From Callorhinchus milii (lineage: Eukaryota): a stretch of DNA of 64,000 nucleotides. The notes below the pieces were generated by a model. The model searched no databases and was not told the origin of the DNA. It saw only the letters and a list, made by a program, of their open reading frames with translations. Position 1 is the first letter of the stretch. Each line of letters begins with the position of its first letter. A program made the translations under genes and the position numbers. Positions 1 to 64,000 of this stretch are shown in pieces. The stretch lies in assembly GCF_018977255.1 (NCBI RefSeq), contig NW_024704742.1, positions 93,374,001 through 93,438,000 of the forward strand, given 5' to 3'.

Positions 1-2619
1 CAAATAATGCCATTGGATCTTTACCGTCCACCTGATCAAGCAGACGGGGACTCAGTTTAAAGTCTCATCAGAAGGATGGCATTTATTAATATACCATTTC
101 AGAGCATCCAGAAATTTGTAAGTTCTTAAACACAGCCTTAATTCTGAGGCCGTTGTCCTGTAAGTTCTTTTAGGAATCATGGAACACAGACCCTGAGACT
201 GAATTTGGAAAATTCTGGACAATCTGAAAGGCGACATTAATCAAGTAACTGAACCCAAGCTGAAATTTTGTCCCAGTAATCTCAGTATTAGTTGGGAAGA
301 GGTCCCAAGCAGAGATTGTAAGGACGACTGGTGAAAAATAAGATGGAAATGTCTCACTGTTATAGTGCGTAAGCAGCTGTTCTGTAGTGGCGAGTTGTTG
401 AGGTAATGCAGTGGGCCTTCTAAACTGCACTCTGCTATTGATTGTGCTTTCTGCTGTTAATTGCCGTGTGATAAAAATCAAAGCCCCTCACAGCAAACCT
501 GGACAGGACGCCCATAAAACAAGGCACTGAACGCTTGCATTGCTTAAAGTTACATATTTTACAGAGCTGTTTGCGCCCTCGGATTTTCCCTAACAAGGTT
601 ACAATCCTCTTAACGCAGAATGTTCCAGAAATAAACATTTGAATGTTATGTTGGCAACCATGTGCTGATCAGGTTACGTTTCACAGAAATATAGGTAGAG
701 ACGGTGGCTTCAGCTTTCGGCAGCTTATTTAATTAGAGAGATAAGTAAATCAATTGAACTTAGTCCAGACAAATTGAAGCAAACCCAATCAGCTCTACAC
801 CAGAACCAAATCCCCTTTAAAAGTCCATCCCTCCCTCTCCCTCTCTCCAGCACTATAGACAGAAGATCCCAAACACAATACCAGGGTAAATCATGAGACA
901 AGGGTTACATTTTATTCTCACCTCCAATTTTCTAATTTCCTCTCCTGAATGTAGTGATTGCTGAGGTGCAGATACACTGTGATCAGCCACCTCCCGTGCT
1001 TCATCCAAGTGGTCATTTCTCTTCTGTGAGTGTAAGCAAAGAAAGCTCCTTCTCAAGTTCAGGGAAGCTAATTGTGTGTCTCTGGGGAAATTCAGTCAGT
1101 TTCCATTATGGGTTTGCTGCAGTAACTTGATAGCTTTCAGGGAATTCTTATATGGAATGGTTTACGCTGAAATGGTTTGAGATGGATAAAGTAGGGATTG
1201 CGCTCTTTACTTGGAGATCATATATTGTTCCTCGGTCTGCTGTTGAACTACCCTGAGAACCTATAGTAATTACACGACTGAGCTAATATTGGGTGTGACA
1301 CAATGCTCCTGGGTTCTTCTTGGTAACATTTTTCATAGGATCAGGAATTGCTCATATAGCCTATCAAGCTTGTTCCGCCATTTTATTAGCTCATTGCAGC
1401 CCTTTATCTTTCTAATTCCATTTTCCACTCTTCTCTCCAAAACTCTACTTCCCACGGATCTATCTAGCACCCTCTTTAACAACTCAATTCATTTTGCATG
1501 TATGTAGATTCTGCATCATCATCACCTACAAACACAGTGACTGCACTTCACAGTAAAATTCTACGAAGCCCTTTGAGACGTTCTCCCAACATGAAAGGTG
1601 CTGTATTAAATGCAAGGAGACAGAGGAAGGATATCAGAGGATATGGGAAAGAGCTAGGAATTCAGATTAGTTTATTGGCGGAACAAATCTCAATATGTAA
1701 AAAGTAGCCTTTTATGTTTCTATGGTTTACAGCATTTTAACAATTTTGAAATTTTCAACATACTTTAGTAACTAACGAATTGGTCTCCCACCTTCAAGAA
1801 ATCTTTTCTGGATTCACTTTTAAGGTTTAACACTTTAAAGTGTTTATTTATCTGTTTCTAATTACATTACCTAGCAGAATTCACAATCAAACAGTTGAAT
1901 TGATTACTATTTATTCATCCTGTAAAGATCAACGGAAACAACACCATCTCCTTAAATAAAGAGGCATACACATCATTTACATGAATCAACACATTGTTCC
2001 AGTACTTCATTGCCCAGATTTGTTTTTCTTTATCTCTCTGAATGTCTCTACCCCTTGCCCCTAAGCAGCCACCTCTGGCTGAGCTGATAAGAAAGCTGTT
2101 CTGTAAGGTTTTCTGTAACCGGTTGGTGCCAAAAGATTTGTGATCAGGTTTGTTTCAGGAAGGAAAAGTTGAGCATTATCAGGTCCTGTCTCCCTCCCCA
2201 CTTTCAACGGACCTTCTTATTGTGCTACATATTGAGGCAGGCAGTTTGGTGAACTTATGCCCTCTGATCTTGGAATCCCCAAAAGTTCACCCTTATCTTG
2301 GCATTTTACAATGATGTTCAAGGCGTGGACGGATAACAAAAATAGATGTCAGCTTGGTTCAGTTGGTAGGACTCTCACCTGAGTTAGAAGGTTGTGGTTG
2401 CAGTCTCCACATAAAGACTTTCAAGTCACAAGTCTAGGCTGACACTCCAATTCCGTGCTGGAGCTGTGACACATTGTTTGAGGGATATTAATGTAACTAC
2501 CTGTATACGCAAACGATCAAAACTGATTTTCATTTTAAACACAACCAATTGCTGAGCAGTTGAAATTAATCTTTTAAAAAACAAAAAATCAATTCCAATA
2601 GATACAGGGATCTTTTTGA

Positions 2620-3132
2620 CTATAGAATTATAGAATTATACAGCACAGAAGGAGGCCATTCGGCCTATCGTTCCTGTGCCAGTTCTTGAAAGAGTTGTCC
2701 AAATTAATCCCACTCCCCCGCTCTCCCCCCATAACCTTGCAAATTTGTTCTCCCCAAATATCTGAGTCCTGTAGCTCAGTGGTTAGAGCACTCGCTTTGC
2801 AAGTGAGAGACTTGAGTTCAATTCCAGGCAGCGCGAAACCTTGGGCAAGTTTCCTTACTCCACACACCTAATAATAATCCCTCCAAAGCAAAACAATAAT
2901 AAATTGGTCATTTTCAATCTACGACTGTTTGCGGGACATTGCTGTGCGCAATTGGCTGCCGCGTTTGCCCACAAAATATAGTCAATTCACTTTACAGTGT
3001 GTTCTGTGAAGCGCTTTGGGACGTCCTCCTGACGTGAAAAGCGCTATACCAAATGCAAGGATTATTATTATTATTATTATCTATCCGCTTTTCTCTTGAA
3101 AGTTGTTATCGAATCTGCTTCTACCACCCTTC
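2620..3132 (-). mobile_element. CR1-type LINE 3' end, interrupted by the SINE at 2764
   Basis: Flanks join into the same sequence seen uninterrupted at about 34120-34287; tatagaat terminal repeat. Confidence 0.65.
2764..3080 (+). mobile_element. Young tRNA-derived SINE, short subfamily, full length
   Basis: A-box TAGCTCAGTGG, B-box GAGTTCAATTCC, Deu-like core (ctgtttgcgggacattgctgtgcgcaattggctgccgcg), (TTA)n tail. Confidence 0.9.
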
Positions 3133-5920
3133 CAGTGCCTTGGGACGTCCTCCCAACGTGAAAGGCGCTCTATAAATGTAATTTTGTTGTTGTTGGTGTT
3201 TCAGCCAATACATTCCAGATCTGAACTCGTCCAGATCTGAACAATTCGGATTAATTCCATTTTTCAAATCAATATGTTTCCTGGCCAACAAACACCCAAC
3301 TAAAATTGGTCATTCACTTTGTGGCTGTCTGTGGGACATTGCTGTGTGCAAATTGGCTGCCAAATCCACCCATAAGATACCCAGTCACTATACTTCACAG
3401 TAAAATTTGTGAAGCACTTTGAAACATTTCAACAACGTAATATGACACTATATGAAATGCAAGGATCGTTATTATTATTATTATTGTTATTACCTGCTGC
3501 ATTGTAGCCCCAGCAGGAGTCGTTACCTTCAGGAGAGCAGGAGTAAAGTGGAGAGACTTGAAACGAGGGAAAAACCAATGCATGAGTATTCATTTGCTGC
3601 ACAAATAAAATTTGGTCCTATACGTTTAACCGAGGTACTTGTTCTGAGCCAGTGAAACTGAAAGTCAATTGGAAACTATATTTCTTTGGTATGTTACAGG
3701 AAGCACATGTGTTACATGTGTTACAGTATCAGAAAAATGTAATCTGTAATGCCAGCAATGAATTAGTGGAGAAATTGTAATCCTTAATATAATTTGACAT
3801 GTGTAATGCACAGATGCTTCTGCAGTGCTTTAATGAGTAACACTGTGACATTTAACAGCTAAGTGCAGAAGCCTTATTTCAAGATATCATGAATCAAGAA
3901 TCAAGTTTATTATCTCTGCCAGTTGTCATGTAACAGAATATGCTATCGCAGATTGTTCTACAAGTAATTTCACACTTACCGATCCCACCGGGTGCCAGAT
4001 GCAAATGTGAGTAAGCTCCATGAAAGTCACACTGAATGAATGATGTGTTTTTCAAAGAAATAGAGGCTTAGTCTCTGCCAAGTTATGCTTGGCCTGCAGG
4101 GGTTTTGTGACATCTACCAAAAAATATCCCACCGCTTGAGGTTGTGCTTTGGAAGCCTAGAGACTAAAATGTCATCATGCATACTCTACTACAAAATGCG
4201 TGGAATGATGCATGCCCTCTGATCTCCACATCCCTATTCAAATAGACTTTGTCACCAGCTCTGGGATAAGCAGGACCGAGACATAACGGAAAGAAACGGA
4301 ATATAATTAGTATGAGTTGGCCATTGTCCACTCTGGTTGAGTCTCTAAACAGATAGGCAATACCATATTTTTGAGGAACACCATTTTGTCAGTGGAACAG
4401 AGTTCTGCTATTCCTGGTAAGAGAAAAGTTTTTCATATCTTATTTTATTTCCTGGTGTTTCAACTCTCTTAATATGGAGGCTCTTACTTGTGGATATCAT
4501 TGTCCTATTAACCCCATCATTAAGGATTTGAGTAATACTGTATTTATTTATCATAACCCCAGTTCAGTCGCAGCAATTTTATAGTAAAATCGTAAGGCTA
4601 TGGAATCCTTTGAATGAACGGTATCTTGTAAAGTTATTGTTTGATTTTAGCTGGAACAGATGGTGAATTTGTTTGCGATCCTTGTGCAGGATTTTAAGTC
4701 TGACCACCAGATTGTTCCTGTTATGAAGCAGTGCCTGATTCCTGATTAAAAAAACTGCCCTTTCATCATGCTCACTCTGACCTGTCTAGGTTCTGGAAAT
4801 ACCTTCATTAATGATAGAATGGAACTGTATTTAAACTGTATACTTGTCAGTGCATAAAATAAACCAGGGAGAAACTACTATGATAAAATTGCATTTATAA
4901 TAACAATCGTTAGAATCCTTAAATTTGATATAGCCCCTTTCATGTCGGGAGCATATCTCAAAACACTTCACAGGAAATACTGTAAAGTGCAGACTGTATA
5001 TTTTGTAGGCAAATGAACCAGCTAACTACATTTCATATGTCATAAGTCATAAACCTTGTGAAAACAAGCCTGATGTTTTTTCTTGTCATTTATTTTTGCT
5101 AATAAATCAAGTGCAAACCAAATTCAATATTAAAAAGCATTGCCAGACCAAAATAACTTTCTGGTGCATTATTTAAACATAGTTAATGACACAGCAGTCA
5201 TATAAACTGATCACGTGTTCTAGTGCTCTAAACTAAATGTGGGGATCCCAATAGAGTTTTTGAATGAACACATTATTGGGTAGGAATTCCACCAGGGTCT
5301 AGATTTACTCTATTAACGTAGCACTTCAGAACGTACAGAATGTTGCAAATTCTTAAATCCAGCCTTAGTTTTGGAGCCAAAACATTTATTTTAATAATGA
5401 GAGAAAACTAGCTTCAAATTGAACAACTAGTCCAATTCTGGCTAATCAAATAATAAGATGTTATTATTTACACATGGGACATTATTGACAACAGTAGATT
5501 TTAAAAGAAAAAATTGTGTAAGTTAAAAAAAAAATGTTTTAGCTTCAACCAGTTCACAGTACCCACTGTTGATAAAAGATTGGACACAGTCAAGCTATAG
5601 TTTCAGTGCTGTATCTGGCAAGGAAATGTTGCTGTAATCATCTAATGTGGATCTTTAGTTTGAAACAATTAAGTCTTTGTGCTCTGTCTGATTTTTAAAA
5701 AATGAAAATCATCAACAATATATTTTCTGTTACGGGTTTTCTTTTGGTCAACCAGGTGTCTGACTTACAGATGTAGAAACCCATCAAGAGTATCCAAACC
5801 AGAAAGAGCCACATACATGTGCCACCTACATATGAACATTTACAGTTTTGTTTCCAGTAGTTCCTGCAGCCTCAGAAAATTCAAGATAATTCAAGAGTAA
5901 AACTAAATTATTATTAATTA

Positions 5921-6236
5921 TAATAAATAATAATTCTTGCATAGGCTATAGCACTTTTCACATCTCCTAGACATCTCAAAGCACTTCACAGAATATACTG
6001 TAAAGTGAATTGACTCTATATATTTGTGGTCGAAACACGGCAGCCAATTGCGCACAGCAGTGTCCCACAAACGGTCGTGGATTGAAGTGACTAATTTATT
6101 ATTGTTTTTTTTCTTGAGGGATTATTATCAGGCGTGTGGAGTAAGGAAACTTGCCCAAGGTTTTGCCCTGCCGGGAATCAAACCCAGTTCTCTCACTTGC
6201 AAGGCGAGTGCTCTAACTACTGAGCTACAGGACTCC
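5921..6236 (-). mobile_element. Young SINE, short subfamily, full length
   Basis: Reverse complement of the 2764 family. Confidence 0.9.
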
Positions 6237-6918
6237 ATGATAATAATCCTTGTATTTGTTGTAGCACATCATCAAGACGTCTCAAAGTACTTCACATGAT
6301 TTACTGTTGAGTGTAGTGACTGTGTATTTGCAGGCTAAGTTAGATAAAACCTAATTTTATGTCAGGCAGTATAAGATGTAACTATAACTTCACTGAGGGG
6401 ATGGGGAGGGTACAATTGACAATTTGGTTCAGCAAAAACAATACAAATTTACATTTTAATGTAAGTCTGTGTGTGTATGTGTGTGTGTATGTGATGGCTG
6501 TTCATTTTCCTCATCAATTTTCACAGCAGGAGGAAGCTGGTTTTTAACTATTTCTCACAACGATCATATTTCAGCTGGGAAAAAATTATAACGCCATAAT
6601 TCATAACAAATCTAATTCATAATGGTGGCAAATTAACTATTTCTAGTACTTTCATTACTCAAATTGCTAAGCATCAGCCCTTGAAATGCCACCCACTTTT
6701 ACTCTGAAAGTCTAATTTAAGAAAATTCATCAGTTCAGGTTTATTTTGACCATCTCTTTAACAAAACCAATTTCCAAATTAAGCTTGAGTTTAAACATTT
6801 TCCAAACTTTAGGCTAAGAAATTTCAGGTTTCAGTTCCACAAAGAGTAGACATCAGTAGAAATATACAAATGATAATACAATTATTACTTATAATCTATT
6901 GCTGGTATTTTGCTTGGT

Positions 6919-7400
6919 GCCAACCTGACTCAGTTGATAGTACTCTGACATCTAATTCAGACAGTTCTGAATTTCAAGTCTCATGTCCGTAGTTGAGCTC
7001 ATAGTCCACGCTGACTCTCCAGTCAAGTATTGTTGGATGTTCTGTTCTCTCAGATGAGATGCTTTAAGTCCTCCGAGACACAACCATGCATGAAGGGCTC
7101 TATTTAAATGCAAGTTGTTGTTTGTTGTTGTTTAACTCAATGTTCTGTTCTCAGGTGGTTGTTAAAGATCCTAAGACACTGTTCAGAAAACAGGAAGGAA
7201 TTTCTCTTGGGTGTCCTATCCAGCAAACTTCCAGATTAATTGGTCAGTCACTTCACAGCTATTTGTGAGATTTTTCTACGTGTGAAATGGTTGCTGCATT
7301 TGTTTTCCCAAAACTTTTGCTCCAATTGACAATTATTGCTATAAAGTGCTGTGAGATATGTCAGTATATAAGGTGCTATAAAAATGCAAGTACATTCTTT
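6919..7400 (+). mobile_element. Older Deu-domain SINE (SacSINE1/AmnSINE-like), degenerate
   Basis: tRNA-like head, cagatgagatg..caggtgg..taaagatcc Deu segment, tataaaaatgcaag tail. Related pieces at about 1-90, 2348-2490, 28981-29360 and 53490-53780. Confidence 0.65.
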
Positions 7401-7443
7401 ATTCTCTTGTCATCAAGTCACAATGTACTTTTTTTTCTAGGAA

Positions 7444-7589
7444 ATGAACAATTCATCATATTATTCCAATCGGGTGAAGGTATCTGGCAATGACTATGAT
7501 CTGAGAGGAATATGGGAGAAGAGGATTCAAAAGCAGGAAGAGTGGCTACAGCAGGAACAAATGCGGGTGGATAAGAGTGCCCTGAACAA
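7444..7589 (+). CDS. FAM240B: FAM240-family microprotein, coding exon 1 (MNNSSYYSNRVKVSGNDYDLRGIWEKRIQKQEEWLQQEQMRVDKSALN-K)
   Basis: Acceptor ttttttctag ends at 7440, ATG at 7444, donor AA|gtaaga at 7590 (phase 2). WEK.I....SAL.K motif resembles recalled FAM240 proteins. The B paralogue assignment rests on recalled synteny with PRXL2C/CDC14B and is less certain. Confidence 0.8.
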
Positions 7590-7819
7590 GTAAGAGTTTT
7601 TTATTGTTTTATCAGGAGATTGTGACTCCTTCAGCCCATTCAAAAAGTCCAGGACCGAGCCATGAGGTGGATTTGTAGCAAAAAAGGAATGAGGCTGGAG
7701 AGTGAACACATAAACACCATAAATTTCATCTCAAAATCTCAAAATTATTATAATTAATAATAATTTCATCTCAAAATGTGATTATGAACACTTAGTGGAA
7801 GTTTTCCTCTGTGGTGACT

Positions 7820-8240
7820 GTTCATTTTCCTCATCAATTCTTCCCCTCCTCTCCTTTCCTGAATACATTTAATTCCTGTATCTTTCCACTAGTTACTCTC
7901 CAGTACTTTGTCCAAGGGCAAGTGAGTTAAGGCCATGTGTGTATTCACTATTCACACGGAAGCCCTGAATGTAAATATCGACAAGCTATCCAACTACAGA
8001 TGCAGGAAGAATATCAGTTGAGTTAAATCCTGTCCTCATCACTGTCCTCACACACTCATGTTTAGCAGACTGGGTAAGTGATCAGGAATGTGAACTCTGG
8101 CTCATTTTTCTCTCCTTAGCTGAGAGCCTCGAGGTCAATTGCAATGTTCCTATCTGAGATTGTTAGTACAAACTGAGAATCTGACCTGGGACCCTCCTGG
8201 TGTGTATGGCTTGGCTACTTATTAGATAGATTCTGTAAGT
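7820..8240 (-). mobile_element. Second old SINE-like family, degenerate
   Basis: Similar blocks at about 10100-10510 (-), 36760-36990 (+), 46900-47170 (-), 52720-53070 (-) and 59400-59590 (+); family not named. Confidence 0.5.
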
Positions 8241-9274
8241 CATTGACAGAGGCTCAGTAGGGTCTTTTGCAAAAGGAAGGACTTCATTAAGACGACATGA
8301 TTTTACCTATTTCACTACTCAACAGTAATAAGTTGAGCATTCAGTAGAAGATTAGATTCTTAATGTATTTATTCTCAATAAATTCAAGTTGTGAAAATGG
8401 GGACCCCTTACAGTAATTGGAAATGCCAACTCATGGAGACTCCATTCCAAGGAGACTCTGCAGTTTGACAGAAATTCTAATGTGAATTCGTATTAAGCAA
8501 TATCATGAATCAGAATTCACCTACACCAAATTCAACATCAACAACTTGCACTTATATAGTGGCCTTCACATGGAGTAGTGTCTCAGAGCATACAAAATAC
8601 TCTACACTTTACAGAAAGTACTATGAAGCTCTTTGAGGTGTCTCGATGTGATAAAGGGCAATATCAAATGCAAGGATTATTATATGGGAAAAAATTCCGT
8701 TCAGCGTTCCACACAACGCATTTAGTGATGTCAGCCATGAATGGGATTTCCTTTTATGGTTATGCATCACCAAAGATCCTGCAAATAATGCTGAATCATT
8801 GTTTACATCATTGTTTCTTATTTGGGAGACATCTGTACGGAGCATTCTTCATACATTACACTCATCTTTTTCCAAATGTTCTGTTCAGAGAGTATGATGT
8901 TACAGTATTCATATGTTGCGTTTGCTAAAGGCTGGCAGGTGAAAGGCCCACTGAGAAATGGGATGCTGAACATATGTACTCATGGAATACAAAAAGAAAC
9001 TTCATGAAATCACAACGTAATAATGAAGTTGCTGTGGTTTTCTGTGATCTTCCCAATTCCCAGTGTGCATATTATATCCCAGGCTTCAGTTAAAGAAAGC
9101 CCATGACAGCAGCACAGCCCAGTTCATAATATTTTAGATATTTCCATGACAAATGCAGTAAAAGTAAACGTAACCTCAGTGTCACCCAGGGGCAATGAAT
9201 AAATGTATTCAAATAATTGGAAAGAAGTCAAGAATGGCCCACATATAATACAATATAATGTGTCCTGCTTGCAG

Positions 9275-9410
9275 GCTCATCAAAGAGTGGAACCAGAGAC
9301 TTGAAAGCAAAAGAAAACTGATGCAAAACATCCACGACGATGATAAGAAGAAAAATAAACCTGTGGTATCAATTGAAGCTCCTGTTCAGCAAGTGCCTTC
9401 GAGTGCTTGA
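9275..9410 (+). CDS. FAM240B: FAM240-family microprotein, coding exon 2 (K-LIKEWNQRLESKRKLMQNIHDDDKKKNKPVVSIEAPVQQVPSSA*)
   Basis: Acceptor ctgcttgcag ends at 9274; phase matches exon 1; L..EW.QRLE.R motif; TGA at 9408-9410; spliced ORF is 93 aa. Confidence 0.8.
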
Positions 9411-12400
9411 GATTATTTAAGATGCTTTTGGGTCGTTTAATTAAGGCTTGCATGCAACCATGTTGTTAAGAGACAAATGTTTGCCGATGTCTAGCTAGTC
9501 AACTCACTGTGTAAATGTATCGATTTAGAATAGTGCAGGATCCTAGATTCCCTGTTACATGAGGTCTCATGTATTGCAGCATATTAAGGATGAAAACGTG
9601 TAATTCACAAACCAAAGTCTCAGTGCTAACAATGACATATGGTTTGAGTTCTGCTTTTGGGCCATTTCGAGTGAAGGCCCCAAATAACTGACAAAAGATT
9701 GGAAAACAAAATTCCGGAGCAAAATGACCTTCGTCAGCCTTTCGGATTGTGATTTTTTTCTAAATAAGTTTGGGAGCAAATCCTCCAATTTCGGTCGCAA
9801 CCTGGCGTCGTTGTCAGTGACTTCCTGTTTACAAACACCACCTTTACCTTCTGAAAGCACACAACTATTTAAGCTATTCACCAAAACTCCATCATGTCTG
9901 CTGACATCTCCAATATTTCAATTCCCCAGCAATGGAGGCAACATTTCCACCAATTTAAAATAACCATTTCTCTCTGGGACACTTTTCCACTGGTTGAGAT
10001 TAAACTGTAAACCTGAAGAGTGACTAAAAAGATTCGCAAATTATCACTCAAATCAATTAATTTTCTGCCCTCGTTCCAATATGTCACTGACATATACCAC
10101 AGGATGCTTCAAAGGCAGAACTCTACATGTAACCCCATGGCCATTCTTCACATGTAAAGGCATGTAATGAATGTTGGCAGGCCATTTGACCGTGGGGGAA
10201 GGGAGAGAGATCACTTTTGAGTCCAATCTTGTCCTCATATAATGTTCAATGCTCAGGCTCCCAAGTTGATATATTTTAAAGTGAAATACGCTGTGTTGTT
10301 ATTTGTTCACATGTGAGCATTTTCCATCAGAGATCACTGAATAGCGATCAGATACAGGCGCCCTGGCTTATTTATCTCCCCCAAGTCAAGAGAATCAATT
10401 GTAGCACCTTACCACTATCGTAACTAAGATCAGTTCACCCAGCACAGAACAGGGATTAAATCTTCCTGATCTGCATGGCTCGTATTATACACACTGAACC
10501 ATTGTGTCCTGGGTACGAAGCACTTTTTTAGAAAATTACACAGACAGCTAAGAATGTCAATGTGGCCCAATTACTAATTACTGTTGGCTTTGTCCTTTGT
10601 CTGGTCAAATTTTTAGTTTTAATACCTAAACTATGGCCTAAGGGCAAAGCTACTGCCCTTCACAAAGAGAACAACATCAACTAAACATGAATTTGTAGAG
10701 TACTCTTCATGTGAAGGAACATCTCAAAGTCATCGTAATAATGTAATGTTGGTCATTGAGAAGGAAATGAGAGATTTAAAGATGTACCCACATACACACA
10801 TACCTACTAATTAAAGTTGCTAGAAGAGATATTTTTAAGCGTAATTTGAAGCCAGGAAGTAAGGTATTAAGGGAAGGTGATTTTGGAGTTCCAGAGGACA
10901 GTGCAGAATAGCTGAAGGTAAGTTCAACAGTGGTGGAGCAAAGGGTGTGGGGAATGAGCAAGAGATCAGAGTCAGTAAAGTGCTGGTCGTGGCCTAGAAT
11001 GAGGGCTGGAGAAGATTGAATAGGTAGTTTCAGTGAGATCAGGTGTTGGGTGCCAATAAAGTTTGGCCAAATGGGGGTAATGAGTGTGGAGAGCTTTGTA
11101 CAGGAGAAAACTCAGGCTGCAGAGTTCTAGATCTGTTGCATTTGAAATTGGTCATTCACTTCCTGACTGTTTGTAAAACGTTGCTGTGTACACAGTGACT
11201 GCCACCTTCACCTGCAAGTACAGACACTAGACATTACAGTAATTCCTGTGAGGTATGTTGAGACACTTTGATGATATCATGAGGCCCTATATCAAATGTG
11301 AGGCTTAATTATATTATTAAAGTTATCTAATATTATTTATATTATCTAATTATATTATTATTAGATATGCGATAAGGGAGTTAACTGGCAATGCTCCGTA
11401 ATGGACTGAATGTGTGGATTGAAACTCAGCTCAGGTAAAGCAGATGACTAAGGCTAAGGAGGTTACCCACCACCTGATCAATCTGACAGAGCAACCCAAA
11501 ACATTTGATGGAAATGGAATCAAAATGGGAAATAACAATCTGCGTGCTATACAACACTGCAAAACCGAGACACTAAATAAAGATCTTTGGTTCAAACGTA
11601 GGCCAAAATAAACATTTCACAGATTACCCTGAACATTTCAGGACTGGGATCATAAGCAAAGTATAAGCGGGCAGTTGTTGTGTGTGTCTGTGTTGGCAGA
11701 ACAACAAGCCTCTGATCTCCCATTCATCCTCTTCCCCTCTTCCTTACTCAGCAGCCAACCGTGTCCTTATACAGCACTCTTAAGAAAGATGCTATATAAA
11801 TGAATGTTATTGTTGTCCATCTCACTCCCACTATTACTAATATTTGAACAACTCAGCTTTCCTGACAATGGATGAAGTGCATGTATCAAATAATAATTTG
11901 TTGTTGATAATGATTTTCAGCTTGTAAAGCTAATTTATTAGTTATATAAAATAATATGAGTGTTTCCTGTTTAGCAAAAAAAAACTGCTTCCCACAGTAT
12001 TTTATCTTCTCATTAAAAATTAATGCTGGGAATTTTCTGTTTGTATTCCTTATTGCTATCAAGCAACTCCTTTTGGAAGATGTATGTGTATTTCAGGCTG
12101 GGGCTTTACTGAGATGCTCTTAGTTTGAATAGTCTGCTCCCACTCACTGCTTTGGCTCACACGAGAAGAGTTTGGGCAAAGCACTAGAGAGTGACTTGGG
12201 CACCTGTGGACACATCCCCAGCATGTGAATCAGTGGTGTCACGAATGGAACAGGGAAAATTAAGGAAGCTTTTTTTAAAAAAAACTACTACTTTGATAAC
12301 TTTCAGCCACAGTGGTGCTGTTAACCACACGCCACAAAACCCCAAAAAAATTCAGCAAGCTGTTTGTTGTACTCTATGGCAAACTAAGATGAAAGTGTGT

Positions 12401-14929
12401 TACAATGCAACATGTTGAAATGAATCTGAAATGTTGCCAGCGAATTTCCCCAATAACCCTGAGCTGAACGTTCTTTCTTGATGTTCTCATTGCTAATCCT
12501 ACGTTGCCAGTCTTCCCACCTGCTTAAACTAAATAAAAATCTTTCGGAAATCCCTACGGCTGCCTCAGCTGCTCCCAGGCCTTCCTTTTCTGGTCCTGAA
12601 GAAGGAGCCTCAGGCAGCAGGGCAAATTGGACGGCTAACTTGCGTACGTTTTGTTCAAATCGTGTTTAGAAGGCAAGAAAAATTGATATGTGTGTTCCTC
12701 GACCCATGCAGTTTCTGGTCAACATTCTTTATATACAAATTGAATACAATCGATTCAATTTGCATTCCTGAGCGTTTTGAAAATTATCAGCATTTTTGAA
12801 AATTATTCAACTTTTTGAAAATTATCAAATTATCAGCTGCATGATATGGTGCCTTATTAGTTCGTCAAGACCTCTCAAAGCCCTTCACAGGATATACTTC
12901 AAAGTGGAAATAAACTGCATTAATATAATCAAAACTAGATGTTTTATTCCCCTGCTTTTTCAGCCAGCTCTATTTTGTAGAGATTCCTTTTATCTTGCGT
13001 TGTGGTCTGAACTAAAAGTTTTGCACGAATTGTCTCGCTCTCCAATTCTCCTCCTATTGCTTTGACAAAGTTGCTCAATTCTATCTGCAGATACAGCTGA
13101 GATCAGAATCAGTACTGCAAGAGGGGACAGGAAATTGGAGAGAATAAAAATATCCACTATGTTGCTAAAAGTTTTATAGTGGTGGGAACTTGGCCAGTCG
13201 GTAAAGTCATCATCAAATGGGTACCTTTTTGGTGAAGCCAACTGCATTTGTGTCCAATCTAGGGCTTTACTCATAATAACAATATTAATAATAACGATGA
13301 AAATGATTCTTGAATTTTATGTAGCATCTATGACATTGAAACATCTCAAAGTACTTCACAGGTAATTGCCGTCAAGAGTTGTGACTGTGTATTTGTAGGT
13401 ATAAATGGTTGAGCAAGGTCACAGAGCCATAAAATGAATGATCAATATATAGAGGATTGATATACCCTGAGCTGGCGGCTGCTGGGGGGTGGTGGGGGAG
13501 CTAGGCAGGGTTAAATCACAGCAAAAGGCGGGGGTGGGGAGAATCATTGGAGTGGGATTCAGGGGATTCTCTGAGAAATTCGGACAGGAGCTTACCTGGC
13601 TGGTGTCACAGCAGCTCCTCGAAGCAGTTCCAGTTGCTGTCAATTTTTTTACACTGGGGTCTAATTCACAAGTTGTGCTAAGCAAGTGAAGTGCGGTTGG
13701 AATGACACCGGTGGTCCTGTATCTACCCACTATCTTCTCACCCCCAACTACATTTAAATCCTGTAACTACACAATCACAGAGCCCAGTATTGAAACATTG
13801 TACTGTTTTCTTTTCACCTCCTGAAACAACATTTGAATGCATTTGACCACTGAATGTCAATATATCTTTTTAAATGGTTGCTTCTGTTAATTTAACAGCT
13901 CCCTGTACTCATTTTGTGCTACTATTTGTCTCCATTCACATTAAACAGTCTCATTAAGTGTCAAGAAGCTAAATCGATATGGTACCTTTGAGTACCATTT
14001 GCTCTGTCTAATAATCCATCATTTTACTTTAATGCACTCTGTGAAACACAATACACGGTTGTAATGTATGAGCAGAATAAACAGTCTTTAAGAACATTTA
14101 TCAGACATGGCAAATTGCACATTTGATCCTCAGTCTATGCAGATTCAGAGCTAGAGTTAAGGAGAAGTGGAAAGCACAAATTCACCTCGTTTTTTTATGG
14201 TATTTTGTTAATCTACTTGATACATGACATGGTCGGGGCCAAAACTCACTGATTATAACCACAACTTACATTTACATAGTAAATTTCAAGTCATAAGGAC
14301 ATCTCATATTGCTTCACACAATTCACTAGACGCCTTACTGGGGGGCAGGAGAGAACTCTGCTTGCAGAGTCTTCCGAGCTTTTGTAGGAAGCAGCTGAAC
14401 TATCTGGTGAGTGGGACATTGGAATAATGGAGCTGGGATGTGATGAAGGCACAGATGAGTCTATTGACGGCACAGTGGGAGAGGTAGTGGTGGAGACAAG
14501 CAATGTTGCCAGAGTAAGGATGCAAACCTCATCTTAACGAAAAAAACATGTGAACATCATTCACAGTTACTATATCAATTACACTCCTGAAAATGCAACA
14601 ATGTATATGTTCCCCAGCCTCCCCAGGCAGATTGTTCCACTTGTTCCACCCTCTGCATAAAGTAGTTAAATCTCAACTCTTTGTTCACATTCCCCACCTG
14701 AGCTTGTTTCATTGACCTCTGGGCAATTGTTGGGCACCTCACGCATTTATTATTTACTCTGGTTAGATTTTGCATGAGAAATTCCCCCAACAGATTCCAT
14801 GGGGATGTGATGAAAGAGGATGGATCAGTTTATTAATAATAATAATAAAATAATAAAAGTAGCCGTTGCATTTGATATAGCACCTTTTGTGTAAGAGATT
14901 GTCTCTAAAGTGTTTTACAGGATTCACTG

Positions 14930-15120
14930 TAATAATAATAAAATAATAATCCTTGCATTTGATATAGCGCTTTTCACGTCGGGAGGACGTCCCAAAGTGC
15001 TTCACAGAACACATTGTAAAGTGAATTGACTGTATATTTGTGGGCGAATGCGGCAGCCAATTGCGCACAGTAATGTCCCACAAACAGTCGTAGATTGAAA
15101 ATGACCAATTTAATTATTGT
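14930..15120 (-). mobile_element. Young SINE, 5'-truncated
   Basis: 3' half of the family. Confidence 0.85.
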
Positions 15121-17259
15121 AACGTGACTGTGTATTTTGTAGGTAAATTAAATAAGCACTTCATCAAAATCTCTTGCAAATTTCATATGAAAATGAAGCA
15201 TCAACACACAAGCTTGGATGGGCAATTCAAATCCACCTGATATGCAAGCCAAGTTGAACCAGCCAAGTCAGTACTAACTCTGGAAGGAATTGTATTCATT
15301 TGCTCACCATGGGGATGCAGATAAACAAACAAGGCTTTTGTAAGATGGTTTGCTTCATTGTAACCTTTAGATTTAATCAACTCTTTTTGGTTACCAAGAT
15401 GGAGAGGTTTAACAAATCAAGGCTGGTAAATCCACAAAGGCTGCACGATGAGCTGGACGTCTCGTTCATATAGCCCAGCATCATCAACGGATTAAACATT
15501 GAAAGCTTGTCCTCAGGTTCAGCTGTCAAATGCAGATCCCAGCTGGAATATCTCATAGGTCAAAAGCATCTTTGAACCTGTGATCAGATTAGATCTTGGA
15601 AAACACATGGAAGATGTTGCACTAAACATAGCAATGGATCATTATCTGCTATGAAAATGATGTCGCTCACACCGATCCTCTGGACATATAAATGCAGTTA
15701 AACACTTGTACTGACTACAATTAGGTACTAAATACAATTATCATCATTCTTCCACATGTTTCAGTTGCTGGTCAGTGCACTGTAGAAAAAAAATGGGGGG
15801 TAATAGGACTTTGTGGATATCCTGTAGCGCTGGAGCAGAGCTTCAATGAGTCAACAAGAATTCAAATAGGATCCCTCACTAAGGAATTCTGTTAAGAAAT
15901 ACAGTCCTGCCAATTAAGCCCCAAGGATAAACATTGAGAGAGATGCTACAGAATCTGTAATCATTACTTTCAGACCATGCTCTCCTCTGCTGAAGGTAGC
16001 CACTCTGGCTGGGGTACAAATCCACAGTCACCAACAGTTCCTTAGTCATAAAAGAACCTAGGTGGCAAGTATCACCAGGCTATTTCAAACAATGGTGGGC
16101 AGGGAGTGGGGATAGAGTGAAAACATGTGATCCCAATCCTGGTATTTTTCCAGCAGGATTGTTACCTGCAGCCTGTTGACCCTGAGGCATTTCTAGTCTG
16201 TATAGTAACACACGATTTAGTGCATTTATCCCCTTAGCCAATGGTAGAGACTATGCTATAGCCTCCTGCAGTTTTTAAAGGTAAATTCAGCAACCATTTT
16301 GCTCCCAGAAATAGCCATGAGGTCAAATGACTGACCAATCTAGCATGCGCATCTTAAGAACTCCCTTCTCATTTTGAGTAGTGCCATGGGTTCTTTAACA
16401 TCCAACTGAAGAACATCCAGTAATGAGGGAGCCAGCACTTTGGGACGTCCTCCCAATGTGAAAGGCGCTATACAAATGTAATCTTGTTCTTGTTGTACTG
16501 TACTACACTGTCAGCCTTAACTAACCAGTACATGCGCAACTCCCTGAAATCTAGTTATAAGTACCCCTCTGACTCCCTGGCAGCTCATTACAACACGTGT
16601 TTGAATTATATTGGTTCAGTGATTCCCTGATATTCCAGAGGCAGACATCTGTTCCAGGTCCTATGAGGTTAGTGAGTGTACAGAGTTCCCCATTGGTATA
16701 GTGGACTGCTGTTCCCACTTATATTGTGGCTCATCCTTACTATTTTATGTCTAGACATAATAAATGTCCACAATAAATGTCCAATTAACTTGGAAGTAAA
16801 ACACCTGGAATTCATTATAAACTCTGGGGCATAAAGACAAGCAACACAGATCAAAGCCAGAGTTGCTCAGCCTTTCCAGCCTGGAGTTTGCACTTTTGTG
16901 ACTTTGGTGCAGCAGAGGTTAAAGATCCATTAGTGCAGAAGCCATTTTTTAAATATATATCAGGGGCAGGTTCTTCACTGCTCAGAGCAGAACAGTGAAA
17001 CTGGGGGTTGGAATCAAGAGGGTTGGAGGATAAGGGGGAGTGAGGGTGGGAATGTGGCACGGTCAAAGTGGAAGGTCTTCAGACAAAAGAGTATCATTGT
17101 TTCACATCAGTCATCGTATTCATGTCAGTCTCCACGCATCAGCTGAGAAAACTGTAATTCACCATTGGAGAATCCACAGAATTCCTAACGTCTTCTGTGA
17201 GGCTCAGCATTAATTACAAAGAGGACATCAAGGTTTAGGTTGTCCTTTCAGACTGATAA

Positions 17260-17608
17260 AATAATAATAACAACAATAATCCTTGCATTTCATATAGCGC
17301 CTTATCAGGTCTTCAAGAGTCTCAAAGCGCTTCACAGAATATACTGTAAAGTGAATTGACTGTATATTTTTTGGGCAAAGTGCGACAGCCAATTGCGCAT
17401 AGCAATGTTCCACAAACAGTCGTGGATTGAAGTGACCAATTTATTATTGTTATTTTGTTTTGAAGGAATTATTATCCCAGGAAAAGCGATCCGCCAATCG
17501 ACTAACAACCAGGTTCCTACTTACTGCTAGGTAAACAGGGGCATGTGTGTGGCGTAAGGAAACTTACCCAACATTTCACCCTGCCGAGAATTGAACCCAG
17601 GTCTCGCG
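17260..17608 (-). mobile_element. Young SINE, long subfamily, head truncated
   Basis: Includes the tttacctagcagtaagtaggaacc module. Confidence 0.85.
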
Positions 17609-19189
17609 AAAAGAAGAGCGGTGTAGCACTGTCCCATCAGCAGAACGTCTCAAAAGTGCTTCACAGGATTTACCATAAAAGTGCAGTGAGTGTGTATTTT
17701 GTGGGCTAACATGACAACCAATTTACACTGAGCAATGACCCACAAATAGCCATGGCGTGAATGGCCAATTTTATCTGGGGGATTACTTTCAGTGATTGAA
17801 ATTTCCACAGGTTAGTGTGACATCTGCAGTTACTGGCAGGACCACTATTCATGACTCTCTTTATACATTGCCACATTCAATACTTCGCAAAAGGAAAAAG
17901 GCAGACAATGTGCTACAAGTAGGGAAAGTTAATGGAAAGGAGAGCTCTCATTGAGGAGACTCATTCAATTATTAGTGGTTAGTTTTCACAGTGACTTTGG
18001 CAGGTGGTGGATAGCTGTTCTGTTTGATCTATTGGTCTCTTGGTATGTGACACTGGAAAAGGGGAGAGGAAATGAATTGGAGTTAAGGGAGAAAATGAAT
18101 TTACATTGGGAAATTCCATTACAAACATGCAATGACAATTGGCCGCGTGTCAAGAGCATAGCATGATAGTCGCCATTGTCCACTTGGAGTAAAAACAAAC
18201 TGAAAGGTTGTGTTCGTGGCAATGGGGAAAAATAAATTGGACATGCATGTGATTTTAAATTTCCCCTTTATCCTATAAATGTATGGCAAACTTCCTAAAA
18301 ATATCCCTAGTCCTTGACTGCAATGCTACTTCATGCTGAACAGCAAGGAGATCTGCTTTAGATAAAAAAAACTGCAAATACTGGGCAGCTAAACTAAAAG
18401 CAGAGAGCGCTGGAATTTCAGAGGGTTGACCAGTATCTAAAAGAGAAAAATAGGTCAATGTTTTAGATGAAAGCCCTTCATTAGAGATGAAGTGATCCTA
18501 GCTGCTGGTCAGAATGACCTGCATTATCTTTTCATTTCTTAGAAGTAGGATACTGCAGAATTTCTGTCAGAATGAGCTTTGCTCGGTTGAACAGGGATCT
18601 AATCTCAATGCAAGATGAGTGATTGTGTATTTGTGGGCAAACACAGCAGTCAATTTGCACTCAGCAATGACCCACAAACAGCCATGAAGTCCCTTTAGTT
18701 TAGCCACCACTATTAGTGTGAGGACTTGTACTTAAGTCTATGCTGCCTCTGATATAGTCTCAGTATTCTAAGCCTTGTTTCAGGCAGCTGAAGTTAGCAG
18801 ATATCAGCTGTATTGCAATTTATAAAATCACAAGAGATTTGGGTAAAGAAGCTTCTTCAGACCATTTAATCTTCCAAAACACTAAAATACTACCTTCCTA
18901 ATACAGCATTTTCTGATCTAAGCCATTTTTTAAATGTGTCTATTGTCCAAAAAGAAGGGCATTTCTCCTGGTGGCCCAGTCAACAATACATAAAATTTGC
19001 GTACAAACGCGATAGGCCAAATGCCCGCCTTCTGCCTGTAAATGTCTACAATTTGTACAAATGATGTCGTACATTTCTATCGTTCCATAGAAAGGAGGGG
19101 ATGGAAGGAAAGTAGCAGAAATAAAAGGTCAGGAGAACAATCAATCATTAGTGACGTGAGAAAAAACAATATTGGTGACATGACATTTG

Positions 19190-20480
19190 AGACAAGTACA
19201 GTGTAGTTAGTGACAGACATGGAGCTGAATGTCAGAGTAGAGGCGAGAGTGAATGCTGTTTACATCAAGGCAGCATTTGACTGAGTCTGATACCATACAG
19301 CTGTAGCAAAGATGAGGTCAATAGAGGTGAGGGGGAAAACTCTCCTGGGACTGGAATAATACCTCACATGTGGGAAGGTAGTTGTGGTTATTGCAGGACA
19401 AAAATTATAGGCCCGTGACATCTCTGTAAGAGTTCCTCAGTCCTTGACCCAACCCTGTTCAGCTGCTTCATCAATGACCTTCCCTCCCTCGTAAGGTCAG
19501 GAGTGAGACAGTTCAGATGATTCCACAGTGTTTTGTTTATGATCACCTGCATCAAGACTTGGATAACAAGCAAGCTTAAGTTGACAAGTGGCAAATGACA
19601 TTAATACCACATAAATGCCAGACAATAACCATCACCAGTGAAAAGAACCCAGGCATCTGCCCATGTCCTTCAATAACACAACCACCATTGAGTCCCTGAC
19701 CATTAACATGCTGGGATCACCGTTTACAAAACATTTTACTGAGATAGCCACAAAATACCATGGTTACATGATTAGGGCTTAGGCTGGACACTCTGCAATG
19801 AGTGGCTCACCTCCCAACCCCTCAAAGCCTCTCTACTATCTACAAGGCTCAAGTCAGGAGGTTGAGGGAAAACTTTGAGAGGGTGTCCCAAGGTGCCGGA
19901 CATTTGAGGGTTTGCACCCGAGACCAATGCCTGCCGAGCGGAGGGAGTGGGTGCGTTGATAGGGTTCAAGAAGGTCACAGAGGTAGGGTGGGGCAGGACC
20001 ATGGAGGAATTTAATAGTGAGGACAAGGATCTTGAACTGAATTCTCTGGTTTGAGAAATTGGAATCATCATAATCATCCAAGAGAGAACAGTTTGCTTAA
20101 TCAGCAACTTGGCTACTCGTCATCAACTTTCCCTTCCACTGAGTAGTGTGATTTCAGCATATACTATCCACACAATAACCTACAGCAACTCACCAACTTT
20201 GCTTCCACAGCAACTCCCATCTCTGCAAGCTCCACCATCCAGAAAAGTAAAGGCAGCACCTCCAAGCTTCCCTCCAAGTCACTCACCATCCTAACTCGCA
20301 CATATATAATCACCGCACCTTCATCATCATGGGTCAAAATCCTGGAACAGAACAACATTGTGGGAGCACCAACACTGTAAGGACTGCAGCAGATTAAAGA
20401 AAAACCTCACCACCACCTCCTCACAGTCACTAGGAATGGACAATAAATGCTGTGCCCTGCCAATGTTGCCAGCATCCTGA
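19190..20480 (+). mobile_element. CR1-like LINE remnant (RT to 3' end) with a nested antisense L2 fragment at about 19875-20055
   Basis: Decayed RT-like peptides (KAAFD, LFSCFINDLPS, LSTIYKAQVR). The nested piece reads RIQFKILVLTIKFLHGPAPPYL on the minus strand. Confidence 0.7.
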
Positions 20481-20819
20481 GACACAGTTAGAAAAAAAAC
20501 ATTCATCACTGTCCCATCAATAGCCATTAACACAAAAAAACACCTGTTAAACAGTCATTAACAACAGTCATCACATCAAGCTCAGACCAGAGGAAGCTTG
20601 CTCACAGCCTTTAGCACAACTGTTTAAACTGGGTGCATGGAAATAGATTATCTGTCTTTTTACTGAAAGATCATTCAACATTGGCAGCCCATGGCCGGTT
20701 ATAATACTTTCTCAATACATTTCCTGTGGCCAGAAACCTGTAATGAAAACTCTTTCACCCTGTAATGAAGATAATCATAGGTTTGGCTTCAAAACCTGAT
20801 TTGAAACCTGTGTTTAGGT

Positions 20820-21110
20820 AGTGCGGTAGCATAATTAGGGTTAGTTAGGCGTGCTCACCTCATAAGCAATAGGACCGGTAGCTCCCTTTCCAGGGTAATA
20901 ATCCCAACCCCCACACCCCCACTGCCCAAAATGTGCTCACTCAATCCAGGACAATTTATCGATCACTGCTGTGCACAATTGGCTGCCGCGTTTCACCCAC
21001 AAAATACAGAGTCAATTCACTTTACAATATATTCTGTGAAGCACTTTGAGACGTTTCAACAACGTGATAAGGCACTATATAAAATGCAAGGATTATTATT
21101 ATTATTATCA
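20820..21110 (+). mobile_element. Diverged copy of the SINE family
   Basis: Degenerate head, recognisable 3' half and tail. Confidence 0.7.
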
Positions 21111-23243
21111 TAATTATTTTCCCAGAGGGAAGTATACCCGGACCCTTCTGATTGTCAGGTGCCCCATTATTAACCTAAATAATGTTTGGGCAACTGGAAC
21201 AAAAGACCAGGAGCAAAGTCATTCATTATTCAGGATCATCTCCCGGCCTCTGAAGCTGTTAAGTAGTATCCCTGCGATCAGGAAAAACCTCTAAATAGTA
21301 CGAGCGTGCATGAAGAGCATGACGTCATTGCATCGTTTACACAATGGTATGCTACCCTTTGTGAGGAGCACTATATAAATGCAAATTGTTGTCATTGTTG
21401 TTTCTACGTTCAAAACACATAGGTCCAGAATGAAAATCATAAACCCCAGCTTTTCAGAATGCAAAGGCAATAGCTGCACTATAAATAGATGTTCAAGGGT
21501 CAGCACCTCTATAAAGCGATAATAAAATGTACAATTTTTGCCTCAACAGAATTGTCACAAAATCACTATCTCTTGCAGGTGAGAGCTATTCAACAGTGTG
21601 TTATATCCTTGACATATCCTTGACATTCCCCTGACGTGAAAAGCGATGCCTAAAATGCAAGGATTTTTTATAGACTATTCTGCACCATGACATACCATGT
21701 GTCCAGAAGAAATTAGATATGTGTTTGGTTGCATAATTAACAACCCACAAAATAATTTATTGATTGTATAATTAACTAATCCTTGTCCTTTGTAATTATA
21801 TCATTAAGGTAATTATAGAATATATCATTTGTAATTATATCATTAAGGTAATTAATGATTACCTGTGATTCTCTCTCTACACATGGTTTACACATTGTAC
21901 ACTTACACATGATTTACACATGGCACATAATAAGCCTCACTGATGCCAATAAGTTTCCAAATAGTATTGTTTAAAAAAATGCCAATCTGACACTGAACAT
22001 GCAATACATCACCACTTTGACAAATAGGGTCATACTTCTGTGCTGTTACATATGTAGTCTATGTAGAGATAATATGTTTTTATAACATTTGATACACAAT
22101 TCAGAAGAAACAGCCTCCATCCATTTCATACCAGGCCACCTTTTTTTAACTCTGCAAATAAGTGGCAACAATCTTTGTTTATGAAATCTCACCCGGGGCT
22201 GCTGTCAGGTGTTGACAGATATGATAGCTTTCCTGAACCGATGAACTAATCGACAACATGTATTGCGGCTGACACCTGTGAGCGGCAATACTGTCAACAA
22301 CTTGACAGAGAGCAGCCATAATTGGGAAGTTCCTCATGTTATAACTGGGTGCACGAGGCTTTGCATGTTTTGCTCTGTGTGTCGAACCATTCCCAATTCA
22401 CAGTACCAACTGCTGGGGCAATCCTTTTACCAGCTGGGAACTGGTATAACAGGTGAAATTGTTTAGATTGCTTATAACAATGCCACACTTTGTCCAAATT
22501 GCAATACCTAAATTAAAAGAATCATATTAATTTACTCTGAGTTTATAGGAATGATTTTTACTAACATTGCAAAGATCACTGCAAGATTCTCCCTCCTCCC
22601 CTGGTGTCCCATCACCCCACCCCCATGTTTGATGCTTTTTGTGGTCCCTCTCATGATATAGAACCACTTATTAGCTGGCACATCTAAGTTACAGATCGTG
22701 CCATCAGAACATAAAGCCAGAATATGTTAAGTGGATCATATCCAGTTCTATCAGATTTCACCAAGTACATTAACTAAGAATGATAATGACTAGCCTGCTC
22801 CAGCAAAAACAACAACTTGTATTTATATTGCGGCCTCACACTGCGACATGTCCCGGAGCAAAGGGATGTTCAACTCCAAACGAGAGTTTCAGTTTGGGGC
22901 TTTGGCTCAATTTGGTATCAGACTCATCCTCCTTCATTACCCAAAGGTCTCCAGTGTTTTGGATACAGGTATCTGTGCAGGTAACAGGTGAAAACCAATT
23001 GGGGCAGTCAAGACAGAACTGGGAAGTGTTTTTTTAATAAAAGTTGTAAATTTATAGTGTCTTATAATGACCAACCTTTCAAATGGCTTTACACAAGGTA
23101 TCAGCCTGGCTCATTTGGTAGCACCCTCGTCTTTGAGTCAGAAAGCTGTGAATTCAAGCCCCATCGTCTAGGCTGCGATTGTATTGTATTGTTAAGTAAA
23201 AGGAAGCCAGACGGCCACTCCAGTTCTGATTCTGCCAGTTAGT

Positions 23244-23542
23244 GGAGTCTTGTAGCTCAGTGGTTAGAGCACTCATTTCGCAAGCGAGAGACCCGGTAGG
23301 GCGAATCCTTGGGCAAGTTTCTTTACTCCACATGCCTGATAATAATCCCTCAAGAAAAAAAGCAGTAATAATTTGGTCACTCAATCCACGACTGTTTGTG
23401 GGACACTGCTGTGCGCAATTGGCTGCCACCTTTTTTCCCACAAAATATACAGTCAATTCACTTTACAATGTATTTGGTGAAGCGCTTTAAAACGTCTAGA
23501 AGACGTGAAAAGTGCTATATCAAACACAAGGATTATTATTAT
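23244..23542 (+). mobile_element. Young SINE, short subfamily, B-box partly deleted
   Basis: Family similarity. Confidence 0.88.
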
Positions 23543-23639
23543 GTTCCAAATCGAGATACTAAATCTAACAGCAGGAGTCCATATAAAACCTCACAATGTA
23601 TTCTTCCAACAATAAAACACCAAGAGGATAGCAATTATA

Positions 23640-24730
23640 AGTGACCCAAACGGAGTTGAGAACAGAAGATGGCAAACATTTTAAATGACAACTTCCTGAA
23701 GGATTTTAACCAAGGAGGATATAAAGAGTATCTATCTTTGGGGGGTTGAAGTTTGCAAGACAGACTTTCGAGATGAGCTCAAGGGACTGAAAACCACAAA
23801 TACCCGAGAGATTTATAGTCCATGGTACTTAAAGAGATAAGGCAGAAGATTTGTGAATACTGACAGACGTTTAGAGTCCATCCATAAACAATGGTGAGGT
23901 TTTAACAGCCTGGAAACAAGCTAATGTGATTTCCATAAGCTGCCTTGTAAACATCATTTAATAACGATGACAGAGCCACACCTGGGAATTACAGCCCCAT
24001 TAATCTGACTGCCCCAATTGTTGGAAAACAAATGGAATCAATCATTAAAAGCAAAATGGAAGCTTACCTCTTTGGAAACAACCTAATAAATGACAACCAA
24101 CATGGAATCAGAAAGGATAGATCTTGCCTGATAACCTTCCAGGCTTGTTGAAGAGATAACATCTGAAATTGATCGTGGGAAACCATATGATGCAGTGGAT
24201 TTATACTTCCAAAAAGGACTTTGATAATGTATCACATTAGAGACTCTTACGTATTAATATCACTGAGGAGAACAAGGGCAATAAATGGACACAACTTGGT
24301 AACTGGCTGAAGGAAAGGAAGCAGTCATTAGGGAAGCCTGTCTAGAATAGGAAGGAAAGGGGATATTTTGAGTTACACTTCTCTTCAGGAGTCTGGAGTG
24401 GCTCACCCCCTATCCATGTCATTATTGTACTAGATATATAAACAGCTTTGATTTGCAGACTCCGTGCAAAGTAGTTACATTTCCAAGTCACACCAAAGTT
24501 GCAGAAACTGTGGATTCGGAGGAGGCAGTTAATATCTTAAAAAGAGAGCTTGACAGACTGATGAATGGATAATGAAGTATACTGCAGATTAAATGCAAGG
24601 TCCTGCCTGCAGGTAGCAATAATAATAGATGGTGCATGTACCCTATGAATGAACAAGAGGAAAGGAAGTTCAAAGAGACTTAAGAGTGTTGATTGATGCA
24701 TCACTCACTGTCTTCAAACAGAATGAAGCA
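23640..24730 (+). mobile_element. CR1 LINE RT remnant
   Basis: Decayed WKQANV, GNYSPINLT, NLINDNQHGIRKDRSCL and YDAVDLYFQK motifs with stops and frameshifts. Confidence 0.8.
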
Positions 24731-26679
24731 GCAGGGAATGAAAACACTGGCAGAAAACTGGTCCCCAAATTATTTCTAAATTTAAGACTTTTCCAAAACT
24801 CTTGTAAGCTAAATTATTTAGGAGAATAGTTTTAAGATTATGAGCAATACATTGTTTGTGCTTCTGAACCTTGCTCAGAGTCTAATATCCTCCTGCATGC
24901 ATAGCCATTGTCCCTGTCTGAGTGATCATCTTCCTTGGTTGAAGGTAAGTGGGGTCTCCTTGTCGTTGAACTGGCTCCAAAGTGACATGTTTGAAAAAAA
25001 GGAATGTCAGAATCAAGTCAATCCTCTGTGGCGGACTTGGTAGTCTGGCTCCTAAGATAGGTGGGCCTGCCGTACTCCAGGATATCACTGACAACAGCCA
25101 GCCTGGCTCATCAGCAGGATTTGGAGAAGCAGACTTTGTGGTAGGGATTCTTCCCACTCAGCTCCTGTTAACCCTGCAAGTCAAAGCCCTAATGGGTAGG
25201 GTGGTCCTAACTGGACAAGCAGCAAGAAAGCTTGCCAGACAGTGATATCAGTGGCAAGCTTGTGGTTTTAGCTGGTTAGACTCCAGCAGTACCCCAACGT
25301 ACACTTTGGAGTCCCAGGCCTTGCCTCTTGCCAACCTGCATCTAATATACTCCAGAATTAGAAAAGCAGGATGTGTCCGTCCAGGGAGTGATATGATTCA
25401 TCATTGTGTCACTTATGCAACAAAGTCATATCTTTCTATACATGTGAAGAATGGCAGTCCTCCACACGTGCAATCATGCATTCATCCCTCCATTCTGAAG
25501 TGTGGCGACAAATTCAGGGAAGGCATGTGTGTGGGTGGGTGGGGGTAAGAAGGAGGGGTGGTGCTGAGGGGGACTGAATGAAATTGAAGCTTGACTGTAT
25601 CAGTGCTGATATGTTAACATGTTGACGTTGCAGTCCACACTACAGGAACCACCTGATAAACTTGGTGATGGTAATACAGTATAAACTTATAATATATATT
25701 TAGAAAAACGGTTGGTATAAGCAAGAGAGTGCTCTGGATTGAAGGTGTTTGGATGTTGAGTGGAATTATATATTGAACATAGATAAATTTGTAAGGTTAA
25801 ATCACCCCTGTCTAACCCCATCATTTGAATTAGTTGCTTATCAGGAATATTGGCTCAGCTGGAGCTTGATTCGAAATGAAGAAAGTAATTTTACTGTGGG
25901 TGTGAAAGTGAGTTTATCATTTACAGAAAATAGCTATCATCTCCATTAAAGTTTACACTCAGCCGGATAATTCAATCAGTTGAATAATGGATTTAGGAAT
26001 AGAAGACTCCCAGAGGGTCTATTCTCCCTTTCAAGGTCGATGCATACACATACAGATACTCTCCTTATTATTTACAATTTTATTTCCTGGTCTCAACCTG
26101 TTGTCTGAAGCAGGTCAGTGTGTGTCGGGCAGCATGAAAACACATGACCATCCTACAGGGGTTGGTTGAGCACGCATGCCTCGCTCTAATTTGGGGTTTG
26201 AATCCACAACCTTTGAACCAACTGAGCCTAACTGACACCAAAGCGAATGATCTTTTGTGAATCTGCTGTCAGCAGGAGATCCTCTGTGTAAATCAACTTG
26301 CAACGTGGATGAAATAGGAAGTTTCAAAGTTCCTGGTGCTGAAGTGAACCCGATACCAGAGAACGAACTTCCACTGACAGGTGCAGTTTACAACTTTACA
26401 AAACATAAATATTTGTTTTCTTCGCTGTTCTTTCCCTATTTCTCTTTCCCCATTACCCACGTTTTCACGACTAAGACCAATACTGGCGCAAATGCTCACT
26501 TTCCACCAGAGTTCATTGGATAACAAACAGGAAAAAGGAGCCTGGTTGATTTTGTCTTCCATAGCCCAGCAACAAGGAAGTCCACATTAACATGCTCCTC
26601 CGTCACCCCATTTAAGATCATCTACTTTGACAGAGACTGGAGATTGAGCTTGAAACCTTTCCTGGTCTATAGCACAATA

Positions 26680-27059
26680 CAGTAAAACTCGCATAAGTCG
26701 TATCAGTTGGGACCAAAATTGGAATTTATTTGACTTAGTCAAATATCTACACTGCGCTTGTGTATTTCAATGCAGCTGGTAAGTGCAGTGCATGCGGTGA
26801 CCGGTTAAGACAAATTTTTCGCAATTCAATGCAGCCGGTAAGTGTAATAGCGCAATATGAGTTAGGAGACAACTTGCTTAGGACTTAGGATGTATTTAGG
26901 ACCAAGAAACTGTTACTATTTCGCTGTTTATCCAATTTATAGCATACAACTAGTGCAAATAAAACTGCTTTTTAATAGGGAACTAAATGGGATTCAAGTG
27001 CATGTATGACCTCGGCAATTACACAATTTATAAAGATAAGACTTACATGACTTTTACTG
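26680..27059. mobile_element. Tc1/mariner-superfamily (pogo/Tigger-like) MITE
   Basis: 25-bp imperfect TIRs starting CAGTAAAA (20/25 identical), TA on both flanks. Confidence 0.7.
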
Positions 27060-27360
27060 TACTACACAAGGCAGTGGATTTCCGTATAGAGAGTTTGAGT
27101 TTAATTTTGAAAATTAGTTTTAACAAAATTATTGTCATTTGAATATAGCTTGGGGATAAGCTTGTCTCTTCAGCAATCAATATTGTAGCTTTGATCATTA
27201 CATACAAAAAATCCACTTTTAAATTTGTTTCTACTCTGGACATAAAATTATATTTAAAAATATTTCCCCGATAGCTCAGTGGGTTGTTGTCTCACATGAT
27301 ATGAGCCCCCAAAACCTAGAAAGTCCCAGGTTTGATCCCTTGTTTGAACTGAGTTAGTGT

Positions 27361-27712
27361 GGAGTCCTGTAGCTCATTGGTTAGAGCAAGCTAGAGACCT
27401 GGTTTAGATTCCCAGCAGGGTAAAATGTTGGGCAAGTTTCCTTACTCCACACACCTCTGTTTACCTAGCAATAAGTAGGAACCCGGTTGTTAGTCGATTT
27501 GCTGATCACTTTTCCGGGGGTAACAATCCTTAAAAAAAATACTAAATTGGTCACTCAATCCATGACTGTTTGTGGGACACTACTGTGCACAATTGGCTGC
27601 CGTGTTTCGCCCACAGTCAATTCATTTTACAGTATATTCTGTGAAGCTCTTTGAGACGTCTCGAAGATGTGATAAGGTGTTATACCAGTGCAAGAACTAT
27701 TATTATTATTAT
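27361..27712 (+). mobile_element. Young SINE, long subfamily
   Basis: Family similarity. Confidence 0.88.
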
Positions 27713-27754
27713 TGTTCTCAGAAGGACAGCAGCAGTGATACTACATTTGACCTA

Positions 27755-28062
27755 AATAATAATAATAATAATCTTTGCATTTGATGTAGCACCTTATCAT
27801 GTTGTTGAAACTTCTCAAAATGCCTCACAGGATGTACTGTAAAGTGAATTGACTATATTTTGTGGGCAAAATGCGGCAGCCAGTTCCATACAGTAGCGTC
27901 CCACAAACAGTCGTGGATTGAGTGACCAAATTATTATTTTTTTTTGGAGGAATCATTATCCCTTGGAAAGCGATCAGCCAACCGACGAACAATCGGGTTC
28001 CTACTTACTGCTAGGTAAACAGAGCTGTGTGGAGTAAGAAAACTTGCCTAAGGTTTTGCCCC
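27755..28062 (-). mobile_element. Young SINE, long subfamily, head missing
   Basis: Family similarity. Confidence 0.85.
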
Positions 28063-31000
28063 AAAGACATTCTGCTTTCTGGGTGTTGTGAAACATTGCT
28101 AACATGGTTATAAAGGGTAGTGCGCCACCTAGTGAACATTTGTGATATGTTACCACACGTGAGGTCAGCACAAATTCTCACGTTCAGCAAATCAAGCATT
28201 TGTCCCTGAGGGTTTTTGTCCCATTTGGATTGTGATCCCTTTGGACACTGATAATGCCCAGCAATAGCAGTAAATGTTATGTCAATTAACTTGTTTTAAA
28301 AAAAGAGCTCAATAAGTATCGGAGCGGAAATAGGATTGAAGATGACAAGTATGGACAGAGCTAATCCAATATTCTAAGGAATATAATGACCCTGTGTTGC
28401 TGGAAAAGGACAATACGTATGAAGAGCAATAGCTCAGGTTGCAAAGTCAGCCAAATACTCTGGAATGTTACTATTTCAGGAGTTGGAAAGCTAGCTAATA
28501 TTAATAATCCTTGCATTCAGATTCCATTCAGCATCTTATCAAAATATCTCAAAACACTGTTTTGCTGTACAGGGTAGTGATTTTGGGGTCTAGTCTCAAG
28601 TCCCGATGTTGGACTTAGAATCCACAAACTACTGATTCAAAGACTGCAACTGACCGCGCCAGGGTTAATGGTTTGAAAGGTAAGAGGAATGCTATTTTTA
28701 GGGAGCAAGTAAATATGAGCAATTTTTCAAAAAGAAAGAAAGATCCCCTGGTAGTAGACGAATGAAGAAACAGCAAAGGACAGGAGTAGCACTGGAGAGC
28801 ATCTAGTGAGGATATTATGAGGAATACAATTGGAACCAGAGGCCTCATTGAAATCCAGGGAAATAGAAGGATTGGAAAGAATTGTGGGGATAAAGATTGG
28901 CAGAACAGAATAGAAAAATTGAGTGAGATTCTTAGTTAATAAACCCTACCCAGCTAAGTATACAGGAATATATACCATGTCAGAACTTGAACTCACATCA
29001 TCTAAGCTGACACTCCAATACAGTGCTGGAGGTATGCTGCATTATTGGAGATGAAGTCTTTTGGATCAGATGTTAAACCGAGATCCCATCTGCCTGTTAA
29101 GGTGGACATTAAAGAACCCGTAGCGCTATTCAAAAAGAGAAGAGGGTTTCTTCTGGGGTCTTAGCCAATAATCTCTCAAATAAAAATTGGTCATTCAGTT
29201 CATGGCTGTTTGTGGGATATTGCTGTGGTAAAATTGTTCGCCGACAAATACACAGTCACTCCACTTTGCAGTAATTCTTGAAAAGCGCTTTGGGACATCC
29301 AAAAATGTGAAGGGTGCCATATCAAATGCAAGGATTATAAGGATTATTATTATTATTATTAGAAAGTACACCCACAACTTTTTCCCACCTTGAAAGCAGA
29401 ACGTTATTCATTTGGAAGACTGAAGATCCCAGCCCAGTAGCCAAATGGTTGGCAAACATATATAATGTAACAACGCAAAAAAAGCCTTTCAAATCCAGAA
29501 TAAGCATTAATAAGCGAGTGTACTGAAATCCCAATATTACTGCTGAAGTATGAGCATTCTGGGGTAGGTAGAACAACTTTAATGTTTTCAATTACTCACA
29601 GACAAGCACCGGCAATTATTCAGAGAAATGAATGAGGCACTTTTTAACCACACGCAAAGCTATCATATGTATAAAATGCCATCTGGTGCATTTGTTACTA
29701 TGGTGACTCATAATTTCTTTAGCACACAAAATAAGGCCATAACATGCCTTAAGCAAACATGCCACAATTTACTATGATTGTTGTATGGGGCAATTAAACT
29801 AACATTTTAGATCTCTGATTATGCCAGTTATAAAAGTTCATTACGTGATCCATTATGTAAACACTTTTCTATAAACGAGACCCATTTTCAAGTGGACGTG
29901 CAAGCTATTCAGCCTTAGATTCATTGTATTTTTTCTTTGCTTTTTTTTAAAAAGAGATCAATAGAAAGCACTGAGCAAAGTGGTTCCCAAGGTAACCAGT
30001 ATCTTAATGCATCTTAAAAAATTACTAGCGAGACTTTACATTATGCCCAAGGTAAGTAACTTGGCCTTTGCTTTATCGTTCTTAGAGAAACATCTAGCTT
30101 TCCCGTTTTGAACACAGGTTCACTTTAAATTAGCACATCCTTGAGGAATTCCAATTGACTGAATAATAAGATGCATGTCACCTGAGTCTGCCGTTTACTG
30201 CAGCCTGAGATTGCAAAATTATTCAATAACTTGGATTTTTTGCTTTCAAAGAACAAGCTTTTTTTAATAAATTAATTCCAGCAGAAATAAATGATACAGG
30301 GCCTAAAGCTTATCTAGAAATTAGCCCATTGAGCAGCATTGCTACGTGCAAATTGACTACTGGCATTATAAATATACAATCACACTTCAGTAAAATCCTG
30401 TGAAGCATTTTGAGACGTCTCGATGATGTGATAACGTATTATACCAAATGCAAGGATTATTATTATTATGGAAATTAAACAAATTAGACGCACCCTATAA
30501 CATTTCAGAGAACCACATAAAATGTTTTAGTGATACACACACACCATTAGTTAGTACCCAATCCAGTTGTACGACTCCTTTTGAATTGATTAAATTGAAA
30601 ATGTGGGAAATGAAACCATCTTAAAGGCAGTGATTCCCCCCCTTTTCAAATCACATGTCTGATTTCACATACAGATTCATCCTTGGCGTAAAGTGGCATC
30701 TATGATCATTACCAATTTTGTGGCCAATCCTAAAGCCAAATGCTTTTGAATCTTCACATTTGAGGTAACCTTTTAGAAACAAGGGGAAAAGGGAATAAAA
30801 TGAATGTAAAGAGCAAAGGCTTTTACCCAGAAATGCACCTCTGGCCACAAGTACTAGAATGATGCTTGATTTGGATCAGCCTCCATTGGCTGTCTTTTGG
30901 ACACCCTCCTCTTATAACAGCAGAGAGAAGCTGTGCTGAAAATCATGTGAATGGGTTATGATTACTGTATGCCTGGAGCAGTGCAACATAAAGTTTCTGA

Positions 31001-31672
31001 TAATTGCCAGGAATAAAAACCTGCTGCAGCTTCATATTAGCATTCTGCATGAATACATGGCACAGAAAATCCACCTGGGTCTAGATTTACTCTATTAATG
31101 TAACATTTCAGTGCATAGGGAATTTGGCTTATTCTTACATGCAGCCTCGGTTTTGAAGGTAGTCTTTTGTACATTCTTTTGAGAATGCAAGGATTATCAT
31201 ACTAGTTTACTATTTACAATCAATTACTCATAATGGAGGGTGGACAGTATTTAATATTTCCTGCCTCCCCCCCCCCAATTTCAAAGTGGTTTTCCTCTGG
31301 ACTAATTTTAAGTGTCTTGGTGCTATAAATGGGGGATGGTAGGGTGACTATTCTGGAAAGATGAGATCAAACGGTCAGAAGCTTCTCTTCATCCAGACTT
31401 TTCTTGCAATCATTGTGAATCACAAACTAATACACTGAATAGTTAAATTTTCTGGATTATTACAGTTTTTTTAAAAAATCTAAGTTTATTATATGCAATG
31501 TTCAAAGGAACTTTGGAAATTTTCACAGGTTACAAGAGATACAGTATTTCCAACATGACTGGATGCCTTGCATTTTGTGTCTCTGGCTGTGATCCGAAGC
31601 TGCGTGTCAGGCGTGTACTGCTGAAGCCTCGGGTCATCCAGAGCCTTCACTGTGTTGATGGAGGCCTTGGAA

Positions 31673-31852
31673 ATGTCATCAAAGGCTGCCCAAGTCCTGA
31701 AGATCACCAGAACCCCCAGGGATTAGCTGGACCGAGCTCCCACCATCACGATCAAGGCAGCTCAAGATTGCTTACTCGATGATAGCCATGGAAACAAAAT
31801 AGCTTTCCTAGCTTTGAATGGGGAGAGGAAACCAATCCTGGTTTTCGTCAGG
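31673..31852 (+). pseudogene. PRXL2C: PRXL2C exon 1 (MSSKAAQVLKITRTPRD*LDRAPTITIKAAQDCLLDDSHGNKIAFLALNGERKPILVFVR)
   Basis: Ends in the conserved VFVR with donor AGG|gtagga at 31853; in-frame ATG at 31673; in-frame TAG at 31724-31726. Confidence 0.75.
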
Positions 31853-32411
31853 GTAGGAGAGGCAGGCAAATGTTATTCATAACTCATCAGAACTTTTCCA
31901 GGTAGCACCGAGGCATGTGTATCCGGGACAGACGCTGTGCATTTCCACTGAAGTAAAACATATTTCTTTGTCAATTGGTAGACAAGTACTTGGACCCCAC
32001 TGGGAGAGTAAAATTGGGGGAGAGAGAAAAGAAAGTGGTGTTTTATATATATAATAATAATTGTAATCCTTGCATTTGATATAACATCCTATTATGTCAT
32101 TCTAACATCTCAAAGCAGGTCAAAGTATTTTACTGTAAAGTTTAGTGATTGTATGTTTGCAGGCGAAAGATTTGATTGCTTTTCCTTTAAGAAACATTGA
32201 GTTGCTTGGCCTGTTGCCTAAGAAAAAAGGACATCATTTGCAAGTAGCGCAAAAAAGTACTGACAGCAAAAAGCTTTTGCCAAGGATCCCATATCGAAAT
32301 TAAATGTCATTGCACATTAAAAAAAAACTGCAGTACTGGTCCATCTTGATAAGACATTCATTTGTTAACTTATTTTCTTTTGTTATAAAAATATCTCTAC
32401 TGTTTTTCCAG

Positions 32412-32485
32412 CATTTTCTGTGCTATACCTGCAAAGAATATAATATGTGGAGGATTTGGCAAAAGTCCCACAAAAATATCTAACG
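32412..32485 (+). pseudogene. PRXL2C: PRXL2C exon 2 (HFLCYTCKEY[+5 nt]VEDLAKVPQKYLT), CxxC exon, frameshifted
   Basis: Acceptor tttttccag, donor ACG|gtaagc. Length 74 nt = 69 + 5. As written it reads into TAA at 32481-32483. Confidence 0.9.
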
Positions 32486-33909
32486 GTAAGCATCAAATTC
32501 ACTTGGGTATGTTGCGATTTCCCTAAGGTTGTATGTCATTTGTTATAAATATTTTATTATAAACACACCTTGAAATCAAGGTTATTGTGTATCTGAGCTT
32601 TCTGATTACACGCTGCTTTTCTAAGGCTGCACTGAATTATCCATCAGTCCCCAGACAATATTGGAGAGGAGCTCGAAATTCTCCAGGGATAAGAATATAC
32701 AATTCACAAATACTTTCTGCAATCTTGAAGATCAGGTTACAAGATCATTCAAATGCAATTAAATTGAGGTTAAAAGCAATTTCCTGTTGTCTGCTTCCAT
32801 CATTCTCCAATGGAAAAAANTCTCTCTGGAAATAAAAGAGGCAAGAAGCTGGATAGTTCATTATAGCCAAAAGCACACAGAGCAGTCATCCTTACACTGA
32901 TTATCATCTGCTTTGACAAAGATCTAGGTGTTGACAAACAAGAGATTATGTGGTTAAATATTGTCTTTTGAGTTCAACTCAAAAAGGAGCAAAAAGGTCA
33001 AATGTTTTTTAACTCTGGTCGTGGACATGTAAGAGGAGAACACTGAACTAACCTCAGTTGATCTAAATTGGGTAATTTTATGTTTGAAATACCTAGACGT
33101 TGCTAATTTCTTATCAGTGTAGTTTGGGGTCAATCACTCTCTTTAAACGTGTGCACCACATGTACAAATAAAGAAAAACTCTTGAGAATCTGCAGATATG
33201 ACTAAAACACATACAACCACATTAAGCTAGGTGGTAGGCTGAATATAACTATTTTATTGAAGTATTTTATGGAAAGAATAGAAGTATTTTTTTCGTGTAT
33301 TAGTTTGCATGTTTGGTGGGAGTAGTACCTGAGATATGTTGGTTGTTATATGTTTCATGATAAAAAATTTGGGGCTCAATATTTTTTGGGTGCAAAATGA
33401 AAATTGTTTGACATGATGAGTTGATACCACTAGAAGTAGTAGTGTTTTATAGAAGGAATAGAAGTTTTTTTTAGAAGTATTACCGTGGTTATCCAATGAG
33501 AATTTCTGATCTCTGGTGGATAAGTAGCGGACATAAGAAAATATGCATGTCCTTTGAGGTAGTATGCAGGAGGGGGGTGGTGGGTGGTGTGGGGGGAAGA
33601 GGTAGCAAGGGGAATGGAAAAACTGCCAATAATAAATTTAAAGGCTTAGATTTAGGATCAATACTCTTTTGAAATGCCACCATTTACTTATGTCAGTACA
33701 GTCTCAGGTTTCCCTTGTGTGCCAAATGTCACAATAATTTTATACCTCATTTATTGCTGCTCATTTCTAACGACCTCTACAGCAGTGACTAATCCTCTTA
33801 GACTTCACACTGTTGAATTTGCCCTCGTTTGCAAGATATCGTAGGTTCAAAATGTCACCAGTACTGCATTAATTCACAATTACCCAATGATTTACTTTGT
33901 TTTTTGAAG

Positions 33910-33963
33910 GATGCTGGTGTCAGACTAATAGTTATTGGACAGTGCACTTATCATCATATTCAG
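33910..33963 (+). pseudogene. PRXL2C: PRXL2C exon 3 (DAGVRLIVIGQCTYHHIQ)
   Basis: Acceptor tttttgaag, donor CAG|gtatgt, 54 nt, phase 0-0. Confidence 0.9.
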
Positions 33964-34982
33964 GTATGTGTGTCTTTGATTATTCCCTTAATCAGCTCAA
34001 CGTCTTTAAAAGGCAAGTTTTTGTGAAGGATATTACTGCACGCTTGCTCCAGGACTCCGTTGTCTGAATGTACTTCGGGAGTCGGATAACCATACAGTGG
34101 TTCTTGAAATACTTAGAATAAGAGAATTTTATAGCACTGCAGGAGGCCATTTGGCCCATCATACCTGTGTCAGCTTTTAGAAAGAGCTATCCAATTAGTC
34201 CCACTCCCCATTCTTTCCCCATACCATTGCAATTTTTTTCTTTTCAAGTAAATATCCAATTCACTTTTGAAAGTTATTATTGAATCTTAGGTTGTTAAAC
34301 GTTCATGATGAAGAATTTAGGACTCAGTATTTTTTGGGGTGTAGAGCGAAAATTCATTTATCCAATGTTTGTTTATATCATTAGAATTAAAGCCACTACA
34401 GGTTATAGCCAAGAAGAAATCATAGAAAATACAGCACAGAAGGAAGCCATTCAGACTCTGTACATGCCACCTCCTCTTCTCAAGCTATCTACTTTAATCC
34501 CAATTCTCTTTTCCTTACGTATTTATTCTGTTTTCTTTCAAATGCTGTTAAAAAGGAATTAGAAAACATTTAAAAAGCAAAACAAAATATTGAGAGGATT
34601 AGAGAATGGACTAGATAATGGAACTGAATAGATGGCTCTTTCAGAAAGCTAGCACAGACATGCGAGGCCAGAAGGCCATCTTCCTTGCTATAAATTCTAT
34701 GCTTCTATGAGTTTAGGATCATCAGACATTTGTGGTAAGGCATTCCACGTTCTAAATTGTCTTGAGTTTTAAAAAAATCGTCTAACCTCTTCCTTCTATT
34801 AGGGGGAATATTAGCTATCGTTTTTAAAAGTACTCTCTAGTTCAGCTAAAGACTGGGATAAATCCCATGTAAAAACCCTAATGTAATCAGTTTTTGATCA
34901 GGCTTTCAACCTGAAAAAAACATATTCAGTCACAATAAAATGTTCAAAAACTATTAAATTGTATAATTTCCCTGCTCTTTAG

Positions 34983-35088
34983 AGTTTCTGTTCACAAATG
35001 AGATACAATCATAACATTTATGTCTATCCAAGCAGACAGATTTATAAGGGACTGGGAATGAAACAAGGAGAAATATTTCACCGAGAAG
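34983..35088 (+). pseudogene. PRXL2C: PRXL2C exon 4 (SFCSQMRYNHNIYVYPSRQIYKGLGMKQGEIFHRE)
   Basis: Acceptor ctctttag, donor AAG|gtagaa, 106 nt; resembles the recalled PFCKLTGYSHEIYVDPEREIYKRLGMKRGE. Confidence 0.85.
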
Positions 35089-35174
35089 GTAGAATATTAT
35101 TTTTTGCTCTGTTTCTTGGAAGTTTGCTGTGAGAGAATCTCACTGCAGTATTATTTATTCCCCTCCCCTATTTT

Positions 35175-35562
35175 GTTTGATTTCAAGATCCTCACACTCG
35201 TCTTGAAATCCCTTCATGACCTGGCACCTTCCTACTTCTCCGACTAGCTTACTTCCCAATTCACTTCACGTTGCTTCTGTTCAACTGGCTCCAGGCTCCT
35301 GCTCGTCCCTTGTGCTTTCCGTTCCATCGGTATCTGCGCTTTCAACCACTATGCCCCGAAACTCTGGAACATTCTCCATCAATCCCTTTGCCTTGCTCCA
35401 ATCTCCCCCAGCTTAATGTTGCATCTGTTGACTTTTCCCTTCGACCATGCCTACGGTCACCTCCCCCCTCCCGATGGCTCGGCATCATGCTCTGCCACTA
35501 TTAAATGCTCTGGGACGCTACCCTGTGTGAGCGGCACTGTATAAATCCAAGTTGTTGTTGTA
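35175..35562 (+). mobile_element. L2 LINE 3' end
   Basis: FKILTLVLKSLHDLAPSY-like peptide, then a (TTG)n tail. Confidence 0.7.
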
Positions 35563-37229
35563 GTTCTGGTCTGCACTGCCTGAGCCTCTATGGCATCTGT
35601 TTGCCCAGTGACACTCTGAATTGACCACTTGGAGGTGCACACTTGTTGCATGGTGATGATGATGACTCTTTGCTTGACTTCCCCTTCCTTTGCTGTGAAC
35701 CTCCCTCACAGCACTTCCCCACAATAAAGTAGCTGGAGCAAGTTCCAGTTCACCTCCCACTCCCAATCACCACCACTACACACTGGTGTGCCTGCACTAT
35801 GCCACAGTGCTGCTATGTTTCATCCACTTTCAATTTGTGATATTCAATAAACTACTGTATTACTAATGAATGCTTCAAAAAAAATCTGTAATATGACTTC
35901 AGAGTTAAAGACAGTAGTAAAGCATCCAAAGCAGAGAAACCAAGGTGCCCTGGGTCTTAAAATATTGACCTATGGAGATAGATGAAGGAAGCTTAGTCCG
36001 TTTTCCTTGAGAAAAAAGATGGAAAAGAGTAGGATCTGAATCTTTTGGGGAAAACAAATTCTTCCTCTGAATTTTCTTTCCTTTCAGGGGATGTAATTTT
36101 ATGGGTATTTACAACCTCCTGTCACCTCACTCAATCGAACAGTCCTATGTGTGAGCCGAGACAGAGATGTTTAGCAAGATGCTCCAGCATGGGTACCATC
36201 AGAGTCAAGGTGCTGCTCACTCTCCCAGGGGTCGTTGGATAATGACAACATGCAGGGATGGTGACTGGTTTTATTCCCATCCTCATGCAAGCTTTCCAAA
36301 ATAGTCTTGTACTTTCAACATTTCCCCTCCCCACTCCTCCCCCCACCACCACCACCAATACTCATCTGGCTGAGATCAGTTAATTGAGCAAAGAGCAATG
36401 TTTAAATGTTGCACCCTCCTGAACTGCAGCTCTACACTACACAATAAAGTGCATTTATGTATTGTTCCATCCACGAGGTTAGAGAAAACTGATTTTAAAT
36501 CAATGGCTCAAAAACAGGTTCAGTGAATTGTCTCTATTTGGAAATGTGTGGAGACAACACTTTTTAAACATCTTAATGTTTAATGCATTGCTGATGTATT
36601 ACATGGGCTTTTATAGCATGCAATATGTATTGCTTATGACTACCTAAATGCTCAAAATTGCATTGCTTCTTTAATAGCTCAGTTATGAAAGGCACTAATC
36701 TCTGTCAAAGTGAACCATGCAAAGCTGAAAGGTCCTTTTAAGCTTGGTTACCTCATCTTAGCTGAGGCAGCTGTAGGAGTGCTACAATTAGCCTCGGTGC
36801 CCATGAGCTAACAGGAAAGATTCAGGCAGGGTTCCCACTCTTGTATCCATGGATGGACAGGATTGAGCTTGGCTGTAATGCGAGATCAAACAATCTGCTG
36901 ATCACCACTGCCTAGCCTCAAACATAATCTATGGGCAAATGGACAAGATGTTGGAGAGAGCTCAGCATCCTTAAAACTGTATGACAGGTCACTTTCTTGT
37001 ATAGAGAAGGCAAGAAAATTGGGACAATAATAGATTCTAAATATGCAAAGAAACATTGGGGAAAAATGCTTCTTTCTCCTCCCTTAACATATTTAGAATC
37101 ATTGAATAGAGCTTTTCATATGCTGTTTCATGCACTTTCACATATGTTCTGTAGTTCACAATTTCACAAAGGTGTTACTGACAATGAGCGAATCTGCTAT
37201 TCAGTGATGTTTTACTTTCTTTTTATCAG

Positions 37230-37346
37230 TTAGGAGTCTCCATGTCAAATCAAACTTTCTGAGCATTTGGCGAGCCATGAACAGCCCAGCATTTGACTTT
37301 CAGGGTGACGCAGCTCAGCAAGGTGGAGCTTTGATCGTAGGCCCCG
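37230..37346 (+). pseudogene. PRXL2C: PRXL2C exon 5 (VRSLHVKSNFLSIWRAMNSPAFDFQGDAAQQGGALIVGP-G)
   Basis: Acceptor ttttatcag, 117 nt; the expected donor position reads gggagc instead of gtgagc. Confidence 0.88.
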
Positions 37347-37494
37347 GGGAGCGAGGTTTTGTTCTACAGGAGTTTCATTGGAGTTTTTTTGATGTCATGG
37401 TGTTTAGTGCATGGAAAAAAATCATTTTGATTGTGATGCAAAGAAACATTGGGAAAAAATGTTTCTTTCTCCTCCCTGAACATATTTAGAATCA

Positions 37495-37815
37495 TTATAA
37501 TAATAATAATAATAATCCTTGCATTTGATATAGCGCTTTTCACGTCGGGAGGACGTCCCAAAGCGCTTCATAGAACACACTGTAAAGTGAATTGACTGTA
37601 TATTTGTGGGCGAACGCGGCAGCCAATTGCGCACAGCAGTGTCCCACAAACAGTCGTAGATTGAAAATGACCAATTTATTATTGTTTTTGGTTTTGGAGG
37701 GATTATTATTAGGCGTGTGGAGTAAGGAAACTTGCCCAAGGTTTCGCCCTGCCTGGAATTGAACTCAGGTCTCTCACTTGCAAAGCGAGTGCTCTAACCA
37801 CTGAGCTACAGGACT
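37495..37815 (-). mobile_element. Young SINE, short subfamily, in PRXL2C intron 5
   Basis: Near-consensus copy. Confidence 0.9.
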
Positions 37816-38258
37816 ACAGGGCTACAGAACAATTTGCCATTATTTCCACATCATCTTCATGGTCAGGGGTCGCTCTAGCTATAGGCTCTAGCTGTCATCA
37901 GCAGTGCTCTGGAATACTGCAGACCCGCCGGGCTCGGAAACTGGATTACCCAGACTGTTACAGAGGGATGGCTTGATTCTGACATTCCATTGCCAAACAT
38001 GTCACCTTGGAGCCAGTTCAGCTTCAAGGAGACCTCGCTTACTTCCCCGCCAAGGAGGATAGTCACTAGTTGGTCATTCAACATCCAACAAGTCCGGGTT
38101 CGTGAGTTTTTTTTCTAAAGAAAAGGCGTTTTACGGTGAATTAATTAATGTAAATGTGAAGCGTTTGATGTTTCAGTGAAATTTGTATTTTATCTGATAG
38201 GAATCTATATTATTGATATATTATTATAATAAACATTATTTATTCTTATTTCTTAAAG

Positions 38259-38386
38259 GGGATGAAGTTCACTTTGGTCATCTAGATATGAATAAGCTTG
38301 ATCACACACCCATCAACTTCGTGCTGCAACTGGCCGGTGTAACAACAGTGGACTTCAGAGCTCAGGCACAAACCATTGACCTTTGA
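38259..38386 (+). pseudogene. PRXL2C: PRXL2C exon 6 (G-DEVHFGHLDMNKLDHTPINFVLQLAGVTTVDFRAQAQTIDL*)
   Basis: Acceptor tttcttaaag, phase 1, TGA at 38384-38386. Confidence 0.88.
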
Positions 38387-40507
38387 GATTATATTTACAA
38401 GCAGTGAACATCATCCCTAATTCTGTTCAGCACATAGACACTGAAGTCAATTAGTTCCAAAAAAAAGTTTTGCCTGAAACAAAATTGTGAGATTTCCATG
38501 ACTCGCCATTCAGTGAAAATAATTATACTGTATATCCCATCAAAAATATTCGTAGCTTTGAAAGCTGCTCCAAGGAAAATTGTAACTGATTTTCAAGTCT
38601 CATCACATAACTAACCTTTTATTCCTACCATCACCCTAATGAATCTCCACTGCACCCTCAGTATATTAAACCAATACAGCGTTATAAAATGATAAGGCAA
38701 AATCAAATTCAAGGAATATTGTTTAATAATTCAAAGCTCAAATACCAAACTTCACCTTATTTTATTTCTGGTCCGTCTGAATTGCTTCAGTACAAATACT
38801 CTATATAGTACTGTTCCTGGGCTTTTTGTGGGTATTTCTGTGCATAAATTGGTTGCCTCGTTAACCTACAAAATACACTCACTACATTTCACAGTAAATA
38901 CTGTGAATCACTTTGAGACATCTTTCTTAAGAGTGATATATCAAATGCAATTATTATTATTATTAATATTACACTCAAGACTAATACAAATAGTACAGAT
39001 TTTTTTAAAAAAATATGCTTAGACCAGTATGGATTGCAGAGATATTTGGAGATCCAAAATACACGTTGGGGCTCTACCTGCAGCTTTTCTGCTCAGTTTA
39101 TTAACTGTAGGCAATCATTTCAATGGGATTTCCCATTATTAAATCCCATCAAAGGATTCACTGGACTTAGCAGGTGCATCAGAATAAACTCTTTTGTTTG
39201 TAGAGGAACTTCGCTGTTCGTAAAGATTTTCCACACAGACTAGGAATCTCCCAGGTCCAATCCCCAGCCTTTGATTAGTCACTTGAGCTGTAAGGTTTCT
39301 ATAATTAACCTCAATATCACTGAGGCAAAAAAAGGAAATTTAAGACAGCTCCTATTACTGATTGCTGTGCAGTGATCTCCTCTAGGAAATGCATCTGTTT
39401 GCATGCTGGATGAGTACAGGAGCAGGATTAGATATGGTGCACTGTGTAGAATGACAATACACACTATCCCAAGCACACAAACATAAGGAAAAGCTAGTTG
39501 GGCAAAGTACGCTGGGGTGACTGACTCCCGTGAAACTGTATCCCAACAGTGATTCACATCTTCAGGAGAAAAAATAAGCACTAAAGCTGTGCAGAGATAC
39601 AAAGTAATAAAGCACTGGCCTGCTCCAGGGCTTTCAGGAATAGCAAATGTAGGAAGCTATATTGGTCCTGGTGGAAACTTCATTGTGAATAATCTGCTAC
39701 CTCTAATAATCGCTCAGTGTAAATATTCTAGATCATTTCAACACGGAAAGTAATCATGCTAAATCTTGGTCGTTAAAGCTAAATCTTGGTCGTTAAAGCT
39801 CAGGCTTGTGTCAAAAAGGAATTTGGACTGAAATGTTGAAAGAAAGATTCTGGATGATTGTAATGTTTATTTTTTAAGACAGCAGTCAATAAGGTCAACA
39901 TGCCATGGGAACAAGGGTAGATTATTTTTAAATTTCATTGCAGACATTCTCAGTGCCAGTGAGCTCTGTTGTACATTTCAGATTGACGTGTCTTTATATA
40001 GGAAATCAATGTGGAAAACAAATCAGTTGTGAACTCCTGGATTTGGGTATATTTAACAATAGTTAATTAATTGTCCAGCTAGTTAACCTTGAAAAACTAC
40101 CAATCAAAGGATATAAGTAGAATTCTGTTGTTATGTTACCTATTTGATCGGATAGTACTGTCTGACTTCCTGACCTGCATTTTTCAGCAACTAAAAACAG
40201 AACACTAGATGTGCTATAGACAGCGCTCGATGAACCAGAACAGAAAATGGTACTATTATTGTACACAATGAGCTGCTGCTTAACCCTTTCACCTCAAACC
40301 GCTGGAACCATCGCTCAATAGTAAGGGATGTGTGTCTGAGCTGCAGACAGAAGGATGGTGGCAATGCTCTCATGCATTTCATGCTGAGCTGTGTTGCCCA
40401 CCAGGAAGTTCGCAGGGAGTTCCTTCTACTTGCTATCCACATAGTGCCTCTCCCAGGAGAATATAAATCGTCAGGTACTATAGAACATTTACTTATCTCA
40501 ATCGTTT

Positions 40508-40758
40508 CCCGACAGGGTGAAACCTTGGGCAAGTTTCCTTACTCCACACGCCTGATAATAATCCCTCAAGAAAAAACAATAATAAATTGGCCATTTCAAT
40601 CCACGACTGTTTGTGGGACACTGCTGTGCGCAATTGGCTGCCGCATTTCGTCCACAAATATACAGTCAATTCACTTTACAGTCTATTCTGTAAAGCGCTT
40701 TGAGACGTCTAGAAGACGTGAAAAGCGCTATATCAAATGCAAGAATAATTATTATTAT
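40508..40758 (+). mobile_element. Young SINE, 5'-truncated
   Basis: Family similarity. Confidence 0.88.
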
Positions 40759-41547
40759 TCCTCTCACAATATCCTCCAAGTAAATATTTATTTAGTTCCT
40801 TTTTTGAAGGATAATTGTGTTTGTGAATAAGGAACTGCAAGATATTTATCATTTAAAGCTTCTAATTTGTTTTGGTCAGCCGGGTGTCTGACACATGAGG
40901 AAAGCCATCACCATGCTTAAGAGTATCCAAGCCAAATTGAGAATATATCCCCACTGTGTGCATAGCCCAGTCTCGAAAATATAAGCTGCTGCATCTGTGT
41001 GACCTTTCAATTTCCCACATCAGCCTTGCGTTATGCATTAAACCTCCATCTCACTGTTGCTGGTAAGTGTATAGTTGGGTTATAATCTCTAGACTCAATT
41101 TTAATTTTCTAAAAGGATTATTTTCCGACCTCTCTAGAGTTGGGTTCACATCACTGCTGCTCAAGAAAACATGGCAGTCAATACATTGTCCAGATGTTAT
41201 GCGTATTTAGTTCAAAGAGATCCTTTCATTCTAAGAATGTTTTATCTTTATTGTTTTTAATTATATTGATAAAATATATTTTTTCGTATTTGTAAGATTG
41301 CTTGGTCATCTAGCCACTATTTTAAAGGAATAGTAAAAAGAGTAAGAGGTTTTGTATTATGGGGCAGAATGAGAGGGGAATACTGGAGTGTTAAGTTAAT
41401 ATTTGCTATTAATTGCACTGATAACATTCCTTGCCTTTGATTTAGCGCTATAATGTTGAAATGTGTTTAATACATGAGTGTTGTCAAGTGCATTTGCAGC
41501 ACACACAGGACCCTATTTGTGACCAACAAGGTTCCACAAAAAGCCAC

Positions 41548-43085
41548 AAACAACAACAACAAATTGCATTGATATATTGCAGTGTGTTTGAATAATCCAG
41601 GTGGGAGGTGACAAATGCATGCACAAGAGTTTTAGCTGCATTTGGGATAAGGTATGGTCCAAGGTGAGCAATGGAGGTGGAGGTTGAGGAAGGCGGTCCT
41701 GGTCAGAGGTTGGGTGTGGGGGAGGAAGGACATCTGGGGGTCAAACTGGATGCTTAGATTACACACTGGTTCAGTGAGTGTGAGGGAGAACGCAAGGAGG
41801 TTGAGGAATTCAGATCTGCAGGAGTGAAGAAGTTGACGGGAGCCAAGGAGTATGGCTTCCGTCTTGTCCACATTCAGCTGCAGGAAGTTGGCACTCATCC
41901 AGGCCCTGATCTCTGCCAGACAAGCTGATAGAACATTGGCGGAGCTGGATTCGATACTGGAGGAGACAAAGTATATTTCAGGGTTTTCAGGGGAGTAAAA
42001 CAGAGCCTGAGGAGAGAGACTGGTTGATCCTGTCGGCCAGCAGGGGGAGAAGAGGGGTAGTTAAGTGACCAGCAGCTGGCTGGGGAGGGAGTTGAGGCAG
42101 TAGGTGGTGAAATTCAAATGGGTGATTCTCGTTGAGAGGTATGAGGGAGAAATGGGGGAAAGAAGTATAAGGAGGGGGGAGCGGCATGAGCCATGGCGGG
42201 GGGAGAAGGAGCTGAGGATGGTCTGGGTGGGGTGGAAGGGGATATGGGGCGGGGGAAGAGGACGATGCAGCCAAGCAGATGTTTTCAATCTTTGAGGTGA
42301 AGAAGTCTAGGACCTCTTTGCACTTGGCGTTTGATGTGAGGATAGTGGGAGCTGGATGGAGTGTACGGAGGAGGTGATGGACGGTAGAAAACAGTGTTTT
42401 TGGATTGTTTTGAGCCTCCAGGATAGCTTTGGAGTAAAAGTCAGTTTGGGCTTATGAAAGGGAGAGGTGGTAGGTGCGGAGGTGCTCGAGCCACAGATGG
42501 CGGTGAATTGTGAGGCTGGATTTCTGCCATCTGCATTTCAGGGTCCGGATTTGGGTTTTTGAGTGAGCGGAGATGACTGTTGTACCAGGGGAGCGGGTGG
42601 GTTTGGAAACAGCCCTGGATTTCAGGGGAGACAGGGAATTAAAGGATGTGGCGAGATGGCCGTTCAGCAGCTTGATGGCTGCATCAGGATCACTGCGGGT
42701 GGAGGTCCAGAAGGAGAGGAGATCCGAGGAAGAGAGGGCATTTGCGAGGGACTCAGGGGGAAGCTTTTTCCAGGGGCGGCAAAAGATGGTGGGCTTGGAA
42801 GGGGGAAGTGGGATGCGGGAGGAGAGGGAGATGAGGAAGTAGTCCAAGGTGGCCTTGTCTGTGATAGACAGGTCGGAAATGTCAAGGTCATGTGTGATGA
42901 TGAGGTCGAGGGGAGGTAGCCATGGTTGTGGGTCGGCGAGTTGATGTGGACGGTGAGGTTTAGGGAGGAGAGGAGGGCAGTGACATCCGAGGAGTTGGTG
43001 CAAGGGGAGTTAAGGTGGAGGTTGAAATTACCCATTATGAGCAGGTATTTGGTACGGAGGGACAGGGATGAGAGGAGGAAGGAGC
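41548..43085 (-). mobile_element. L2-clade LINE ORF2 remnant (endonuclease to RT, internally deleted)
   Basis: MGNFNLH (GDFN-like), LDLIITH and [20 protein letters not shown] peptides in the ORF track; frameshifted. Confidence 0.85.
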
Positions 43086-43478
43086 CAGGAGGTTTGGGGG
43101 GAAGGACATCTCAATGACAGAAAGTGCTTACCTTAGCTGGAGGATACCCGAAAAATGTAAATCCTGTGAAGCGCTTTGAGATTTCCTCCTTGTGTTAAAG
43201 GCTCTGTATCAAGCACGAGGATTATTATCACTTAATTATCCTTCTTGTACAGAAAAAAAACTTCCCGATGCCTGTTCTGAAAAAAATGCCCTTCAAGCAG
43301 CAGGATCCTGCCTTGAGTTATCTGACAATAAGTACTCCGAGCCGCTGCCCTGCATGAAGAGTGCAAGTTGTTGTATTTCAGGGCTTTGGGACATCCTCCT
43401 GACCAGAAAGGTGCTATACAAATGCAATCTGTTGTTGTTGTTGCTGCATTGTGCCCAGCTCTGATTCAATGTTATTTT

Positions 43479-43780
43479 GGAGTACTGTAGCTCAGTGGTT
43501 AGAGCGCTCGCCTCACAAGCGAGAGACCTGGGTTCAATTCCCGCAGGTCGAAACCTCGGGCAAGTTTCCCTCCTCCACACGCCTGATAATAATCCCTCAA
43601 GAAAAAAAAACAATAATAAATTGGCTGCTCAATCCACGACTGTTTGTGGGACACTGTTGTGCGCAATTGACTGCTGCGTTTTGCTCACAAAATATACAGT
43701 CAATTCACTTTACAGTCTGTTCTGCGAAGTGCTTTGAGACGTCTCGAAAAGACGTGAAAAGCGCTACATCAAATGCAAGG

Positions 43781-43818
<38 letters not shown>
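43479..43818 (+). mobile_element. Young SINE, short subfamily, long (TTA)n tail
   Basis: A/B boxes intact. Confidence 0.9.
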
Positions 43819-44007
43819 CATTTTCAAGCCAGGGCTGCTTGTTGAGGAGGTGGGAGAACATTCCTGGGATGAATTTTTCTGCAATCGTTTTCTTTTGGAG
43901 GAGGAGAAGGAGGAGGAGGGGAGTGGGGTAAAGATCCTGAAGCTCACTCTCATCCTGTTGCTGACCCAATAACTTCAGCGTGAGCTTGGTCTGGTTCCCC
44001 AGCCTCT

Positions 44008-44530
44008 GTCAGTCAGTCAGTCAGTGAGAGTGAGAGTGAGTGAGTGAGAGTGAGTGTGAATGAGTGAGAGAGAGTATGTGAGTGAGTGTGTGTGAGTGTG
44101 AGAGTGAGTGAGTGTGTGAGTGGGTGAGTGAGAGAGTGAGTGTGTGAGTGTGTGTGAGAGTGAGTGAGAGTGTGTGTGAGTGAGAGTGAGTGTGTGTGTG
44201 TGAGTGAGAGTGAGTGTGTGTGAGTGAGAGTGAGTGTGTGTGTGAGTGAGAGTGAGTGTGTGTGAGAGTGAATGTGTGTGAGTGAGAGTGAGTGTGTGTG
44301 AGTGAGAGTGTGTGAGTGAGTGTGTGTGAGTGAGAGTGAGTGTGTGTGTGTGAGTGAGAGTGAGTGTGTGTGAGTGAGAGTGAGTGTGTGTGAGTGAGAG
44401 TGTGTGAGTGAGTGTGTGTGAGTGAGAGTGAGTGTGTGTGTGTGAGTGAGAGTGAGTGTGTGTGAGAGTGAGTGTGTGTGAGTGAGAGTGTGAGTGAGTG
44501 AGTGCTGAGTGTGAGTGAGTGAGTGCTGAG
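44008..44530. repeat. Compound GT/GA/GAGT microsatellite, about 520 bp
   Basis: Seen directly; abuts the CpG island. Confidence 0.95.
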
Positions 44531-44707
44531 TGGTCACAGCGCGCAGTGTTGGCTGTTCGGGAGCCGCGTTTGGAGGAGGAAGGACGCGGCTCTGCAAACT
44601 CGCAGCACAGCACAGCCACAGCAGCAGCGGCACAGCAGAGCAGAGCCGCGGCACCAGTTGCAGCGGCTCTCGGTGTGGGTTCGGGGCTGTCAATGGGTTT
44701 AATAAAT

Positions 44708-44717
44708 CCGCCATTTT
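44708..44717 (+). promoter_or_regulatory. YY1-type motif CCGCCATTTT
   Basis: Match to the YY1 consensus CCGCCATNTT inside the CpG island. Confidence 0.5.
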
Positions 44718-44801
44718 CACACTGGCCGCGGGTTTGCGAGTGTGTGCGGCAGCCGCGGTCCGGATGTGTGTGAAGCCGCTGCCCGGGGGGGGCCGCCGGC
44801 C

Positions 44802-44955
44802 ATGAAGAGGAAAAACGAGAAGCGCAGGGGCTGTGTGCCCAAGCGGCGCTCCCTCAGCAGCAGCCCCGGCCCCGGCCCCGGCCCCGGGCAGGGACAGGGA
44901 CAGGGAGAGGGGCAGCTGCCGGCCCCCGGCACTGATGTCTACAGCAGAGTGCAAG
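44802..44955 (+). CDS. CDC14B: Dual-specificity phosphatase CDC14B, first coding exon (MKRKNEKRRGCVPKRRSLSSSPGPGPGPGQGQGQGEGQLPAPGTDVYSRVQ, phase 1)
   Basis: gccATG in a CpG island; donor CAAG|gtgaga. MKRK.E.R...RR.SS.SPG...DVY matches the recalled CDC14B N-terminus. Same strand as and downstream of PRXL2C, as recalled for human. No catalytic exons were seen in the window. Confidence 0.78.
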
Positions 44956-45171
44956 GTGAGAGAGAGAGAGAGAGAGGGAGGGAGGGAGAGAGGGGAGAGG
45001 GGCAGCTCCCCCCCCCCCCTCACTGCCTGCCCACCTGCCCACCTGCCCGCTCGGCTGGCACGAGAGGCATTGCCAGCAGCGCCTGGCAGCGCTCCAGCAA
45101 TGCACGGTCCCGCCTCCCCACTCCTCAGGTTATTGCCGTTGGCAATTGCCGGTGAAGTGCAAACATTTTGC

Positions 45172-45208
<37 letters not shown>

Positions 45209-45994
45209 ACCAATGTTTCCACCCAATCTGTTATCTATTTGTTTATCATCTCGGTGTGTTTTTTTTGCAGTTCACTGATTTTTGCTGTTGTTGTTGGGTT
45301 AAATGGTAATAATAATAATATATATACTGTATATATATATATATAATGCTTCCACCCAATCTATTTATTTATTCTTTCATTGGTATTTGCATTTCATTCT
45401 TGTATTGTTGTTGTTGTTGTTGTTATGGGGTTACATGAATATATGGATGGCCACACTTCAAAGTGGGTGCTCTTCCCCCTGGGGGTGGGGATGCGGAGAG
45501 GTGGGAGGGGGAGAGTAAGCAAAAAATAGAGGTATTGCACTTCTCACTCTATCTGCTCTGATGATGGTTCAAGCAGCGCAACTGCCAAAACCAATGGGAT
45601 GCACACTCAGCAATAACTTGCGTTTATATAGCGCCCTTCACGGTGGCGGAGTTTGACGCCAAGCCGGGGGGGTGGGGGGGGGGTGGGGGGTGGGGAGGAG
45701 GAGGTAACCGTAAGTGAGGTAGAAGAGGAAGGTCTTCAGTTGTGATCGAAGAAGGGGGCAACGTGAAGGGATTGGGGGAGAGAGTTCCAACGCTTTGGGG
45801 TGTCGTGGTAGGTGCGGGTATGGAGTATCTGGCTATTGAATCTGGCTATCTGGCTGTACGTAGAATATGCGGTGCTTTACTTTCAGATCAAGGTTCGTCA
45901 AAGGGACCATATTAAATTCCTAGGTTTTCAATGACTGAACACCAGGAGAATTAGATTTTATATCTTGAGTACATTTGCCCTATTATATATAATG

Positions 45995-46305
45995 ATAAAA
46001 AATAATCGTTGCATTTGATATAGCGCTTTTCACAGCTTCCAGACGGCTCAAAGCGCTTCACAGAATATACTGTAAACTGAATTGACCGTATATTTGTGGG
46101 CGAAACGCAGCAGCCAATTGCGCACAGCAGTGTCCCACAAACAGTCGTGGATTGAAGTGACCAATTTATTATTGTTTTTTTTTCTTGAGGAATTATTATC
46201 AGGCGTGTGGAGTAAGGAAATTTGTCCAAAGTTTCGTTCTGCCCGGAATCGAATCCAGGTCTCTCGTTTGCGAGGCGATTGCTCTAACCACTGAGCTACA
46301 GGACT
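45995..46305 (-). mobile_element. Young SINE, short subfamily
   Basis: Family similarity. Confidence 0.9.
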
Positions 46306-48079
46306 TCCATGATATATATGGAAAGTGAATCTAAAGGAGAATAGTTTGGGGGATGGAAACAACATTGCTCATGATTTTCATGGTGATAGTGTTTTTACAA
46401 GTTATTTATTTGGTGTGTATTGCAGGTTGTAAATTCTTTTTAAAAATCCTCATTGAATGTATTGCAGAAATGGAGTGGTGTTCTGCTAGTAGGTATAATT
46501 AAAATAATCACACTGCTACAGTTGGAGGGGAATCATTCAGTCAAAAGGCTTCCAGGGCTGGTTTAGATAGAGTTACCTATTGTTAGGTGAGTGCCATATT
46601 TGTTTGGCCCCACTGGTGTCACTTCTGGTGTCACTGTGAAAAGTGACAGGAAAGCACAGTTCAAGCTGTATCAGGCACATTAGAAACCTGTGCTAAAGAT
46701 AGATTCCAAGAAGTTACATTTGTGGAATATTCTATGTTCCCAGTGTATTTTATTATCAACAAATCCAAGAGGGAATTAGATAGCTATTTAGGGTTTAATT
46801 GAATTGAGAGGGAATGAGAGATGAAATAAAATAATCCTACAGTACTTTAACAGGGACTGTCCAGATTAGCTATAATGGTCTTCTTGTCTTGAGCATCCCT
46901 GTGTTTTTCTTCTCGAAACCCTGATTCACGCTGGGATACAGATGCACAGTTGTTGGTTAGCCTGCGGTTGATCGTCATCCAAGTGAACATTCTTCATGTG
47001 TGAGCCCAGATAGTGAGTGACTGAGTGTCCCTTCCTTAGACCAGTGCTGCTGAGTAAAATGTTAGCGTTCCAGCTGAGATTGTCTAACTGAGCACTGTCT
47101 GAGGATCAGACCCCAGGACTTTCCTGATCTGCTTTGCACACTAGGTGGTGGCTTTACCAGCTGAGCTATCAGGAGCACTAATAGTGCCATTTGTAGTGGC
47201 GAATAAGAGCTGTAAAATGTATTCATTTGGCTTCCATTTCCTACTTTCAAAACAAAATTCATCATTTCCCAATATAACTGCTAAATTAATGAAGTTACGT
47301 TGAGAAAATGTAAAGAGTGCAATGGGAATGAAAAAGGTCTGTACCCCCGACATGAAACTGTGTCTTCTGCACATTACTTTACCTCATGAGACCTTGATCA
47401 TGGCCCTCAAATCTACTCAGAGCTGATGTATACGTGAGTTGCCCTACAGAAAGCAGTTTAATTTGGGTGGAGGGGGTGGGAAGACTTTTCTGGCTGTTAA
47501 AGACATTAAATGTTCAGTACTTTTTCAACCCCACTCGGTGAGTCTAAATGTATATGTAGTGTAATGAGTTCTAATTCTGGTTGGATAACTCCATTACAAA
47601 AGTTGCTGTTACATGCAGATTTTTCCCATTCCTGCTTCATCACTCAGTATGGAATCCACAGCGTGAAGTTTGCATCAAAGAGTACATGCTCATTGGAGTT
47701 TTTTTTAAAAAAAACTGTCTCCTGGGCAGATGCAGGCAAAGCAAGGCAAATGCCATTAACATTTTGAAAAACAACAAAGTATCAGACAGTTGGTTCCCTA
47801 TTGTGAAGTGTTATGTGAGATCTTATTGTAACTGGTAAAGGTTTTGGCAGATCCTGAGTTGGAGTTTGTCAGGCTGCCATTGAATTCTAACTATCGCAAA
47901 GCCCACCCCAGTAGGATGCATTTGAATTCTGGTACAAGTTCAGAGTGTGAAATTTAGCATATTGGAACCAGATTACTGCAGATTTCAGATTTGTTCCAGT
48001 TCGAACTTGGTAAAGAGTGGAAATGTTGTGTGCGAATGTGAATATATATATATGTATGGGTGCATTAGTGTGCGTTTGC

Positions 48080-48081
<2 letters not shown>

Positions 48082-48115
<34 letters not shown>

Positions 48116-48143
48116 TGGTGGGGGGGGGGGGGGGGGCGGGGGT
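48082..48143. repeat. (GT)n followed by poly-G
   Basis: Seen directly. Confidence 0.9.
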
Positions 48144-48264
48144 GTAGGTGTTAGCATTCGTTATTGAGAATTCTTTTTTTTTACAGTACTGTTGTATTAT
48201 TTGGTGAGAGGTTTGCTGGTGAAACTGTATTGCAGAATTAATTCCCTAACTGTTAAAATGTAGA

Positions 48265-48575
48265 ACAATAAACAACAGTAAATTGGATTCATATAGCGCC
48301 TTTCACGTTGGGAGGATGCCCCAAGGCACTGGACAGTCAAGGGTTTGTACCCGAGCTGTGGATTGGAGTCAAGAAAGGTGAAGGGCAAGTGGTGGGATTT
48401 GGGAGGATGATTGAAGGCACGATCGAAGGTGGCAAAGGAGTGGGTGAGGTGAAGGGACTCTGGGATGGACTTCAAGAGGGTGAGGGCAGAAAGGCTGAAG
48501 GTCCGACCATCGATGGTGGAGTAGGCAGGGAGGGTGACATGGAGCAGGTCAGTGCCCGCCAAGCAGCGGAAGCAC
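48265..48575 (-). mobile_element. L2 LINE 3' end
   Basis: GRTFSLSALTLLKSIPESL peptide, followed by the tail shared with the SINE. Confidence 0.75.
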
Positions 48576-48796
48576 TGGTTGGTAATGTTTTTGTAGGTTT
48601 AGTAGTCTGATAGAAATTATGTATCAGAGAAGTGAGTTAAAATGAATAAAATTTTAGAAATCAGTCAGTCCAAATAGAGAAATACCTCCCAAGATCTACA
48701 TATGTATGCACAAATTGATTTGTGTATGTAAAAAATAATTTAATGCACCTTTATTTCTCAAGAGATAAATATTTATTGTAGATTTGGTTTGCTTAA

Positions 48797-49161
48797 GAAT
48801 AATAATAATAATCCTTGCATTTGATATAGCGCCTTATCATGTCTTCAAGACGTCTCAAAGTGCTTCACAGAATATCCTGTAAAGTGAATTGACTGTATAT
48901 TTTGTGGGCGAACGCGGCAGCCAATTGCACACAGCAGTGTCCCACAAACAGTCATGGATTAAATGACCAATTTTTTTTAAGGAATTATTACCCCGGAAAA
49001 GCGATCAGCCAATCAACTAACAAACGGGTTCCTACTTATTGCTCGGTAAACTGAGATGTGTGCAGTAAGGAAACGTGCCCAACGTTCCGCCCGGCCTGGG
49101 AATTGAACCCAGGTCTCTCACTTGTGAGGCGAGTGCTCTAACCACTGAGCTACAGGACTCC
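48797..49161 (-). mobile_element. Young SINE, long subfamily
   Basis: Family similarity. Confidence 0.9.
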
Positions 49162-49673
49162 ACAGTCCTGATTTGTCCAAAATACAACTCAAGAAGCTGA
49201 TTGTCAAAGAAAACTCCTGATGCATTAGGTGAGTGACAACAACAACAACAATAAATTTCATTTACACAGCGCCTTTCATGACGGGAGGACATTCCAAGTC
49301 GCTGGGACATGATAGTGTAGCAACTGATTACGCAAAACCCAAACCAGACAGCAGAAATACTAATCTGCCATTAATTACCGTATATTTTTTTCAAACAATG
49401 ACAGACAACAATAATAATTATAATAATACTGTTAAAAAGCCTGCCAGTACTATAATAGATCCTATCACTCACTTTTCTCATTTCATCTGCAGAGCACGAA
49501 CGGTTACAAAGGGGGATGTGTTCTATTTGCCGAGAGCAGGCATTGGAGAGATCCTGAGCAGCATTTTGTCCCTACTTTGTATTACGGGTGCGCTGCTTGC
49601 TGCTGTCTAAATTGTATGCAAATCTCGGAGGTTATCAGGTTTTAAATTCAATTGTTGCGTTCAATTATTTTGT

Positions 49674-50092
49674 GGAGTCCTGTATCGTAGTGGTTAGAGC
49701 ACTCGCCTTGCAAGTGAGAGGACCCGGGTTCAATTCCCGGGCAAGGCGAAACCTTAGGCAGGTTTCCTTATTCCACATGCCACTGCTTACCTAGCAGTAA
49801 GTAGGAACCTGTCTTTTAGTCATTGGCTTCCTGGGGGTAATGATCCCTTCCAAAAAAAATAATAATTTGGTCACTCAATCCATGACTGTTTGCAGGACAC
49901 TGCTGTGTGAAATTAGCTGCTGTGTTTCGGCCGACAAAACATACAGTCAATTCTCTTGACAGTATATTCTGCGAAGCGCTGTGAGACGTCTCAACGATGT
50001 CCTCCCGACGTGAAAGGCGTTGTTGTTGTTGTTGTTGTTGATGTGATAAGGCGCTATTATCAAATGCAAGAATTATTATTATTGTTATTATT
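49674..50092 (+). mobile_element. Young SINE, long subfamily, with an L2 tail fragment inserted in its tail
   Basis: Family similarity; extra cctcccgacgtgaaaggcg(ttg)n at about 50001-50039. Confidence 0.88.
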
Positions 50093-51644
50093 CACTCAGA
50101 AAAAAAAGGATAATCTTTGCCACATATAAGACACCAACTAGAGTAGTCACAGAAAACTGTCATTAGGAGTCTCCTAATTTAAAAGATAACACCCCCCAAC
50201 TGTGTTGACATTTCCAGCTTCCCTGTCTATTTCACCCAGTAGGATTATAGCAGGGCGTCATTCTGTGAGCAAAGGCTGCTAATGACATCTTCAAATATGT
50301 AACAGTAAGCTCTCAGTGAGGGGAAAACGCTTCATTTAAAGTTTATTTTCAGTCTAGAAATAAAATCATACAAACAAGTTGCTGTCAAGGACAAGATAGA
50401 ACTTATTAAAATGTTTTGCGTATTAAATGGAAACCCATTTTCCTTTTTACTTGATTGACATTACGCTGATTGTCTGTGCATTGGTGTAGCAATCTGTTGG
50501 GACATGTGTCAGTACCTTCATGCGCTAATGTGGAGAGACTTGGGTATGCTACCCCAGTGATATAGTATTAGTAAATTGCTTACGTTAATCTGGCGACACG
50601 TAGGTCAATGGCTTTGCAAGATAATGTGCTGGAACATGGATCAGTGTTTATACCTCTTGAAACAGAATTCCTGCATCATTGGGAAAACAGCCCCCACACT
50701 TGCACGGTAAAGAGGGAAAATTAGAAGGTGAAGTTATTCTAGACTGCTCAGGTGCGCCTCTAATACAGTATCAGGTTGTGATGTAGAAGCCTTGTTTGCA
50801 TCAATGTGTGCACTTGTGATCTTGTCCCTCTGAATTAAAATCACCTTCTCACATGAGGTCATTTCAGGGGCATATGGCAAACATCAGTAGCTGAACCTCG
50901 AACACTGAGGCCAATTACAGCAGCCTAACTGCTACCTTAGCTGAGGTCAGTTAACTTGACAGTCTGGGATTTGAACCTGCAATTTATCAGTGTAGCTCAG
51001 TGCTTTACCACTGGACTATCAATGGAGGGTGGCTACAAGTGCAGTGTTTAAAAACTATATAGTATTTTAAATTATTAGGAAAATCACACTGCTAGAACAT
51101 GACTGAGAAACCGAACAGTGCCTGATATCATTCAGGAGCAGACTTTGAACCAAGGGCTACATAGGAACTGGAAAAGGTCATTTTGCCCACAAAATATACA
51201 GTCAATTCACTTTACAGTATATTCTGTGAAGCTCTTTGAGATGCCTCCGAGATGTGATAAGGCGCTGTATCAAATGAAAGTATTGTATTATTATTCAGAC
51301 AGTCAGGATTGCTCTGCCATTACCATTATGTCTATGGCAACTCTTTGATTGCAGTCACCTGCCTTTTCTCTGTAGAACCCACTAGTCACTGGAAATCCGA
51401 TTGCATGAGAAATTATAGACTGTTCTGGGCCTTGATAACAGGGCATGTTTTAACATATAATGTAATGGGTAAAATTCCCACCGGCCCCATGAATACCCCA
51501 GCAGTAATTTAAAAATGCCCCACCAGTAATTGCCCTTCCATAATAATAATGTCATGACAGTTTCATTGGTGCTCGCCAAGTGGTCACCATTTAGTCAGTT
51601 TTACAGAATATTATTTGATAATTAAAGATGTTATATGATTATTA

Positions 51645-52066
51645 TAATAAATAATAATCCTTGCATTTGCTATAGCGCTTTTCACGTCTTCTAGACGTCT
51701 CAAAACGCTTCACAGAATACACCGTAAAGTGAAACGCAAAATAATGCAGACGCTGGAAATCTGAAAACAAAAACAGAAGTTGCTGGGAACACTCAGCAGG
51801 TCAAGTGAGTATCTATGGTGAAAGGAAAGTGAATCAACATTTCGGGTCCACGACCCTTCGCCAAAACGTTTACTCACTTTCCTTTCTCCATAGACACTGT
51901 AAAATGAATTGACTATATTTGTGGGTGAAACGCGGCAGCCAATTGTGCACAGCAGTGTCCCACAAACAGTCGTGGATTGAAGTGACCAATTTATTATTGT
52001 TTTTTTTCTTGCGGGATTATTATTAGGCGTGTGGAGTAAGGAAACTTGCCCAAGGTTTCACCCTGC
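51645..52066 (-). mobile_element. Young SINE (head missing), interrupted by a Penelope-type insertion
   Basis: The SINE resumes after 51893. Confidence 0.85.
51734..51893 (-). mobile_element. Penelope-like pseudo-LTR fragment with degenerate hammerhead core and inverted tail
   Basis: Minus strand reads ttggcgaa-gggtc-gtg-gaccc-gaaa-tgtt; 30-bp inverted repeat; 15-bp flanking direct repeat. Confidence 0.65.
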
Positions 52067-54044
52067 TTGTATTACATATTAGATTCCTGCTTTCATATTA
52101 TTTTATTCATTCTAAGGTTGCGTCATCTGCAGAAATTTGTTTTTAACATTTCTGGATGCAGGAAAAAAGTGCCCCATTGAATTCAGTCCCCTCCAGTGAA
52201 AATTCCTTTTTAAAAGTGCCCTGATCTGATTACAAGTACAAAAAGGCAGTGGCAGGTTGCTTGCAAGGGGGATTGTGTGATACCAGAGAGAGTCAAGGAA
52301 TGAGGAGTTGAAGGAGTTCATTCGAATATTTTCCAATAGCTTGGGATCTGATTGAAGCACAAGGCAGAAATATACATTCTAAACTTATAAATACATTGTA
52401 AATATACAAAAACTAGGAAACTAAACAGAAACTGTGCAGGAATTTGTAATCTCAAGCCCCCTCTCCCCCCTCCACATACATAGCACAATCTATATTTGGG
52501 TCTGAACTGGTGCATTGACCTATATTTTTGGGGGAAATGGGAAATGGGAAGACGACATTGTGGAAATTACTTGCATCCAGGTGTCGTGTGCCAAAAAAGC
52601 ATCAGCAAATGGGTCTGTGGAAATTCACACCCGAGTCACTTACAATTTCAATTTGGACAGTTCAAAGCTGGAATCAACTATTGTTTCAGTAGCAGCTGAG
52701 CATTGAGCTTTTTTTTCCAAAAAATTTTCCCTACCTTCTGTCCTGAAGGCATTGACCCTTGCTGGAGTATGATTTCAAGGGCACCAGCACCAGTCCCGTA
52801 ACTTGCCCAAATGCCGTTTCTTCTTGTGTGAGTCCTGACATTGAGTTTCAAGAGGTATCAAACCAAAGCTCCGTGCTGTCCTTAACTGATACCCACATCC
52901 ACCATCCAGCAGGGGTCACCAGATAGTAATCAGGATAAGAACCATTAACTGATTTTCATCTTCCCGGCCAGGACATGCTAACTTAGCACAGAAGAGCTTT
53001 GAAACCTGAACCAACCTTTTTGGATTGTTACGACAATGCCTTCACCCATTTCTTCTCAGCCACCAGGGGAGCTCTCAGTACTAAGCTTTACCAGCTCGGC
53101 ACATCTGTAGAGCAACCCTGCAGAGGCATTTAAAAGGCCTGAATGCTGGATCGCCCAACAAATTGAGGAAGCAATGGGGGAAATCAAAATAGATGAAAAG
53201 TGGACGTTAAAGATCCCGTGGTGCTATTCGAAAACAACAGTCCTGATCACAATTGTTCACTTCACGGCTGTTTGTGGGACATTGCTTGTGTGCAGTTTGG
53301 TTGCCATATTCGTTTGCAAGATACACAAAATAACACATACACAGTACACAGCAAGATACACATATACAGCAAGATGCACATATACAGTATGTATATGTGA
53401 CGTGCTTTGAAATGTTCTCCTGAGGTGATAAGAAACCATATCGAATGAATTATTATTATTGAGATACAAGTATTGTCTTACAAATAGATATTTACTCCTC
53501 TTTGCTGTCCTTTGGATTGAGATGTCTAACCTCGTGCCTGTTTGGCTGGTTAGATAAGATTTCAAGATACTGTTCATTCAGAAAAAGAAAGGAGTTTCTC
53601 CCAATGTCCTTGCCAACAATTTACCAGATAAATTGGTCATTTACCTTCTGCTTGTTAGCGGGACATCCTAGCACAAACAATAGCATTGTTTGCTTCCAGA
53701 AATAGTCTTCACACTTGACATTAATTATTTGTGAAAAACATTGTGAAACGATACATTTCAATGTGAGAAGGCACCATAAAAATACAAGTTCTTTCTCGGA
53801 CTCTGACACTTTGCTCTCTTTTCATCTGAACTGGTTGCTAGGCTGATGCTTATTTGGCAGCGTGATTGAAATTCAATTTGTAACATCATCAGAGTTTCTC
53901 ATTGAAAATGGGATGGAAAGGCAAACATACAGGACACATCAAAGTTGAAAGTACATATTCAGCAGTTCATATCTTTGAGTATTATATTTCACCCACTCGA
54001 AGCATTTGCAATTAGTAATTTATACTGATATATTTTTAAGTGCT

Positions 54045-54461
54045 GTAATAATAATAATAATCCTTGGATCTGATACAGCACCATATCACATCTTCCAGAC
54101 ATCTCAAAGCGCTTCACAGAATTTACTGTAAAGTGAATTGACTTTATTTTATGGGTGAAACGCGGCAGCCAATTGCACAAAGCAGTGTCCCACAAACAGT
54201 TGTGGATTGAGTGACCAAATTATTATTTTTTTGAAGGAGTTATAACCACTGGAAAAGCGATCTGCCAATCAACTAACAACCAATTTCTACTTACTGCTTG
54301 GCAAACAGAGGCATGTGTGTGGAGTAATGAAACTTGCCCAATGTTTTGCTCTGACCTGCCTGGGAAACTTGCCCAATGTTTCGCTCTGACCCGCCTGGGA
54401 ATCGAACCCAGGTTCTCTCGCTGGTGAGGCGAGTAGTCTAACCACTGAGCTACAGGACTCC
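54045..54461 (-). mobile_element. Young SINE, long subfamily, internal 35-bp tandem duplication
   Basis: Duplication at 54329-54363 / 54364-54398. Confidence 0.88.
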
Positions 54462-55721
54462 ACAGAGATGGGGGTTCTGTAATATCCAGAAGTGGGGTCT
54501 TAATGGCAGCCTGGAGTGGGTGGGGGTCCCACACGCTGCTGTTCTAGGTTCCTCACCATTGACTATACTGTATTGTAATTTTGTTAGAAGGATCTTCCAT
54601 AAAATGACTGCCATCAGTGGGAATCTCATTTTTTTTTACTTAGCAGTGAAGCAATGTCGGGGTTTATTTCTGGGCTATTAGTGAGTTATTGTAATATATT
54701 GTATTTACTTATTCACTCAAGATTCTTCCTCTCGTTTACTCATTCATTTGATTATGCAGTGAAAAGGGAGATGTTATAGAGTCATGTCCAATAGGTAAAA
54801 AAATGCATTTGATTGGGGTCTAGGGGTTAATTTTAAATCTGGAGTTTTGTGCATTTTTTTTCTGCATGGTTTCCTTCATCAATTTCTCCCTTCCCCTCTG
54901 CAGACTCCTTTTTCCTTCTCCTGGGATACAGGTTCACTGGCACCAAATGTTCTCTGGTACTTCACCCACATGGCTGTTATTATCTGTCAGCCTTGATAGT
55001 ACGTCAGACGATTATGATTACTGGAGTTCCAATGGAGGCAATAGCGCCGTCTTAGATTTGATCAGCAGAATGGACGCTCATTATGCTGTAATACCTATGA
55101 TTCTCTGATTCTTATTTCGCTCCCCTTTCGCTTTGGAGTTGTACTGCATATGATCTTTGCCGAAGATAATGGAGCTGTAAATCTGCACTTAATTCCTTTC
55201 TGTATTCAGCTCCAAGAAGGTGATCATGAACTGATTGCTGTCACTGGCACCTTTTCTTTGTCCCTTCCCCAGACCCTCATTGAAACAAAGTGCCTGGTCT
55301 TCACTGGATGCACTATGATTCTATCAATTATTACCATCTGTTTATTGATTTGGCAAGTAAAGCTGAGTAAAGCTGAACTCGCGACATTAGCTGTTGGGCA
55401 AACAATGACTTTCAATTGCAAGTTAGCAGGACATTGGCTTTTTACAGAACAAAAACAAGCATCACAGATTTTATTATTGACCGTCTCCCATCCACAAGTC
55501 CGTTTGGTTTGATAAATATCAAACGTGTTGTCAAATTCATCTCATGGTGTCCATTATATTGATAAAGAGTCTTCCATAAAAAGCTCACAGCTCGGGTATT
55601 AAATGTGTTTAAAGACTGTGCGAACCTCAATTACCACTAGCTAATTGAAGATGTCAATTAACTATTACTTGCTTCCACTTAATGGCTGGAATTTAAACTT
55701 ATTAGTCATTAGTTTGACTCC

Positions 55722-56092
55722 TATAATAATAATAATAAACCTTGCATTTGATATAGTGCCTTATCACGTCTTTGAGACGTCTCAAAGCCCTTCACAGAAT
55801 ATACTGTAAAGTAAATCGACTACATATTTTGTGGGCGAACCACAGCAAACAATTGCACACAGCAGTGTCACACAAACTGTGTGGATTGAGTGACCAAATT
55901 ATTATTAAAAAAATTTTTTTGAGGGATTTTTAACCCCAGCGAAGTGATCCGCCAATCGACTAACAACCAGGTTCCTACTTACTGCTAAGTAAACAGAGGC
56001 GGTGGAGTAAGGAAACATTTCGCCCTCCCTGGGAATCGAACCGAGGTCATCTCGCTTGCGAGGCGAGTGCTCTAACCACTAAGCTACAGGAT
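55722..56092 (-). mobile_element. Young SINE, long subfamily
   Basis: Family similarity. Confidence 0.88.
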
Positions 56093-56493
56093 TACTACAG
56101 GATCATTAGAGACAGTGCTAGCAGATTGGACCTGGTTGAAAGCCTGGGTATTAATGTGAGGTAAAACCTACATTATAGGAATAAATTACATTTCCTTAGT
56201 TCAACATCTGTGCAACAATTTAACTACATATGAAGATTTTAGCACATTTTATGCTGGTACAATAGCTTTAATTGCTTTGCTTCCCTAGACTCGGACGTAA
56301 AAGTTACTGAAATGTTAATTATAGCCATTTTAATACTATCGAGGTACTGTAGATGAGTAACCACACGGAACTATTTAAGCACCCTATAAATCAAAAGTTA
56401 TTGCTTTTGTTTTGTCATTTGTTGCTGCTCTTTAACTGGAAATGTAAACCATGCACTGTGGCTTTCAGGATAAAGTGAATACACTTTATAGCT

Positions 56494-56882
56494 GGAGTGC
56501 TGTAATTCAATGGAACTACAGCACTTCAGCCTTTTTCCTCATAAGCAAGAGACTGGGTTTGATTGCCAGTAGGGTGAAACGTTGAGCACGTTTCCTTACT
56601 CCAAGTGCCTCTGTTGACATGGCAGTAAGTAGGAACCCGAATGTTAGTCGATTGGCGGATCGCTTGTCTGGGGGTAATAATTCATTCAAAAAAAATAATG
56701 ATAATAAATTGGTCACTCAATCCATGACTGTTTATGGGACACTGCTGTATGCAATTGGCTGCTGTGTTTTACCCACAAAATATACAGTTAATTCACTTTA
56801 CTGTATAATCTGTGAAGCGCTTTGAGACATTTTGAAGATGTGATAAGGCGCTATATCAAATGCAAGAATTATTATTATTATT
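56494..56882 (+). mobile_element. Young SINE, long subfamily, rearranged head
   Basis: Family similarity. Confidence 0.85.
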
Positions 56883-57921
56883 ACACTGGAGACAGTACTA
56901 TACCATCACTGGCTTTGCAATGAGGGTCTTAATGCTCTCTGGTCCTAGTGTAGCTTTAACAACAACAACAAAATTACATTTTTAAAGCGCCTTACATATC
57001 GGGAGGATGTTCCATTTGTTTAACAACAACAACTTGCATATATATATATATATATATATAGCCCTTCACACAGGATGGCGACTTCGAGCGGTAACAGTGG
57101 TGAAGCTATATTCCATTTAGCCCGTAGCCTGTAAGACTGTTTTGTGTTTAAGATTATTTAGGGTTCTGGAAAATTCTTAAATTCAGTCTTAAGTTGGAAG
57201 CCTTTATCTTCTTAAAAAGAACCAGCTTCATTTGTGGTGGAAGAAAAGGATGCTCCTTTTAAGTTTATTTCATGTATGAATTTGTTGTGGATCAGCTTTT
57301 GAAAATACATGTATCTTGAATCAGCCTTTCACTCTTCTCTGCTACCAGATAAAAATATCTGACTGAGATGAAGCTCACTCCTCCTTTATCTAAAAGGTCT
57401 GTATATGTTCATTCACAGCATGAAAGGATTCTCAATTCATCCCAACAATCTTATCTTTTTCTTTCATATTACAAAATAATTAAGAATTGTGTTACTGCCT
57501 GAAAGCGCACGTTTAAGTTTCTAGTTTCCAAATGCTTAAGAACTTTCCTGCCTAGGTCCTCGATTTTGAGTGAACAGAGAAACTTGGAGGTAAATACACA
57601 GAAGAAAAAGACAAGCTTTTCATCTCCAAAAATAACGTGGGAAGATTCCGCCTCATATAATTCAGAGGGAGAGTTAAACTGAGGATGGTAGTGGTTTTAC
57701 ATATATCGATGATATTACTGTATTAATTGTGTTTTGCGTATCCTTGTGTCTTGTGATACACATCCTCGTAAGCGCTCCAAGACACTACCCCGCATGAAGA
57801 ACACTATATAAATGAACTTGTTGTTGTTTTAATTCTTCCTTATTCCCTATATGCAAACTTCCTTGATGGCTTATCACATGAATCCAAGGATGTACAAGTA
57901 AAAAGGTGTCACACACCATCT

Positions 57922-58043
57922 TTGGGTAAAATTTCTGTTTAGGGTTGCATGCCTTTGGCGATGCTGACCTTTAATTGGATTTCCCATTATAAAAGTCGCC
58001 CATTCGCCAAAGGTGTTGCGAGACGAATGAAATTTGTACCCAA
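57922..58043. mobile_element. Short palindromic MITE-like element
   Basis: ttgggtaaaatttc...cctttggcga pairs with tcgccaaagg...gaaatttgtacccaa. Confidence 0.5.
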
Positions 58044-61000
58044 CCATGAGCAATCAGATTGGTGGGGCACAAATATCTTGGAATAGTGAACCTTGGTAAT
58101 GAGGATAGTAATATTTACCCACTGAAAAAGAAGGACGTCCTCCCGAAGTAAAAGGGGCTATCTATATAAATGTAATTTTGCTGTTGTTGTTGAAATACAG
58201 TAAGACTACACTAACGAAGGTCGGCTCGGAGATGGCAGCTTATGGGATCTATTCAATCAATAAGCACTGATCCATTTGTTTCACATTCTGATACCAAGGT
58301 CAAATTACATTTTGAAGTTAATGACTAGAAGGTTTCCAGCCTGTTTGTCTTTCATATTTCTGGTTTCGGGCCAGATGTTTTCCTGAATCTGCTCACAAGT
58401 AGACTTTTCGTTTGCTTGGAGTTCCTATACTCTGCCCCGGATTTTCACCCCATGGCAATTGGAAGAAGGTCTTAGTTAGTTATCCCCAGCTAGTTTTATA
58501 GCTTGTCCCAGCTAGACACAACAATTTTTACACTGCTGCAGTTTTCACATAAGGTTCTCATTTATTATTGTGTATTCCTTCATGATGATGCAGTTACTTA
58601 TGAAATAAATATAAACAGTGAACTGGACTGAAGCAGACATTTGTTGGAGGATAGAAGTTTAAATCTTGGATGACCTGGCGATGGAATGAGTTGTGGTTTG
58701 AACAATCTAAGAGTATCAGTGATATAGTTGACTTCAGCAAAAATGTACTGCCTGAGTGAAATAGATTTTATTTTAAATTGAGAAACATAGATGAAGGGCC
58801 AAGGTCCATCATATCGGAGACTTCCAAGGTTAAAAAGAGTTGGTGAAACAATTACATCATTTATGAAGAATGCACTGAAGGGTGTTTTGTGTTTCACAGA
58901 TTCTCAGAATTAGATTACGTCATAACAGAACAACCAAAGTGATAATATGTTGTGAGATCTAGTTCTTAGTAACTTCTAATTGCACTTCCACTTTCGCATC
59001 CCCAATAGACTTCTGAACTTGCAGTAGCAACTAGAATTAAAACAAGATTATGCTGTTGGTTTGCTATTGGAGACGCTAGGAGCTTTACATGGTGCACAGC
59101 ACAGAGAATAGGTAAACATACTCTATCTAACTTAGACTTGTGACATGGCTATTCTCTTTCTAAGCACTCAGGTATGAATTTTTGCCTGTTAAATAGCTAC
59201 ACGGATGTATTCTTATTTTGATTGACCGGCTGTATAGTTACAAGTACAAATGCAAGTAGCTTTAAGATTGTTTTGGGTTTATGAATATCGTGTTTAAGAA
59301 GCATTACAATACTTAAAGTACAATATTTAAAGTAAAATAAACAAAAAGCTGCTTTGGGGTCCCCTGATAGAGTAGTGACTAAGAACCCCACTCAGTGTTG
59401 AACTGAGGCATATCAGATCAGAAGATTGCGGCTTAATTCTACATCTATGTTGAATTAGCATAGACTGCAATTGGCCTTACTACTCAGGATTTGGGAGGGA
59501 ATAATCAGCATAGTTCCAACTCTTGATCAGCCTCCAGTAATCTCTGTTGGAAAGTGCATTTGTGCGGAAATTGTCAAATAACCAATTGAGCTACAATGGG
59601 GTTGAAAATGCACTTGTCAGAAAAACAGCAGGGGGAAACGACACTTTGACACCAAACCTAAATTGAAAACTCCATGTGTGTGACGCCAACCGTGGGAACT
59701 CAGTTTGGAGTTGCATTTAAAGTGGATTAACGTCATGTACGTGGGGACACCCCGCTGGCACTTTTTACAATGTCAGGGAGTATTCCCACTGACAGTTTTT
59801 CCTACTGTCTAAGGTGACACGTGAATACAATACAATTCACATTTATATAGTGTGTTTCATGTTGGGATGTTGTTCCAAAGCGCGTACACAGTGCTGGATT
59901 GGCATCCTCGTTGGTAGTGGGAGGCAAGGGGGTGGGTCAGGGAAAGATGTCTGGAGCCTGGTGAAGGAAAGAACACAGGTTGCAAATTTTGGAGTGACTG
60001 CAGCTCGTGTAGTGAAGCGCTGGGAAGCTTGGTAAGCAGAGGGTTGGCGTAGTCAAGCTTAGAAGTGGTAAATGCTCGGATGAGGGTCTCAGCCGACAGA
60101 GAGGAGAGGTTGTGGCAGAGGCAGGAAATGTTTTGGAGGTCCGAGGGGAGAGGATGTGGCGGGGTGGGGAATGTTTTGAAAAATGCTGAGTTGAGCGGGG
60201 GACTGCTGGGGCCTAGGTAACCTAGCAGAAGTCTGTACTATCAGGAGAGAACTAGGAGAGAAAAGAGGAGAAAATTTGGGGTAAAAAAAATCAATAATTA
60301 GAGGTTAGAAACAATAATAAATGTCTGTCAGTATGTTTAAGTCAATAGTTCAAGCTCTGGGGGTTTTGTTGACATTCATAAATTGCTTAAGCTTCACTCT
60401 TGTGGTTTATGGTCCTTAAACTGCTCGATTTGAATTATTGCTTCGTAACTGACTGCCAGACATCTCTTACTCTATATGTTATTCTGTTCTCCAAACGTCT
60501 ACTGAAAAAATTATAGTACCAGACATATGATGCCGCTGTTTATCAAGTCGAGCCCCGTGCTTGTCCGTTTAGCACAGTATTACACATTCTGATGCTTCTG
60601 TCACAAAAAACTCCATGAAAGGAATGAGTTCTAAACTATTAAAATACATTAGGAGATGACAGAAGAAATAAAACACACATTATGTATAAGTAAGAACTAC
60701 AAAGTGTTGGTACAAGCAGTAATCTCAGGGTAAAATTACTATTGATAAACTGCTGTTAGCTGTGTAGTCAAGGTTTGCGATTTTTTAAATTCTCCATGGA
60801 ATTTCCCCTTGTAACTTATTTTCTGGTAACCTTTATGTGGCACAATTAATGGGTTGTTTTGGTGTCAAAAAACATTAGATCAAAGCTACAGTAATTCAAA
60901 ACATGTATTAATCTTGATAGCCTTGAACAGACTTCCAACCATCTGTTACCAAACATTCGAGTCTTGTCTAGCCCTTCATTATACATCTTGTGCAGAGTTT

Positions 61001-61109
61001 ATCTTCCACTACTTTTATTCTCTATACTTTTTCAATATAGGTATGATAAAGCAGATTTATTTCAATAATAGTTCGGCTCATTTGGTAATCATTCTGGAAG
61101 ATACAAGTT

Positions 61110-61485
61110 GAGTCCTGTAGCTCAGTGGTTAGAACACTCGCCTCGCAAGCGAGAGACCTGGGTTCGATTCCCAGCAAGAAGAAACGATGGGCAAGTTTCC
61201 TTACTCCGCACTCCTCTGTTTACCTCGTGGTAAGTAGGAACCCGGTCGTTAGTCGATTGGCAGATCACTTTTCCGAGGGTAATAATTCTTTAAAAAAAAG
61301 TAATAAAAATTGGTCGCTCAATCCATGATTGTTTGTGGGACACTGCTGTGCGCAATTGACTACCGCTTTTTGCCCACAAAATGTACAGTTATTTCACTTT
61401 ACAGTATATTCTGGAAAGCTATTTGAGACGTCTCGAAGACTTGATAAGGCACTATATCAAATGCAAGAATTATTATTATTATTAT
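61110..61485 (+). mobile_element. Young SINE, long subfamily, full length
   Basis: A/B boxes intact. Confidence 0.9.
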
Positions 61486-61487
61486 AA

Positions 61488-62690
61488 GGGGCATCAGTCC
61501 CAATTGTTGAATTCTTATCAGTAACTGGGGCTTGCAGTGGACACCAACCTATCCTTGGACACTGTCCTAAAGGACCGCACAAAGAGGGGCCAAAGGGCAG
61601 TATGGTCATGTTTGTCTCTCTTCAAGGACAGCAAAGCCCTAATGCAGGTTAAGCTTCTGGACAATAAGACTTTTGTACAAATAGTTCTTCTTTCTGGATC
61701 TGAGCTCCTGGGGATGCAGCAGAGAGGCTTCCTCCGACCCAGGATCAAGCATTGAAATGGATTTGTGGCAAACATGGAAAGTGGCTGCAAGGAGGAAAGG
61801 CTCCAGCCTACACTGACCTTTCACTGAGTACCCTGGAGCTGGAGTCGGCTTTACAGTGGGCACATCTATTTGCTAAACTCTTTCACACAAGGACCTGGAT
61901 AAGCAGCTGGTTCCAAGTAAGCCTGATACACGGCATTGGACTTGGACCTTAAGGTGGCTGGCACGTCACAAGCTGTCCTGCAAAGGCGCTCCCACACGCT
62001 AAAGGCAGATGTCCATCAGATAGATGATGAGGAAACTCTGAGGCTTCGGACGATGGTTCCTGGAAGGTGTTAACTGGAGTCTGCGTTTGTAAACATGCAT
62101 TCTTACACCTAGGGGCTGGAATCCAACTTGATTGATTTGCAGACAGGCAAGTAGCTGCTCTCATGCTCTGCACCACCAACTGATAGAACTATTACTGGAT
62201 GTGTGTACACGCTGTTGTCGGAACATGGTGCCAATGCTTTCACACATTTCATGCTGAGCTGTGCTGCCCACCAGGAAGCTCGCAAGGAGTTTCTGGTTCC
62301 TGCCATGCAACAACAACAACTTGTACTTATATAGTGCCCTCCACGCAGGGTAGATATGTTTGGCAACGGAATGTCAGAATCGAGCCAGTCCTCGGTAGTG
62401 GTCTTGGGTAGTACAGTTCCTGAGGCAGTTGGGCACACGGTATTCCAGGACACTGCTGATGACAGCACCGCCAGCCTGGCTATTATAATCAAGAGGACTT
62501 AGAAGGGCAGATCAAACACCGGGCACAGGGACTCTTGCCACTCAGCTCCTCTGTTATCCCTACAAACCAAAGCCCTCACGGGTAGGATAGTCCTCGCTGT
62601 GCTAGGACAAGCAGTGGCAATCTTGGCCAAGCAGTGCTCTTAATAGCAAGCTTTGTGTTTTAGCTGGTTAGACTCCAGCAGTATCCCAAT
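61488..62690 (+). mobile_element. Decayed non-LTR retrotransposon 3' region (RTE/RTEX-like)
   Basis: KTFVQIVLLSGSELLG thumb-like peptide and an HFMLSC zinc-knuckle remnant. Related pieces at about 24900-25300 (+), 37880-38085 (-) and 40290-40430 (+). Confidence 0.55.
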
Positions 62691-63753
62691 GAGATAAGTT
62701 TCCACTTGTGTCAGGATTTGAGCTAATAGTCCAGGTTAGCTGACAATCCAGAGCAATATTGGGCGAGTAATTCATTGCCATGCTTCGATGTGATATTAAA
62801 TCATGGTCTTGTTCTGCTATTTCAGGTGGATGTTAAAGACCATGATAGGATTTAAAAAGAAGAGTGCTGGCCAACAATTCTCCAGATTAATTGGTTATTC
62901 ACCTTATTATTATTATGGTTAGTTATACCATACTGATGTAATGGCAGCAGCATTTGCCTACAAAACCAGTAATTACTTGTGAATTATGTTTTGATGTTTC
63001 ATAACAAAGCGTTATAAAGAAGTTCTTTCATTTATATAATCCTAAAAATTACCTGTTGTCTGTTAACATTCCCAGTGTTTCCTATTGAATTTGTATTTTC
63101 CAATCCTGCTGTTGTGCTTTGCGACACAGTTTGCAATCTGTTACTTCAGCTGAGTTTTCCCCTTGGGTTCATGTCACACAGTAGGAAGAGGGAAGGGATT
63201 ATAATATTGAGATAAATTTGTTGTCAAACAGGGAGGTTTTATTGAGATTTGCGTCACATTTTCCATGACAATTTATTTTGGTTTGGGAGATTGTGTTGGC
63301 ACCCACACCAATGCACTATACTTTTCTTTGTATTTTGACCCAAATAAAACTTTATCCAGCACAAAACACACTTTTCCATTTGGAAGTAAATAGCAGAAAC
63401 TGAAGGCACAGTCTCAAGCTGGAGAATAACAACTGCATTTAAATAGTACTCTTGAAAGAAGTAGCTTCTCAGATAACTTAATAGTTCCATGACATCAAGC
63501 ACCTTCCAATACCTTGCCTAGTAATAATTGTTTGTGTTTGAGCCGAGGCAGTGAATGTTTACAAGCTATTTGAATGAGGAGGTATAACTGCCAAAGCGGA
63601 TTCTGTACTGACCTGACATCCTGAGACATCCTTCGGATGTGAAAGGCGCTATAGAGTACCAAATGGAAGGATTATTATTATTATTATGGGTAGGGATTTT
63701 TTTTGTGTGTGTGTGTTCCAAATAATTTTGTTGCCTCGATGCGTCTTTTATTG

Positions 63754-64000
63754 GGCTCTGTCCTTGGTTCCCTCCTCTTCAATATCTATATGCTCCCTTT
63801 TGGTAACATCATCCGCAGACATGGGGTCAATTTCCACATGTACGCAGATGACACCCAACTCTACCTCTCTGCCTCCACTCTTGACTCCAGGACCACTGCT
63901 GTCCTGACAGACATCAAGTCCTGGATGAGAGCTAACTTTCTTCAGTTGAACGTCAACAAGACCGAGGCTCTCCTGATCGGCTCACATAAGCGCTTCCACA
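63754..64000 (+). mobile_element. L2 LINE RT fragment running off the window
   Basis: Translates [39 protein letters not shown] (YADD motif). Confidence 0.9.

What the first reader, a model, noticed from the sequence alone, without database searches (positions are those of the whole stretch)
31673..38386. PRXL2C (AAED1) appears to be a unitary pseudogene: gene loss in place
Seen: all six exons with introns, plus three independent disabling changes (TAG in exon 1, 5-bp frameshift in exon 2, GG donor after exon 5) and radical substitutions (LTGY>QMRY, VDP>VYP, SPH>SLH against the recalled human protein). Exon 1 has no CpG island, unlike CDC14B. Known from recall: PRXL2C is a conserved thioredoxin-like CxxC gene upstream of CDC14B. 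Inference: lineage-specific loss of the orthologue, not a retrocopy. Several lesions of different types argue against a single assembly error.
Basis: partly seen in the sequence, partly recalled or inferred. Interest (0 to 1): 0.75.

Follow-up and report, generated by a model that had tools for sequence, protein, structure and literature searches.

The report
Dead PRXL2C gene in elephant shark
The elephant shark's copy of the redox gene PRXL2C (AAED1) keeps all six exons but carries a premature stop and a frameshift that other sequenced samples share, so this fish has likely lost a gene that most vertebrates keep, and a related fish likely lost it too by a different break.

Summary
Confirmed. 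Exons 3-6 match database PRXL2C/AAED1 models of Callorhinchus milii; RefSeq labels its model LOW QUALITY PROTEIN. Contigs of public runs carry the stop (4 of 5 runs, one undetermined) and the frameshift (5 of 5), so these are not assembly errors. No second copy of exons 1-2 was laid at 80% likeness in two genome-sized runs. Corrections: the GG donor has an in-frame cryptic bypass, and SPH>SLH also occurs in an intact shark protein. New: a relative (organism B, about 90% identical DNA) lacks the stop, but one of its contigs joins across exon 2, suggesting a separate loss. No carpet, mackerel or ground shark protein was among the top 120 hits (untested lead). CDC14B synteny rests on recall; expression is unknown. 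Three literature searches and the scan's own notes showed no report of this loss. An ordinary kind of event in a poorly studied gene.

The parts
31673..31852 (+). Exon 1 of the PRXL2C pseudogene (60 codons from the ATG aligned to the Heptranchias start; another in-frame ATG at 31658)
   Evidence: tblastn E 5e-17 to 2e-10 with 5 elasmobranch proteins; GT donor at 31853
31724..31726 (+). Premature TAG, codon 18; Gln in elasmobranchs and in organism B
   Evidence: present in runs X1, X3, X4, X5
32412..32485 (+). Exon 2 with the CxxC motif; 74 nt, out of frame by the duplication
32434..32443 (+). Tandem AATAT AATAT: 5-nt duplication causing a frameshift, stop at the end of exon 2
   Evidence: no 5-nt gap in the contigs of X1-X5
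33910..33963 (+). Exon 3; carries a C/S polymorphism at 33944
34983..35088 (+). Exon 4; carries T>M, E>N and D>Y at near-invariant columns and the first ATG of the longest remaining ORF (111-114 aa, no CxxC)
   Evidence: weak AhpC-TSA_2 hit E 0.022
37230..37346 (+). Exon 5, with an in-frame deletion of 5 codons (near 37260) that removes an invariant Gly
   Evidence: no gap in the contigs of X1-X4
37347..37357 (+). GG in place of the GT donor (37347-37348); cryptic in-frame GT donor at 37356-37357
   Evidence: GG in X1 and X3; database models use the cryptic site
38259..38386 (+). Exon 6 to the stop codon
   Evidence: 95% identical to the C. milii PRXL2C model; tblastn E 1e-16
32327..32486 (+). 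Segment (end of intron 1 plus all of exon 2) skipped by a contig of the relative, organism B, run X12
   Evidence: table 5: joint 32326>32487, 44 letters on the shorter side, depth 14.6; depth 0 at 32432-32463
44802..44956 (+). CpG-island first exon of the downstream gene, CDC14B by recall only
   Evidence: not confirmed; human PRXL2C and CDC14B are neighbours (PMC8251932, table passage)

Best explanation
This is the elephant shark's PRXL2C (AAED1, SELENOU2) gene, broken in place by a stop codon in exon 1 and a frameshift in exon 2, and it is likely the only copy, so the species has likely lost this thioredoxin-like CxxC protein. Shown: translation from the first ATG ends after 17-22 codons. 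In four splice models no ATG opens a frame that holds both the CxxC motif and the C-terminal half; the longest product is 111-114 aa from exon 4, without CxxC. Inferred: selection was relaxed, point mutation and slippage (stop, 5-nt duplication, donor change, 15-nt deletion) accumulated, and any transcript would be a nonsense-decay target. Inferred with less confidence: inactivation happened part-way along this lineage after it split from organism B, which lost exon 2 separately.
For: Lesions. Not assembly error: stop in X1, X3, X4, X5; duplication in X1-X5; deletion in X1-X4; GG in X1, X3. Single copy: depth equal to one contig over exons 1-2 in X4 and X5 at 80% likeness; one C. milii cluster only. 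Orthology: groups with elasmobranchs. Relaxed constraint: 10 substitutions plus 1 gap in 98 columns at least 90% conserved, against median 1 and maximum 8 in 119 orthologues; exon 1 against organism B has 12 non-synonymous and 2 synonymous differences, which rejects omega 0.3 (P about 0.002) but not omega 1; 2 of 2 listed variants inside the six exons change the residue, one inside CxxC. Timing: 2 coding indels against 9.5 expected if neutral since the split; B lacks the stop.
Against: The assembly could not be searched, so a copy under 80% alike is not excluded. One search showed about double depth at 32425 in X2-X4, unexplained and not reproduced for X4. Protein acceleration is modest: branch 0.33 against 0.15-0.18 in three sharks but 0.25-0.35 in seven batoids; 4 of 15 relative-rate tests reach P<0.05, none against batoids. 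Exon 1 is fast-evolving even in intact proteins, which weakens the omega test. The conserved-column count favours the bird-rich set that defined it. The timing estimate rests on 4 intron indels. X2-X5 come from one study and X1 may be the assembly's own sample.
Confidence: 0.9

Rival explanations
1. Assembly or sequencing errors in an intact gene, as the database treatment implies (RefSeq corrects the model and labels it LOW QUALITY PROTEIN).
For: RefSeq and UniProt list the locus as protein-coding; the CxxC motif and most of exons 2, 5 and 6 are well conserved.
Against: Contigs of five samples carry the duplication and four carry the stop. Four lesions of four types; the database models skip or patch them.
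Confidence: 0.01
2. A dead duplicate: a working PRXL2C lies elsewhere in the genome.
For: No whole-genome search was possible; doubled depth at 32425 in three runs; the neighbour's identity as CDC14B is not tool-confirmed.
Against: Single-contig depth across exons 1-2 at 80% likeness in two genome-sized runs; no second C. milii cluster among the top 120 hits; no second copy in the window.
Confidence: 0.05
3. The gene still makes a useful truncated product (111-114 aa from the exon 4 ATG) or a functional RNA.
For: Exons 4-6 stay in one frame, with a cryptic donor that bypasses the GG site; four UniProt models describe such C-terminal products.
Against: It lacks the CxxC motif and the first half of the fold, and exons 4-5 carry the most damaging changes (T>M, D>Y, P>A, 5-codon deletion), the opposite of what continued selection predicts.
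Confidence: 0.04
4. On timing only: the gene was already inactive in the common ancestor of this species and organism B, and the visible lesions are later decay.
For: Exon 1 diverged from B about as fast as intron 1 (14 of 159 against 17 of 137, P 0.35) with omega near 2; B has its own change at an Arg invariant in 10 elasmobranchs; stop and splice counts fit neutrality over the whole branch.
Against: No shared lesion in exons 1-2; B keeps the elasmobranch residue at five sites where the window departs; only 2 coding indels against 9.5 expected. Exons 3-6 of B were not examined.
Confidence: 0.3

Closest known systems
Vertebrate PRXL2C / AAED1 / C9orf21 / SELENOU2 (Pfam AhpC-TSA_2, PF13911), e.g. 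Heptranchias XP_067838318.1, Heterodontus XP_067885117.1, Pristis XP_051876596.1
   Same: Collinear six-part match, CxxC motif, 64-69% identity of the database model to five elasmobranch proteins; tree position beside elasmobranchs.
   Different: Stop, frameshift, donor change and 5-codon deletion; none of 150 measured orthologues has the deletion.
C. milii database models XP_007898231.1 (LOW QUALITY PROTEIN) and UniProt A0A4W3IG96, A0A4W3IIF4, A0A4W3IGA1, A0A4W3J101
   Same: Same locus: exons 4-6 identical apart from junctions.
   Different: They present it as coding: RefSeq starts after the stop and patches the frameshift; the four UniProt models lack exons 1-2 and the CxxC motif.
Unitary pseudogenes (definition in PMC2864566, abstract start seen); opsin pseudogenes of Chimaera phantasma (PMC12952989, passages)
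   Same: Unprocessed, disabled gene without a working counterpart; chimaera lineages are known to lose single genes this way.
   Different: Nothing in kind. The gene concerned is new to the searches run.
PRXL2B / prostamide-prostaglandin F synthase (PDB 9us9, 9usa)
   Same: Nearest solved relative of intact shark PRXL2C, E 3.6e-9; same SELENOU family (10.1101/2025.05.29.656587, section 13).
   Different: A paralogue that split before vertebrates; whether it compensates in the elephant shark was not tested.

Membership tests
PRXL2C/AAED1 orthologues | Best hits and tree position with PRXL2C rather than PRXL2A/B | tested here: met
   All named top hits are PRXL2C/AAED1; sister to elasmobranch PRXL2C in a 23-sequence tree without PRXL2A/B rows
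PRXL2C/AAED1 orthologues | AhpC-TSA_2 domain with CxxC | tested here: met
   PF13911 E 1e-16 on the database model; CxxC readable in exon 2
PRXL2C/AAED1 orthologues | Synteny with CDC14B | tested here: inconclusive
   Only a first exon lies in the window; no tool named it; human adjacency from PMC8251932
Unitary pseudogene | Disabling lesions that are real and not assembly errors | tested here: met
Unitary pseudogene | Unprocessed (introns kept) | tested here: met
   five introns, AG acceptors, four GT donors
Unitary pseudogene | No working copy elsewhere in the genome | tested here: inconclusive
   Supported; assembly not available
Unitary pseudogene | Intact orthologue in outgroups | tested here: met
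   Full-length proteins in 10 elasmobranch genera and many bony vertebrates
Unitary pseudogene | dN/dS near 1 | tested here: inconclusive
   Exon 1 only, 14 differences, ratio 1.9-2.5, not different from 1; exon 1 is weakly constrained anyway
Processed pseudogene (retrocopy) | Introns removed | tested here: not met
Selenoprotein (Sec form of SELENOU2) | In-frame TGA at the redox motif | tested here: not met
   The stop is TAG at a Gln position; both CxxC codons are Cys

The most novel reading that the evidence does not exclude
[quoted passage not shown] The retained and lost lineages would form a natural contrast for finding what this poorly understood redox protein does.
Probability: 0.3. Interest if true: 0.5.

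Novelty: new member of a known kind. Interest (0 to 1): 0.32.

Why it matters
It corrects an annotation: public databases count this locus as a protein, so gene-family surveys would score PRXL2C as present in the main chimaera reference genome. It shows that a vertebrate lives without a protein linked in humans to HIF-1-mediated glycolysis (PMC12597720, passages) and proposed as an ADHD candidate gene (PMC7473839, passages). If the second and third losses hold, the pattern gives a comparative handle on a gene whose substrate is, to my knowledge, unknown. As a single loss of a little-studied gene it is ordinary.

Tried and rejected
Whole-genome search: no genome held. Expression: no RNA holder listed; the one guessed RNA run, X11, covered no part of exons 1-2; neither says anything about expression. 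CDC14B confirmation failed: 8 recalled short motifs found no further exon; the Atlas gave no usable hit; the representative search gave 2 hits, both on the glycine/proline-rich stretch of the query; PDB gave chance hits. Upstream neighbour: Pfam scan of 150 of 179 stop-to-stop frames of 55 aa or more upstream (1-25545) found nothing above a curated cut-off; the other 29 and the 166 downstream were not scanned. Selenocysteine read-through rejected (TAG, at a Gln site). SPH>SLH rejected as evidence of decay. GG donor rejected as an independent knockout. Not in print, as far as searched: PRXL2C/AAED1/C9orf21/SelU2 terms; loss in chimaeras; listings only, except the papers cited. The selenoprotein survey (section 13 and passages read) does not mention loss of SELENOU2, but its supplementary figures S1 and S17 could not be seen; the one supplementary file held was cut when stored and gave no SELENOU2 or PRXL2C hit, so it may bear on novelty.
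Full report
Identity of the locus. Exon 6 found one protein among 4 candidates, Callorhinchus milii peroxiredoxin-like 2C, at 95%. Its cluster has 5 members, all C. milii: four UniProt models of 135-158 aa and RefSeq XP_007898231.1, labelled LOW QUALITY PROTEIN. Exons 4-6 of the window match these models apart from junctions, so the window is elephant shark DNA by sequence match. The four UniProt models lack exons 1-2. The RefSeq model starts after the stop and patches the frameshift. No whole genome was held.

Anatomy. Six exons lie at 31673-31852, 32412-32485, 33910-33963, 34983-35088, 37230-37346 and 38259-38386. tblastn with 8 orthologues recovers them in order and finds no second copy in the window. 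There are four lesions. (a) TAG at codon 18, where 10 of 10 elasmobranchs have Gln. (b) A tandem AATAT two codons after the CxxC motif, which shifts the frame to a stop at the end of exon 2. (c) GG instead of GT after exon 5; a GT 9 nt downstream keeps the frame, and all five database models use it with an acceptor 9 nt into exon 6, so this change need not disable by itself. Whether RNA supports that junction is unknown. In four splice models the first ATGs give 17-22 aa, and the longest ORF is 111-114 aa from exon 4, without CxxC.

Are the lesions real? Public runs hold the stretch. I laid 7 of the 24 listed. The stop is present in X1 and X3 (contigs with no unexplained difference) and in X4 and X5 (row 31724); X2 covers it but has two unlisted differences in that contig. 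The duplication is present in X1-X5, with no 5-nt gap in either indel table. The exon 5 deletion is present in X1-X4. X2-X5 are four samples of one study, differ from the window at other sites, and so are not its source; X1 may be. All are contigs, not raw reads.

Is it the only copy? At 80% likeness, depth over exons 1 and 2 equals that of a single contig in X4 (963 million letters) and X5 (886 million). Two protein searches list no second C. milii cluster in their top 120 of 398 and 539 hits. Against this, one search showed about twice the contig depth at 32425 in X2-X4; one search did not reproduce this for X4 and I cannot explain it. In human, PRXL2C neighbours CDC14B (PMC8251932, table passage). 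The CpG-island exon at 44802 resembles the CDC14B start by recall only; four checks failed to name it.

Relaxed selection. In 98 columns at least 90% conserved among 119 orthologues the read-through has 10 substitutions and 1 gap; the others have median 1 and maximum 8, the five elasmobranchs 4-8. T>M and D>Y in exon 4 and the deleted Gly hit invariant columns. P>L (SLH) is shared with intact Heptranchias and carries no weight. On a fixed tree the branch is 0.33, against 0.15-0.18 for three sharks and 0.25-0.35 for seven batoids. All 15 relative-rate counts lean the same way, 4 reach P<0.05, none against batoids. C. milii proteins are reported as the slowest evolving among vertebrates (PMC3964593, passages), so a long branch is unexpected, but the excess is modest. 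The two listed variants inside the exons both change the residue: C/S at 33944 (X2-X4) and Y/S inside the CxxC motif at 32425 (X4); none of 145 matched orthologues has Ser there. The variant table was cut (46 rows unseen).

A relative. Run X12 (organism B, not identified) holds the orthologous DNA at about 90% identity through exon 1 and intron 1; I infer another chimaera. It has a Gln codon at position 18 and no exon 1 indel. One contig (452 letters, depth 14.6, like the exon 1 contig at 15.3) joins 32326 to 32487, skipping all of exon 2, and nothing is laid on 32432-32463. The tool marks the letters between as not known; by the record's length at most 146 could lie there, fewer than the 160 skipped, and an exon at about 90% identity should have been laid. 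I put the loss of exon 2 in B at about 0.7: one contig, one run. Between the window and B, exon 1 codons 8-60 show 12 non-synonymous (one the stop) and 2 synonymous listed differences, ratio 1.9-2.5, rejecting omega 0.3 but not 1; exon and intron divergence do not differ (14 of 159, 17 of 137). Codons 1-7 were left out because a repeat contig overlays them, and 9 of that contig's 45 differences were not listed. Exon 1 evolves fast even in intact proteins, so this test is lenient. B keeps the elasmobranch residue at five sites where the window departs and departs itself at four, one invariant.

Timing. If the window's branch had been neutral since the split from B, about 3.1 stop or splice hits and 9.5 indels are expected; 2 and 2 are seen, implying a neutral fraction of 0.65 (0.08-2.35) or 0.21 (0.03-0.76). 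The indel rate rests on 4 events. This, and the lack of a shared lesion in exons 1-2, favours separate losses over one ancestral loss, perhaps 2 to 1. Exons 3-6 of B were not examined. If B belongs to another chimaera family the split would be about 187 million years old (PMC12952989, passage on Chimaera phantasma); B's identity is not known.

Other sharks. With Heterodontus as query, the elasmobranch hits are Heterodontus, Heptranchias, Pristiophorus and seven batoid genera. No carpet, mackerel or ground shark appears in the top 120, although close relatives should rank first and, by recall, several have annotated genomes. I did not test whether the collection holds those proteomes. This is a lead only.

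Function and comparison. [quoted passage not shown] The nearest solved relative is prostamide/prostaglandin F synthase. Human reports link it to HIF-1-mediated glycolysis (PMC12597720, passages) and ADHD (PMC7473839, passages). Why it became dispensable is not shown; redundancy with PRXL2A/B is a guess. Expression is unknown. No report of this loss turned up, nor in the scan's notes; supplementary figures of the selenoprotein survey were not visible. The scan's notes list other dead genes in this genome; I did not check them.

Verdict. Observation confirmed, interpretation supported with refinements. A real, probably unitary pseudogene that databases still carry as coding: a new member of a known kind, interest 0.32, higher if the repeated losses hold.

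Noticed in passing
window:32327-32486 (run X12, organism B): A contig of a related species joins across exon 2, suggesting a separate inactivation of the same gene; that species has no stop at codon 18.
   Followed up: partly
protein search: No PRXL2C from carpet, mackerel or ground sharks among the top 120 hits with a horn shark query; possible further loss or a database gap.
   Followed up: no
window:30043-30057: A short ATG-led piece with a strong donor codes the three residues that begin the RefSeq model and could splice into exon 1 after the stop; RNA support unknown.
   Followed up: partly
window:31932-31998: 67-bp deletion polymorphism in intron 1 in run X4.
   Followed up: no
window:32425: About double contig depth in X2-X4, not reproduced for X4; unexplained. 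X4 also carries a Tyr-to-Ser variant inside the CxxC motif here.
   Followed up: partly
window:37484-37815 and 32050-32170: Very high-copy repeats, SINE-like by recall, in introns 5 and 1.
   Followed up: no
window:41635-43110 and 23951-24148: Decayed retroelement-like coding pieces: the first judged by eye from translations, the second with a weak RVT_1 hit, E 0.007.
   Followed up: no
window:44020-44530: Long GT/GA-rich simple repeat just upstream of the CpG island of the downstream gene.
   Followed up: no
window:1-25545: No Pfam domain above cut-off in 150 long stop-free frames; no upstream neighbour gene identified.
   Followed up: partly
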